A stretch of DNA of 63,972 bases, filler included, from Hyphochytrium catenoides (GCA_900088475.1; 10 parts of 10 records of this genome joined end to end with filler, not necessarily neighbours in it), one strand, 5' to 3'. Positions 1 to 63,972 are shown, counted from the first letter of the whole stretch. The notes: generated from the sequence alone by a model not told the origin. Program-made: numbers and translations.

Positions 1-412
1 GAGAGAGAGAAAGAGAGAGTTGACAAAGAAAGAGAAGGGGAGGATGAAGTTCGTCTGTCTGCTGCAGCAGTCGGACAGACATCCAGGAATCAGGGTTTCC
101 AGCACCTCTCTTGCCTCCTTCCCCCTGTCTCTCGATCAGTTCCTCGTCTCAGCACTGCCGTCTGCGCTGGCTTGTGAGCACACCAAAAGACAACGTAAGA
201 GAGCGCAGAGCCGGACGTGTGCACGGAAGAGAGGGCGGAAGAAAGAGAGAGAAAGAGCCACTTTGATTCTCCGGACAGGCTATACAGAAGTGAGGAGAAA
301 AGTGCTTCCTCCCTTCTTCGGATTGCTCTTCAACTCCCTAACGTTATCTTCAACCTAGAAGACGTCAACGCGGCGGTGCAATTGTCTTTTAATCGCTCCT
401 GCCCTCTCTCTT

Positions 413-443
<31 letters not shown>

Positions 444-994
444 TTGGGTTAGAAGTGGTAAGCTACTACTGCTAGGTAGTCGCTCTTATCGGGCTTTCCG
501 CTTCTGCCTTGAGTCTGGCTTTGTCGCTCTCTTTTTGCTGGTGGCGCTGCGGCACATATAGAAAGGCGCCGGAGATGCGGCGCGAAAGACGATAGTCTGC
601 TGGGCAGCGATAAGTCTCTCTCTACTGGGAAGGATGCGCCGTATTGCTATTTAACCTGGTAAGCTAGAGCGCTGACGGCCAAGAAGGGAAAGACAGGCAA
701 TATTGGATTGTCTTTCCCTCAGTTTACTTCTCTCGTTCGCCTCGGTCGGTGGAGGCGGAGACTCAGGAGGAAGCTCTCTTAGAAGATGCTGGGAATTTCT
801 GAGGGACTACCGGATCAGACTATGCCGCCCCTTGGACAGCCCTCTCTTATGTGAGTTGGAGCCCAACTCTCTCTCTCTCTCTCTATGCCATCTCTCCGAC
901 TCCTCTCTTTCTCTCTCTCTTTCTCTCTCTCTCTTTCTCTCTCTCTCTTTCCCTTTCTCCGCGATCCGTTGCTCTCTCTCCGTGATCCAACACC

Positions 995-1350
995 ATGGCT
1001 CCCTTCTTGCGCCGTCTGTCCAATCCATGGTTCTGTCACCTCCATGCATCACTCTCTCTCTCTCTCTCTGACTTATCGCTTTTTCTCTCTAACTCCTACA
1101 ACCACAGTCGCAGACGATCTGAAGAAAGAGAGAGAGAGCTCTCTCGACCTGGTAGCGGTTTGAAGAGGACAATACCTGGCCTTGAGAATATTCAGGAACT
1201 CTCGGAAGCGCTGGAGATGTCCAGCGTCGCCAAGTTTACCAAGAGCAGGAGAACCGGACCCGTTTTCTGCCCTTCCTCCCCTTCTGGGGCAATGGTCGAG
1301 CTTCTCGCGCGGTGAGTGGTGGTACTTTGAGGAGGATCTGCATTGGCGCC

Positions 1351-1389
<39 letters not shown>

Positions 1390-3470
1390 TCTCTCTCTGT
1401 CCAAGCTTCTCTCTCTGTAACTAGTCTCTCCGTCTAAGCTACACAGGTGTCCTGCTTTCCCACCTCTCATATCTCTCCTCCTTTGTGGTCAACTAGCTCT
1501 TCCCATAGTTGTCCAACTTCTGTCTCTCCATTCTCCGTCTCGACTCGCAACGTCAAGTTCTGGCTCTCGAGCGCCTTCCCCTTCATTCTCTTTTACTTCA
1601 CGCTCGTTTCTCTCCCTTTCCTCCCTGTCTGTCATTCTTATTTATCTCTCTATCCATGTGCTAATTCATCTTTCTCTCCTGTCCGTGGTTTTCCATCCCT
1701 CTCTACCCTTTAGCTCCTTTGAAGATCCGAATCCCTGCCCAAAGATTGAGATCAGCGTCCGTACGCGGGCAGAAGATGTCGCCTCGAATCGAACCTCGCC
1801 CAAAGGTTCAAGCAGCCCACAGGGCGCCGCAGGAGAGCCGATGGATCCTTACATGATGAGATCTAGCGTTGCAGATGGGGACTTTGACTTCACGGCCTCC
1901 GATTACTACGGTGTAGTCACAAGTAGCAGCCCGGCAACCGCTGCCCGAGAAGAAGAGAAAGAGAGGACAGCAGGAGACGGGGTCGGAGGGATGGCCCAGC
2001 CCTCTCTTGTGCAAGAGTCGCACTATCATCGTCCTTCTCACGCCCAGCAAGGAGTTCGGATTCATGCCAACAAGACGCTTTATGCTGGGACTATTTATAG
2101 GAGAGTCAGGGAGGGCTCCCCAGCAGAATATACCTTCAACTTTAGAAAAGTACGTTGTCTGAGGTTGATGAGTCTTTGCTCTAATCTCCTGCTTTCATCA
2201 TTTCAGTTGGTGTGTGTGTCAAATCTCTCTCTCTCGTCTTCCTCTGTCTCTCTCTGTCTCTCTCTTGCTCTCTCTCTCTCTCTCTCTTGCTCTCTCTCTC
2301 TCTCTCCCTGCCTATCGCTCTCTCCTCCTCTTCTCGCTCCTGCTCTCCGCCTTCGTTTCCATCTGGCCGTCCCTTCTCGCTTTCACCCCTTCTCTCTTTC
2401 ACCCCTTCTCTCTTTTCTCTTTTCTCTCTTTTCTTTATTCTTTCTGCCTTTTCACTTGTTAATGGTCGATGTGTCACTAAACTCTTGTTTAAATCTTGCT
2501 GCAGTTCTGGGGCATCCTAATAGGCGCAGAGCTTTACTTCTTTGAGAGCGCGGGCTCGACCACTCAGCTGGATAAGCTTCTCCTGACAGGCTGCCGGATA
2601 GACGCTCTTTCTGGGCTGAACGACCTGCAGTGGAAGCTTTCTTTCCCCAAGAGAGGACAAACAGAGGACTTCACCGAATTCTTCCGTGCAGACTCTTCTC
2701 AGGAGATGAGGGACTGGGTGGCAGCGATCGGGACCGCTGCTTCAGCAAAGATCATCTCTTCTCCTTCTGCCTCTCGACCTTGGCGCCTCTCTCGCGATCA
2801 GCCGGCCACAAGAGTGATCCTGGTGCGTCATGGGCATTATATAAATGCAGGGTCAAAAGCTACGGATGCCGAGAAAGTGCTCTCTGAGATGGGTAGGAAA
2901 CAGGCCCAACTGACTGCAGACTTTCTTCAACGACACGGGTATAACAAGAGGAATCGCTCTGTGGCCATAGAGTATAGCACGTTGACGAGAGCGAGAGAGA
3001 CAGCAGAGATTATCGCGTCTCTTTTTGGCGGAAACGACCTGCTTGAGTCCAGTGATCTTCTCATTGAAGGCTGGCCAGGGCAACCTTTTCCCATCCCTGG
3101 ACTCCCATCACCTAACGAAGCCAAACAGTCCAATAGTGCGCCTCACTCTCCAGCGCTGGAAAGGATGCAAGTGAAGCAGATGGTCGAGAATCTGCGACTG
3201 ATGAAGTCTTTTCATACCTACTTCGTACGGGAAGCCGATGAGCCCGATGATATGCTGAAGATTATTGTCTGTCACGCCAATATTATTCGGTACTTTATAT
3301 GCAAAGTACTCGGCGTGCCATACCTTGGCGTCTGGGGCCAGATGGAGATTGATCATTGCAGTTTGACCCGTGTGGACGTGTATAATGACGGAACTATGAA
3401 GCTCATTAGCATGAACGAGGTGGGACACCTGCCGGAGAATCTGCAGACCTCAAGTAAGGATCACATCTGA
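995..3470 (+). CDS. PH-domain plus PGAM5-like histidine phosphatase (multi-exon)
   Basis: Canonical GT-AG splicing joins ...YTFNFRK (donor 2150) to FWGILIGAELYFFES (acceptor 2504). The PH-like region ends in FRADSSQEMRDWVAAI. It is followed by the histidine phosphatase motif LVRHGHY, then LSEMGRKQAQLT, STLTRARETA, IVCHANIIRYFIC and IDHCSLT...NEVGHLP, typical of PGAM5. Upstream exons at ~995-1311 and ~1714-2149; start codon uncertain. Confidence 0.85.
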
Positions 3471-4123
3471 AGGCAGGAGCGAGAGAGCGCATCGAAGCCA
3501 AATGTCGAGAGAAGGAGGAATAGCATGTCTCCTTAAACTCCACAGTCCACCTTCTGGAATCTTCGCTGTTTCTTGAGAAAGTGAGAGCCAAACGGAGAGA
3601 CAGACAGACAGAAAGAGACAAAGAGCGAAGAGAAAAAGCGATTTCTATGTGGGAAAAGATCTTTGTATAGACAGCTACACTGGAGGAGGCTAGGTATCCG
3701 CTACTCGGACCAATGAAGCGTTCAGCTTCTGCTCATGCAATGGTCGAAGGTAGGGCGAGGCTATATATAAACCAAAGAGAGGGTTGAAAGGCAAGAGATA
3801 GAGCTGCTCTCTCCCTTTCACCTCTAGAGAGGACGAAAGTATCCTGCAGTCTAGTGCTTGTTATATAGTAGGACTAATAGCAATGTTTAGAGCTTGTATA
3901 ACCCGATGCGTCTCCACACCTAGCCAAACCCTCGCTCTCAACGCCTAGCGGAATATAAAATAGAGAGAGAGAGAGAGAGAGAGAGAAATAGAGCGTATAC
4001 TCAGTTCGCAGACAACATTGTTAGCGCGACCGTGATCTTCCGCTTTGGGTGCAAAGACGACAAGATACGCGGGGCAGGTTGCCTGAGTGTCACTTTTCCC
4101 TTTTTCTTGAAGCCTTTGCGATC

Positions 4124-7100
4124 CTAAGAAGAGTGATGCGAGTAGTCCAAGTACTCTCTCTCTGAATCAATCTCATCCGCTTTCCAGTCCTTTGAGCCAT
4201 CTTTCCTCAACGGTGAGGACATCCAACGCCTGTGTCTATCTTCTTGCCGCTTCCTTTCTTTCTCTATCCCTCTTGGTGCGCTGTCAGAGGAGAATGAGGT
4301 TGCATACTCTCTCACTGGACGGTCTTGTTCCTCCCAATTTCCTCTTCGCCTTGCTCCGTTTGGCTCTTCCTTTGACCGTCTCCCTCTTTCATCGTCTTCT
4401 CTTGACCCTGAGAAGTCAACGTGCTCTCCTTTGCCATCTCTGCGGCTGTGTTCTCTGCCCTCCTGCATGCCTTTCATCTTCTGCTTGGTCCCTTTGTCTA
4501 TCTTCATTCTTTCCAGTTCCTCTTTCATCGCATCGGTGAGTCTAACCCACTCCTCTATCTCACTGCTTGTCGCGCGGCCTAGCTCCTCGACTTGAGAGAG
4601 GAAGCTGTCGCACTGGCGACGCAGTGCATCTCTCTCTTGGACAAGCTCCCAAAGCATCTATCGTGGGCGAGAGCCGAACGGCGTCAGAACAAAGTCAGCG
4701 CTACTGAGGATCAACCCAGGAATGGCCCAGTTAAATGAAAGATCAGCATCCAGGACAGCTGACCTACTCGAAGAGCAGAGATCATAGGACGAAAAGTAGA
4801 CTTGAGCATTGAGAGAAAGGTCTCAAGGGTCAGTCTCGTGGACTGAACACCACTTCAACGACCAATGACTCTAGATAAAAGCAAAGAAAGTCTACAAGGC
4901 AAGCCGAATCATAAAGTAAAGTTTAGCCTGAAGGGTGAGCTGGCTCTCTCCGTACCTGGTCTTTGATGCGCAGTTGATGCTGGAGTTCTTCAAACCTATG
5001 AACGTAGAAAAGGATGAGCTTGCAAGATATGGAAAAGAATGACAGAGAGGAGAGGCTGAGCGCGAACTTACTCTTCTGCCTTTTGGGTTCTCTCTGCGAT
5101 CTCTCTAAAACATGCAGGTGCAGAGAAGATTGAGAAAGCAGTCATTGTTAGCAACTGGCCAGATAACTGGTTCAAGAAAATGGACGCGAGAAGGGAAGAT
5201 AATATCAAAGAGCTGGCGCCGACAGCGAACAGACCTAAGGTAGAAAGGCGACGACGGTCTCACCATGAACAGAAGCAAAGTAGTCCACCTTAGCAGAAAG
5301 CAGGGAACGAGAGACAGGACGCAACATATACAGAGAAATTGGCTGAGAGCGGAAAAAGAGAGAAGAAATCGACAGAGACAGAATGACAAGAAAGGGAGAG
5401 CGAGATGTCAAGAAGGGACGTTAGAAGAGATAACTCGACCGAGAGAGAGAGACAGCCAGATAACAGACAGAGACGCAGACAGAGAAAGGGCTCCAAGGGT
5501 TACCGTTTGACTGGCTCAGTGGCAGGTAAGTCCCGTAGAACCTCCATAGTTTCCAGCCGCTCAATATCGTTATTTAGCTAACCCAAGCAGGAGACAACAA
5601 GAGCAAACAAGGCAAAGAGGGGTGCTTCATTGATTAGCCATCTTGACCACCAGGCATACAGCAGCAGCATAGAGGCCAAGCAAGGTGTATCAGGAGCGAT
5701 AAAAAGGCAACCTATAATGAGACTAACGCAAAAGGGGAAAGCACGAGGATATACATATATATAGAGAGAGAGATGCAGATGCAAAGCTGAAGGAGCCTGC
5801 AATGGCATTGGTCAAGATAACGTCAGGGGAGTTGACGGCGTAGAACTGAAGTAGAGAAGGACATCACAGCGCCTGGAGACGTTGTTACCTTCAAATAGTT
5901 TTCGTGTAGGACCTCATCCCCTCTCACTCTCTCTAGAGTTGAGAAGATGTCGAAAGGAGTTCGATAAGACCGGGGAAAGTTGGAGACAAAGGAGTGTGGA
6001 GACAGATGTACAAAGCGAGAAGACTGAAAAGAGAGGGATTACTGGATACTAGAAGAGGCTGCTTACCAAGCTTGCTCAGAGCACGGATTTGCTTTCCAGT
6101 CTCTTCAATAAATAACAATTGACGCTAAGAGGAAGTGAGGGTTAATAATGAGGCATAGCGGTACTACGATATCCACAGAGAGAGGGACAAAGAGAGAGGG
6201 AGAGAGCAAGATCAATGCAACCTCAAAGAGATGCGACCAACCCGAGCGGAAGAGTAGTGAAGACTGTGGGAGATGAGAGGAAGTCATAGGACTGAAGGCT
6301 AACAGGAAGTAAGCGATACCACACAATTGTCACGGCTGACCTGACATCTATCCTTCTCTTTTTTGACAGCGAGAAGCCCACGAGCTTCAGAGGCTCGAAG
6401 TCTGCTAATGATAGCCGCGGCATCCAACTAGACAAGAGGACCGAGCGTAGCAAGAAGGTGTAAACAGGCTGGTGAGCTGGGTAAGGAAAGTTTTTCGAGT
6501 TAAGGGGGCGAATGAGGGCAAGTAGTTAAGCATTGAGGATCGACACCGACTGAAGAGGACATAGTAAGAATCGTCTAGATTCAGCTGCTTCGGTGACCTC
6601 GTGAAGGTAAAAGAGGCAGATAGGCAACAAGGCCTGCAGGGTTTGAGCCAATGCGCAGCTGGACAATTTGGAGAATACTAGGCAACCGTCATCAGGAGGC
6701 AAGGGGAGATTCTGCCTGACGGTTTGGATATATGAGGACGACACCACCCGCAGGTTTACCTCTGTTTCCCTGACAACTTTTTCGGTGTCTCTTCTAATCT
6801 TCTCCGAAAGCGCCTCCAATCTCTCCATCTGTCCTCAAGCATAGTCAACGTAAGTTGGATAAACGATAGCCGCATCCTTCTTGCTTCTGCCCTCCCTACC
6901 TGTGCTTTGCATTCTTTTGTTTTATTGTCGATGATCAGCCGAGATGACAGGGCAAGAGAAGAAGCCCTAGTCCCACCTTCTTCCTCTTCTTCTCTTTGAC
7001 TTGAGAGTCGTTTCTTCCGTCCCTCTTGCTCTATGGAAGGAGAGCTAGCAAAGAGATCTTCTGTCCACTCACTATCGCCCACTTCACCTCCATGATACTG

Positions 7101-8711
7101 TTTCTCTTTCTTAGGACCAGGAAGCTCGGGAGAAGTAGTCATAGGAGAGGGAGCGGTTGAAGACAATCCAGAAGGATGAGACATTGGACAAGACGCGAGA
7201 AGGTCTCCAATTAAGGCGTCAAAGTCCTGTTGAGACAGAGTCCCTTTCGCTCCTCTATCATATCTGCAAGACATAGGTTCAATTAGTATGTAAACAGATA
7301 GAACATTAAGGGCAGAGTTGACAGCTCAAAAGGACCAAAACGGACAAACGAGTCCTGATACTTATGTAGAGACACGACTGAGAAACCACAATGAAGCCAA
7401 TTGCAGATAGAGAAGCTAAAGAGAGCACTGCACAGGAACAGCCACCACTATAGAGAGAGGTTGGATATAGGTCGAGCATCTGACCTATGGAAGATCTGAC
7501 CAGCCTCAAAGTCCGTGCATGTGGGAGACGTGCCACCAAACGTTTGCAAGTGAAGGCGTCGGAGCTGAGGGCGAAAGTCGGANNNNNNNNNNNNNNNAAG
7601 AGTGCGAGAGCTAAGAAGAGCATGGAAGCACCGCGCATCAAAAGAGTACCTGGCAAAGAGGTCTGCCTGGAGCTTTTGCTCCTGTCGATTCTCTTGCCCT
7701 TGCTTTCCCTGTAGACGGCCTGCTTCCCCTGTCTGCTCTCCTCTACTGCCATCCAGGAGCTGCTGAAAGTGTTCCTTGGCGACGTTACCTCGCCGGGTCC
7801 GGTCGTATCTTAAGACAGAATTTTTTTGGGTGAGCAACAGAGAAAAGTGGACCGACTACACTTTAAGTGGTCGAGAAGAGGTAACGATAGGGCAAACCGC
7901 GAAGAATAGCAAAGAAGCACAAGCAAAATAACCGCAAGAGGTGAGAACATGAGCCGGAAAGTGACCATGAAAGTAGAAAAGGACCCAGTGCAGCAAGAAG
8001 GAGGCGGAGAAGTGTCACGGACGATAGCCCACTTTTCAAAGAGGATGCCCGCCTCAAACTCCGTGCCCGCTGCCAGTGAGGCTCCACCATTTGCGGATGG
8101 AGGCGTGAGCGACGTCTCTGGCCTGCTGTGAGCCCGTTGCGATCAGAGGATGCAGAGAGGGGAGACAAAAATCAGTAGAACATCATAGTAAAGCTTGTAA
8201 ACGCTTAGGCAGAAGGAGAAGGAAGCTAGAGATGAAGAGAGAGGTAGGCACCATCAGGTCGGAGCAAGTGTCAGAGGAAATTGGATGAGACAGGCTGAAT
8301 GCAGCCTAAAAGGGGATGAGGAAGGAAGAGAAATGATGGGAAGCAAAGGGAGGGAACCCAGGAAGGGAGACAGATAGGTGGGCGAAGAATGGCGCGTGAT
8401 ATCTGGAGTGAGAACTAGGTGGAGATTGAGAGTGACTCTATCATCCGTACCTGATCTCTTCAGCTTTTGACCTTGAGGAGACCAAAGCGTCAGTGGAGCT
8501 GCTCCTGGCTGATTTGTCCTTCTTCACCTTCTTCTCGCCATCCTTCCCTTCTTTGCTCGACTTCTTGCTGCTTGAAGATCCAGCTTCTGCCTTCTTTTTC
8601 TTTACTCTCTCTTTCGAAGCGCCGTCCTTCTTACTCTTTTTCACTACGGCGACACTGTCAATGGACTATTCGTGAGGGAACTCTCTGTCCCTTTTACGTA
8701 CCGCTTTCCAT
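4124..8711 (-). CDS. Multi-exon protein with Lys-rich N-terminus, two EF-hand-like repeats and C-terminal coiled coil
   Basis: Spliced reading: MES|VKKSKKDG..., then EFEAGILFEK|YDRTRRGNVAKEHFQQLL and DFEAGQIFHR|YDRGAKGTLSQQDFDALI (EF-hand-like), ending IKDQ|MLWELVQERDALRRQ...EIEEWVRLTDAMKEELE. Middle exons are not fully resolved and there is a short N gap near 7583-7597. Confidence 0.6.
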
Positions 8712-9119
8712 GCTTTTCCCACCTTGGAAGCTCCTGCAGCTGGTTTCAACTGAGAGCCGTAGCAAGCATAAGGTCAGACTCCATGGGCATGACTGAGTTC
8801 CCGTTCTCAAGAAAATCGTCCAATCATCTTGGGCTACTAAACAGCGGCAGGTTGCGTGCCGCTAACAACAAGCGAGAGAGTAAGAGGGCGAAGCTAGCCG
8901 TAGCAGGACTGACGCTCTTCTCCATCAATGCTGGGCAGTATGCTCCAGGGAGCTGTGCAAAGCTCCTATCAGCACGGGGGCTGGCCTAGGAAGAAGAGCG
9001 ATCACAATGGCGATGAAGCCGCGTGGTAGAGCTCCAAAATACCCTTTCACAGACTCTGTTGGGCTGTCCACGGAGACAGTAACGGTGATTGTTCGGGTGC
9101 GGTAATCATTACGAAGGTT

Positions 9120-9300
9120 ATCAGATAACTGACCATTGACGTTATTGTACAGCTAATATTTTTTTGCTATATTTATGTACCCTTATAAAAAACGGATATC
9201 TAAAATTTGGCTGGTTCTATAAATTAGTACTACTATCGACCTTATTTTTATAATTAAAGGGTGTAATCGCGAAAAAAGGCAAAAAGTCCCTTTGAATTAC
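9120..9300. promoter_or_regulatory. AT-rich stretch between divergently oriented genes (candidate bidirectional promoter)
   Basis: Sharp AT-rich segment with TATA-like words (ttataaaa, tataaatt) between the minus-strand ATG at 8711 and the urease ATG at 9783. Confidence 0.35.
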
Positions 9301-9529
9301 AGAAGTGAGACCTTCCAGAGTCCTGGAGGATTACTGGGACCAGTAGGATGAGAATAAGAATAAGAAGATGGGTGTGAAGATGATGAATCTTTCTCAAAGC
9401 TCTTTTCTTTATCATCCGCAGCTTGTCCGCAAGTCAGCAATGAGGTAGGCGGAGGAGCAAGGATGATGGTTCAGCTGCGCCGCATCACTCAGAGAGAGAG
9501 AGAGAGAAAAGAGAGGGAGAAAGACGTAT

Positions 9530-9574
<45 letters not shown>

Positions 9575-9782
9575 GGAGGACAGAGAGAGAGAGAGTTGGC
9601 AGAGAATGGATCCTGCCGTGACTGTAAAGGAGCGCCTCTTTACGCTTCAGAACTCGCTGTCATAACTTTGATCTTTAAAAAAAGACAGGCTGTGACGGGA
9701 ACCTTTCCTCGTCGGTTGCCTCCTCCTGAAGGTTCACGACCACACAGCAAGTGGAAAACCTCAGGGCAGCTGGAAGAGAAGA

Positions 9783-12700
9783 ATGAGGCTGACACCGCGA
9801 GAAATTGATCATTTGAAGCTCCATAATGCTGGCTTCTTGGCGCAGAAGCGGCTGGCACGGGGCATACGACTTAACTATCCGGAGGCTGTTGCCCTCATAG
9901 CAACCCAGGTAAGATATCTACCGTAGAATGCACACGGCTAGAGAGCTCACACACGGCCTCACAGCTTATGGAGGCGGCCAGAGATGGCGAGACTGTTGCA
10001 TCCTTGATGAATCTTGGCAGAAAGATGTTAGGCAGGTACGGATAGTGGCAATACCCTGCACAAGTGCGATGATGTTGCGCATCCAGCTAATCGCCTCGCC
10101 TCAGACGCCAAGTGATGAGCGGTGTGCCGCAACTCCTGCACGAAGTCCAGATCGAAGCGACATTCCCCGATGGTACTTTCCACATAACAGAGACTGCTTC
10201 CTTTCGAGTGCCTCGTGAGCTTTTGCCTCTCTTTGGATAGCGATCGATAGCCTTGCTCTTCTTGGATCGATAACCTTGCTCTTCTTGTCACTGATGTGCC
10301 GACTTCTTGCCATCCAGCTCTCTTCTCTCCCTGTTATGTTTACTCTATCTCATGCTGCCTTGCTCTGCTACTATTGTCACTTGATCTTTCTCCTTCCGCT
10401 ATCCGAAAGGAACGAAGCTTGTGACAGTGCACTCTCCTATCGCCGCTTCGGACGGAGACCTGGAGTTGGCACTAAGGGGCTCGTTTCTCCCGATTCCTCC
10501 TCTGGACACCTTTGAGCCAAAGGAAGGCGAAGAAGACATTGCATTGTCAAACATTATCCCTGATAAGGATGCAGACAATATTATTATCAATGTGGGCAGG
10601 CCAATCACGAGAATGAAGGTCACGAATCTATCAGACAGAGCGATCCAGGTAGACACTGGTACCAGGAACCAGTTTCCGGTCTTCCTTGTCTTCTGTGCTC
10701 CTTCGACCATCCTCTTTCTTAGCTTTCCTCCTCAGGCAATAACTCTATAGGTGGCCTTCCTTCTTCTTGCTGCTCAGTGTGCCCTTTCAGTTTCTTCACT
10801 TCTTTCTTGGTACGTACAATCCCCTGCCCGATCCTCAGTATAGATAAACAATTTTTCTTACTTGCTTGGCCATAACGCCCAGTTATTGACCCTTCCTCTT
10901 TATGGCAACTGAATCGTCCTCGGTCACTCATGATCGGTTCTGTGGCTTCTGTTGATCCAGGTCGGAAGCCATTATCACTTCATAGAAACTAGTAGTTTCT
11001 TAGAGTTTGACAGAGAGAAGGCATACGGCTGTCGCCTTAACATTCCAGCCGGAACAGCCACGCGCTTTGAGGTACTGCTCCGAAGCTCTATGTTTTTGAC
11101 TGATTGGTTGCCTTTCCTTCTTTAGTCAACCTTTATAGGTTACCAAGATGTACTCACTACCAAGTAAACAGAGCACTGGATTACCTTTGACGCTTGTCAC
11201 TCCTCTTGCTATTCGTCCGCCATTGCAAGGAGAACACTCCGGCTCTCTTAGCTCTCTCCAAATGACCGTGCGCTCTGTCTCTTTGTTTATGAGTCTGTCG
11301 CTCTATTTATGCCCTTCCCTTCCGTGCTTTGACCTTAGCCTGGAGAGACCAAAAGCGTGTCTCTCGTGCCAATCGGTGGAAACAAAATCATTTCAGGAGG
11401 AAATGGGTTGGCGACCGGCCCTGTCAGTTCTAGCAGGTTGCCTGAGATAATGCAGCAGGTGATGGGAAGGCTAGACTCGACAGAGAAGATTACCTTTGTT
11501 AAGAAACCCTCTTCATTCTTTGTTACTTGCGACTTCGTGATCGGTGTTCCTTCTTCGCTGCTTGCCGCTGCTGTTGCTTCCCATTTTGTCTAGTCCCGTC
11601 ACTCACCAGTTGGTCTATTTGTCTCTATGTATAGGTAAGAGCTCGAGGTTTCCATCATCGTCCTAGCGATGGTGCAACAACACCGCGGAGCCCTCCAGGT
11701 GCGGCTTAGTGGAAGGACCTAGATCTAGGTGGTGCTATTTCTCAGAATTTCTATCCCGGGTCTCGGTCCTTGCACAGGAAAGAAGGCGAAGCATGACGCT
11801 GCAGCTCCTTACACAGTCTCCCGTCAAAAATATGCCTCGTTGTATGGTCCCACCACTGGGGATAAGATCCGGCTGGGAGACACCTGCCTATACGTTGAGG
11901 TCATCCGCCACTGCTACTCTGTCTTTCAAGCACTATTGCCTCGCTATCCTCTCCTCTCCCCTCCAGATAGAGTCAGTTGAACTCGTAGAACCGTGCCGTC
12001 TTTTAACACCTCTGAGTCTGGCAATACTACGGACAGCTATAGACCTCAGTACTTGCTATCCTTACTAGAGTTTGCCGATGTCCACTGCCGCGACTACTTA
12101 GACTCTGGCTCCTCTGGATCTTATCGTTTCAGTCTCTTCTCCTGTTTAGATTGAGAAAGACTTCGCCATCTATGGCGACGAGTGCGTATTTGGAGGAGGA
12201 AAGGTTCTTCGCGAAGGAATGGGACAGGCGACCGGCATCACCGCAGAGCAAGCACTTGATGTAGTTATTACCAACGCTGTGATTCTGGACTACACTGGCA
12301 TCTACAAGGCCGACGTAGGAATAAAGCACGGCTTTATTGTAGGCATTGGTGGGTACGGCTTTTCGGCAGTTGCGAGCAAGAGGTTAGCGTTCTAGGAGTA
12401 GGCAATGATGTCCTGGCACCTATTATTGATTTTCGCTCCATGGTCTTAAAGCTCAAACGGTGGGCACTCATCTCAGTCTATAGGAAAAGCTGGAAACCCC
12501 GACACGATGGACGGAGTGGACGAGGGGATGATAGTCGGAGTCACCACAGAAGCGATAGCTGGAGAAGGGCTGATCCTTACAGCCGGAGGCATAGACACGC
12601 ACGTGCACTTTATCTGCCCGCAGGTAGGGGTAGTCATCCTGTTTGTATCGGACATTGCATGGTCTGATGCATGTCACTGTGTTTACAGCTCTGTGATGAA

Positions 12701-15329
12701 GCGATTGCATCGTAAGTGCAACTCCCTTTGCGCATTTAGGGCTTAGGTTTGGACTCTACACTTGTCTCTGCCCAGCATAATAGTTCTGAACAACCAGAGG
12801 TCTTTTCGCTAAGATGAACAGTTCTCTTGCCCTTAACATTTCGTCTGTCTTTGTAGAGGTGTAACGACCCTTTTAGGAGGCGGGACAGGTCCAGCGACAG
12901 GTACCAAAGCAACCACGTGCACCCCTTCCCCAGAGCATGTAAGGTTCCTCAGGTCCTAAGTTGCTGTCGGCAAATCACCAGCAGACCTCTTGATATACCT
13001 GCAGACACCGCTCTGCTTCAGAACTACGCTTTTGAGACTCTCGCTCTTTCCGCGCTCTTCGCTCTTTTCTCTGCAAGGTCTTAGTCCACTCTTTGTTGCC
13101 ACACTTCATTAGGTGGCTATGATGCTGAAAGCGACAGATGCCTTCCCAGTGAATATTGGACTCACAGGGAAGGGCAATACCTCTTCGCCTCTGGGCCTCT
13201 CAGAAGTCATCAGGGCTGGGGCTGTGGGATTGAAGCTGCATGAGGACTGGGGTACTACCCCTGCAGCCATAGACAACTGCCTCTCTGTCGCGGAGAAGTA
13301 CGATATACAGGTGCGATAATCTATGAACTCTAGAGCATTACAAAGAATCGGGTTAACTGGGAAGGCCGCCTAGTTGCTGTCTGCGTCGCTTCCACCAAGT
13401 TGTTAGAAGTTTCAGAGATCTAGATTTTTTGATGAGGAAGAAGAGTGGGACTTGAGCCAGAGGATGAAGAGACATTTCAGAAGCAGCAGCCAGTGAGAGT
13501 AAGTTGTTCGGGCCTAATCTTGTGTCTTTCTCCGCGCGTTGCAGGTGACCATTCACACCGACACCCTGAATGAATCTTGCGTGGTAGAGCAAACAATTGC
13601 AGCGTTGAAGGGCCGGACCATCCATACTTATCACTCAGAGGGAGCTGGCGGAGGCCACGCGCCTGACATTATCACCGTTTGCTCGATCCCTAACGTCATT
13701 CCCTCTTCTACTAACCCTACTCGGTAAGGGTCAGCATTGTGGATTGCCTCCATCAGAGCTGCTTTCGCTATGAACTCTTCGTAATTGTCTTCTGGAAGAG
13801 GAAAGTGCCAGCATGTGCTAATAGAGGATGGCTCTCTCTCTCTCTCTCTCTTCCTCAAGGCCCTTCACGAAGAACACCATTGATGAGCATCTGGATATGC
13901 TGGTACGTCACTAGCTCTGAATTTAGACTGTCTCTTTCTCATCTTCTAGGCAAGACCGAGCTGAAAATATCATTTTCTTTGGCTGCTTTCAATCTCTCTC
14001 TTAGTAAATGCTCGCTTCTAATGTCCGAATATGGCAGATGGTCTGTCACCACCTTGATAAAAATGTCCCTGAAGACATCGCATTCGCAGAGTCAAGAATT
14101 AGAGAAGAAACAATAGCTGCAGAGGATATCCTTCACGACATGGGCGCCATCAGGTTATGATTCCTTGCTTTGCACTTGCGACGCACCGCTCATCCTTTCA
14201 AATGCAGCTCCCTCTTACCCTTACTTTCTCTCTCTCTCTCTTGGGGCACTTTCTCTCTTTCTGTAGCATCATCTCCTCGGACTCGCAGGCCATGGGTCGA
14301 GTGGGGGAGGTTATCACTCGGACATGGCAGACAGCGGACAAGATGAAGAGGCAGCGAGGATCTCTACCTGAGGATGCGGAAGAAGAAAGAGACAGAGACA
14401 ACTTCAGAGCCAAGAGATATATTGCAAAGTACACTATCAACCCTGCGGTTGCACATGGAATGAGCCATCTCATCGGCTCCATAGAGGTGAACTCTCCCCT
14501 GATCTAGCAGGGAGATCATGATGCTTCATTGCACTCTTGGCCCCTACTGAATGTTGCAGTGCTCCTCATGCCTCTAGCTCACAGCTTTTGGTCTCTGAGC
14601 CGGTTGAAAGCTGCTATGATGTTGCCACGCGATCGCCCTCTCTGTTCTACTCTCTGTGTCTAAAGGACCATTGCATAGGTTGGGAAGTTTGCCGACCTTG
14701 TCTTATGGAAGCCAGAGCTCTTTGGAGCCAAGCCTGAGTTGGTGCTTAAGGGTGGGACCATTGCCTGGGCACAGATGGGCGATCCCAATGCTTCCATTCC
14801 TACACCTGAACCTGTCGTGATGCGGCCCATGTTTGGGGCTTACGGTGGCGCCTTAGGCAGCTGTTCAATAGCGTTTGTCAGCCAGGCCGCTAAGGACTGT
14901 AGGAAAGTCTTAGACTATGGACTGAAGAAGAGGATTGAGCCTGTCAAGCATTGCAGAGGGATTGGAAAGAAGGTACGAAGACTTTAGAAGGTCCCAAGCT
15001 GGGATCAGAGGACAACGACGAATGAGTGCTGGACAGCGTCAGTGATGTTTAGGTGCAAGCTTCAATGAAGTGAAATGAAGCTGTCACCTGGAAGCACAGA
15101 AAGTGCTCACAGAACAGCGCTTTCCTTGTTCTTCGTCCACACTTTTCCATCTCTGCTCACTCTCAATCTCTGTTTTCGCTTCTGCAATTTTCAGGAAATG
15201 AAGCTCAACAACGTGACCCCGTCCATCAAGGTCGACCCGGAGACCTATCAGGTCACTGTGAACGGACAGGTCATCACATGCAAGCCAGTGAACAAGGTCC
15301 CGTTGGCTCAACGGTACTTCCTCTTTTAG
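9783..15329 (+). CDS. URE: Urease, eukaryotic single-chain gamma-beta-alpha fusion, 19 exons
   Basis: Gamma: [11 protein letters not shown]...[21 protein letters not shown]...[14 protein letters not shown]. Beta: [14 protein letters not shown]...[15 protein letters not shown]. Alpha: [73 protein letters not shown], ending PLAQRYFLF*. All junctions I traced are GT-AG and in phase; Ni ligands and flap Cys are intact. Confidence 0.98.
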
Positions 15330-15696
15330 AGTGGCAGGAGAAGGAAGAAGAACGGCAGATAAAGAAGCAAAAGATTTTGCCTATATTGAGGTGGCTTGTC
15401 TAATAGATAATGAGGACAAACCCCTAACGTTCTACCCTAATAAACGGATGATCTTTGTCAAAGATGCTGGAAGCTTAGCGGGGTGCTCCGTTCGTCTATG
15501 TAAAGCCTTCACTGTTATTTCTGTTTCCAAGCTTCCGTACGCAGCTTTGACCTGCCTCCATTCTGCAGTTTCCTAAGTCTGAGTTTCACAGTCTGAAAGC
15601 TTCATCATTCTCGCGTCACTGTTCTGTCATCCAGTCTGCGCACCAGGACTCTCGAGCCGCATCAGCCTGAGCCTGTGGCTCTAGAACATCACCGAG

Positions 15697-16118
15697 TCTG
15701 AGCTCCATGACTCTGGTGCCTCACTCACTGTGAGCTCCACGACTCTGGAGCTTCACTCATGCTGCTTACTTACACAGTGTGGAGCTCCATCACTCTGGTG
15801 CCTCACTCAGTGTGAGCTCCACGAGTTGGTGCCTCACTCAGTGTGAGCTCCACGAGTTGGTGCCGCACTCAGTGTGAGCTCCACGAATTGGTGCCGCACT
15901 CAGTGTGAGCTTCATGACTCTGGTGCCTCACTCAGTGTGAGCTTCATGACTCTGGTGCCTCCCCCAGTGTGAGCTCGACGAGTCTGGTGGCTCACTCAGT
16001 GTGAGCTCCACGAGTTGGTGCCGCACTCAGTGTGAGCTTCATGACTCTGGTGCCTCAGCGTGAGCTCCACGAGTCTGATGCCGCACTCACTGTGAGCTCC
16101 ACGAGTCTGGTGCTTCAT
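15697..16118. repeat. Minisatellite, 31-32 bp unit, about 13 imperfect copies
   Basis: Unit GAGCTCCACGAGT(C)TGGTGCC(T/G)CACTCAGTGT repeated head to tail, with no unique spacers. Confidence 0.9.
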
Positions 16119-16655
16119 GAGCGAAACTTTAAAAAATCGGTCAGCGCTCTGGACTGAGAAGCTTCCACTCTGATGGCTGATGGTTATTTCAAGCCGATAT
16201 TAGTGGCTGCCCAGAAGATTCCTAGAATCATTGTTAGGCTTGTACTGAACCAAACCCCCCGTCACATCCGTACACCTAAGATAGAACCGAGAATAGGGTC
16301 TACCGAAGCTAGAAGCTTTTTGCAGAGCTACCCCTGGAGCTAACCGAACTGTTCTCTTCATCACTGCAGCAAACGAACCTCGGGAAGGACGTGGGCACCT
16401 GACGTGGGGATCAGCGCGAGAAGGAAAGTCATTGAGAGCCCCTCTGCAGAGTGCAGACTCCTTCGCTTCCATCAAGCTTCTCAAGCCTACCATCACCTCT
16501 TCTCTGTGTCCTTAGGGCTATCTGCCGTGCATCAGCGGTCTCTCATTGAGTGGACACTGAAGCCAGTATAAGGTCAAGGCGGCTAGGGAGTGCTGTCCAC
16601 TCACAACGGGCCAAACAAGCTGATTCTGCCTTCAAGGTCCTTAGGCCAAGCTTCA

Positions 16656-17057
16656 ATGACAGCCAGTCGGGCTTCTCTTCGCCGCCTCCAGGCCTTGAGA
16701 AGGCTAGTGGTTGCGGGGCCCCGTAGCAGCAGCAAAGGGTGGCAGCAGCCTTCACCATTGCTCTTAGCGACAACGAATGCCTCCTCCGCTTCAGGTCCTC
16801 TTACGCCCGCCCGCAGTCTTGCCATGCGAGAGCTTTCCACGAAATGCGCTAATGATAGCTCCAGAGAGGTGCCTGAGAGAGTTCAGGAAGCAATGAAGGA
16901 CTACTCGGTCATCTCTAGGCTCGACGTTAGGTGGGGCGACATGGTAGGTGGGACTGAAGGGTTGCCTTACTTCCAGTCGCCGGGAACAGATGTCTGAATG
17001 CTTCTTTCGCCTCTTCCGGGTCGGCAACTAGTCTTTTCCGTCTCTTCTCTCTCTCTC

Positions 17058-17125
<68 letters not shown>

Positions 17126-18042
17126 CCATCCCAACGCCCAGTCCTCTTCTTGGTGTCTTCTCTCTCTTCATCCCAATGCCCAATCCTTCTTTCTGTCTCT
17201 CTTCTCCCTTGTCTCTCCTTTCTTTGATGCCTCTTTTCCTTAACTTCTTCCTCTATGATTCTTGATCTCCCATTTACACTATAGACAACAACACATCTCC
17301 TCCTCCCCTTTGCTGCTATCGATCCATCGCCCCTGTTCCTCTTGCTTCTCCGGCCAAGCTCCTAGCCGGGAGTCCAAGTAAAGCATAATGCCTATCTGTC
17401 TGGTCCTGGCTCCGTCTCTTAAATGCTAGAGGCTGCTCTTTATCATGCTGTTGTCCCCAAATTGTTGGCCTGACATGCTCTCTCAGGATGCGATGGGTCA
17501 TGTGAATAACGCTGTGTACTTCAAGTACTTTGAGACTGCGAGGATCTTCTACCTAGAGAAGCAGGCAGAGTTTGGACTCTCAGAAGATGTGGGGCTGACC
17601 CCAAAGAGTGTTGGTACGTTTATGAGGCTCAGAGGGGAAAATGCAAAGAGTAAGGAGGCAGATTGTATTAAGAGAAAGAGAGGGGCTTCGAGAACAGAAA
17701 GAGGAAAGAAGAGAGGCGCACGGGAAGTGCTAGCAAAAGACGTCTAAGCATGTCCTCACGGTCTTCCCCAAGGGCCGATCTTGGCGGAGATCAGCTGCCG
17801 CTACAAGGCGCAAGTCAAGTATCCTGACCATCTCTACGTTGGCTGCCGGACCAGTGAGCTGGGGGAAGACTCCCTAATCCAGACCTACAAAGCAGTCAGT
17901 GAGGCCACTGGGCGGGTCGTGGCTGAGGGACGATCAAGATTAGTCTAACATCGATTACAGAACTGGGAAGAAAGTCCAGCTTCCAGAGCCAGTGCTGGAG
18001 TCTATCAGGAGGATAGATGGTGATCTACCAAGGATGGCCTAG
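16656..18042 (+). CDS. Hot-dog fold acyl-CoA thioesterase (4HBT/YbgC/FadM-like) with probable mitochondrial presequence; +1 frame break at ~17946
   Basis: LDVRWGDM|DAMGHVNNAVYFKYFETARI...|GPILAEISCRYKAQVKYPDHLYVG...VVAEGRSRLV then TAA. The expected tail NIDYRTGKKVQLPEPVLESIRRID continues in the +1 frame. The N-terminus is Arg/Ser/Ala-rich and lacks acidic residues. Confidence 0.85.
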
Positions 18043-19028
18043 ACCTGCAAGGAGCAGAGGTATAGTCCCTCATTGACTTTTATCTTTTAGTCTGTGGAGA
18101 ATCACTTTGTTCTTCTCGAGCGAGTCAGTCCCTGGGATGGAGTTAAGGCATAAAGAGAGCGCCATAATAGCTTGCCTATTAACGCCCTCGTCCATCTAAC
18201 AGTTTCTCTGTCTGTGTAGTTCAGGCTACAGCAGGGCCAGCCCTAGCACCGCATCGCTGCCCCTAAATGGAACATTGTTATGTCGTGTTCCGCACCAACA
18301 CACTTCAGCACAGAAAGCTATGGCTATCAAAAATAGGATATCCTACTTTTCGTCCTTACGTTAAGTGAGAAGAACGAGAGGGTCCAATACAAGGCCCGAC
18401 TTGACTCAAGGTTAGAATAGATACATGCTTAAGGCAAAGAAGCTGGCCTCTATAAGCATTGAGGGTTCACTTCCATGTCGACTGAATTAGGTGAAGTGTC
18501 CCTAGCCCATACACACCCTAAGTGCTAATGAATGCCAGGCATTGGCCCTGAAGCTCTCTTCTCAAAGCAAGAATAGCTCTCGACCTGCTCACAGCTGCGA
18601 CTCATCTTATGGCCACAACTCTCAAAGCCCTTTGATACCTACACGGCCATGTAATGGTTCCAGGACTTCGTTTTCCTTCATAACCGTAACTATCTCTTGC
18701 CCATAAAGCTCATGGGCATCTGTCGTAAGCTGCAGAAGCTGTCTCCTCACTTGGGGGTGCTATTGTACGGACAAGAGACATGGTTAAGATTGCCGGACCT
18801 TAGTCCTGCCGCCCTCGATCTAGGCCTACACTTCACAAGCGCAGCAACTTCAATTTTCCCCGACCTGTCTGTTTTCTAGTAGGCACTCCATGGTAGCCTC
18901 CTTTTCGCCTTCACGCAGCATGCTGCTCTGGAAGTGACCAGTCTTCCTCGACACCAAGAAGGCAGGATCGTTTCGTGTGTCCCACTTGCTAGCCTCGCTG
19001 TCCTTGGCCTCTTATTGGCTTTACAGCC

Positions 19029-20601
19029 CTAGAGAGTGAAGTCATGCTCCGTAGACATAACCGTCTCGTTGTACCGGTCCTCTAATAGGGGAGATTTTTC
19101 TGTGGCCCTTCCTCTCGGAGAAGACGATGACGGCGCATTTTCCCCTCTCACGGCCATAACGCCCAAGACCAGTAGCCCGGGCACAAGCTCTGGAATGGTA
19201 TAAAAGAACCTGTAGAGGACAAGGAACACCAAAGATCCCGGTTAGCCAGTTTTATATGAGGTCTTACGTGCGTTAATGGGCTCAAGAGGCTGTGAGAGCG
19301 TTCAGACGCTAGCGAGACATAGTTAGAACCATTGAAGACATTAGAGGATCCGGAGTTTGGAAAGATTTTGGACTGAATCCAATGTGCGAAGGGAAGCTGT
19401 TACTCACTCACCATGGGTAGAGGATGGCACCTGCCAGCCCTGTGAAGATAGGACCACCATGAGAAGAGAGTGACGCCGAGAGCTGGGCATCTTGGGCCTT
19501 TCTCACTGCCAAAGTGAGGAAAAGAGTACCTCGCAAGACGAAACAGACGAAAGAGACAAAGAGCAGGGCATAAATCTGACACTTCAGGCTGTACAGCACT
19601 GGCTGGTTGGGACTGTAACCCAAGAGATACTGCTGCCGTAGATTCCACCAGTTGCTCATCTATTCAAGTCGCATCATAGAGAGAAAGGAAAAGGTCGGGG
19701 TCAGCCTAAGAGACATGCTAGCACTTGCTTGAACCAGAACAGAGCAGAGAACAGTCGACAGGCTGAAGGTTGACCTAACACATTGTCAGAGCTTGAGACA
19801 GTCCTAGAGAATCTTCAAGATAAAGAGGAAGCGCTTAATCCTTTGAGAACGAAAGCACGCCAACCAGTAAGGAGAAAGATGTGGCAAAGGAGGAAGAGCA
19901 ATGCAAGGTTTGCCTGACCAGTCCACTGGACAGAGTGAGTGAGAACAGCCCCACGAAGACGGAATCCACAATGCCAAGTGCGTTTATCGTCTTTGGGCTC
20001 GATGCCCAGAAAGCCTAATGACCCAGCAGTAAGTCAGGCCAACTTTGCATCTATTTCACAGCTAAGAAGAGAAAAGAACGGACAAGAACTGACTTGGAGC
20101 TGATCCACTGCGTTATGAGGAAGGACAGGTTCTAGAATAGCGGGACCTCAGATGGAAAGAACACACTCATAAGATGGTTGAAAAGGAAATTTGAGGGTAG
20201 ATCACCGACTAAGATAGAAGAGATCACCGAGTAGGGACGAAAGCTCAGGGTCATAGGTAGACTCAAGGGCTTGACAGATGGCGACAAGGGACAAGGCTGA
20301 AAGACAGGGATCAAGATAGCAGACAGTAGCAGTGCGGAAACAAAGCCACAGCCGTGCGCGTCGTGAGACCTTGAGGATGATCGTCACAAAGAGTCCAAAG
20401 AAAGCCCAGACAACAATGACCAGAAGCATCAGACTTTTGGTGCGACTCCTCCGCGAAGCTCTGAGAAACAGCCTCGAGCCTATGCGCATCGCAATAGATC
20501 CTGAGCCGCTCACAGATTGCGGGAGAGAGAGAGAAGAGGGCGCCCCTATCTCTGAGACGTCGAAGAAGAACTTTATGATGAGGGCAAAGGCCATAAAGTA
20601 G
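19029..20601 (-). CDS. Multi-pass membrane protein, TOM1/THH1 (DUF1084)/GPR137-like, 5'-truncated at linker
   Basis: Hydrophobic exons YFMAFALIIKFFFDV, LLVIVVWAFFGLFVTIILK, IYALLFVSFVCFVLRGTLFL, and ILYPW|FFYTIPELVPGLLVLGVM, resembling the last-helix YY..E..P signature of this family. Family assignment is from recall, not a search. Confidence 0.45.
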
Positions 20602-20646
20602 ANNNNNNNNNNNNNNNNNNNNNNNNNNNNNNNNNNNNNNNNNNNN

Positions 20647-20658
20647 TTAATTAATTAA
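20647..20658. other. Artificial scaffolding linker N-TTAATTAATTAA-N (also at 37059, 44276, 54447, 56141, 57554, 59708, 61277, 62538)
   Basis: Identical 12-mer with stop codons in all six frames, each flanked by uniform N runs; this is an assembly construct, not biology. Confidence 0.97.
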
Positions 20659-20702
20659 NNNNNNNNNNNNNNNNNNNNNNNNNNNNNNNNNNNNNNNNNN
20701 NN

Positions 20703-21282
20703 CGCTAGTGGCGTTAGTGCCAAGGTCACTGAGGATTGTGCCAGGAGGAGAAGAGGCGCTAGGGTTAGAGATGATGTTGGAGCGGAACTCTTTCACTTCT
20801 ACCTCTTTGGCCTTTCCTCCTTCTTCTTGGTGAGACTGCTGGGAGTGTGATGGGGCCTTGCCTCTCTCTCTCCTGCCCTCGGTGTCGTCATCCTCCACTG
20901 CTCCTCTCGTTCTGCCGCTCTCTTTAGATTCTTCGTCTGTCTCTTTCTTCGTCCTCTCGCAGCAATGCTCTTCTGCTTGCACAAGCTGTTGTTGCTCTTC
21001 CATATAACCCATCGTGTTGTCTGGTGCTGTACGAAAGGCTTCAACAGGAGGAAGAGGAGAAGAAGGAGCGAACGAGGATGGAGAGGAAGGGATCACTGTG
21101 GTTCCACCAGAAGAGATGGCAGTAGCAGCAGCGGCAGCTGGGTGCGGCACAGACAGAGGGATAAGAAGCTGGAGGTTGGATCCACACTCGTGGCAGAACT
21201 TCTGCTTCACTATCAGCAGCTTGACTCCGCAACTCGAGCAGAAGATGGAGGACATTGTTCGTTGACCTGGTACGTAGCTCAT
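20703..21282 (-). CDS. Protein with N-terminal zinc ribbon, 3'-truncated at linker
   Basis: MSSIFCSSCGVKLLIVKQKFCHECGSNL (CxxC...CxxC) followed by low-complexity Ser/Pro and Glu/Lys regions; the ORF runs into Ns. Confidence 0.6.
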
Positions 21283-22719
21283 TAACTCGTTTCTCTCTTT
21301 TTCTCTATCTCTCTTTCTCTCCCTTCTTCTTTCTCTATCTTTGGCTCTCTCTCCCTCCGCCTTCTCCTCCTACCGTCTCCCGATCCCTTCTTCCTTACGC
21401 CGTCGTCGTTTTGTTGCTTATCGTTCCTTACTTCTTATGCTGCAGTGTCTCCTGGTCCTGGTCTTAGACGACAAAAGATGCAGCAGCTACGACGATTTGC
21501 AGGTCAATCATGGACCAGCGACCGAAGAAGAAACCACTCTGAGGCACAAGTGGCATGGTTCGTCGACTCAGCAGACAAAAAAGTCTCTGGATCGCGGCGG
21601 GTCAAAGGCTTTCGACTAAACCTTTTCGCTCCTGTCTATCTTCTTCTTTATCTCTTCTTCCAGCTCTCAGGTTTTGCTTCTGCTTGTTGCCCGGCGACAG
21701 GGCGGTAGCGATCCCTACAGTTCCTTCCTTTTCCTCCCCCCTGCTAGTGGTCGAGAGAAGAAAGAGAGAGAGAGAAGAAAGAGAAGAGAGAGAGAAGAAA
21801 GAGGAGAGAGAGAAGAGAGAAGAGAGAGAAGAGAGAGAAGACAGCCAGCTGCGGCCAGTCTCTGCACTAGTAGTCAAGGTGTGACTATGGGGCGGAGAGA
21901 GGGAAAGATGTGGTGCATCTCCTCAACAACAAGAGACAGGAGAAAATGGAGAGAAGAAAGGCGCTCTGGGTGTTCAGTAGGAGGAGGGTGAAGGTGGAGG
22001 CAGCAGGAAGAAAAAGGCTGATGATAAAACCCTGATAAAACCTTGTCACCTTTCTGTTTCCTTCTCTTTTTTCCCTCTCTCTTTTTCTCTCCTCTTTCTC
22101 TCTCGTCTCTCTCTCTCTCTCTCTTCTCTTCTCTTTCTCTTTCTCTCGTCTTTCTCTCTCCTCTCTCTCTCTCTTTCTCTCCTCTTCCTCTTTCTCTCTC
22201 TCTTGCTCTCTCTTCTCTCTCTCTGCCTCTATCTTTCTCTCCTCTATCTCTGTCACCTGTTCCTTGTCTCTCTCTCCCTTACCCTCCTCTCTCTGGTCAC
22301 TCTCTCCTCTCTCTCTCTTTCTCTCTCTCCCCTTCCCTATCCCTCCTGTCTCTCTCTCTCTCTCTCACCCCTAGTCGTCGTTCTCAGTCTTCCATCTTCC
22401 ATCACACTTCTAGAAGTTCTAAACCACAAAAAGAAGATCTCTTCCTCACTCTCTGCTGTCTTCCCAATTAACCTTATGCGTTAGCGGCTCTGAATCATTT
22501 TGCCAAAAAGGTGTAGTTCCTAGAGTGCCGGGAGGACTCCGTGTGTGAAGTGTGAAGTGTGAAGGTTCAAAACTACAGTACTGAACACGAAACAAAGCTG
22601 CTAACGCCAAGTCACCGTAAACACTAAACACCACTTGCGCAATAGCCCTTATACTGGGCGTTAGCGGTCAAAAAACACAAGGAACTACTTGTACAAGTAC
22701 GGCACAGCAGGATGGTAGT

Positions 22720-25700
22720 ACTGTAGAGGATGATGGGAAGGTCAAACAGTAGTAGTAGTAGATCTATTATTATAGGGACCGCGGTCGATGGCCACCTCTT
22801 TCTTTCTCTTCCAGCTTGTTGTCCATCCACTTGCATGCTCGGACGGCGGTCCTGGACGGGAAGAGAGTGGTGTTCCTGGTTCCTGCTTGTCGAGGAGAAC
22901 TCCAACAACCACCGCTTACATTATTGTACGACAGCCAAAGACTTTGCACGGCTTCATATCGGCGCTACCGGTCCAGCAGCAGGAGGACAGGCAGGTATGG
23001 TCCTGCCGCTCGCATCATATCATCAGTAGAAGCTCTTAATAAAGAGGGAAACAATGGCCAAGGTAAGGCAAGGCCCTGGGCCAGTTGTCTTCTGGTGGAT
23101 ATTATTCCCCCTAGTTAACAATCCTATCCGCCCCAAAATCGTTACAGTGGCCAGCAGACAGCTAACGTGACAAAGAGCGCTGCGATTCGAGGAAGCAGGC
23201 TGGGAAAGAAGGGAGGAGGAGGAAGAACGCGGAAGGAGGAAGAAGACAAGGCCTATTAGAAACTAAGCGCTCTTTGTTCTCCTGCTCAAGACGGTTTGCA
23301 CGAGCTTCTTATCTGTAGATGAAGAAGAAGAGGTGACCTTGATGATGGCAACATGATGAAGCAGATAATATTGACGAGGGAAGGAACAGAAGAGAATAAT
23401 GGATGCGACAAGCTCATATATATCCATCTAGATACACATACATAAAAGATAAGGGGGAGGAGAAGAGAGAGGGAGAAAGAGAGAGAGAAAGAGAGAAAGA
23501 GAGAGAGAGAGAGAAAGAGAGAGAGTGAAAGAGAGAGAGGGAAAGAAAGGAGGAGAGAGAGAGAGAAGAGAGGGAGAAGAAAATAAGAAAGAGAGAGAGA
23601 AAAGGACCGAAAGCTAGAAGGAGGGCAAGGAGGTAGGAGAAGCCGGCGTCAAGCAACGTGAAGGACGACGAAGAGGGCGATGGAGAAGATAACGTGATAC
23701 CGAAGGACAAGAGTGATAATGATGGACTAAATGGGAACGATAGAGCTGAGCAAAAATCTATGATCAATTATAGTCTCTGAGTAAACCACGTTGATCCTGG
23801 CAAGTTTTGAACACCTCGTTTTTCTGGCAGTGAATAAAGGGCCTATTATTCAGGTATAGGAGCGCCAGCCGTGCAATGGCGATGGAGCCGCTGAGCTGAG
23901 GGAGACTTCCGTATCGATTATATGATGGTAAGAACTTATACTACTGAAAGAAGAGTGCCCCTGCTACCGCCACAAGCCTAGCGGAAAGGCTTCATTCCGT
24001 CTCGTCCCATCTGAGTCCATTCTTCCACCAGGATCAGCAGGTAACGAAGCATTGTAAGCCTTTAGACCTGCGCCGTTTCCGCGTGTCAATGCAGTCGGCC
24101 CGACGCCGAACTGGCCTACCCTTCATGCATTGGTCTAGTAGGGTATTACATGCGGGACTGCAGCTTCTGCTGGTGAATGGCTTGTCGCTAAAGCGAATGT
24201 TATCGAGCGTGTCAAAGAAACTGCACTTAAGCTGTGAGCAGTAAGGCCGCTGCTGAAGAGCTCGTCCACGGAGAGCAATTCCATCTTCTTCTTCTTGCTT
24301 GCCGCTGGTATGTTCCAAAAAAGAAGAAAGAGTACTGTCAAACCCATTAATTGCCAGGCTTTCGCCCGCCAGGAGATCAGCAGTAGCCTCAGCTGGCTGA
24401 GCTACGGCAGCCGCGATGGTGGGAGATGTAAAGAGGAGCAATCCAGTGCTAGCCACAGCGAATATTGCCCCAAACAAAAGCACAGCAGCAAACGAGATAT
24501 GACGAGCTCTGTACTGCATCCTTCCTTCTTCTGTTTTGCTGATCCTTATCTATGTACTGGCTGCCTTCACACGTATCGGGGCCGCTTGAATGGGAATGGT
24601 AGTGAACTCGTTGGATTGCGTTGCGGGTGACGGGCTGCTAGGAGCTTTCTTCGACTTCTTTCGCTGTTGGAAAAAGGTAGTATGATCATCGATGCAAGGG
24701 TAGCGGTAGGAGAAGAAGAGTCTGGCAGGCTGTAGAAGAGAAGAGGAGGTGAAGGCAGGGATCGAACTAAAGGGAGAAGGCGGAATGTCACGTTCCCTAC
24801 ACTGATCCTTGGGTTTGTTTCTTCTGGCTTTCTTGTACCATCAGAATCTCTAAGGAAGATGAAGTCCGGAGCAAGAAACTCCTGAGATGGCAGATGGAGG
24901 ATGGATCTCGTGAAGAGAAGGAGCAGTAGTCCTCCTTGAAAGAGCGACAGGAATACCGCTAAGAACGACAGCAACTCGCTGTCTCCTCCATCAACCGTCT
25001 TCCCCAAGAGGTACGTTTGCGAGCCTTGGAGGAAGGCGAGGCTCATGTTGAACTCCAGATGCAAGGAGAAGGATGGTGGTCGGCTGTACTCAGATGGCTT
25101 GAGAAGCGCGACCCCGTCTTGCACGAGTGACTGCATGTGGATGGAAGAAAAGGAGACTATCACCTAGGTAAACAAAGCGTGACGTGTCACCCTCTGTTCT
25201 TAGAATAGAAAAAGCTTCACTTGACGTGATATGTCACAGATGATACTGCCTGGATGATGGGAGAGATGGCTTCTGTTATAAATAAGCCAGGCTGACCGTA
25301 TCAGAAGAGCTACCTCAGTAACGTCTCTAAACCCATTACCTAACCCTTTGATCTCTTGGAAGACTTCTTATCCGTCACATCAGCACAGGCCACAGACAAA
25401 CCAACAAGGAGAAAAAAAGAGAAGCACCTTTCTCCACGTAGGTTCGGAGGAAACTGAGCCTAGTCTCGCCAAGATTGCTCGGTCTCGCATTGAAGACCAA
25501 ACGTCAACCTCGAAGAGAGCCTACCCTACCCCTTAACCAGCCTAGTTTTATTAGAGAGCCAGTATCATTTGGATGGGCCATAGGATATGTAGACAGACGC
25601 TCACGCAACCAGCTCGCAACTCAGAAAGCTCCACTCACTCAGTGTTATCACTAGTAGACATATCTTATTCCTGCCGTAGAACTACTGCTCATTGGAACCT

Positions 25701-26017
25701 TCTCACCCTCTTTTACTGGCTTCAGTTCGAAGGAAACCATTGACCGTGCTGACAGGGCGAAAGGCTAGCTTCCGGGGATATGAACTATGGCGTTGTAGAG
25801 AAAGCGAACGGGTTGGCTCTCGGCCTACCGACTCCGTTTACATTATTTTTTCCTCATCCGAACTCCCATTGCTAATTGTTAACATTCCTAAAGAACCAGA
25901 TGCTTAACGTTTCCCCCTCCCCCGACAACTGGACTTTAGCTCTTTCTCTCTCTCTCTCTTTCTCTCATACTTTCTCTCTCTCCTCTCTCTTTCTCTCTTT
26001 CTATCTCTCTCTCTCTC

Positions 26018-26051
<34 letters not shown>

Positions 26052-27230
26052 TCTCTTTCTCTCTCTCCCCTCTCTCTCTCTCCCCTCTCTCTGTCTCTCT
26101 CTCTCTGCGTTGATGCCAGCAGATCGCTTTGATGCCAAGGGCTTTTTGTTCAAGAACAGAAAAAACTTCTCCGTCGCTCTACGTCTGTATCAGTCCTGAA
26201 AAAGTGTATCAAGGGCCCAAGGTCCCAACAACTGTCAACCAACCTGGAAAAAGGAATAAGGGTAGCTCTGCTCTGTGGAGCCTTCTGAATCGTCCAACGC
26301 CTATCTCCTCCTGACAGAAAACGACCTTCTTTCCCTCCTCTTATTAACTTCTGTCGTTTGACAGTGCGCCTCTTCTGTTGTTGGTTAAGCCTCTTCTGCT
26401 GTTTCCTGCCACACCGAACTAAACTGAGGCACTAGGTCACCACTTAGTCATATTTCTCAGTCTGAGACCCATGCCTAGCGTCCGCGCAAGCCAGGAAGAG
26501 TCCACCCAGTCTGGTGTGAAAAAAAAACATTTCCTGGGTAGCACACATCGTTGACCTCTGTGTACTCTTTACCTCGCTACGAAGAGGTAGCGTCCTGGGC
26601 TAAGTAAACGGCGTGAGACAGTAATAGAAGGCACCCCAATAGTGTAAAACAGTAGTCGTTCTTTCTAGTGCCTAGGAAAGAGAGAAAGTTTGAGTATGTC
26701 AGCTTCTTCTAGATCTCCACTCGAGGAGGTGATAGATATAATAAGGTAGGACAGCTAAGATACAGGCGATCGCAAAGGAGAGAGAATTGAGAATAATTTT
26801 ATTAGGAGGATCACTTTCACGGTGTTGATTTATCCCTTCCCTGCAGTAGTCAGGCAGCATAGGCATTTCTTCTTGTCCTTTTCTCTCTCTCTCTCTCTTT
26901 TTCTCTCTCTTTCCCTTTTTCTCTCTTTCTCTTTTTCTCCCTGTCTATCTTTCTTTCTATCTATCTCTTTCTCTCTCTCTGTCTTTCTCTCTGTCTCTCT
27001 CTGTCTCTCCTGTCTCTCTCTCTCTTTCTGTATCTCTCTGTCTCTCTCTCTCTTTCTCTCTCTGTCTCTGTCTCTTTCTGCCTCTGATCTCTCTCTCTCT
27101 CACTCTCTCTCTTTCTCCACGCGAAGAACTACTTTTTTCTACTATTCAAAAGCGTCCATCTCAGAACGGTGGACAGAAGAATACTAGGAGTAGTGTACCC
27201 GATGCGCGAGTTGTTGTCTCTCTCCATCCT
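22720..27230. repeat. Tandem segmental duplication, copy A (~4.5 kb)
   Basis: Collinear matches to ~27860-32600, e.g. GGCCAGCAGACAGCTAA (~23150/~28294), CAGATGCAAGGAGAAGGATGGTGGTCGGCTGTACTCAGATGGCTTGAGAAGCGCGACCCCG (~25056/~30156), and TGATGCCAGCAGATCGCTTTGATGCCAAGGGC (~26111/~31241). Confidence 0.92.
24034..24519 (-). CDS. Small secreted cysteine-rich precursor 1 (signal peptide, acidic pro-region, RALQ, 8-Cys cationic domain)
   Basis: Single 161-aa ORF with a hydrophobic N-terminus and acidic QEEED before RGRALQ. Putative mature part is C-x4-C-x20-C-x3-C-x6-C-x11-C-x13-C-x3-C, ending on Cys. A paralog lies at 29128-29592. Confidence 0.88.
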   Translation of the reverse strand: MQYRARHISFAAVLLFGAIFAVASTGLLLFTSPTIAAAVAQPAEATADLLAGESLAINGFDSTLSSFLEHTSGKQEEEDGIALRGRALQQRPYCSQLKCSFFDTLDNIRFSDKPFTSRSCSPACNTLLDQCMKGRPVRRRADCIDTRKRRRSKGLQCFVTC

Positions 27231-27470
27231 TGGTCAGTAGTCTTGTTCATTTCTAGTTTCTATCCCCAGTCATGCCTAGTAAACCATCCGCGGCAGCTTC
27301 CTTCCTCATCTAGGAACATCACCTTTAGTCACTCCATCAGGCAGGCAGTCCTATTCCTCGCCACTTTTGGTAATAATAAGAGATGAGAATGAGGGCGTAG
27401 AACTACCTGGTTCTTTTGGCCCGTTAACCCACCCACAGATTGCAGGTGCTTTTGCTGCTGGAAAAGTAGC

Positions 27471-27474
<4 letters not shown>

Positions 27475-27516
<42 letters not shown>

Positions 27517-27848
27517 AAGAAAAGAGAGAGAGGGGAGGAGAGAGAGAGAGAGAGAGAGCGCGCGCGCGAGAGAGAGAGAAAGAGAGAGACAGAGAGAGAA
27601 GGAGAGAGAGAGAGTGAGTGAGAGAGAGACAAAGAGAGAGGGAGGGGGAGAGACAAAGAGAGAGAGAGAGACAGAGAGGGAGAGAGAGAGAGAGACAGAG
27701 AAAGTGAGAGAGGGAGGGGGGAAGAGAGAGAGAGAGAGAGAAGGAGAGAGAGAGAGTGAGAGAGAGAGAGACAGAGAGAGAAGGAGGGGAGAGAGAGAGA
27801 GAGAGAGACAGAGAAAAAAAGAGAGAGAAAAAGAGAGAGAGAGAGAAA
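27475..27848. repeat. Long (GA)n-rich microsatellite at the junction of the two duplicated units
   Basis: About 370 bp of near-continuous purine GA repeats; representative of many such tracts in the window. Confidence 0.9.
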
Positions 27849-27859
27849 AGAACTGCGGA

Positions 27860-30800
27860 GGATGGATCATGACGGGAACGTCAAACAGTAGTACGAGTAG
27901 TAGAGCCATCGTACGGATCGCTGGCTCTATCCACCACCTCTTTCTCTCCCAGGGTGTTCTTCACCCTTCTCGAATCTCAGCTAGGTCCTGCGACTACGAT
28001 GGAAGAGGATAGTGTCCCTGGAGGAGGAGGGACTCCAAGCGCTTATGATACGGACAAAGCATAGACCTGATGTCATCGACAACAACGTTATTATCGTGGA
28101 ACTACACGTCACGCTGATGACGGCGATGCAAATGTGAGCAACGACCGCTTAAGATGAGGTCTTACCGCCTCATACCATCAATAGATGCTCTTGATAGGGA
28201 GAGGGGGAATATCAAGTTAAGGCAAGCTACTGGGCTCTGTTGTCGTTTCGGTGGAATCCTTGACTTCCTCTCTTCTCCTGATATCGTCACAGGGGCCAGC
28301 AGACAGCTAAGATACCTCTGATGAAAGCTGACCACCGTGGTTGAGAAGAAAGAAGAAAACGGAAGGAAGAAGGAAGACAAGTAATGCATCAAACCCAAGC
28401 GCTCTATGTTCTTTCTTCTTCATGCGGCCGCGTGCTCAAGAGGATTGTTTTCACAAGCTGCTGGTAGTGAAGATGAAGAGGTGAAGATGATGATGTCATC
28501 ATCAAGAAGCAAATATGAAAGGGAGGGAACGAACCTCAAGAGAAAGGAGGCGACGTACTCATATATACTTATTAGTGTAATAAGATTAAAGGAGAAGGAG
28601 GGATAGTAAGAGACAGAAGGAACAAGAGGGAGATTGAATTGAGAGGAGAGAGACAGAATAAAGAAAGTGAGAGAGAACAAGTTCATAAAAGGAGGAGGAG
28701 GGAGAGAAAAAAGGAGGAGGAGGGAGAGAAAGAGACAGAAGGAACAAGAGGGAGACTGAACGAAGAGCAGGGCGACGGAGATAAATGCGTTAAAAAAGGA
28801 CAAGATCAGTTAGTAGCATGATGGAAGAGCCGCGGAAACCTTTATGATTTCCATGAGTGATCCATCATCTTTGTACCGGCAGTTCTAATCCAGTCATGTT
28901 ATCCTTCTTCCGGCAGCCGGGGACTATGAAGGGCCTACTATTCATGAGGAACAAAGATGTGAACAGTGGCAGTGCACGTGGCAATGAGAGGCGTTTAGCA
29001 GCCTCAGAGAGTTCATAGTATTAAAAAGTTCTTATGGGAAACTGCCCTATAGGAGCTCCCAAAAGCTTAGCAAGTAGGCTTTTCTCAGTTTGCCTCTAAA
29101 TAGTCAGCTCTTTGAGTCTTAGACGACTCAACAGTGAATATAGCATTGTAGCGTGACGGAGGCCCGCCGTCCCTGCTTGTTGAGGCATTCGGTTTGGCGT
29201 GTCCTACTAGCACCGCTCTCGCACCCGTTCCGTATCAATGGATGGCACCTATTGCTGCAGGTAGAGGCAGGTACGCTGCGATATTGCAGTCCCCCGACGG
29301 AAAAATCGCTGCACTTAACCTGGGTGCACAGAGGCAGTCGCTGAAGAGCTCGTACATGGAAGGCACTTCCGTTTTCTTCTTCTTGCTTGCCGCTGGTGGA
29401 ACTATGTTCCAAAGAAGAAGAAAGGCCATTGTCAAGTTCATTAATTGCCAGGATATCGCCTGCCAGGAGATCACCAGTAACCTCAGCTGGCTGCGCTACG
29501 GCAATGGTGGGAGATGTAAAGAGGAGCAATCCAGTGCTAGCCACAGCGATTAGTGCCCCAAACAAAGCCACAGCAGTCGTTCTGTACTGCATCCTTCCTT
29601 CTTCTGTTTTGCTGATCCTTATNNNNNNNNNNNNNNNNNNNNNNNNNNNNNNNNNNNNNNNNNNNNNNNNNNNNNNNNNTGGATTGCGTTGCGGGTGACA
29701 GGCTGCTAGGACTTCTCTTCGACTTCTTTCGCTGTCGGAAAATTGCAGTATGATCATCGATGCAAGGGCAGCGAGGAGAAGAAGAGTCTAGAACAGGCTG
29801 TAGAAGAGAAGAGAAGGAGATGAAGAAGGGGATCGAACTAAAGGGAGAAAGCGGAATGTCACTACCCCTACGCTGGTCCTTAGGTTTCTTTCTTTGGCTT
29901 TCGTGTGCCATCAGAATAGCTACGGAAGGAAGATGAAGACAGGAGGAAGAACTCCTGATGAGATGGCAGATGGAGGATGGACCTCGTGAAGAGCAGGAGC
30001 CGTAGTTCTCCTTGAAAGAGAGACACAGGAGAGAAATGAATACGGCTGTCCGCTGCTGAAGAAGAACGACAGCAATTCGCTTTCTCCTCCATCCACCGTC
30101 TTCCACAAAAGATACGTTTGCGAGCCTTGAACAAAGGCGAGGCTCAGGTTGAACTCAGATGCAAGGAGAAGGATGGTGGTCGGCTGTACTCAGATGGCTT
30201 GAGAAGCGCGACCCCGTCTTGCACAAGTGACTGGATGGAAGAAGGAGACTCTCACTTAGGTAACAAAGCGTGACGTGTCGCCCTCTTTCTTTCAATAGAA
30301 AAAGCTCCAGTTGACGTGATACGTCACAGGTGATACTGTCTGGATGATGCGAGAGATGGTCTCGGTTCTATGCCAGGCTGACCTTACCAGAAGAGCTACT
30401 CTCAGTAAGGTCTTTGAACCCTTTGATCTCTTGGAAGACTTCTTATCCGTCACATCAGCACAGCCACAGAGACAAACCAACAAGCAAAAAAAAGAGAGAA
30501 GCATCTTTCTTCATGTGGGCACGTGGATTCGGAGGGAACTGAGCCTAGTCTCGCCAAGAAAGCTCGGGCTCGCAGTAAGGACCAAACGCCCCTCGAAGAG
30601 AGCCTTACGTACCCGTAACCAGGCTATTAGAGAGCCAGTATCATTTGGATGGGCCATAGGATGTGCAGACAGACGCCCATGCCACCAGCTCGCAACTCAG
30701 AAAGCTCCACTCACTCAGTGTTATCACTAGTAGACATAATATCTTATTCCTGCCGTAGAACTACTTCTCATTGGAACCTTCTCACCCTCTTTTTACTGGC

Positions 30801-32600
30801 CACAGATCGAAGGAAACCATTGACCGTGCTGACAGGGCGAAGGGCCCACTTCAGGGAAATATGACCTATGGCGTTGTTGAGAAAGCGAACGGGTTGGCTC
30901 TCGGCCTACCGATCCGTTTATAAAATTTTTTCCTCATCCGAACTCCCATTGCTAACATTCCTAAAGGTCCAGAATTCTCAACGTTTTTTTCCACCCCGAG
31001 AACTGAACTTTAGCCCTTCGACTATAAATAGTTTCGCTCTCCTCTCTCTCGCTCTCGCTCTCTCTCTCTCTCTCACAAACTAACTCTCTCGCTCTCTGTC
31101 TCTTTCTCTCTTTCTCTCTCCCTCTCTCTCTCTCCCTCTCTCTCTCTCCTCTCTCTCTCTCTCCCCTCNNNNNNNNNNNNNNNNNNNNNNNNNNNNNNNN
31201 NNNNNNNNNNNNNNNNCTCTCTGCCTCTCTCTCTCTGCTTTGATGCCAGCAGATCGCTTTGATGCCAAGGGCTTTTTGTTCAAGAACAGAAAAAACTTCT
31301 CCGTCGCTCTACGTCTGGATCAGTCCTGAAAAAGTGTATCGAGGGCCCAAGGTCCCAACAACTGTCAACCAAACTGGAAAAAGGAATACGGTAGAACTCT
31401 GTTCTGTGGAGCCTTCTCAATGGGCCAACGCCTATCTCCTCCTGACAGGAAACGACCCTCTTTCTGTCATCTTAACTTCTGTCCTTTGACAATAATGCGC
31501 GTGGCACTAAAATTATAACCCTCTGTTGTTTCCTGCCACACCGAACTAAACTGAGGCACTAGGTCACCACTTTTAGTCAGTCATATTTTTCTCAGTATGA
31601 GACCCTATGCCCGGCGCTCCGCCCAAGCCAGGACAGTCCACCCAGTCTGGTGCGAAAAAAACGGTGATGACATGGTTGCTGGTGGTTCACCTCTTCCTCC
31701 TCCTTCTTCTCCGCTCATCATTTATTACTGAGGAAATCAACTATGATGCTTCTTTTACTGAGGATGAGCAGGGAGCAGGTTCGAGCTGATGAGATGATGG
31801 AAGAGCCTACGGCTTCTTATTGTAGCTTTTCTTCTCTTCTACTTCCTCTTCTTCTTCTTCACTTTCTTCTTCTTCTAGAATTAGTCTGTTAGTAGTGATA
31901 GTAAGGCTTAGTAGTTTTTGCTAGTTAAACAGCTTCAAAAAAAAATATTTCCTGGGTGGCACACATCCTTGACCTCTGTGTACTCTTTGGCTCGCTACGA
32001 AGAAGTAGTTCTACCGTCCTGGGCCACAGGGACACAGTAGAACGCACGCCACTATTGTAAAACAGTAGTCGTGTTAGTGCCTAGGAAAGAGAGAAGGTTT
32101 TGACAGCGCCAGCTTTCTTCTGGATCGCCACTCGTGGTTGGCCGCTGGGTGCGTATGATAAGAGGAGAAAGGTTCTCCCTGGTTGGTTCAGGGAGACCTG
32201 TGTAAGTTAGAGGAGGTGGTAGTTCTATAATAAGGTAGGGCAGCCAAGATACAAGCAACCGCAAACGAGAGAATGATAACATTTAGGGAGGATCACTTTC
32301 ATGGCGTTGAAAGTAGGTATCCCTTTCCACAGGGTCTTCCTCTCTCCCTCCCTCTCTTTTTCTCTCTCCCTCTTTCTCTCTCCCTCTCTTTCCCTCCCCC
32401 TTTCTCTCCTCTCTTTCTCTCTCTGTCTTTCTCTCTCTCCCTGTCTCTCTGTCTCTCTCTTTTTCTCTCTCTCTCTCTCTCTCTCTCGTTCTCTCTCCTC
32501 TCTCCGCGGAGAACCAACTACTATAATCAAAATTGTCCATCTGATAACGGTGGACCGAACAGGAGAGAGACAACTGAACCTTGAACCTTCAGTTCGCACC
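27860..32600. repeat. Tandem segmental duplication, copy B
   Basis: Collinear with 22720-27230; see copy A. Confidence 0.92.
29128..29592 (-). CDS. Small secreted cysteine-rich precursor 2 (paralog of 24034-24519)
   Basis: 154 aa: MQYRTTAVALFGALIAVASTGLLLFTSPTIAVAQPAE...SGKQEEENGSAFHVRALQ, then C-x4-C-x17-C-x3-C-x7-C-x11-C-x13-C-x3-C and stop. Confidence 0.88.
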   Translation of the reverse strand: MQYRTTAVALFGALIAVASTGLLLFTSPTIAVAQPAEVTGDLLAGDILAINELDNGLSSSLEHSSTSGKQEEENGSAFHVRALQRLPLCTQVKCSDFSVGGLQYRSVPASTCSNRCHPLIRNGCESGASRTRQTECLNKQGRRASVTLQCYIHC

Positions 32601-33020
32601 CGGGCGTATTTCCTTCTTTTATAAAGTATGACAGATTGAGAAAAAGAGAGGAAAGCGGACTCCGAAAGACCGAGAGAGAGAGAGAAATGAGATACACAGA
32701 GAGTGAGAGAGAGAGAGAGAGCAAGAAAGAAAGAAGAACAAGAGACCAGGCTGCTAGATCTTAACGTAGCATTACAATTGACCTATAGCTTATGGTTAAT
32801 AGCAGACGATACTACGCGGCTGGACAAAACGACGCGAAGACAGAAGAAGAAAGAGAAAGCGTCCCAATAAATGAAAGTGGGAAAGCAGACAAACAACAGA
32901 ACAGACACAGAAAGAAGAGAGAACAGGGCACTGACTCACAGAAGGAAATGTCAGCACTTCCCCTCCTCATTCGCTCTTTCTCTCTCTCTCTCTTCCCTAA
33001 ATCCTTGCTTTCCAGTCTGC

Positions 33021-33731
33021 CTAGTTCATATTGAAGAAGCTGCGGAGAAAGCGCTGCTGCTGCTTGGCATTGTTATTGTTCTTTCCTCCTCTTTTCTTCC
33101 CCTTGTTGTTCTTCTTCCCGCGTTTCTTTCCTCGTCTCTTCCCTCCTTTCTTCCCTCCTTTCTTTCGGAAGTTTCTTCTCTTCCCATTGCGTTTCTTCCC
33201 CTTTCTTCTCCTTTTCTGGCGTCTCTTCCTCGCCGCCTGGGTGGCAGGCTGCGTCGTAGCTGCTGCTGGAGCTTCTGTGGCTGCTGCTTCTGTCACTGCA
33301 GTCGATGTAGCGGGCGCCACCTCAGTCGAGGCAGCGGCCGTAGGAGCCTCAGTAGAAGCAGCGGCGACATTAGCTGCTGTCTCTCCTGCTGCTCCGTCTT
33401 CTTGGAGAGAAGAGGCAACTGCTGTCTCTTCTTCTTCTTCTCCTTCTCCAGTGGCAGCAGCGCCGGTGAGAGAGGCCGTGGCGCCTTGTTCCTCTTCCTC
33501 TGCTCCTCCATCTTCCCCGAGGAGAGATCTGGCGGCAGAAACATCGTCATCTTGTCCATCGTCATTGATATCTAGTGAGGCCTCTGGGCCGTCATTGTCT
33601 AGGGTTTGTAGCACTCTTCCTTGTGAGGAGAGAGACACAGCCGGTGCATTGGCTTGAGCTTCAATGGAGAGAGAAGAGAGAGAGAGAGCGGCGATAAACG
33701 CCAAGAGAGAGGCAGTCGTGGCGAGCTTCAT
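33021..33731 (-). CDS. Secreted low-complexity protein: signal peptide, RVLQ, acidic block, Ala/Thr block, Lys/Arg/Gly block, C-terminal RFLR
   Basis: Single 236-aa ORF from MKLATTASLLAFIAALSLSSLSIEAQA (signal-peptide-like), with ordered compositional blocks and no stops. Confidence 0.82.
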   Translation of the reverse strand: MKLATTASLLAFIAALSLSSLSIEAQANAPAVSLSSQGRVLQTLDNDGPEASLDINDDGQDDDVSAARSLLGEDGGAEEEEQGATASLTGAAATGEGEEEEETAVASSLQEDGAAGETAANVAAASTEAPTAAASTEVAPATSTAVTEAAATEAPAAATTQPATQAARKRRQKRRRKGKKRNGKRRNFRKKGGKKGGKRRGKKRGKKNNKGKKRGGKNNNNAKQQQRFLRSFFNMN

Positions 33732-34920
33732 GCTCTGTCTTTGTTTCCTTTCTCCGTCTCCTTTTTTACTCTTGCTTTCTTTTTCTCGTTGCGTGAGAGA
33801 GTTTATCACGTCGCTGCTGTGCGTCCTAATAAGAGAGAGAGAGAGAGAAAGGTTCTTTCTTGTTCTCTCTTTGTTCCCTTAGCGGTTGGCTGGTAGTTTA
33901 GGCTTGTATTCCAAAGGGAAACTTGAGAAGTGAGAAGTGAGGGCAGTGGTGAAGGTTCAGTGGCGGCTGCCATTGTGAGGAGAGAGAGAGGGAAGAGAGA
34001 GAGAGAGGAAAAGTGCAGAGAGAGAGGATTACTCTTCTATCTTTGCAGCTCTTCTCCCCCTTCTCGACGGCTGTTGAAGCTCTTGACAGCCTCTAGAGCT
34101 TAAGAAAGTGTTGCAGTCGGGTGCTCTCTCTGTCAACAATGTCTGGGAGAGAGAATATCTTTGTCTTTCCCGCTTCGAAGCTTCTTTTCCCTTCGCACTG
34201 TACGCGCAAAATCGAGAGGGAGAGAAGGGAAGAAGGGGAAGACCGAGAGAGAGAGAGAGAGGGAGAGTACGAAAGCAAAAGGAGATGAGAGCCAGTTTTT
34301 TGCCGCTGTCTGGGTCTTTAGAGGCGCTGTGCGTGGCACAGTCTGGGAAAAAGGAGCGAGAGAGAGAAGAGCCTGCCGATGATGCAGCGTCTCTTTCCTC
34401 TTCTTCCTACCGTCACATTGGAGGTGAGATATATCCTTATTAATGGACTCCTGTATCTCTTTCTCATTCTGTCTCTCTCTCTTACTGTCATTCTACCTCG
34501 CTCTTTGTCTTTCTCCTCACCAATTCGTCTCTTTTTTCTCTGCTCGTAGCCTCCTCTCTCTCTGTCCTTCTCCTCTCTCTCTCTGTCCTTCTCCTCTCTC
34601 TCTCTCTGTCCTTCTCCTCTCTCGTTTATCAACCCGGTTCTGTCGCTCTAGCAATTTCTCTGTCTCTATGGTCATTTTGGTAGCAGTTTTGATGTTTTGC
34701 TCTCTCTCTCTCTCTCTCTCTCTGTTTCTCTTTTTCTTTCTTTTTCTCTCCTCTTTCTCTCTTTCTCTCTCTCTCTCTCTCTTCTCCCTTGCTCACCGCT
34801 CACTCTTTCTCATACTTCGTGATTCCATCTTCATTTCTCTGTCCGCGCGTCTCGTCGGCACCACATCGTTCTGATGTCTTCTAATTACATCTTAATCTTC
34901 TCGCTCTCTTTCTCTCTCTT

Positions 34921-34957
<37 letters not shown>

Positions 34958-35419
34958 ACACCTCTTCTACCCAGTCGGCTGCCGCAGAATGGAGCATAAG
35001 ATCGCATCTAAGTTTCTGGATCTTGTCCTCTTCCTTCTACTAGACACAACGCGCATAAGAAAACACGGCGGAGGAAAGTCAACAGAGGAAGGAAGAAGAG
35101 AGAGAGAGAGAGAGAGAGAGAAGAAGAAGAAGAAGAGGAGGAGAGGAAGAAACAAGACGATCTACCTTAAATATCTGGGGCAAAGAGGAAAATATCTCTC
35201 CCTTCATCCGTTAGATCTTCTCTCTATGACGTCTCTCCTCCTCCTTTTTTTCACCGTTTTGCCGTCAGCCATCTATCTTCCTTCTTTCTCTTCCTCGTTC
35301 TTTCTCTCTTCTTCATCTGTTCCCATCCCTCTGTTTCTCGCTCTCTTTTCTCTCTTTCTCATTCTCTCTCTCTCCTTCTCTCACACTCTCTCTCTCCCCA
35401 TCCGCGCCACTGCTCCTAC

Positions 35420-36317
35420 TTCTTACCTCCTCCAGTCGCATGTGCATCTTTAACAAGACCTCCTCAGCGTTTCTGTCTTTAATGTATGTCTTTCCCTACT
35501 GTCTTTCTGGCTGCTCTCTCCTTTTCTCTCACCCTCTCCCTTTGTCTCTCCCTCTCCCTCTGTTGCCTTTTCTTTCTTTCAAGAGGGTATCTCCTCTCTC
35601 TCTCTNNNNNNNNNNNNNNNNNNNNNNNNNNNNNNNNNNNNNNNNNNNNNNNNNNNNNNNNNNNNNCTCTCTCTCTCCAGCAGTCCATTTCTGAGGAGGA
35701 GAGTCCCAGACATAGTTCTAGTGATACGGCCGGCCCATCAGCGATGTCTCCTACTTATGATGATTGTGTCTCTCTCATGAGCGTCTCGTCTTTCTTCTCT
35801 TCTGGTGCTGTCGATGTCTAATCATCTGCTGCTGGTGCATTTGTTGGTCTCTCTAGGTGCTGTCGATGTCTAATCATCTGCTGCTGGTGCATTTGTTGGT
35901 CTCTCTCTTTCTCTCTCTCGCTCTCTCTCTCTTCTCTCTCTCTCTCCCCTCCTCTCTCTTCGCGTCCCCTGGTCGTCTGATCATCTGCTGGTGCATTTCG
36001 GCAAAGATCCAGAGGCTGAAACAGACACCTTTTGGTGATTCTCCTTCTCACCTGATCATATGCCGCTAATAGTGATTCTTCTAATTGTAGCTTGTAAGTA
36101 TTCACTCGATAGTATTCCGCTTGGCCCCTATTTTGTTGGCTGTGCTGATAGTTACTGCTTACCTTATCTTATTCCCCCCCGAGACTTAGAACTATGATCA
36201 TCTGGGTAATAAGGATCTGATCGTATTCCGCATGGCGGGTTGCATGTGGACACTTAGGGGGTTGGACATTATTGGAAACGACATTGAGGTCATGTCTGGG
36301 CCATCTGGGAGGGGAGG

Positions 36318-36379
<62 letters not shown>

Positions 36380-36972
36380 ACAAGAGAGAGAGAGAGAAAG
36401 AGAAACAAGTGGGGAGAAACAGAGAGAGAGAGAGGAAGAGACAGAACAGGAAAGGGAAACAAGTGGGGAGAAACAGAGAGAGAGAGAGGAAGAGACAGAA
36501 CAGGAAAGGGAGAGGTGGGAGAAACAGGCGAGAGAGAGTGAGAGGAACAGAGAGAGGAAAAGGGAGAGAGAGAGAGAGAGAGAGAGAGGTGGCAGGACAG
36601 GAGAGAGAGAGAGAGAGGAATAGATTGAAAGAGATAGAGCGAGTATGAGAAAGAGAGAAAGAGGGAGGAGAGAGAGAGATGAGGTGAGAGAAACAGGAGA
36701 GAGACAGAGAGAAAGACCGGTGCACCCATAACACTGGCCTAACTTGTAAAGATGATGACGACAGCACCAGAAGAAGAGACAAAGTTGTGGTGCTGAGATG
36801 GGATCTTCCATGTTGTTATAAACATAATCCGAAGGACGAAGTCAGAGAGAGAGAGAGAGAGAGAAAGGGGACGAAGAGAGAGAGAAAGAGAGACAGCAGG
36901 GAAAGACATACATTTAAGGCAGAAACGCCTGCTGGTCTTGTTAAAGATGCAGACGCTGATTGAAGGTAAGAA
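35420..36972. repeat. Imperfect inverted repeat pair (~85 bp arms at ~35420-35505 and ~36890-36972)
   Basis: TGCATCTTTAACAAGACC..GCGTTTCTG.CTT.AATGTATGTCTTTCCCT.CTGTCT at ~35442 recurs as its reverse complement at ~36890-36951. A second inverted match, CTTCTGGTGCTGTCG, lies at ~35799 and ~36759-36773. Confidence 0.8.
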
Positions 36973-37234
36973 GGGAGAGGGAGAGAGAGAGAGAATAGGG
37001 AGAGAGAGAGAGAGNNNNNNNNNNNNNNNNNNNNNNNNNNNNNNNNNNNNNNNNNNNNTTAATTAATTAANNNNNNNNNNNNNNNNNNNNNNNNNNNNNN
37101 NNNNNNNNNNNNNNAGGAGTCTTAAGCCTGGCATTACTCTGGCCAAGTTCTTCTTTGTCTCTATGCCGGGTCGGAAGACAAAGGTGAAAGCGTTTTATTT
37201 GATCCCGGTGAGGCAGAAGGATTGCTTGTCCTCC

Positions 37235-39270
37235 TCAAGCTCCTATATCCTTCTTTGAGTCCGGCAGGCTCAGGTCTTCCTGACTCAATATAGAGCACAA
37301 AGGGCCGGTAAGAGGCTTCTTCAGCGAGCTGCACTTAAGTATCGATAGGTCGTTATCCTCCTTGGGCAATTGAAAGTTGGGGAATGAGCCTCTCTGAGTC
37401 AAGGAATGAAGGGAACAAGGGCATCGAACAGCTTGGGGTCCAGCAGCTGGAAGACTCCCATCTTCAGATTCCCAGACTAGTGGCATTGTCTCTCTGCTCA
37501 TCTTCACCCTTTGCTTCTTGACCCACTTCCATTGCTACCTTCCTGTTCTGGTCTGGTGCTTGAAGGACATTAGAGTGCGCTTCTACTATGAGGAATAGGA
37601 AACCGTAGTCATGACAAGCAGAAATGCAATGCAGAGTCATTGGTGGTGTTGACTATTAGAGGCTTCCTAGTAGAGGCTACTCTTGGTCCTGAAACCTTGC
37701 TGCATTACCCGCGCATATAATATAGCTGAGAGGGGTGAGAAGTAATAGGCAAAGCTGCTTGAAGATGAAGGAACTATCGTTGCAGCTTTCCTGCGAGGAA
37801 TAGTAGAAGAAGCTGCAAAGAGGTACTCCGAGATTCCCACTTTTCTCCCTTTCCCCTGCATCTCACAAGAGCTGCTGCTGCTGCTGCTGCATGGGATCGC
37901 AAGTAAGGCCGGGCTCTCAGACTGCTGGCTACTCCTGTCTCTTCCTATTCTTGCCTTCCTAAGCGTGTGCACTACAGAAGGGAAAGAACGAGCGACACAC
38001 ATTGACTTTATCTTCCCTGAAACCCTGCTCTCGTCTTTCTCTCCTCCAATTTCAGTCGTTACTCCCTCAACAGTGCTCTCCTCCCGCTTCCTTATGTCTT
38101 TTCCTTTCCTTGATATAGGAAAGAATGTCCCACGAAGTAGAGAAGGCAAGTTCCTCCTTTCATCCAACCCACTATTGCACCTTTAGAACTCTGTCGTCTC
38201 CGAGACATACGTTTTCCTTCTCCTTGTTGCCTGCCTTCTTTCAACTCTGTCATGTTGCTTCCTAACTACTGGCAGACGTGCAAAGCGTCACATGCCTTCC
38301 TGCTTGCCAGCAGTGGAAGTGTCAGTGTCGCTTCTAGAGGATGACAGACCAGCGCCATCATCTGTCTGCTGCTGCTGCTGTTGCTTGGTCCTCCTTCCTC
38401 CTGTCCTACAACTGTGAGACCGCGACAATGGCCTCAGTAATCCCCCAGCACAAAGGAGGGTCCTAGACGTTCCAGTTATCGGAAGGAAACTTTTCAGATC
38501 TCCCCCAGGACCGTTGTCATTACAACAAGCTCAGTCTCACCACTCTCTCTCAATCTCTCAAGTCTCACTCTCTTCTGTCAACGCTCCTCCTCAGCAGTCT
38601 CACCTTCTCTCCTCAGTAGTCTCACCTTTCTTTCAAGCCTCCTCCTCAGTCTCATTCTCTGTCGAATCCTCCTCAGTCTCACTCTCTGTCGGCTCCTCCT
38701 CAGTCTCACCTTTCTGTCAGCGCTCCTTCTCAGTCTCAATTTCAGTCGATGCTCCTCAGTTAAGATAAAGATCTTATACATTTATTGTTAGTGTTGACAG
38801 CCCTGGGCACTCAACAATGGAGTCAATGTCGTGCGAGAGTTACTTTCTGGGCTGATTCATGCCGAGTGCTCATCAATGGAATCCTGTTCAGAAAGCCAAT
38901 TTGATAGGCCCCTCAGAATGTCCCTATCCTTAGGGACCTTCTTGCCATTAAGCAACAGGGACAGTGTGGCCTGGCTAATGGAGAGAAATGTATTCGAAGT
39001 ACGGAATCTTGGCCTTGATCTCCTCCCTAGCCGTGTTCTGTGCGAATTTGATTCTGCTCGTGTTGGTTGATGCTGCTCTCTTCTTGTAGATCTGTTGGAA
39101 ACGTTCGGCGAACGCTATTTCTCTCTGACTGAGGTCCGGGCGTAGTCAGTTTGGACCAACGCTCTTGGTTATCGTCTCCGCCAATTCCTCTTTCTTTCCC
39201 TGGAGAAACTGAAAGAGAGGATGGCCTTCTGGTGATAGCCTTGTCGGCTATAAGGGTGCGTTCCAAGTCA
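37235..39270 (-). pseudogene. Probable decayed low-complexity coding sequence with repeated ETEEE units
   Basis: Broken minus-strand ORFs (39266-39027, 38167-37667, 37507-37235). At ~38560-38760 a repeat reads GETEEEPTESETEEDSTENETEEEA* with in-frame stops. No family recognised. Confidence 0.35.
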
Positions 39271-42266
39271 ACGATCCGCTTTCGAAGCGTTACGTAGGTC
39301 CCAACGCGCAGTCGTGCTTTAGGAAGTTTATCCCGCCCTCATGCGGAACTACACGTCCACCGTGGTGTTGGTATCAATCACCTTATTTCTAAGCCGCCAG
39401 AGGGTATTCGACCGCAAGAGGTAATTCGGCCACCAAAACCGAGACAAATAGTCTCGCACACGAGGACAGTAGAACGGGTTCTTAGTCCGCACGGTAGTAC
39501 CTCCCTTTTCAGTCATGTCCTCTGCAGCGCTGTTCCAATGTCGTTGACGATGATCATCCTGATAAGATTCTAATTACTTAGTTGACAACCAATTGACTTG
39601 GCATGCCTACGCGAGGACCGGCCGTAAGTCAGAAAAGGGAGATGCAGCGCAGAGCTCCCAAAACAAAGGACCAGTAAGGCGAAGCGTGCCCAAGCTCGCA
39701 AGCTCTTTCAAGAGGCAAGATGGGTGCAATTTGCAGAGTGCTGCCTGCACAAACGTCCTTGACGATGGTCATCCTGGTACCAGTCCCCAGGACAGTTAAT
39801 CGACTACTAAGGGACATGGCCTGTCATATGGAGACCCAGTGACAAACCAGCCGCAAGGGAGACGCAGCGCAGAGCTCCCATACCAAGGCCTGGTGAGCCG
39901 AAGGAAGTGAAAGTTCTATAAGCGCCACTGAAGTTCCACCCAGCTTCTAATAACTCTTTGTCCCCTCCTGACATACAACCATTGCCGCGTTAGGTTGGTA
40001 CGAGCCCCTGTCTAATAATGGCTATCAAATTTGTGGCAAGAAAACCTGTTGGTACGGGGAACAGAAGGATTGAGCCACAGACAAGGGCCAGGATATACGT
40101 ACTGTCCTCCTAGAGAATGCATTGACACGAGGATGAGTAGCTCAGACCTTGCGAAGCCTGGTGAACACTATAAGCGAAAGAAATCATACAGATATCCCTG
40201 ACAACCACTATCCTAGAGTACGAGAAGATTTCCTCTTCTGCTGCTGTACGCCGCATTCTACATCATTCCATCCTTCATCTACTATCGTTACAGCTGTGTG
40301 CCCCATTAAGCTCTGCACACTCTATCCACTTTTTCTCCCACGCTATTCTTCAATCGCCTAAAGAACCGTCAGCGTGACTGCGTCGTCCTCGTCTAACGGG
40401 CTTCGAACTGGATCACTATAGAAAAAAAATGGAAAGTGAGACTTATGCAAATGGCAAGCAAAGGGTATCAACACTTAGGACCGACGCGCTCTACACACTC
40501 CAAAGAAAATGAAAGCTTAACTAGGGACGAATCGCAAGACTAAGTCCCTAATGATGGCAAAGCAACATACATCGTTTTGTTCTGGCCTTGTACATGATTC
40601 TATATCCACAGTGTCGGCATCGGATAGGGTCTCTGGGCTTGATCTCATTGGGGACGCCACAGTCTGTACACAGCAAAGAAGCCTTACAGTCAGGTGATGT
40701 GAAGGACATCTAGTCATCGCTTCAGGCGTTGAGTTCAGCACCAGCAAACAAGCTCAAAGGCCCATAAAGAGTGGCCAAAAGAAGATACAGGGGCGGAATG
40801 CCGTGCACCCCTACCTGCACAGATATACTTTAGCGAGGTCCCCACATCATCACCGGTAGCGCCGTTCATCTTTATTTCTAGCAACGGTATGTCACTGTGA
40901 GGTTTCTCTAGTAGTGGAACTTCAACTTTCGCTGATGTATGGGGAGTAGGGCAAAGACAGCTCTGAAGATGCTCTGCTCTTTCTGATGGCTCTATGTGTA
41001 GCGCATTCAGTGCTTGGCTGCGCTCTATCTATCTTCATTTATTGCGTCTCCATGTCTCTGTGTCAGTCTCTGTCTCAATAGCCAATAACAATGTGGTTGG
41101 AATGCAAGCAACATCAGTCGAAGGGAGCACCTTCCTCATGAGGTGATTGGGGGGTATCTCCTCCTCTCTTACATATTAAGTACGATAGGTCGCCCCGCCC
41201 ACCATGGGGGTGAGGAACATCAACATTGTATAGAGAATAATGATGGTGAAATTGCTTCTCTCCGGAATATATTAAACCCTCTGTCTGGAATGCGGAGAAG
41301 AATGTCAGAAGGCGTGGTCATCGGAGAGATCGATCACAGAAAATCTGCAACTGGTCGATGCGATGTCGATGGGCTGCTGATGGGCTGGACCGGTGTGCTG
41401 ATGCTTTGCCGGTTGACTGAGAGAGGAGATGGAACAGAGACAGCGAAGTTGGTTCGTGGTAGGGATGATGAATGGGTGAGCATCATCTACTTGTCCTCTT
41501 GCCTTCCAGATTCATATCCTTTTCATGATTTGGACTGTGTTGGAAGGTTGCGTAAGCGTGGCGGTGTCGAGTACGTCTCACTTCGGCGTGTCCTTCCCAT
41601 AGATGTCAGCACTGTCCGTATCCCAGGATGCGGCTACGCAGATAGTATAGAGGTCGCTCTCACGGTAAGATGGTAGTTGCCGTACCGTCCTTCCAGCGTT
41701 CATCTGACGGACCCTTTACCATAGCACCAGGTTTTATAGGCGTCGAGGCTAGATAATATTGGGACGGGCTCTTAGAAAGCTGCTCTACGTCGCTTATGAT
41801 GGGAGTAGGAGGCTCATATCACAATATCGAGGCGCGAACTTCAAGTCCGTAACAAGGGCCAGGATGCTAGGCCCGCTGGATGAAGGACGAAAGAAAGGTG
41901 GTAGAGATTCAATCATCTGGAGGTAGGTCTTCTGCAAATTTCCATAGACGTTCTGCTCTGATCTCTTTCGTCATTCAGACGCTTCGTCGGCTCCTCCTAT
42001 ACTTGCGGGGCGCTTCCGGCTATTTCTGCGTACTTCTTAGCAGCTGTCCTCTCCTCTGCGACGGTACCTTATGGCGTTTTATTGAGTATTATATTAGGAG
42101 GGGCCTGGCTAGGCACTAAAGGTAAATAAGCTTCTATGGGGCGCCTCTAAGAATGCTGCCCGGCTAATCTTTGATGGCGCAGTCACAGTGAGAAGTACAC
42201 CTTTGTGTGGGCCCCCAGTGGTCTCCCTGAGCTCCAAGGAGGTAGGCATATTGTCGTTCGTACAGA

Positions 42267-44231
42267 ATGGAGGAGCCGCTATCCTCTGCAGACAGACGGG
42301 CTTCTGGATGTTAGGACTCGAATTTAGTCACGAGAGATAGAAGCATAAGGGTGCAAGAGAGGACTCTAGGAAGTTAGGGGAAGTTCAGGGCATGGTGCCC
42401 GCTTGGTAGTACTAGACAGAAGCTGATGAATTTATTGTCATCCTATCCAGAGCTCTGGAGCTTGGGTGCTGGGTATTGTTAGATTCCTCCAGACTTTATT
42501 GCTTCTCATTCTGCTGAGCAACTGGGAGCTGACAATGTACGTAACTACCTAAAGTAAACACTCGCGTCCCTTGCCGCTTGATCCCAGTTCACCTACTCAA
42601 CCAAACACTAATGAATCTATCAATCTTCACAGAGTACCAGTCCTTCTTGCACTGGAAGGCCCGACGTACTTAATCTTACGCGCACTGTGGAGGGGCACAA
42701 AGATCTCCGCGTGGAATGTGAGTAGCGAAGAAACGCTTCCTCTCTCCCTGTTCGCTACCGCTTCTTCCTATCCGTTTGTCTGTTCATATCGCGTTCTAGA
42801 GTTTAAGCCTTTATCCTCCTCCAGGCTGTCTGCAGCTCTGTCGTCCTTCTAGGAGTTATCCTCCTGCCTTGTCAAGTGCCGGTGGAGGCCCTCTATACGA
42901 AAACAACCGACACGGCGCTAAACTACCTTGAGAGCCTTAGATGGAAGGTAAGCCCAAGGAACAAAAGGGTAGCCCAAGATGTAAGAAGGCTTAGCGGAGG
43001 TACACTCTCGCGATAATGTGACAGCCGGTGCAAAGTGGTTATGAGTTGTATCTCATGCCAGCCGCTGCAGGTTATAGCTCTGTCCTTGGCTCTGTTACAC
43101 GGGGTCTTTGCAAGTCTTAAACGGAATCTTATGAGGTCTCTTGCCAATCGTCCTGTGAAGTATGGTAAGAAGTACCTCGAACTCCCTTTAGCATCAGTTT
43201 CTCTTATGGCGGTCCAACTGTAGACGTGATTGCGACTTGCTCCTCTTCAGCCCTGCAATCCATCAGAGTAGTGGTTGTTCGAAATATCTTCTGCCCTTCT
43301 ACTCACTAACCTTTTCCTGTCTTGGGATAGACTGGGCTCTTTCTTTCTCGCTAGCGAAGGCATGGGCTCTTTCTTTGCCCATCGCAATCTATGACATCTT
43401 CTTTCGCTGGAATCTACATGACGAAATCAGCGCCTTAAGCGCTGTCTATCTATCTTCCTCTGTAATCGCCGCCGGTGGTATTGCTGCTCTATCGTTGGCG
43501 GTGATGGATGGAATCTGGGAAAGGGACTCTCAGTTATCTGGAGGACGGGAAAGTGGATGGCGGAAGGTAAAACTTATAAGGGACAAGTTAACGTGGACCT
43601 TCTTCTTAGCCATCCTTGCTTCCTTAGCTGCCGTGATTGTCTCTGATAGTTTCTCTTTATCTCCCTCTGTGCTCTTTGTCCTTGAGGCATTAGATGTAAC
43701 CTAAGCCCTATGTGGACAGCGTTCTTCTTGTTGACATCTTTTTGTGGATGCAGCTGCTCTTCACCAACACGGTGGTGACTGGGCTCGTGGCTCTAGTTCG
43801 GCTCAGGGATGAAGGTCTATCGCCCTTTGGCGAGCTCTTTGCGCCACCTGCCATTTCCTTGGCAGGCTTCTTGCTTTTAGATCAGGCGGAGGAGCGCAGC
43901 GATGAAAAGGTGCACGGCCCACTGCGTGTATGGGAGAGCTTGAAGGACATCTACGTGCTGGTGACGAAGGTGAGGGTTATGGGAATGAAAGGCTATTTCT
44001 AAGATACGCTTTGATGATCTTTTCTTGGCGCTCTATCGATAACTTAGCTGCATTCGCCCTTGCATCAAAGGCCATATGAGCTTTCCTATCTTTTAACGGA
44101 TCTCTGGCTGCTCTCAGACCTTAAGCCGCGTCGTTGCCGAAAAGGAGAATCGTCGCCTTCTGTTGTTTTTGGGTGTCAACATTTTCTTCATGGGGGTAGA
44201 GGTCGCAGTGGGCTGGCTTACCAACTCCATC
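42267..44231 (+). CDS. Cation diffusion facilitator zinc transporter, ZnT5/SLC30A5/Msc2-like, 3'-truncated at linker
   Basis: Long multi-TM N-terminal exons (43035-44000). The last visible exon reads TLSRVVAEKENRRLLLFLGVNIFFMGVEVAVGWLTNSI, matching TM1-TM2 of the CDF domain of ZnT5/7-type proteins. Start codon tentative. Confidence 0.7.
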
Positions 44232-44699
44232 NNNNNNNNNNNNNNNNNNNNNNNNNNNNNNNNNNNNNNNNNNNNTTAATTAATTAANNNNNNNNNNNNN
44301 NNNNNNNNNNNNNNNNNNNNNNNNNNNNNNNTAGTAACGTCGGGCGAGCCCTAGGCGAAGCCTAAAGCTATTGATATATGATTGAGATTTCTTTGAATGC
44401 TGAGTGATGAGGTCGGGCTGGTCTCAAGAACTTTGCTCGTCCCAGCTTCCCTCATCATCTCTCTCTCCTGTGCTGCTCCAGCGTTCACAGGGAAGAGCTC
44501 GGAATTCTTCTCCTCACACCTCTCTTTCCCATAACACAGGTGTACCCGTAACGTCTATGTCCCTGAGAGCTAGGTGTATGTGTAGAGTGACTACTGTTTG
44601 TATGGGGTGATTGGACAATGTCATTAGATGAGAGCTCTCCTTATAAGCCCAACTGAGGTCAATCTAGAGCTATTCTGACTATGCCACTATTCCTAATTA

Positions 44700-45515
44700 A
44701 CCCTAAGATATTCAGTCATAGAGAAACCCTTATCAGAAGAGTCAGTCCTGAAGGTATTCCGGGGTACTGACCATAAGCCATAGATATAAAGAGGGTCATT
44801 TTGTTTGCTTCATAACTCGGCTTCCACTGGGAGTGTGGAGCTGGAGCTTTGGTAGCTAAGCTTGCCAACTTAAGTTCACATAGCTGCGCCAACAAGTAGA
44901 ATAGGCAACACAAAGCAGGGGAGGGGCATTTCTCACGGACTTGGAAGTACGGTGGTGTGATTTGGTGAACGGCGAAGATACGATATTTCCCTTGAAACTT
45001 CAAGAAGGAGAAGGTATAGACACTTGATAGGAATTGTGGTATAAATACGTCGCCTTTTCACAGTTTCAGGTTAGAATTTGTTACTACACAGGTTGGGAAG
45101 TTAGGTAGGGTGGCCCACCCAAACATTATATACAGTACTGAAGGAGAGGCAAGTGGAGCCTTCTCACACTCGCACAAAAGCTCTCTGTTGCAGCTTGTAT
45201 ATCATCATCATTGCCTTTAGAAGAGTTCCTGGGTCGCGCTGGCTATTAATGTGGTGTAACGGGAACAGAGTCAGATGGCTCCCCAATATAGAGATACCCC
45301 GCAGCAACTTCCTGCTGCAGTCGCGTTAATCTATCTGCCACCATAGTTTTGATGTCGTCGGTCTTGGCATAACTCTCGAGGTTGTTGAAGCGTAAATGAT
45401 GATTTTTGCTGGCCTTTTGGCATGGCAGACAGTCCTCAACTGTCGGGGGTTCGTTCAACTGGTTATCCCCAGGTGTTATCTGACATTGAAATAAGTTTGC
45501 TGGTAGACGCGCCAC
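44700..45515 (-). mobile_element. Possible highly degraded reverse transcriptase remnant (DIRS/Ngaro-like)
   Basis: Fragments in shifting frames: LRFNNLESY...VADRLTRLQQEVAAGYL, KGDV/YTTIPIK and FLKFQGKYRIFAV. They loosely follow the motif order of tyrosine-recombinase retroelement RT; no intact YxDD. Confidence 0.25.
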
Positions 45516-48500
45516 TACCTCTGATGAAACCTTCGAAGGTCGCCCTGGTGGGTAGTAAGTATTAGGTAACGCCAGATGCTGATATCCACTCTGTAAGGGC
45601 TCCTACCTATGAACCTGTTGGGCATTGGTAATCCTGGAGTTGACATGATACTCAAGCCAGCAACACCAGAAGAAGATCTGACGAATTCTTTTTGCCCCAG
45701 TCTGCTGGTGGAAGCCATTGCAACTGCTCTGCCCTGAGCCAAATGAAGTCTGAATTGATCCAGTTTCTTGGTATCTTGAATAATTTGCTCCTTGTGTGCT
45801 TCCAATAGACGGAGTTTCTAAGTTAAGATGGTTAAAAAAGGGTGCCATCGCTAGAGTTACAGAGATCTTGCCGCTGTCCCTGAAGTGAGGAGAGACTAGC
45901 GAACTCGTAGTAAAAAGAATCTGCACTTTGTCAAAACTGGGTAAGACTCTAGTGTTTGTAACAAGTCAGCCTAACCTCGCTTATTCGAGCTTCTGCCGCC
46001 AAACATTTTTCCTTCTGAGCTCTTACGCCCACGGCTTCCCTGTCTAAAGCCTCCCGCTGCTGTCGCAGTTCTTCTGATTGCCGCCGCACCGCTTCAGCCG
46101 TGGCAATCAACTTCTCACTCTCATGATCTTTTCAGTAGTAGTAGTCCGGAGGTCAGTGTCAGGCTTCATTCAAGTCGTCGACACAGCAGAGATTGTGATA
46201 TGATGCCTACCGATTTCAAGCTTTCTGGTCTTCAACTCTTGTTGTGAGCCTTCAAACGTTTCCAAGAATCTGATGAGGTGAATACGCCACCTTCGTGATT
46301 AGGGCTTGCAAGGCTAAGAATAATGAGGGGAGTCCCTAGGACAAGAATACGGTACGGACCGCTTTGCGTCCTCCACCTCCAACCGGAACGCTGCCTCTCT
46401 TTCTGTCTGAGCGTGCCTGATAACTGCAAGTCTCTCTTCTTCCGCGCGTAGCCGATCTCTTTCACGAAGCACCATTCTGGCGCACTGCAACACCCAACAT
46501 CAGGAACGTGGGAATACTTTAGCCCGGAAGATTTGAAACTTACCTCTTCCAGCTTCGCGCCTAGCTGGCTCCGCTCTATTTCGATGCGCCTACAAAAGTA
46601 GCAGAGAAAGGCTTCAGCTGTTGCTGAGCAGAAGGTGTTAGCTCACTCTTACCCTCTTTCCTCTTCCATTCGCTGCTCCTGTGCTGTCATCTTCCTCTCC
46701 CATTCTCTCCGCTCGGCCAGAAAAGCATTCTCACGAGCCAACACCTCTGCTCGCCGCTCCTCTACAGTTTTCCTGTGGAGGCTGGTCTCCAAACTGAATG
46801 TTTCCTAACAAAGATCGTTTAGCTTCACGAGTAAAGGGGCCAGGCCTGAAGATATAAAACTCTAAAGGAACTATCCCCATCCTTGTCACCTGCAATGCTG
46901 TTAGCCGCCGCTGCTCCAGCTTCAGGCGTTCCCTCTCTTCCGACGCCTGCTGCCTCAGGTTCATCATCACCATGTCTAGCGCCCCCAACAGGCCCTGCAG
47001 CCTACACCTTGTTTAGCCTTACTGAAGTCATTGTATTTCCTGCATCGACAAAGACCAGGCCCTTCCTCCTCGCCTCACCTTCTCGCCTCACCCTCAGCCT
47101 GGGACATGAAGCTCCGCAGCGTTTTCTCCATGCTAAGGACCAACTGCTCTTTAGACTCAACCAGTACGTCGCTGTGATAACTTTCCGACACATTCCGAGC
47201 AGTGACCTACGGGGTCGCAGTTAGCCTTCTACACGAGCCTCGGCTGCCATCTTTGCTGCTATCCGTACCTGTTCTTGCAGGAGCCTGACGCTGACTGTGG
47301 ACTGCTGGATGANNNNNNNNNNNNNNNNNNNNNNNNNNNNNNNNNNNNNNNNNNNNNNNNNNNNNNNNNNNNNNNTCCTGAACTTTGAGATTCTGCCGCA
47401 AGATTTCCGCGTGCTCCTCCTCCCGCTGGGCCTGAGCCAATTGAAACTTATTCTGCATCTCCGCCACCTCTTCCTTGTGTCTCAGCCTCATCTCCTGGGA
47501 TTTGCGCTCCTCTGTGGCCTTGATCTCCCGGCACTGCCGCTCAACTGCGTCAAGTGCTTCCTCTCTCTCTTTCAACGCCGCAGTGAGGTCTTCTACTGCT
47601 CTTTTCTGCTGGAGATGCTGGCGGGTTAGCTGCTCTTCCTGAGGAAAGTCAATTTCGAACAGGGCAGGGCGGAGCGTGAGCTGTCAGCTCGGGAGAAATG
47701 AGAAACGTACTTTTATGTCCAACCTTCTGCCGCAGTAATCGAGTGACGGCTTCCTCATCGACCAGCTGCTGCCTCAGCTTCCTTGCCTCCTCTCTCACCT
47801 GCGAAGCATTAAAGAAAGGTAAGTGCTACGCGAGGCTGTCGAACTGAACAACTCTACACTCGCCTTCCCTAAATCTGCCAACTCTGCCTCCATGGACCGA
47901 AGTTTTTGCCTAGTGAGAGCTCGCTCCACCAGCAGACTTTCGGCATCAGCAGATGCGCAGTTAAGGGCTTCTTTTAGGTGCTTTAACCTTAAGTGACAAG
48001 GAGGAGAGCATGAGCAAAGAGCGTGAGAGATAAGGTAAACCTCCATTTTCTGGGTGCCCACTCACTGCTCCGCTCCAGGCGCCGCAGGAGCTGGACTATT
48101 CTTCAGCGTTTGAGGACGTTCTGAACCTGCTGAAGGAGAAACGGGCCAACCGCAGAGGCGACGCGAACCCGGAAGTGAGGTAACGAAGAGCGGGGCCGGG
48201 ACTGGTGAGTTTGAGACTCCACAAAGAACTGTTCACAGATCGGACGAACCAGGGCCCGGGGGCGGTGCTCCAGAGGCTGAGAAACTAGGCGGAGGAGTTT
48301 CCAGCGCCGATTCTGAAGAGGTTGCGTGCAGCGGCAGGAGGGCAGCAACTGCCACCGATATGGGCAGCGTCTGTCCCGTCTGGGGCTCATGATCGATAGT
48401 GAGTGTTGACTCTGTCTGCTGCGCCTGAAGGGTGGCTGTATGCAGCTGCTCGGGCTGCGGGAGGGGCTGGGCGACGGTGTAAAGAAAGCGGAAGGGTCAA

Positions 48501-48900
48501 GGTCGAGATTGAGGAAGGATGTTAATTAAATGCTTGGGTCTCACTTTGCCCGGAGGAGGGGAGACGATGCTGACTAGGGAGCTTGTAGCTTGGCTGACGG
48601 GAGCCGGGACGACTGACAGCGAGGCTTGCTGGAGCTGAGAGGACGGAACTGCAGGAAGAGGGTTTGAGGTCAACGAGCTGCCACTGCTCTGCTCCGGAGA
48701 CGAAGGGAAATCCTTCTCCTTCTCCTTTTCTTTCCCGCGCTTGGTGCCAAAGGAGAACGGTTTAAGTGCGCTTTTCGTGGTGGATCGCGAGCCCGCGCTT
48801 GCTTGGAAGCTCATCGGACCCGCCGGGCGTCGTCCGCCGAGGTGCAGAGGTCCAGGACTCAGCAGACTCTAGATAGTGGTCCAGGTGGCTGTCCAAGTGA
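45515..48900 (-). CDS. Multi-exon protein with Ser/Pro-rich N-terminus and long coiled coil (FBF1-like architecture)
   Basis: Exons LKEREEALDAVERQCREIKATEERK..., EERERLKLEQRRLTALQ and EKLIATAEAVRRQSEELRQQREAL, with GT-AG boundaries. Ends are approximate and the FBF1 resemblance is weak. Confidence 0.55.
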
Positions 48901-49920
48901 TGGTGGGCGGATTTGGGGCCGCTACAAGGCTAACGATTGCTCTGTCAAGCAGTGAACCAGAGGGCACGATGAACGGCAGAACCTTGTTGGCGCAAGGTTG
49001 GAAGCTTCTTCTCTCGCCATCGCGGACCAAGAAAAGCGAGGACAACCCGAGAGAGCTCGAGAGTGGGACGCGAGGAACGAGGGTTTTCAAAATACGAGGA
49101 AAGAGAGGGAGAGAGTGAGGGTAGGCGAGAGACATGAAGAGAGAGAGAGAGCGGGAGAAAGAGGAGAGCAGAGGGGAATCATTGGAGGCAGGAGGAGGCC
49201 ATGGCTCTCAACAAGTACATTCGTTGATGGGAAGGCGTTACTCTTCGACCCGCTAACGGCTATCCAGACATAGTGTTGACGAATATAGGATTATTAGACT
49301 TATTGCTTCCTAACAATTATCTTATAAATACTTTTATATGTGCGAGGTAGGAGGGAAGGGAAAGGGAAGCGGCAGGTCAGGTCAGGGGCCGAGGAAGACG
49401 GCGGCGGAGGAGCGGCTGGGCCACTCGCGGTGTACAGCAGGATGAGCTCTCCCTCTCCGCAGCTTCTGTGACGGTGGACGGTGCTCGCCTTTCTGACCGC
49501 TCGGAAGGGCTTTCTTGCTGTCTCCCACTGGTGCTGAATGCTTACAGGAGAAAGAGACTGCGGTGGGTCTGCAAGCCAAGGAGCAAGTCTGAAGCGGGCG
49601 AGGCGCCAGTCTTACGCCTGTTGGATCCAAGGAGTTACCTGCGGGGAAAGGCTCCAAACGCGCTGCAGGTGCTAAATGAAGCTCCTTATCACTTGGTCTT
49701 CTTCCTGCACTGTACCAAACCCTAAACGCTAGTGGGACTCGAGCGCGGGCCAGTGTCTCCGCTTCCTCGTCTCATGCTCCAGTAGCCCTGCACTACCTTC
49801 TTGCTGCTGGCACGAGAAACGGATGCCTGGCATCCTCTGACGCCTCGACGTACACAGAACACAGATCACGGTAGTAAGGAGGCTAATAAGCTAGAGAAAC
49901 CAGGGCAGGGATTCGCAGCT

Positions 49921-52900
49921 TTACTCTCTGGGCGAGACCAAGGCCTTCAAGTGGTAGAGCAGCTCAAGCGCTTCCTTAGGAGTCAGACTGTCGGGTTCAA
50001 CACCGCGCAGGAGGCCGAATACAGCTTCAGTGGCAGAGCGATGAGTTTCAGCTTGATCGGCCCCTTCCCCTTCTGCTGGATGCGGGCGTAGCTCCTCCAG
50101 TACTTCCGCTGCCCTGATCAGCACGCGGGCCGGGCAGCCCGCCAGCTCGGCCACATGCAGCCCGTAGGATCGCTCTGCTAGGCCCGGCACTGCGCTGTGC
50201 GTGAAGACAATACCACCCGCGTCGTCCACAACCTGCATTGTGTACGGCGCGATGGTTGGCAGCTGACGGGCCAGATCCCCAAGCTCAAGAAAGTGGGAAG
50301 CGAAGAGCGTTCGAACCTCCTCCCGCGCCAAGTGCTCAAGGACCTAACATTTTGAAGGAATCTATCAATGAGGGAAAGGCGCTAGAAGGATGATGGCACG
50401 AGACTCACCGCCCACGCGATGGCAAGTCCATCAAAGGTGCTGGTGCCGCGGCCGACCTCATCCATGAGCACGAGGGAGCGCGGCGTTGCCTGGTTGAGGA
50501 TTGTTGCAGTCTCCTGCATCTCTACCATGAAGGTGGATCGATCGCCGACCAGATCGTCAGAAGCCCCTACGCGGCTGCCAAAGAGAGATCTTAGAGAGCA
50601 CGGTAGGAAACTGAGGCACTGCTAGAGAGAGACTTGCAGGAGAAGGGCCAAGAGAGAGAAAGGCTGGAGAAGAAGCGGCATTTCCGCTGATAAGTACCTG
50701 AACAGGCGATCGACGATGCCGATCTCTGCAGATTCGGCCGGTACAAAAGCTCCCATCTGATAAAGCGTCATAGACAAAGAATGTTAGCTAATTCACATGA
50801 AAGAGGATAGCAAAGATGTTTAGTCGGCTTTTTGACCGCGCCATTCCACCTGTTACCTGTGCCATGATGACGAGATGTGCGTTCTGTCTAATAAAAGTAC
50901 TTTTGCCACCCTGACAACAGAAAGCCTGTTAGTGCCAAGGCTCAGAGTGGCGACTTCACCTTCTCCGTAGCCCAAAGTTGCTTTTTCTCTGACCCACGTT
51001 CTCTCTCTCTCTCTGTCTCTCTCTCTGTCTTTTTCTCGGTCGCTCTTTGCGCGACATCACGCCAGGAACATTCAGGTGCAGTCCCTCTCCATTTGCACCC
51101 ACTATCACGTATGTCGTTACCATGTTAGGCCCGGTCAACAGAATGCAGGACGTTCTCTGGTCTGCAGAGTCATTGAGCCGCAAATCATTCGGGACAAACT
51201 CCCGCAACCGAGGTCTGCTCTCTAAACTGCTCTCACGGCTTGCACCCCCACCTCTAGAGTGCGCCAAGGCCACCACAAGGTGCTTGCCTCCTCTGATGCA
51301 GAGCTTCCGACTGTAGTCGACGGTCGGCCGGATGAGGTCGAGCTCTAGAGCTGTCCGGCACATAAGTTAGCTTGGCTCTGTAAATGGAGGGGCGCAGGCA
51401 TCAAGGGACAGGGAGAGGCAGATTACCATTCTTAGTGTGGGACACTGCGACATCCACGCTCGCCAGAGCGCGAGCTATTGCGGCGATGCCAGGAGACTCG
51501 CTTAAAACACGCTGTCGCAGATCCTCAAAGATCTCTTTCTCTAGTCTTGCCACCTCCATAGCCGCGCGGTGAACCCGGCGCTCCAGGGAGATCAGATCAC
51601 TGGTCTTAAACCGTTGCGCGGCCTTTAGCGTCTGGCAGTGGAAGAACACGGAATCTTGCTGGAGGTGAGTCCCAGACGGAGTTAAGGCAATAAGCAAGGA
51701 AGCTGCACCAAGTACCTGGCACGGTATCCGCCTTCTTTCTGGGAACTTCCACAAAGAAGCCGAGCGCGTTATTGACCTTAATGCGCAAGGTTCCTATGCC
51801 CGTCAGCTCCCTGTAACGCTGCTGCAGCTCCTTCACGCTTTCTGGGCCCGTCTCCGCCGAGGTTTCACTCCAGTCCCTTCCGTCTTCTGTCTCTCCTGTT
51901 TCCATCTCTTCTCTCAAGTTACCCTGGCATGTATGGGACTGCGCAAAGAAAAGCTATTCACCTGCAGACATGGCGAGGCTGTGGAGCCGCCTCCACTCAT
52001 CCAGTTGCTCACTGTATCCTGTACGCACAAAGCCCCCGGCACCCACCACTGCGGGCGGGCCGTCAATTACAGCGCGTCGGATAAGTTCTGTCAGCCCTTT
52101 GATTCCTGAACTGCTATGGAGAGGCCGCCAGAAGGGCGTCAGGCCGCTTTTTGCTGCGATGTCTCCCTCCGCCGTCATTCCCTGCAGCAGCTGGTGAAGT
52201 TCCTCCGCAGCGTCCAGAGTCATTGCTGATGATAGACCGATAGATTAGTAGCGGAAATGAACCAAAAGGAGGCAATGGGGAACCGAACCGATTGCCCAGA
52301 GATCTCTAGGGCCCCCTCTGTCAAGTGAAAGCCGCTGGAGGCAGCGGTCCAGGTCTCGGCAGTTGCGAAGAAGCCGTCGAATGTCGGGTAAGAGGTGCTG
52401 GTGCCGTAGAAGGGTGCTCACAGCGTCCTGTCGGCCCTTAATCCGCTTCACATCGGTCAGAGGAGCAGATAGATGGCTCTGCGAGTGCGGGCAGTGGTAT
52501 CAGCGGAGATTTCCGAGAGTTGCGATGCCGGATCCCCCGAGTGGAGCCAAAACGCCAGTGTGAGTGGGGACTTCTCAATGAAAGAGTCAAGGAGCTTACA
52601 GCTAGCATCCGTGCCCCAGCTGCCGTCACGGTCTGGTCAAGCGCTCCGATGAGCGTCCCGGCGCGATCTCCATTCACGTCCTAGAACTGCGGTGAGCACC
52701 TCCGTTCCCTTCTTCTGAACTCTGTCCTGTGATAGGCTCACCTCGATCAACTCCAGGGAACGCCTGGTTGTCCTATCGATTTGGAGGTTTTGAGAGGAAG
52801 TGAAGCGCCTTGGGAAGCGCAGGTGCGGGAGCTTTCCCTTCTGCGTGTGTTGGACGTAAGCAAGGATCGCACTGACGGCTGCCATCTCGGCCGCAGAGAT

Positions 52901-53910
52901 CTCCGCCGCCCGAGCGTCCCAAGAGGAACCGGCGAAGCCCCACGGTGTGTCCTGTGCATCCTCATCCTCTCTGTCCTGAGCGTGAACGCTCCGGACTTCA
53001 AAGATCTGTTGCAGCTGAGGAGCGCAAGCATCAGAACAAAGAGCCACACATCGTAATGAGCAAGATAATCCTTAGCAAAGTCAAAAACATAAAGAGAGAG
53101 AAGAGGCGAGTCAGAACGGTAACGGGTGCCAGACCCTCAAAGGACCACTAACTAGTGATATGCATGAGAGGCTGTTAGAGAGGAGTAGTCTAGCTGATAT
53201 CAGGGATTAGAGGAGAAAGTAGGTGGAGATAGACACCGTGGCTAAAGAAGCCGTAGCAACGCGAGGGCAAGGAAAAGAGAGAGGAAGGTGGAAGCGACTG
53301 CAGCAAAGAGAGTGCGCCTCTACCCATTGTCGGCCTTGCTCAGAGGCGAACTGCTTGTGTCCCCAGGGAGTAAGCGTACAGCCCACGCTGTTGCAGCGAG
53401 CGGGGGAGTAATTGCCCAGCGCTGCAGAAAGACTTTCCTGTCCATCCGCGGGGAGAAGAAGCTCTCTGGGTGAGCATCGCGCCAGGTCTCCCTCGAGGTG
53501 CGAAGTGTCGGACGGCGCGGTGTAGAAGTCACCCGTTGAAATGTCCAGCCAGGCCAGTCCTACTGGGCGCACTTGCCCACCTGTAGAAACAGCATCTATC
53601 GTTACTCCTTTAGGGTGGCGGGAGAGAGAGGGAGGGAGAGAGAGAAAGAGAGAGACAAAGATGTCTGGGTTGATTGGTTGGAAAGCTGAGGAGAATGAGC
53701 ACCTACGGCGCTAGACAGAGGAGGTGACGACTTACCTTCTCCAAGGCCTTGTTCTGTTGCTCCTTCCGCCGGCGCGACGGCGGCAAGGAAGTTGTGCCTG
53801 CCTGGAGTGAGGAAAATGTCCTCACTCAGAGTTCCCGGCGTCACCAGCCGTACGACCTCTCGGCGAAGAATGGATGTTCTAGAACCTCGACGCTTCGCCT
53901 CATGAGGCGT
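49921..53910 (-). CDS. mutS: DNA mismatch repair protein MutS1, bacterial-type, intron-containing, N-terminus lost at linker
   Basis: [17 protein letters not shown]...HNFLAAV; [12 protein letters not shown]; [11 protein letters not shown]; [19 protein letters not shown]; Walker A LTGPNM|GGKSTFIRQ; [19 protein letters not shown]; Walker [17 protein letters not shown]; TLFASHF; [11 protein letters not shown]; C-terminal [17 protein letters not shown]. Confidence 0.95.
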
Positions 53911-53946
53911 CTGCAATAGAAGAATGAAAACAGCATAAGGAGGAGT

Positions 53947-54015
<69 letters not shown>

Positions 54016-54502
54016 TAAGAGAGTGTGAGAGAGAAAAAGAGCGAGAGCGCTACCGGAGACGGATAAAACCAGGAAGGAGGAAAGGCGGCAGTGCCTTGTT
54101 GAAAAAAGAGGGAGTGCTTAGGAACTGGATACCTCAATCTGCTCGCAGATAGCCACAAGGAGACGGTGCTGAAGGACCTGCAGGCGGCGTGACGAAGGGA
54201 GGAGAGGAGAGCGGAAAGCAGAAGAGATGGGGGTCAAAGGAGAGACCTCCCTAAAGACTGACAGGGAGTGCGAAGAGAGTTAAAAGAGCTAAGGAGGGAG
54301 AACTGATATGGAAAAAAGGACGGGACAGTTGAGGACAGGCCACCGTAATGGGAGAGGAAAGGCAATAAGGGGGAGAGAGAGAGAAAGAAAGAGAGAGAGA
54401 GANNNNNNNNNNNNNNNNNNNNNNNNNNNNNNNNNNNNNNNNNNNNTTAATTAATTAANNNNNNNNNNNNNNNNNNNNNNNNNNNNNNNNNNNNNNNNNN
54501 NN

Positions 54503-56096
54503 GGCGGCGGGGAACCAGTTCCCATAACCCGTGCTGCTCCATGGAGTGTAGCTCGCTGGAGATTGCCTCTTGCCACTCCACTGCCTGAGGAGCGGCCAAC
54601 ATCCAACAGATTGAGACTTCCCGGTCGCATCCAGAGCGAGTCCTGCTGGGAGTACCGCTGTGCCAAGAATGTGTGGGGTACAGAGCTGAGATCAGGTGTT
54701 TCACCACAGTCCTCATAGTCGTCGACTTCCAAGCTTGTATCTGCGTCTGCTGCGGTTGCAGGGTCTGATGCCTCCGAACCGAGGATTTGTCATCCGAGTC
54801 TTCAGAGTACTGTTCACTGTTTGAATAATCACTGCGTTCGGAGTCTTGGACTTGATCACTTGCTTGGTGTGTTCCTAAAGAAGAATGAATTTTGGGATCT
54901 TCTTCCTGGGATTGATTCCCCACGGTATTCCCTGGGACACCATTTGGGTCGGGGTTGTCAGAGTTCTCCCTAAGCTCCTCAAAATATCATGCAGCATTGA
55001 GTCGCTCTCAGTAGACCCAGCGTGATCCGTCCCACTCGCTGCGGTTGGTTCATCAAAGACAACATCTCGACGCTCGATGACAGTCTGAGTCCTAAAATCG
55101 TATAGGCGATATGCTTTTGAGTGAGAACCATAACCCACGAGAGCGTATTTCTTCGCCTTCGGATCCAGCTTGCGGCGGTCCCGCTTTGGGACAAGACCAA
55201 ACGAGACACAGCCGAAAACGCGAAGATATCCAATATCTGGCGGGTTACCAAACCACTTCTCATGCGGTGTCAGTCCATCTAAAGCAGATGTAGGGGACTT
55301 GTTGCTGATGTGGACTGCCGTCTTCAGTGCTTCCGCCCACAAGTTGTGCGGAAGTCCTGAAGCGAGGAGCATGCATCGAGCTGTTTCCACCAGAGTTCGC
55401 TGTCTGCGCTCTGCTACACCATTTTGTGACGGAGAGTATGGGGCTGAAAGTTCATGAATGACTTCCCTGTCCTCACAGAAAGTCTTCATCTCCGCGGAGC
55501 AGTACTCGCCGCCTCTGTCACGCCGAAGTTTCTTCAGACGGAAACCAGTTTGAAGTCGCTTTAGGCGTAGACCAGTCTGTATTTCAGCCATCTGGACGAA
55601 CCCTCGCAGCGCCGCCATAACTTCACCTTTCGTCTTCAAACAGTACAAGAAGACTCTACGAGAGTAGTCATCGACAAACACAACATAGTAGCGATAACCT
55701 TCCAAGCTGGGCACGTTGACAACCCCAACGTCGGTGTGTACAGGCTCCAGTAATTGAGTAGTTTGTCCACTGGCTTTCTTCGGGAACCGCTGTTTGGTAA
55801 GTTTTTCGATCGCACAGTCTCGACAGAAGTCCATTTGAGAGTTGCTTGAGAGTCGAATGCCCTTGGCGGACTTAGCCAGTAGACGGACATCCGATACGTT
55901 AAGATGTCCTAAGCGTCTGTGCCACAGAGTCATGGACTTCTGGGAGACTCCCTTTGTGGGTTGATCGGTAGAAGTGGTGCATAAGGAGTGTCGTCTTTCT
56001 GGTGCACAGGCTCTATGGTAGTGCCAGTGGCATAGAAGAGGTTGCCAATCTGTGTACCAATATGTGTAAAAGGCGGGTCGCTGGAGTACTTCCACC
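54503..56096 (-). mobile_element. Ty1/copia LTR retrotransposon pol fragment (GAG-pre-integrase, integrase, SH3-like region, start of RT), frameshifted
   Basis: WHRRLGHLN...CRDC; VHTDV, FVDDYSR, RRDRGGEY, SPSQNGVAER (DDE integrase); LRVFGC...KLDPKA..LVGY; then WQEAISSELHSMEQHGLWELVPR in another frame. Integrase-before-RT order is diagnostic of copia. Bounded by linkers, so no LTRs are visible. Confidence 0.95.
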
Positions 56097-56415
56097 NNNN
56101 NNNNNNNNNNNNNNNNNNNNNNNNNNNNNNNNNNNNNNNNTTAATTAATTAANNNNNNNNNNNNNNNNNNNNNNNNNNNNNNNNNNNNNNNNNNNNCCCA
56201 TGGGTCATACCCATACTGACACACATTGAGTTGGAAGGCATCTCAGAGCCCTTTTACCCTAGGTTTACTGGAGTCACCTACTAAGGATTTTTAAGCTTAT
56301 TAAATAAGTCCTTAAGTAAGCTTAGAAATTGCCAACACTGATGTCCCCAGTAAATAAGGCTCTCGACCTCTGGTGATAGAACTCGAGGATGTGATTTACC
56401 AAGAATTTGCACTTA

Positions 56416-56437
56416 TTAGGGTTAGGCCTAACCCTAA
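56416..56437. repeat. Perfect 22-bp palindrome of telomere-type repeats
   Basis: TTAGGGTTAGG-CCTAACCCTAA is its own reverse complement. Confidence 0.85.
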
Positions 56438-56801
56438 CTCTACTGTTTTACTTTTTTTTTTCCACGACTACAACAACAACCGCGAACAAGCGATGGGACT
56501 ACTGACAAACTAAAAAAGACGGAGGCATTGATTGCTTATTTACAGTGCGGTTATGTTTTGTGGCATGGGATAGAGATGGATGCCGGCCTGGCCTTCGGCA
56601 AGCTTTAGTGCGCAGTTCTGGAACTGGCCATAGACTCACTATCACGACGAGAGGAACAGCAGAAGCTTCGGCACAGTCTCCCCCTGCACACCAGTGTGCA
56701 TTTCTCCATAGTTCTGAACTTAATAAGTAATGGCAGTTATACTGCATGATGGCGCATTTGGAGCCCCTCTCTCTCTGTTTCTCTCCCTCTCTCTCTGTTT
56801 C

Positions 56802-56843
<42 letters not shown>

Positions 56844-56936
56844 TCTCTGTCTCTCTCACTCTCTCTCCTTNNNNNNNNNNNNNNNNNNNNNNNNNNNNNN
56901 NNNNNNNNNNNNNNNNNNNNNNNNNNNNNNNNNNNN

Positions 56937-57365
56937 GAGGCATCTTTCGACTACTGACAATGACCGCGATTCTTGCTACTTGCTAATAGAGCTGTCTTAG
57001 TGTTAGAGCTCTAGGAATAACAAGGACCTATGAATAAGCTTCTTGTTCACCAGTAGGAGGGTACTGTACAATCAGATGCAAACCCGCTCCTTCTCTCTCT
57101 CCTATATATAAATATATATCCTTCTTCTCTCTCTCTCTCTCTCTCTCTCTNNNNNNNNNNNNNNNNNNNNNNNNNNNNNNNNNNNNNNNNNNNNNNTCTT
57201 TCTCTTTCTCTTTCCTTACCGAAAGGGGCAGCTAAACAGAGGCATCTCTACACTACTGACAATGATTGCCAATCTAGCTACCTGCTAATAGTAGGAGGTG
57301 CTAGAACGACCTATGATACACTTTCTGTTCACCAGAAGAAAGGTACGAATGCAAACCCGCTCTTT
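56937..57365. repeat. Diverged direct repeat pair (~125-150 bp) separated by (CT)n and a gap
   Basis: GAGGCATCT..CTACTGACAATGA..GCTAATAG..GACCTATGA..TGTTCACCAG..ATGCAAACCCGCTC at ~56938-57089 and ~57239-57362. Confidence 0.75.
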
Positions 57366-58256
57366 CTGTCTCTCTCTCTCTTTTTCTTTCTCTCTCTCTC
57401 TCTCATCGCTCCCTCTCTTGTCATCTCTTCTCGAGCTCTACTACTCTCCTGCACTCCTTCATGACTCTTATTATGTGCCGCATTGTTAACCTTTCTCTCT
57501 CCGTCCCGGNNNNNNNNNNNNNNNNNNNNNNNNNNNNNNNNNNNNNNNNNNNNTTAATTAATTAANNNNNNNNNNNNNNNNNNNNNNNNNNNNNNNNNNN
57601 NNNNNNNNNTCAGGGCATCCCGCGATGAGAGCAGAGCATTGAGAACAACTGCATAGATGGTGAAGGGAGTTTAGGCCCGAAAGGAACTGCTGACGGGCGA
57701 TGTGCCGTTCAATAGATCCACAAAGATAGGAGGAGGGCTTGCAGGTACATCGTAATGATACTGCGCAGGCGGTGCCAATGGACGCTCTTCGTCATCTATC
57801 CTCTCTGTTAGTGAAGAGACAACGTTGTTGACGGCTCCTCCTGTGGTCTTCTCGCTAGAATGAGAAGACAGTTATGGTGGATGACGGGTCAATCACTTTG
57901 ATGCCAAGAAGTGCTGAGTGCGGGAGAACTGTATGACGTAGATCAATGCGAAGGCGTGGTATTACGCGGCAGAGAGAGTCTCTTTAGGATGAGCAGCGCT
58001 AAGGAGGAGGGAGTAGGAGTCGTGAACAAACAGATTTGTTCCGGTCATTGGCAGTGATTGCTTATGATGCAGCCGTCTTCTTAAAGGGCTCATCGTTTCA
58101 ACAAGGACTCATCATGGCATAGGTCTCAGAGCCTGTTAGCTAAGAGGGTTACATTGATCTGCACCGTACTATCCTGCGACTATTCCTCGGAGCAACAGAC
58201 CAAGACATTGCCAAGGGATTGACGACATCATCTTGGGCTTTCTACAGGGCCGCATC

Positions 58257-59663
58257 ATGCTGTCGTCCACCAGTAGTCCAGCCGCGGACGCAAAAGCAAA
58301 GAAGATTCAAGTCCTTCCATTGGAGATAAAGCCCGTGTCTCAGTCAACTAGGAACCCCACCACGCGGTCACTCTCTGTCGCACAGCCTCCCTCTTCCCCT
58401 GCGGCAGCCAGCAGCGGTGGCAATGTCCCAGTCTCACCACAAGCGCGGCCCTCCTCTCACTCTTTACAGAGCATGGAGAGTGCATCCTCCTCCTTTGTCT
58501 CCGACTTCATCTTCAGATCGGACAGGCGGCGGCAGCTGCACATTTACCCAGTCATTCGTTCCATCCAAGTCAAGCACCGCGATCTCATCATCTTCAGGCT
58601 TCTTGGACCTCAGAATCGGACAGCAAGGGCCTTTGAAGAGATTACACGGTGAGGTTCTACAGCTCTCTTCTCTTCTCTTTTGAGGTTCTTAAAGGACCGG
58701 GTATAGAAGATCAACTCTTCTCTTCCCCCTCTCTTCCGCAGTGTCGTTTCTCTCAGACGTCCTTACTTTTTCTGTCTTTATGTTATGGAATGTTCGGTCT
58801 TTCTCTCTCTTTTTCTATAATCTAGTTCTCCTCCCCTGCCGCCGAGCCTCGCTCTCTAACTCACACGACTCTTGAGACAGGAATGTCTGGGTACTACGGA
58901 TCCTGGTTGGCCTCTATGTCTTTTGCAATCTGAGCATGGTCTGGTACATGCTCCTAGAGATGGGACTGGGAGAAACACTGGGCTATGCCGAGAATGGGCG
59001 CTATGCTTTCAGCTTAATTATTAGCCTCTTGGGCTCAGCGACAGTGATCGTGGTGCTCCTTGCACTCAACGCCTCTCTCGTGCTCCTTCACTTGCAGGAC
59101 TTTGAGTTCGTCTTCACGCTGATGGCCTTTATCGCCTTTATGACCATCTACGCCGCATACTTCACCTATCTGGAGGGCGCGCACAACCTGCACTGCGTCT
59201 TTATCCCTCTTCTATTTTTTGGGAGCCTGATGGCTTTCTTAGTAGACGCAGCGCCAATCGCACGCCGTCGTTATGTGCTGCTGATGACCCGCTTCAATGC
59301 CCTCACAACCTTCTTCGTCGTGGTTGTCTGGGGGACAGTGATGCCTAGTCTGAGTGTCAAAGAGATGGTTGGAGAAGGGCAGTTGACAAACTTCGGCATG
59401 CACAATGTGATCGATGCAGGAATAGCTATTTCTGCTGCTCCGCTTGTCATCCTCGTACGTGTCACTCTGTTCTCTTTCGACAAGGGAGCAGAGCAATGCC
59501 TATTCCTTGCGACCGATATCCAGCAAAGGGAGTATCTTGAGCGCTTTATGTCAGGAGGCAAGCTAATAGACTGGCAAGAGGTCCAGCCAGGAAGAATCGT
59601 AGGGAAAAGGAACGCTACCAGCAGCAAGACTGCTAGTACCAAGAAGCCACAGCTAAGCAAGGC
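58257..59663 (+). CDS. Uncharacterised multi-pass membrane protein, 3'-truncated at linker
   Basis: Ser/Pro-rich first exon (~58257-58648, GTGAG donor), then a long open exon ~58881-59663 with about six hydrophobic helices. Confidence 0.65.
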
Positions 59664-60835
59664 NNNNNNNNNNNNNNNNNNNNNNNNNNNNNNNNNNNNN
59701 NNNNNNNTTAATTAATTAANNNNNNNNNNNNNNNNNNNNNNNNNNNNNNNNNNNNNNNNNNNNGCGTTATTTTACTTAGTCACTTTATCAGTCATCAATG
59801 ATGTCTTCCACGGAGGTTATCACGATCGAAGCAGCAGGAGGAGGAATCTCAACTCTCTTTTCTACCTTTATGACAGCTGAAGGAGGAGAATAATCCCTTT
59901 CTGTTCTTAGATGCTACCTTCATGCGTGGCCAGTGAGGAAAAGAGAGAGAGAGAGAAAGAGCACATCTTCTGTTGAGTCACATTCTTCCTTTCGAATTCC
60001 CAAGAAGATACTTCTGCTAGTTTGAAAGTTGCCCAGCCGAACCCCTAGAGACAGTGAAGGGGATGCGACTAGAGATAGAGAGAAAGAAGCTATCCAGAGA
60101 GAGGAAAAAAAGAAGACCAAGTGCCAGAGAAGAGACCATCACCAGATCTTCAGAAAAGAGTCAAAAAGAAGTTTGCAATGAAGACTTTATAAAGTTCTTT
60201 CTTACGACGCGTGTGAGAAGCGAAGAAGAGGAGAAGTCATCAGATGAAGCTTTGTAAAGAGACCATTCGATGACTGATAAAGGATGTCTTCTCTACGTTG
60301 TGAAGGGAGTTAGGGACGAGGAGCCTAAGAAGAAGAATGATGTACAAAGGTGAGAGAAAGGCCCCTGATGAGAGGGTAAAAGTGACGAGAGAAAAGGAAA
60401 AGAGAGAGAGAGAGAGAGACAGAGAGAGAGAGAGAGGCTCCTTCGGCCCTTCCGGGATTGCACTATCAATGACTAAGAGGGCGTGAGAACGAACAAGAGC
60501 GGCCCGAGTGGAAGAAGGAGAGAGCACAAGTAGACGTGTAGAGTGTTACAGAATAAGAAGAGTGAAGGAAGACTGAAAGGCAAGGGCCCGATACAGAATG
60601 GTATGCGAGAGAGAGATGGAAAGGAAGAGAGAGAGGGGAAGGCAAAAGAGAGAAATGAAGAAGAGAGACAGCGGAGAAAAGGCAGACCGAAAGAGAGAGA
60701 GAAAGCGGAGAGAGACAGGGGGTTGTGAGAAAAGTGAGAGGAGAGAGAGTGAGTGAGAGAGTTAGAGAGAGAGTCGGAGAGAGAGAAAGAGAGAGAAAAA
60801 GAGAAGAGAGAGAGAGAGAGAGANNNNNNNNNNNN

Positions 60836-60870
<35 letters not shown>

Positions 60871-61340
60871 AGGGCACCTCTTTACTCTAACACATTGTTT
60901 GGAGAAAGAAACGGTCAAAAGGAGCTCGAATCAGCGGGCACAAACACAACTCCAATGCGATGGCTTAGTAATAACGGTCCCTTGACCCTCAACCCATATC
61001 TCCTCCAGCCTTTAGTGCTCCTTCGCTGTAGTAGTATGACCAGCTCCAGCGTTGTGTGTGAGAGCGGGCCGTTACTCTGCGGCGAAGGATGAGGAAGGAG
61101 AATGATCCTTGACTAGTCTTCCAGCGGGAAGGAGAACCAGAGGCGGTTTACCTTTAGGTTGCGGCCGTTGATGGTCTGATGTCTCTCTCTTTCTTCCTTC
61201 CCTAGTGCTCTGTCCGTGTTCTCTCTCTCTCTNNNNNNNNNNNNNNNNNNNNNNNNNNNNNNNNNNNNNNNNNNNNTTAATTAATTAANNNNNNNNNNNN
61301 NNNNNNNNNNNNNNNNNNNNNNNNNNNNNNNNTCTCTCTT

Positions 61341-61371
<31 letters not shown>

Positions 61372-62593
61372 GTCTCTCTCTCTTTGTCACTCTCTCTCTC
61401 TCTGCCTCTCTCTTTCTTCCCATATACGTACCATAAATACATGACGTAGCGTCTTCTTTCTTCATTGATATTTGTTATCCACTTCTTGCTCCAAGCATTC
61501 CCTCTCTTCCTTCCGTCTCTCTCATGCTCTCACTCTGTCCTTTGTCCTTCTACTAGACAATCTCTCCATATATATTAATCTTATACTCTCCAAGAACGGA
61601 TATTCAATTTATGTACCTCTTCTCTCCCTGTGGTTCTGTCGCCCGATTTTGAGTCACAGCCTTCTTCTTTTTTTCAGCCTACTTTTCCACCCTTTCCCAG
61701 CTAAACTCCCAAGCGTACCTAACGTCAATATTCGCCTCTAACCTCATCATTTCTCTCTGCAGCGGCTTCCGATATAGCGCTCTTTTAGTCTGCTCTCCTA
61801 TCATGTACAGGTTCTTAGTGCTACTATCATTCCTTAGTCTCCTTCATCTCTGAAAGAGCACAACTCTCAGCCTCATCTGCAATTTACATCGTCGATAGTA
61901 AAGTTTATCTCTGACTAGCTTTACTCGGGTAATCAAGAGTTGCGAGAAAGAATTTCATGGACAGACTCAGAGACTGAAGAGCGAGAGCAGCAAACAGAAA
62001 GCTCTGCAACTAGGAACCTGTTGCAAGCTGAAAAGCTGAGGCGAAGGAAAGCGGTAGCGACAGGAAGGCAAAAGGATCAGGGGGTAATAGTTTACGTAGC
62101 CGAGGGGCACGGAGGGAGCAGCTCTTCCGGCGTTATGGGCTGATACCATGCTGACGATGTCTGATAGGCATATTAAGTATTTCGTCGTACCTACCGTTGG
62201 TCCCAACGCATTACTTCCCGCAGCGTTTTCCGAGTCTCTTTCTTTACACCGCTTTCGAAGCAACGAGGTGATGTTTTTCCGAGAACCTCTTCCTTCTTGA
62301 ACTGATGATCGCTTTATATTTCAGCTCGTATAGCTATAGTGCCCTGCTTTTCAGGCTATCCCTCAAATCTGCGTCCTCTCTTTTTTCATCAAAAGATTTG
62401 CCTGGAGCTTATTAGCCTCTTCGGTCAATGAACGTGCATCCGAGAAGAAGGAGGGGGATGAAAGGAGGGAGAAAAGCTTCGCAGAGACATCTTNNNNNNN
62501 NNNNNNNNNNNNNNNNNNNNNNNNNNNNNNNNNNNNNTTAATTAATTAANNNNNNNNNNNNNNNNNNNNNNNNNNNNNNNNNNNNNNNNNNNN

Positions 62594-63814
62594 TGACCGT
62601 AGTAGGTTCTCGGCGTACTAAGAAGTGGCCTGGTGCCACTGTAAACCCGTAACCTAGACGTAATGAACATCAATGGTTGACAGCAGGCAGGGTTGTTACT
62701 AACTTACAAGCTATTCGTGGATCCAACGAGCAGGCGTGAGCCTGTTCGATCGAAGGACAGAGAGGAGATGCCATATCGTCGACCATCTTCAGCAGGAGGG
62801 GCAAGACAGCTCAGAGGCTCAGGAGCAGAGTTATAAGCTCCATACTGGAGCTTCCGGATATCCCAGTACTTGACACATCTACCGTTAAGAGAATACTATT
62901 AGCTCAAGGAATTAGGCGGACCTTCCTTGCAGGTGCTTAGGTCCTTTTCTTACCCATCTACGGCGCCTGCCGTGACAAGCAGGTTCTCGTCTGCGGGACA
63001 GAACGATACACAGGTAACGGCATGTGTTGATGTGCCTACTGATGGCCAGCGCCGTCTCTTCTTCCTTTGATGAGGCACTGCTGAAGCCAAGGTGTGAGCA
63101 GCACCTATGCTATGGGCAGGACCAACACCTCCATTCCCTCCACAGCCTGTGATTCGCGTGTCCCACAAGCACACTGCGCCATCTCGGCCTCCAGATGCAA
63201 TGATTGCTTTGTAAGAGGCAGGATGAATGTCAGCCCCACCAAAACCCTTGTTTAGTGAGTTCATGGATGTCACTTCTTACCATCGTTCTTATACAAAAAG
63301 CAGACGGACTTCACACTTCCTTCGTGACCGCTCAAAGAGAAAAGCTGTTGCCCTCTTGTCACGTCCCAGACAAGGCAATGCTTATCGCCTGAGGCTGTAA
63401 CCACCTTGTGATCATCTCCAGCCCAGGAGATATCAAAGATGACATTGTCATGACCTCTCCAATGGGTGCGCAATAGGCCTATGTGATGTGTTAGGTCGGG
63501 TAGAGAGGATGGATGGTCGGGTAGAGAGGATCGGGTAGAGAGGATGGTTAGCGATGCTGTAACAACTGACCTTCAGTCACTCCTTGATAAGGTTCACTGG
63601 TCAGCAGGTTGATGTTTCCGTCGTCTCCGACCACAGCAACAAGAGGCTGTGTATTTGCAAAGCTACAAACAAGAGGAGAGCCCACTGCAGCTGCGTCCTG
63701 AGCCCCTCGCCAATTAAAGAGGTCTCTAGTCGGGTCAGACTGCAAATTTGCCAATGCTGTTGTCTTGGCTAGCTCCTCAACACGGATGAAGTGGCCTGTA
63801 TTGGACGTTAGCAT
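62594..63814 (-). CDS. DTL: WD40 protein, Cdt2/DTL (denticleless)-like, partial
   Basis: HWRGHDNVIFDISWAGDDHKVVTASGDKHCLVWDV...GHEGSVKSVCF; SGGRDGAVCLWDTR; VTCVSF...LVTAGAVDG|.VKYWDIRK; RRYGISSLSFDRTGSRLLVGSTNS. The motif order matches Cdt2/DTL. Confidence 0.85.
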
Positions 63815-63972
63815 GTAAACTACGTGGTTAGATTGAGCGTCTTAGTCTACCTTGACTGCCCACTCTGGAGCTTTGTTTCGTCAGACGTCGGCCATCAGCA
63901 GCGCCAGATCCTAATTCTCTTGCTTGAACAAGCCTGTGCATCTTTCTGTTCGTCTGAAGATTTGCTAACCGG

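Follow-up and report, generated by a model that had tools for sequence, protein, structure and literature searches.

Alpha-defensin genes of mammals lie in tandem clusters and are prone to conversion, conotoxin genes carry introns that separate the parts of the precursor, and in the proteins that are processed at R-x-L motifs (apicomplexan PEXEL/TEXEL, diatom RXL), which stand a set distance behind the signal peptide, a lineage-specific protease cuts after the leucine. Several of the known eight-cysteine patterns require an adjacent CC or C-x-C. A highly conserved signal sequence is what defines a conotoxin superfamily (PMC4494072). The original prediction for the locus described here was cast in this mold: a pair of secreted peptides whose prepro region is conserved while the mature domain, evolving faster, diversifies.

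We have worked within a window of 63,972 nucleotides, filler included (the whole stretch of DNA that was analyzed), on a 16.3 kb piece of it. The DNA of this piece looks eukaryotic: its (CT)n/(GA)n arrays are long, its genes are sparse, and its scaffolding is gapped by N; the duplication sits in a genome that is gene-poor and rich in (CT)n/(GA)n. A mammal is clearly not the source, to judge from the (CT)n-rich sequence and from the lack of any known gene; candidate sources are a coccidian (for example Sarcocystis, in whose published genome intergenic regions of 8.5 kb and long simple repeats are described; PMC4337577), a dinoflagellate or perkinsid, a euglenozoan, and a stramenopile. One question has held our attention: when two neighboring genes have a conserved front and a divergent back, is the back half fast, or was the front half copied from one gene to the other not long ago? 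We argue, from the sequence and with a probability of about 0.6, for a tandem duplication of an intronless gene with a mosaic history, encoding secreted prepro-proteins with an eight-cysteine domain; in other words, “conserved front, divergent back” probably means that the front half was recently copied between the genes and not that the back half is fast.

Two Genes of One Layout

Paralogs A (24034-24519) and B (29128-29592), both on the minus strand like all of the features given below, are single intact ORFs of 161 and 154 amino acids, each plus a stop, and their proteins are 50% identical (BLASTP, E 3e-44). In A, a signal-like part (24400-24519; 40 aa if cut after the second A-V-A) is followed by an acidic pro-region (24253-24399; 49 aa, with R-A-L-Q at its end) and a cationic eight-cysteine domain (24037-24252; 72 aa); in B, the same parts occupy 29494-29592 (33 aa), 29341-29493 (51 aa), and 29131-29340 (70 aa). 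The pro-regions have a net charge of -6/-7 and a pI of 4.2 and the Cys domains +10/+7 and 9.8/9.3, values that fit the acidic propeptide and cationic domain first described, and the prepro part of both proteins is without cysteine. Counted again from the alignment, the cysteine spacing (A/B) is C-x4-C-x20/17-C-x3-C-x6/7-C-x11-C-x13-C-x3-C-stop, an exact match to the one proposed, and the words that A and B were said to share are all present in their alignment.

Each N-terminus is hydrophobic (Kyte–Doolittle 19-residue window, 2.3-2.4) with A-x-A sites present, in A after residue 24 and residue 40 (38-A-V-A-40); the hydrophobic run, at about 30 aa, is a long one and possibly a signal anchor instead of a cleaved signal. 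A polypyrimidine-AG some 120 nt upstream of the ATG is a candidate splice acceptor. R-A-L-Q stands in both proteins about 46-51 aa past the predicted signal cleavage, and only that of A fits R-x-L-x-E/Q/D, B's departing from it; since there are just two copies and the motif lies inside a recently homogenized tract, its conservation is uninformative on processing.

Are the Cys domains related in their own right, or are they carried along by what precedes them? Aligned alone, they reach a Smith–Waterman score of 110, against 27 +/- 5 for shuffles (maximum 56; z = 16), a score that 0 of 5000 shuffles equaled, and they find each other by tblastn at E 1.7e-9. On these alignments, we judge the two domains to be truly homologous beyond chance. 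The gene has only two copies inside the 16.3 kb piece, and 24034 to 29622 is free of N gaps, so the tandem arrangement is backed by contiguous sequence. Haplotype mis-assembly was considered as the source of the duplication and rejected, the DNA being N-free and contiguous out of copy A as far as B's 5' leader.

Where Identity Breaks

A recently homogenized tract (24221-27048 in copy A, pairing with 29309-32504 in copy B) takes in the upstream non-coding DNA, the 5' leader, the signal, the pro-region, and Cys1-Cys2. Copy B of the tract has about 275 bp extra at 31662-31936 and holds a 57-N gap (29623-29679), which sits 31 nt upstream of B's ATG, and a 48-N gap (31169-31216). The non-coding DNA upstream had been called highly similar, and so it is: blastn puts it at 81-82% identity (82% along 2041 columns), and of 1881 aligned bases 88% agree (p = 0.12, JC 0.13). 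The tract is followed by a divergence island (23664-24220 in copy A, 28805-29308 in copy B), which in copy A comprises Cys3-Cys8 and the proximal 3' flank for about 370 bp; the nucleotides of the two islands are unalignable, with 35-57% identity per 60-nt window, the background level, and no blastn HSP between them even at word size 7.

Farther out, the distal 3' flanks (22730-23663 in copy A, 27869-28804 in copy B) are alignable and collinear at an offset of 5139, with 62% identity over 1008 columns. E-values of blastn at +1/-1 scoring are unreliable here (a reversed-sequence control gave E 2e-48 within simple repeats), and the homology of the distal flanks was therefore retested by block shuffles outside repeats: the raw score is 94, whereas the best of 200 shuffles scored 19, with p about 0.27 at 703 aligned positions outside simple repeats (JC about 0.34). 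This likeness could be a matter of constraint rather than of youth.

The passage from tract to island is a single sharp breakpoint at 24220 (maximum chi-square 83.4 vs. a permutation maximum of 18.7, with 0 of 1000 permutations reaching the observed value). It lies 14 codons into the putative mature domain, past Cys2. On its 5' side, dS is 0.17 (pS 0.155), dN is 0.15, and omega is 0.84; on its 3' side, synonymous sites are saturated (pS 0.72), pN is 0.48, and omega is 0.32-0.42. The synonymous step across the breakpoint has a Fisher p of 1.5e-8. In the divergent part, pN is below pS in 99.7% of bootstraps, and 69% of the residues differ while the Cys scaffold is kept; the non-Cys dN is 0.88, and 6 of 6 cysteines (Cys3-Cys8) and the position of the stop are retained in this old part.

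Search for Relatives and Fold

Pfam gave no family at E <= 1 for four ORFs (A and B included) save weak Zn-ribbon matches, and nothing apart from such matches for ten further ORFs of the piece. A profile of A and B, run in an exhaustive HMM search of 1.84 billion protein cluster representatives, had 0 hits, and word-indexed protein searches with paralog A and with the Zn-ribbon ORF found no relative. The word-indexed search with a neighboring 262-aa secreted protein was also blank, and weak as a test, low-complexity words having filled its candidate list; kinship of this neighbor with A was rejected, there being no BLASTP alignment between them. The exact products of A, B, and the 262-aa neighbor (both possible starts) are absent from the records, a PDB sequence search returned chance matches only (E about 0.9), a metagenome scan by peptide patterns returned no family member, collections of metagenomes and of prokaryote genomes, scanned for an exact 30-mer, returned no match, and Rfam and tRNA scans returned sub-threshold chance matches in simple repeats only.

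None of the known eight-cysteine Pfam domains (hydrophobin, CFEM, nsLTP, WAP, hevein, and others) gave a profile match, and adjacent CC or C-x-C is absent from the Cys domain. AF2 modeled both Cys domains with low confidence (pLDDT 63 and 53) and, at that confidence, independently predicted a beta-helix-beta-beta topology for each; Foldseek against the PDB had 0 hits for one model and, for the other, only hits at E > 0.7 and TM < 0.4, that is, no fold relative. The scaffold had at first gone unrecognized, and Pfam, the PDB, the 1.84 billion representatives, and Foldseek, all without a relative, bear this out. As far as sequence can tell, the predicted secreted eight-cysteine domain is new, without record of relatives in the collections searched, and the pair is a real lineage-restricted family of putatively secreted cysteine-rich proteins.

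A Probable Mosaic History

We suppose that a segment of about 4.3-4.6 kb with one intronless gene was doubled in tandem with a period of about 5.1 kb. Each copy would encode a prepro-protein in which a hydrophobic N-terminal signal comes before an acidic pro-region (about 50 aa) and a C-terminal cationic domain (about 70 aa), the eight cysteines of which would pair into presumably four disulfides inside the secretory pathway; the protein would be secreted and the pro-region removed near the common R-A-L-Q, leaving what may be an extracellular disulfide-stabilized basic protein that binds a surface, a polyanion, or a partner. The two Cys domains would be old paralogues, because their synonymous sites are saturated. 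Promoter, leader, prepro region, and Cys1-Cys2 would recently have been made alike by non-allelic gene conversion or unequal crossing-over, and in this tract synonymous, non-synonymous, and non-coding sites have diverged equally, by about 0.13-0.17; an earlier event would have done the like for the distal 3' flank (divergence about 0.3). Essentially, the mosaic of divergence points to gene conversion or a cassette swap around an old divergence island of about 560 bp, and selection keeping the two Cys domains different is a candidate cause that could uphold the island.

The divergent Cys-domain cassette may alternatively have been imported from another family member, and with two sequences and saturated dS, two-sided conversion and the import of a foreign cassette look the same. 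A fuller version of this idea would have a larger family, with many more members in the genome, in which a common promoter and prepro module was recombined again and again onto old divergent Cys cassettes and in which one of the two islands came from a distant paralogue. The island is indeed more diverged than the DNA at either side of it, the breakpoint is sharp, and the (CT)n/(GA)n arrays that adjoin the tract ends might favor recombination, but only two copies lie within the 16.3 kb piece, no further member appeared in any collection searched, and two conversion events of different age account for the same facts equally well. Exchange within a larger family is, we think, unlikely.

What, then, of diversifying selection on the mature domain with purifying selection on the prepro region, as in conotoxins and defensins? 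The Cys scaffold is kept though 69% of the residues 3' of the break differ, the non-Cys dN of 0.88 exceeds both the distal 3' flank (JC about 0.34) and the 5' tract (0.13), and the island has more similar DNA on both sides, all of which speak for such selection. Against it, the step is also taken by the synonymous sites, from a pS of 0.155 to one of 0.72, so the contrast that was read as a faster mature domain is the same contrast, dS 0.17 vs. saturation, at sites that leave the protein unchanged. Divergence had been tied to the mature domain, but the break falls inside that domain after Cys2 and not at the pro/mature junction. About 370 bp of the adjoining 3' flank is equally diverged, and because selection at the level of the protein is powerless to raise dS or the divergence of a flank, this stretch counts against the proposal. 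The original prediction was itself to fall if the mature domain had diverged no further than neutral flanking DNA, and this is what the proximal 3' flank gives; the distal 3' flank, more similar again, is a point left in its favor. The prepro region, finally, has a dS of 0.17 and a dN of 0.15, equal to the 0.13 of the upstream non-coding DNA, and it is therefore young, not constrained; its omega of about 0.85, beside about 0.3-0.42 in the island, turns the diversifying model around. We consider this explanation distinctly improbable, although past episodes of positive selection in the Cys domain are compatible with two sequences and a saturated dS. Of the original prediction, the pair of secreted prepro-proteins with a cationic eight-cysteine domain looks real, as a prediction, and the diversifying selection on the mature domain is not supported.

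One might also imagine a modular system, in which a promoter and prepro “launch” module spreads by conversion through a larger family while selection keeps the Cys cassettes distinct, and which would leave the island (Cys3-Cys8 and the proximal 3' UTR) embedded in homogenized DNA; we would give it long odds, but if true, it would be a recombination-based upkeep of varied secreted ligands or antimicrobials on an undescribed four-disulfide fold. That the ORFs are non-functional, being chance ORFs or decaying pseudogenes within a duplicated intergenic segment, might be suspected from the want of a homologue or of any gene with these products on record, from the many long spurious ORFs that the simple repeats of this genome give, and from a prepro omega (about 0.85) near neutral, but it is hard to credit when both frames are open despite saturated synonymous sites and unalignable nucleotides, end at the same aligned residue with all cysteines at fixed spacing, keep pN below pS in 99.7% of bootstraps, and have the coherent secretory layout of hydrophobic start, acidic middle, and basic Cys-rich end.

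If a mosaic history is the right account, the locus sets out a trap: “conserved prepro, hypervariable mature,” which is usually taken for diversifying selection, can arise wholly from a gene-conversion breakpoint inside an ORF, and a check of synonymous and flanking divergence decides between diversifying selection and such a breakpoint. The pair also adds an unrecorded, putatively secreted eight-cysteine domain, to which none of 1.84 billion protein clusters is related. Should the source organism prove parasitic or symbiotic, one could reasonably put A and B forward as candidate secreted interaction proteins.

Comparison with Known Systems

Like A and B, conotoxin precursors consist of a signal, a pro-region, and a C-terminal Cys-framework peptide (the cleavage being predicted in A and B), their signal region is far more alike among paralogues than the Cys-rich part, and their diversity is built on gene duplication. 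However, there is no relation to conotoxins in sequence or fold by Pfam, HMM, or Foldseek (the last with low-confidence models); the gene of A and B is one uninterrupted ORF, unlike conotoxin genes; and the Cys domain, at about 70 aa, is bigger than most conotoxins. A mature region with omega > 1 beside a conserved signal and 3' UTR, the conotoxin type, is not what A and B have, their contrast extending to synonymous and flanking sites with its break within the mature domain.

Precursors of mammalian alpha-defensins have, as A and B do, an acidic pro-region that roughly offsets the charge of the cationic disulfide-rich peptide. Eight cysteines in about 70 aa set A and B apart from the defensins, which place six in about 30 aa, and the framework, profile, and fold of defensins (alpha, beta, CS-alpha-beta, big) found no match here in Pfam, the PDB, or Foldseek, the last searched with low-confidence models. 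The AF2 models of A and B resemble CS-alpha-beta peptides in having C-x3-C at the start of a single predicted helix and two cysteines on the last strand, but this last strand carries C-x3-C and not the defining C-x-C, the models have pLDDT values of 63 and 53, and the Pfam defensin and toxin models gave no match.

With a signal-like N-terminus, 154-161 aa, eight cysteines, and no other domain, A and B fall in with the small secreted cysteine-rich proteins, a class that is descriptive and not a homology family and of which their long acidic pro-region is atypical. With candidate effectors from fungi, oomycetes, and other eukaryotic microbes they have in common a signal-like N-terminus, a length below 300 aa, and a lack of relatives; their cysteines are even in number (5% Cys), and they are duplicated in tandem where genes are sparse and repeats abundant.

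Results

The piece of the window at 20703-37014, taken from FLMG01002225.1, is eukaryote-like DNA with three internal N gaps. Its four credible ORFs all read from the minus strand, and two of them, at 24034-24519 (copy A, 161 aa) and 29128-29592 (copy B, 154 aa), are the tandem paralogues that concern us here. Each begins at its first in-frame ATG; a stop lies 10 codons upstream of the start of A, and the matching position in B falls within a 57-N gap (29623-29679). The surroundings are unusual in their own right: pure-purine or pure-pyrimidine runs of at least 25 nt make up 10.9% of the bases, with none expected in shuffles; (CT)n/(GA)n arrays are up to about 400 bp long (for example, 22075-22366, 27473-27846 and 36320-36716); and strand skew alternates in blocks that track a repeat unit of 5.1 kb. 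There is also a 52-bp unit in 2.1 copies at 96% identity (35796-35906) and a higher-order array of 54-bp period within a (GA)n tract (36320-36587). Its intergenic regions are long and rich in simple repeats, and the like has been reported in Sarcocystis neurona (PMC4337577). Taken with the single coding strand and the tracts upstream of three ORFs (below), this made a coccidian, a dinoflagellate or perkinsid, a euglenozoan and a stramenopile conceivable sources, though as guesses.

What sort of proteins are A and B? They are 50% identical overall (BLASTP, E 3e-44), and both start with basic residues followed by a strongly hydrophobic segment (Kyte-Doolittle 19-residue mean 2.3-2.4), then an acidic pro-region of 49-51 residues (net -6/-7, pI 4.2) ending in R-A-L-Q, and finally 70-72 basic residues (net +10/+7, pI 9.8/9.3). 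The N-terminal half of each has no cysteines, and the C-terminal part holds eight, spaced C-x4-C-x20/17-C-x3-C-x6/7-C-x11-C-x13-C-x3-C-stop. The basic observation behind the original prediction is thus confirmed: the words that it quoted as shared are all present in the A-B alignment, and its cysteine spacing and its pairing of an acidic pro-region with a cationic domain agree with our counts and with the computed charges and pI. The Cys domains alone are 33% identical, with a local alignment score of 110, far above that of 5000 shuffles (27 +/- 5, maximum 56), and so they are homologous rather than just alike in composition. A tblastn search of the piece found no third copy.

No known family matches. 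Pfam gave nothing at E <= 1, a word-indexed protein search and scans of metagenomic and prokaryotic contigs gave no match, an A+B profile run against 1.84 billion cluster representatives drew no hit at E <= 0.001, the PDB sequence search returned chance matches only, and the gene-position index holds no record of the exact products. AlphaFold2, run on two-sequence alignments of the Cys domains, gave poor models (pLDDT 62.8 and 52.8) that have in common a strand at 11-16, one helix beginning at C-x3-C and then two strands, the last of which bears C-x3-C. Foldseek with both models against the PDB returned nothing meaningful. With models this poor and a Foldseek result this empty, no statement about fold is safe, and the 8-Cys scaffold stays unrecognised, just as it was at first reading.

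Two further ORFs accompany the pair. Adjoining copy B is a third putative secreted protein (33024-33731, minus strand; from an upstream GTG, the ORF extends to 33809), with a signal-like start, R-V-L-Q 12 aa past the predicted cleavage, an acidic A/E/T-rich middle of 140 aa (pI 4.05) and a K/R/G-rich tail of 69 aa (36 K+R, pI 12). It has no Pfam domain, is unrelated to A by BLASTP and yielded no homologues in a search saturated by low-complexity words. That R-x-L-Q recurs behind the signal of each putative secreted ORF could be a coincidence (rough expectation 0.04). In these three ORFs the ATG is also preceded, at a distance of about 110-130 nt, by a polypyrimidine tract and then AG (about 24650-24790, 29740-29870 and 33830-34030, minus strand); such tracts could serve as splice acceptors, either in cis, for 5' UTR introns, or in trans. 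The fourth ORF (20703-21282, minus strand), its C-terminus cut by the piece edge, has a zinc-ribbon-like N-terminal motif, C-x2-C...C-x2-C, weak Pfam Zn-ribbon matches that all lie below curated cut-offs (E 0.002-0.02) and no homologues found.

Compared with itself, the piece reveals a unit repeated in tandem, its period about 5.1 kb; 24221-27048 and 29309-32504 are about 82% identical, gaps counted. About 275 bp upstream of copy B (31662-31936) are missing from copy A; this segment has A-runs at both bounds, and neither terminal inverted repeats nor a coding signal was seen in it. Read along the minus strand, A and B are 80-90% identical from the signal and the pro-region past R-A-L-Q to the second cysteine, and identity then drops within a few codons to background (35-57% per 60 nt). 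By maximum chi-square, the break falls at 24220 of copy A (83.4 vs. at most 18.7 in 1000 permutations), 14 codons downstream of R-A-L-Q, within the putative mature domain and off any domain boundary.

Did the mature domain diversify while the prepro region was held back, as originally proposed? In the 92 codons 5' of the break, pS is 0.155 and pN 0.132 (dS 0.17, dN 0.15, omega 0.84), values that match the non-coding DNA upstream of the ATG (p = 0.12, JC = 0.13; 1881 aligned bases). Because divergence is about equal at synonymous, non-synonymous and non-coding sites, the prepro region is young, and not slowed by selection. In the 59 codons 3' of the break, pS is 0.72 (bootstrap 0.54-0.91, saturated) and pN 0.48 (0.38-0.57), with a nominal, saturated dS of 2.3, dN of 0.76 and omega of about 0.3; pN is below pS in 99.7% of bootstraps. 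Synonymous sites by themselves show the step with high significance (Fisher p 1.5e-8), and it continues into the 3' flank: about 370 bp past the stop are unalignable to the same degree as the Cys-domain codons, so that the mature domain does not stand out from its immediate flank. It does stand out from the distal flanks, which are more alike (22730-23663 and 27869-28804; collinear, offset 5139), at 62% identity per column; with simple repeats set aside, p is 0.27 (703 aligned positions). Blastn E-values are unreliable in this repeat-rich DNA (a reversed control reached 2e-48); the raw score of the non-repeat part is 94 vs. a maximum of 19 in 200 block shuffles.

Discussion

By age, the unit is a mosaic of three segments. 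Its 5' tract, at least 2.8 kb long, is young (about 0.13-0.17 substitutions per site); an island of about 560 bp that takes in Cys3-Cys8 and the proximal 3' flank is old and saturated; and the distal 3' flank lies between the two (JC about 0.34, probably an underestimate from alignment optimisation). Selection on protein cannot raise synonymous or flank divergence, and history is therefore what the step records. Non-allelic gene conversion or unequal crossing-over would have homogenised the DNA to either side of the island; alternatively, a divergent cassette might have come in from a different member of the family. At their outer ends, the similar tracts adjoin (CT)n/(GA)n arrays (26882-27117 / 32340-32504; 23460-23600 / 28687-28743), which might have some link to recombination. 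A recombination mosaic replaces the diversifying mature domain, a claim that is not supported. Through all of this, A and B look like genes that still function, to judge from frames that stay open to the same aligned end, cysteines in register and pN below pS in a stretch otherwise unalignable.

If so, how might the products work? The layout is plain from sequence, and it suggests that the hydrophobic signal would direct co-translational entry into the ER. Candidate A-x-A sites in A follow residues 24 and 40, the second common to both copies as A-V-A then Q-P-A-E. The acidic pro-region could offset the basic domain in folding and transport and be removed somewhere near R-A-L-Q, leaving a basic, roughly 70-aa domain with four putative disulfides free to act on some target outside the cell. 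R-A-L-Q lies within the young tract, and its conservation between A and B is thus uninformative on function.

A and B form a genuine, lineage-restricted family of putative secreted 8-Cys proteins, duplicated in tandem. The family is new but its kind is familiar, and its analysis carries a useful methodological lesson. Alpha-defensin precursors, which join an anionic propiece to a cationic Cys peptide, come second in likeness of layout. Closest are the conotoxin precursors, among which a highly conserved signal sequence defines each superfamily (PMC4494072). The evolutionary signature of conotoxins is nevertheless not what we see: our pair has an omega below 1, an unconserved 3' flank and no introns. 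By homology, A and B belong neither with these two groups nor with the small secreted cysteine-rich proteins of eukaryotic microbes, among which the locus does fall on operational grounds.
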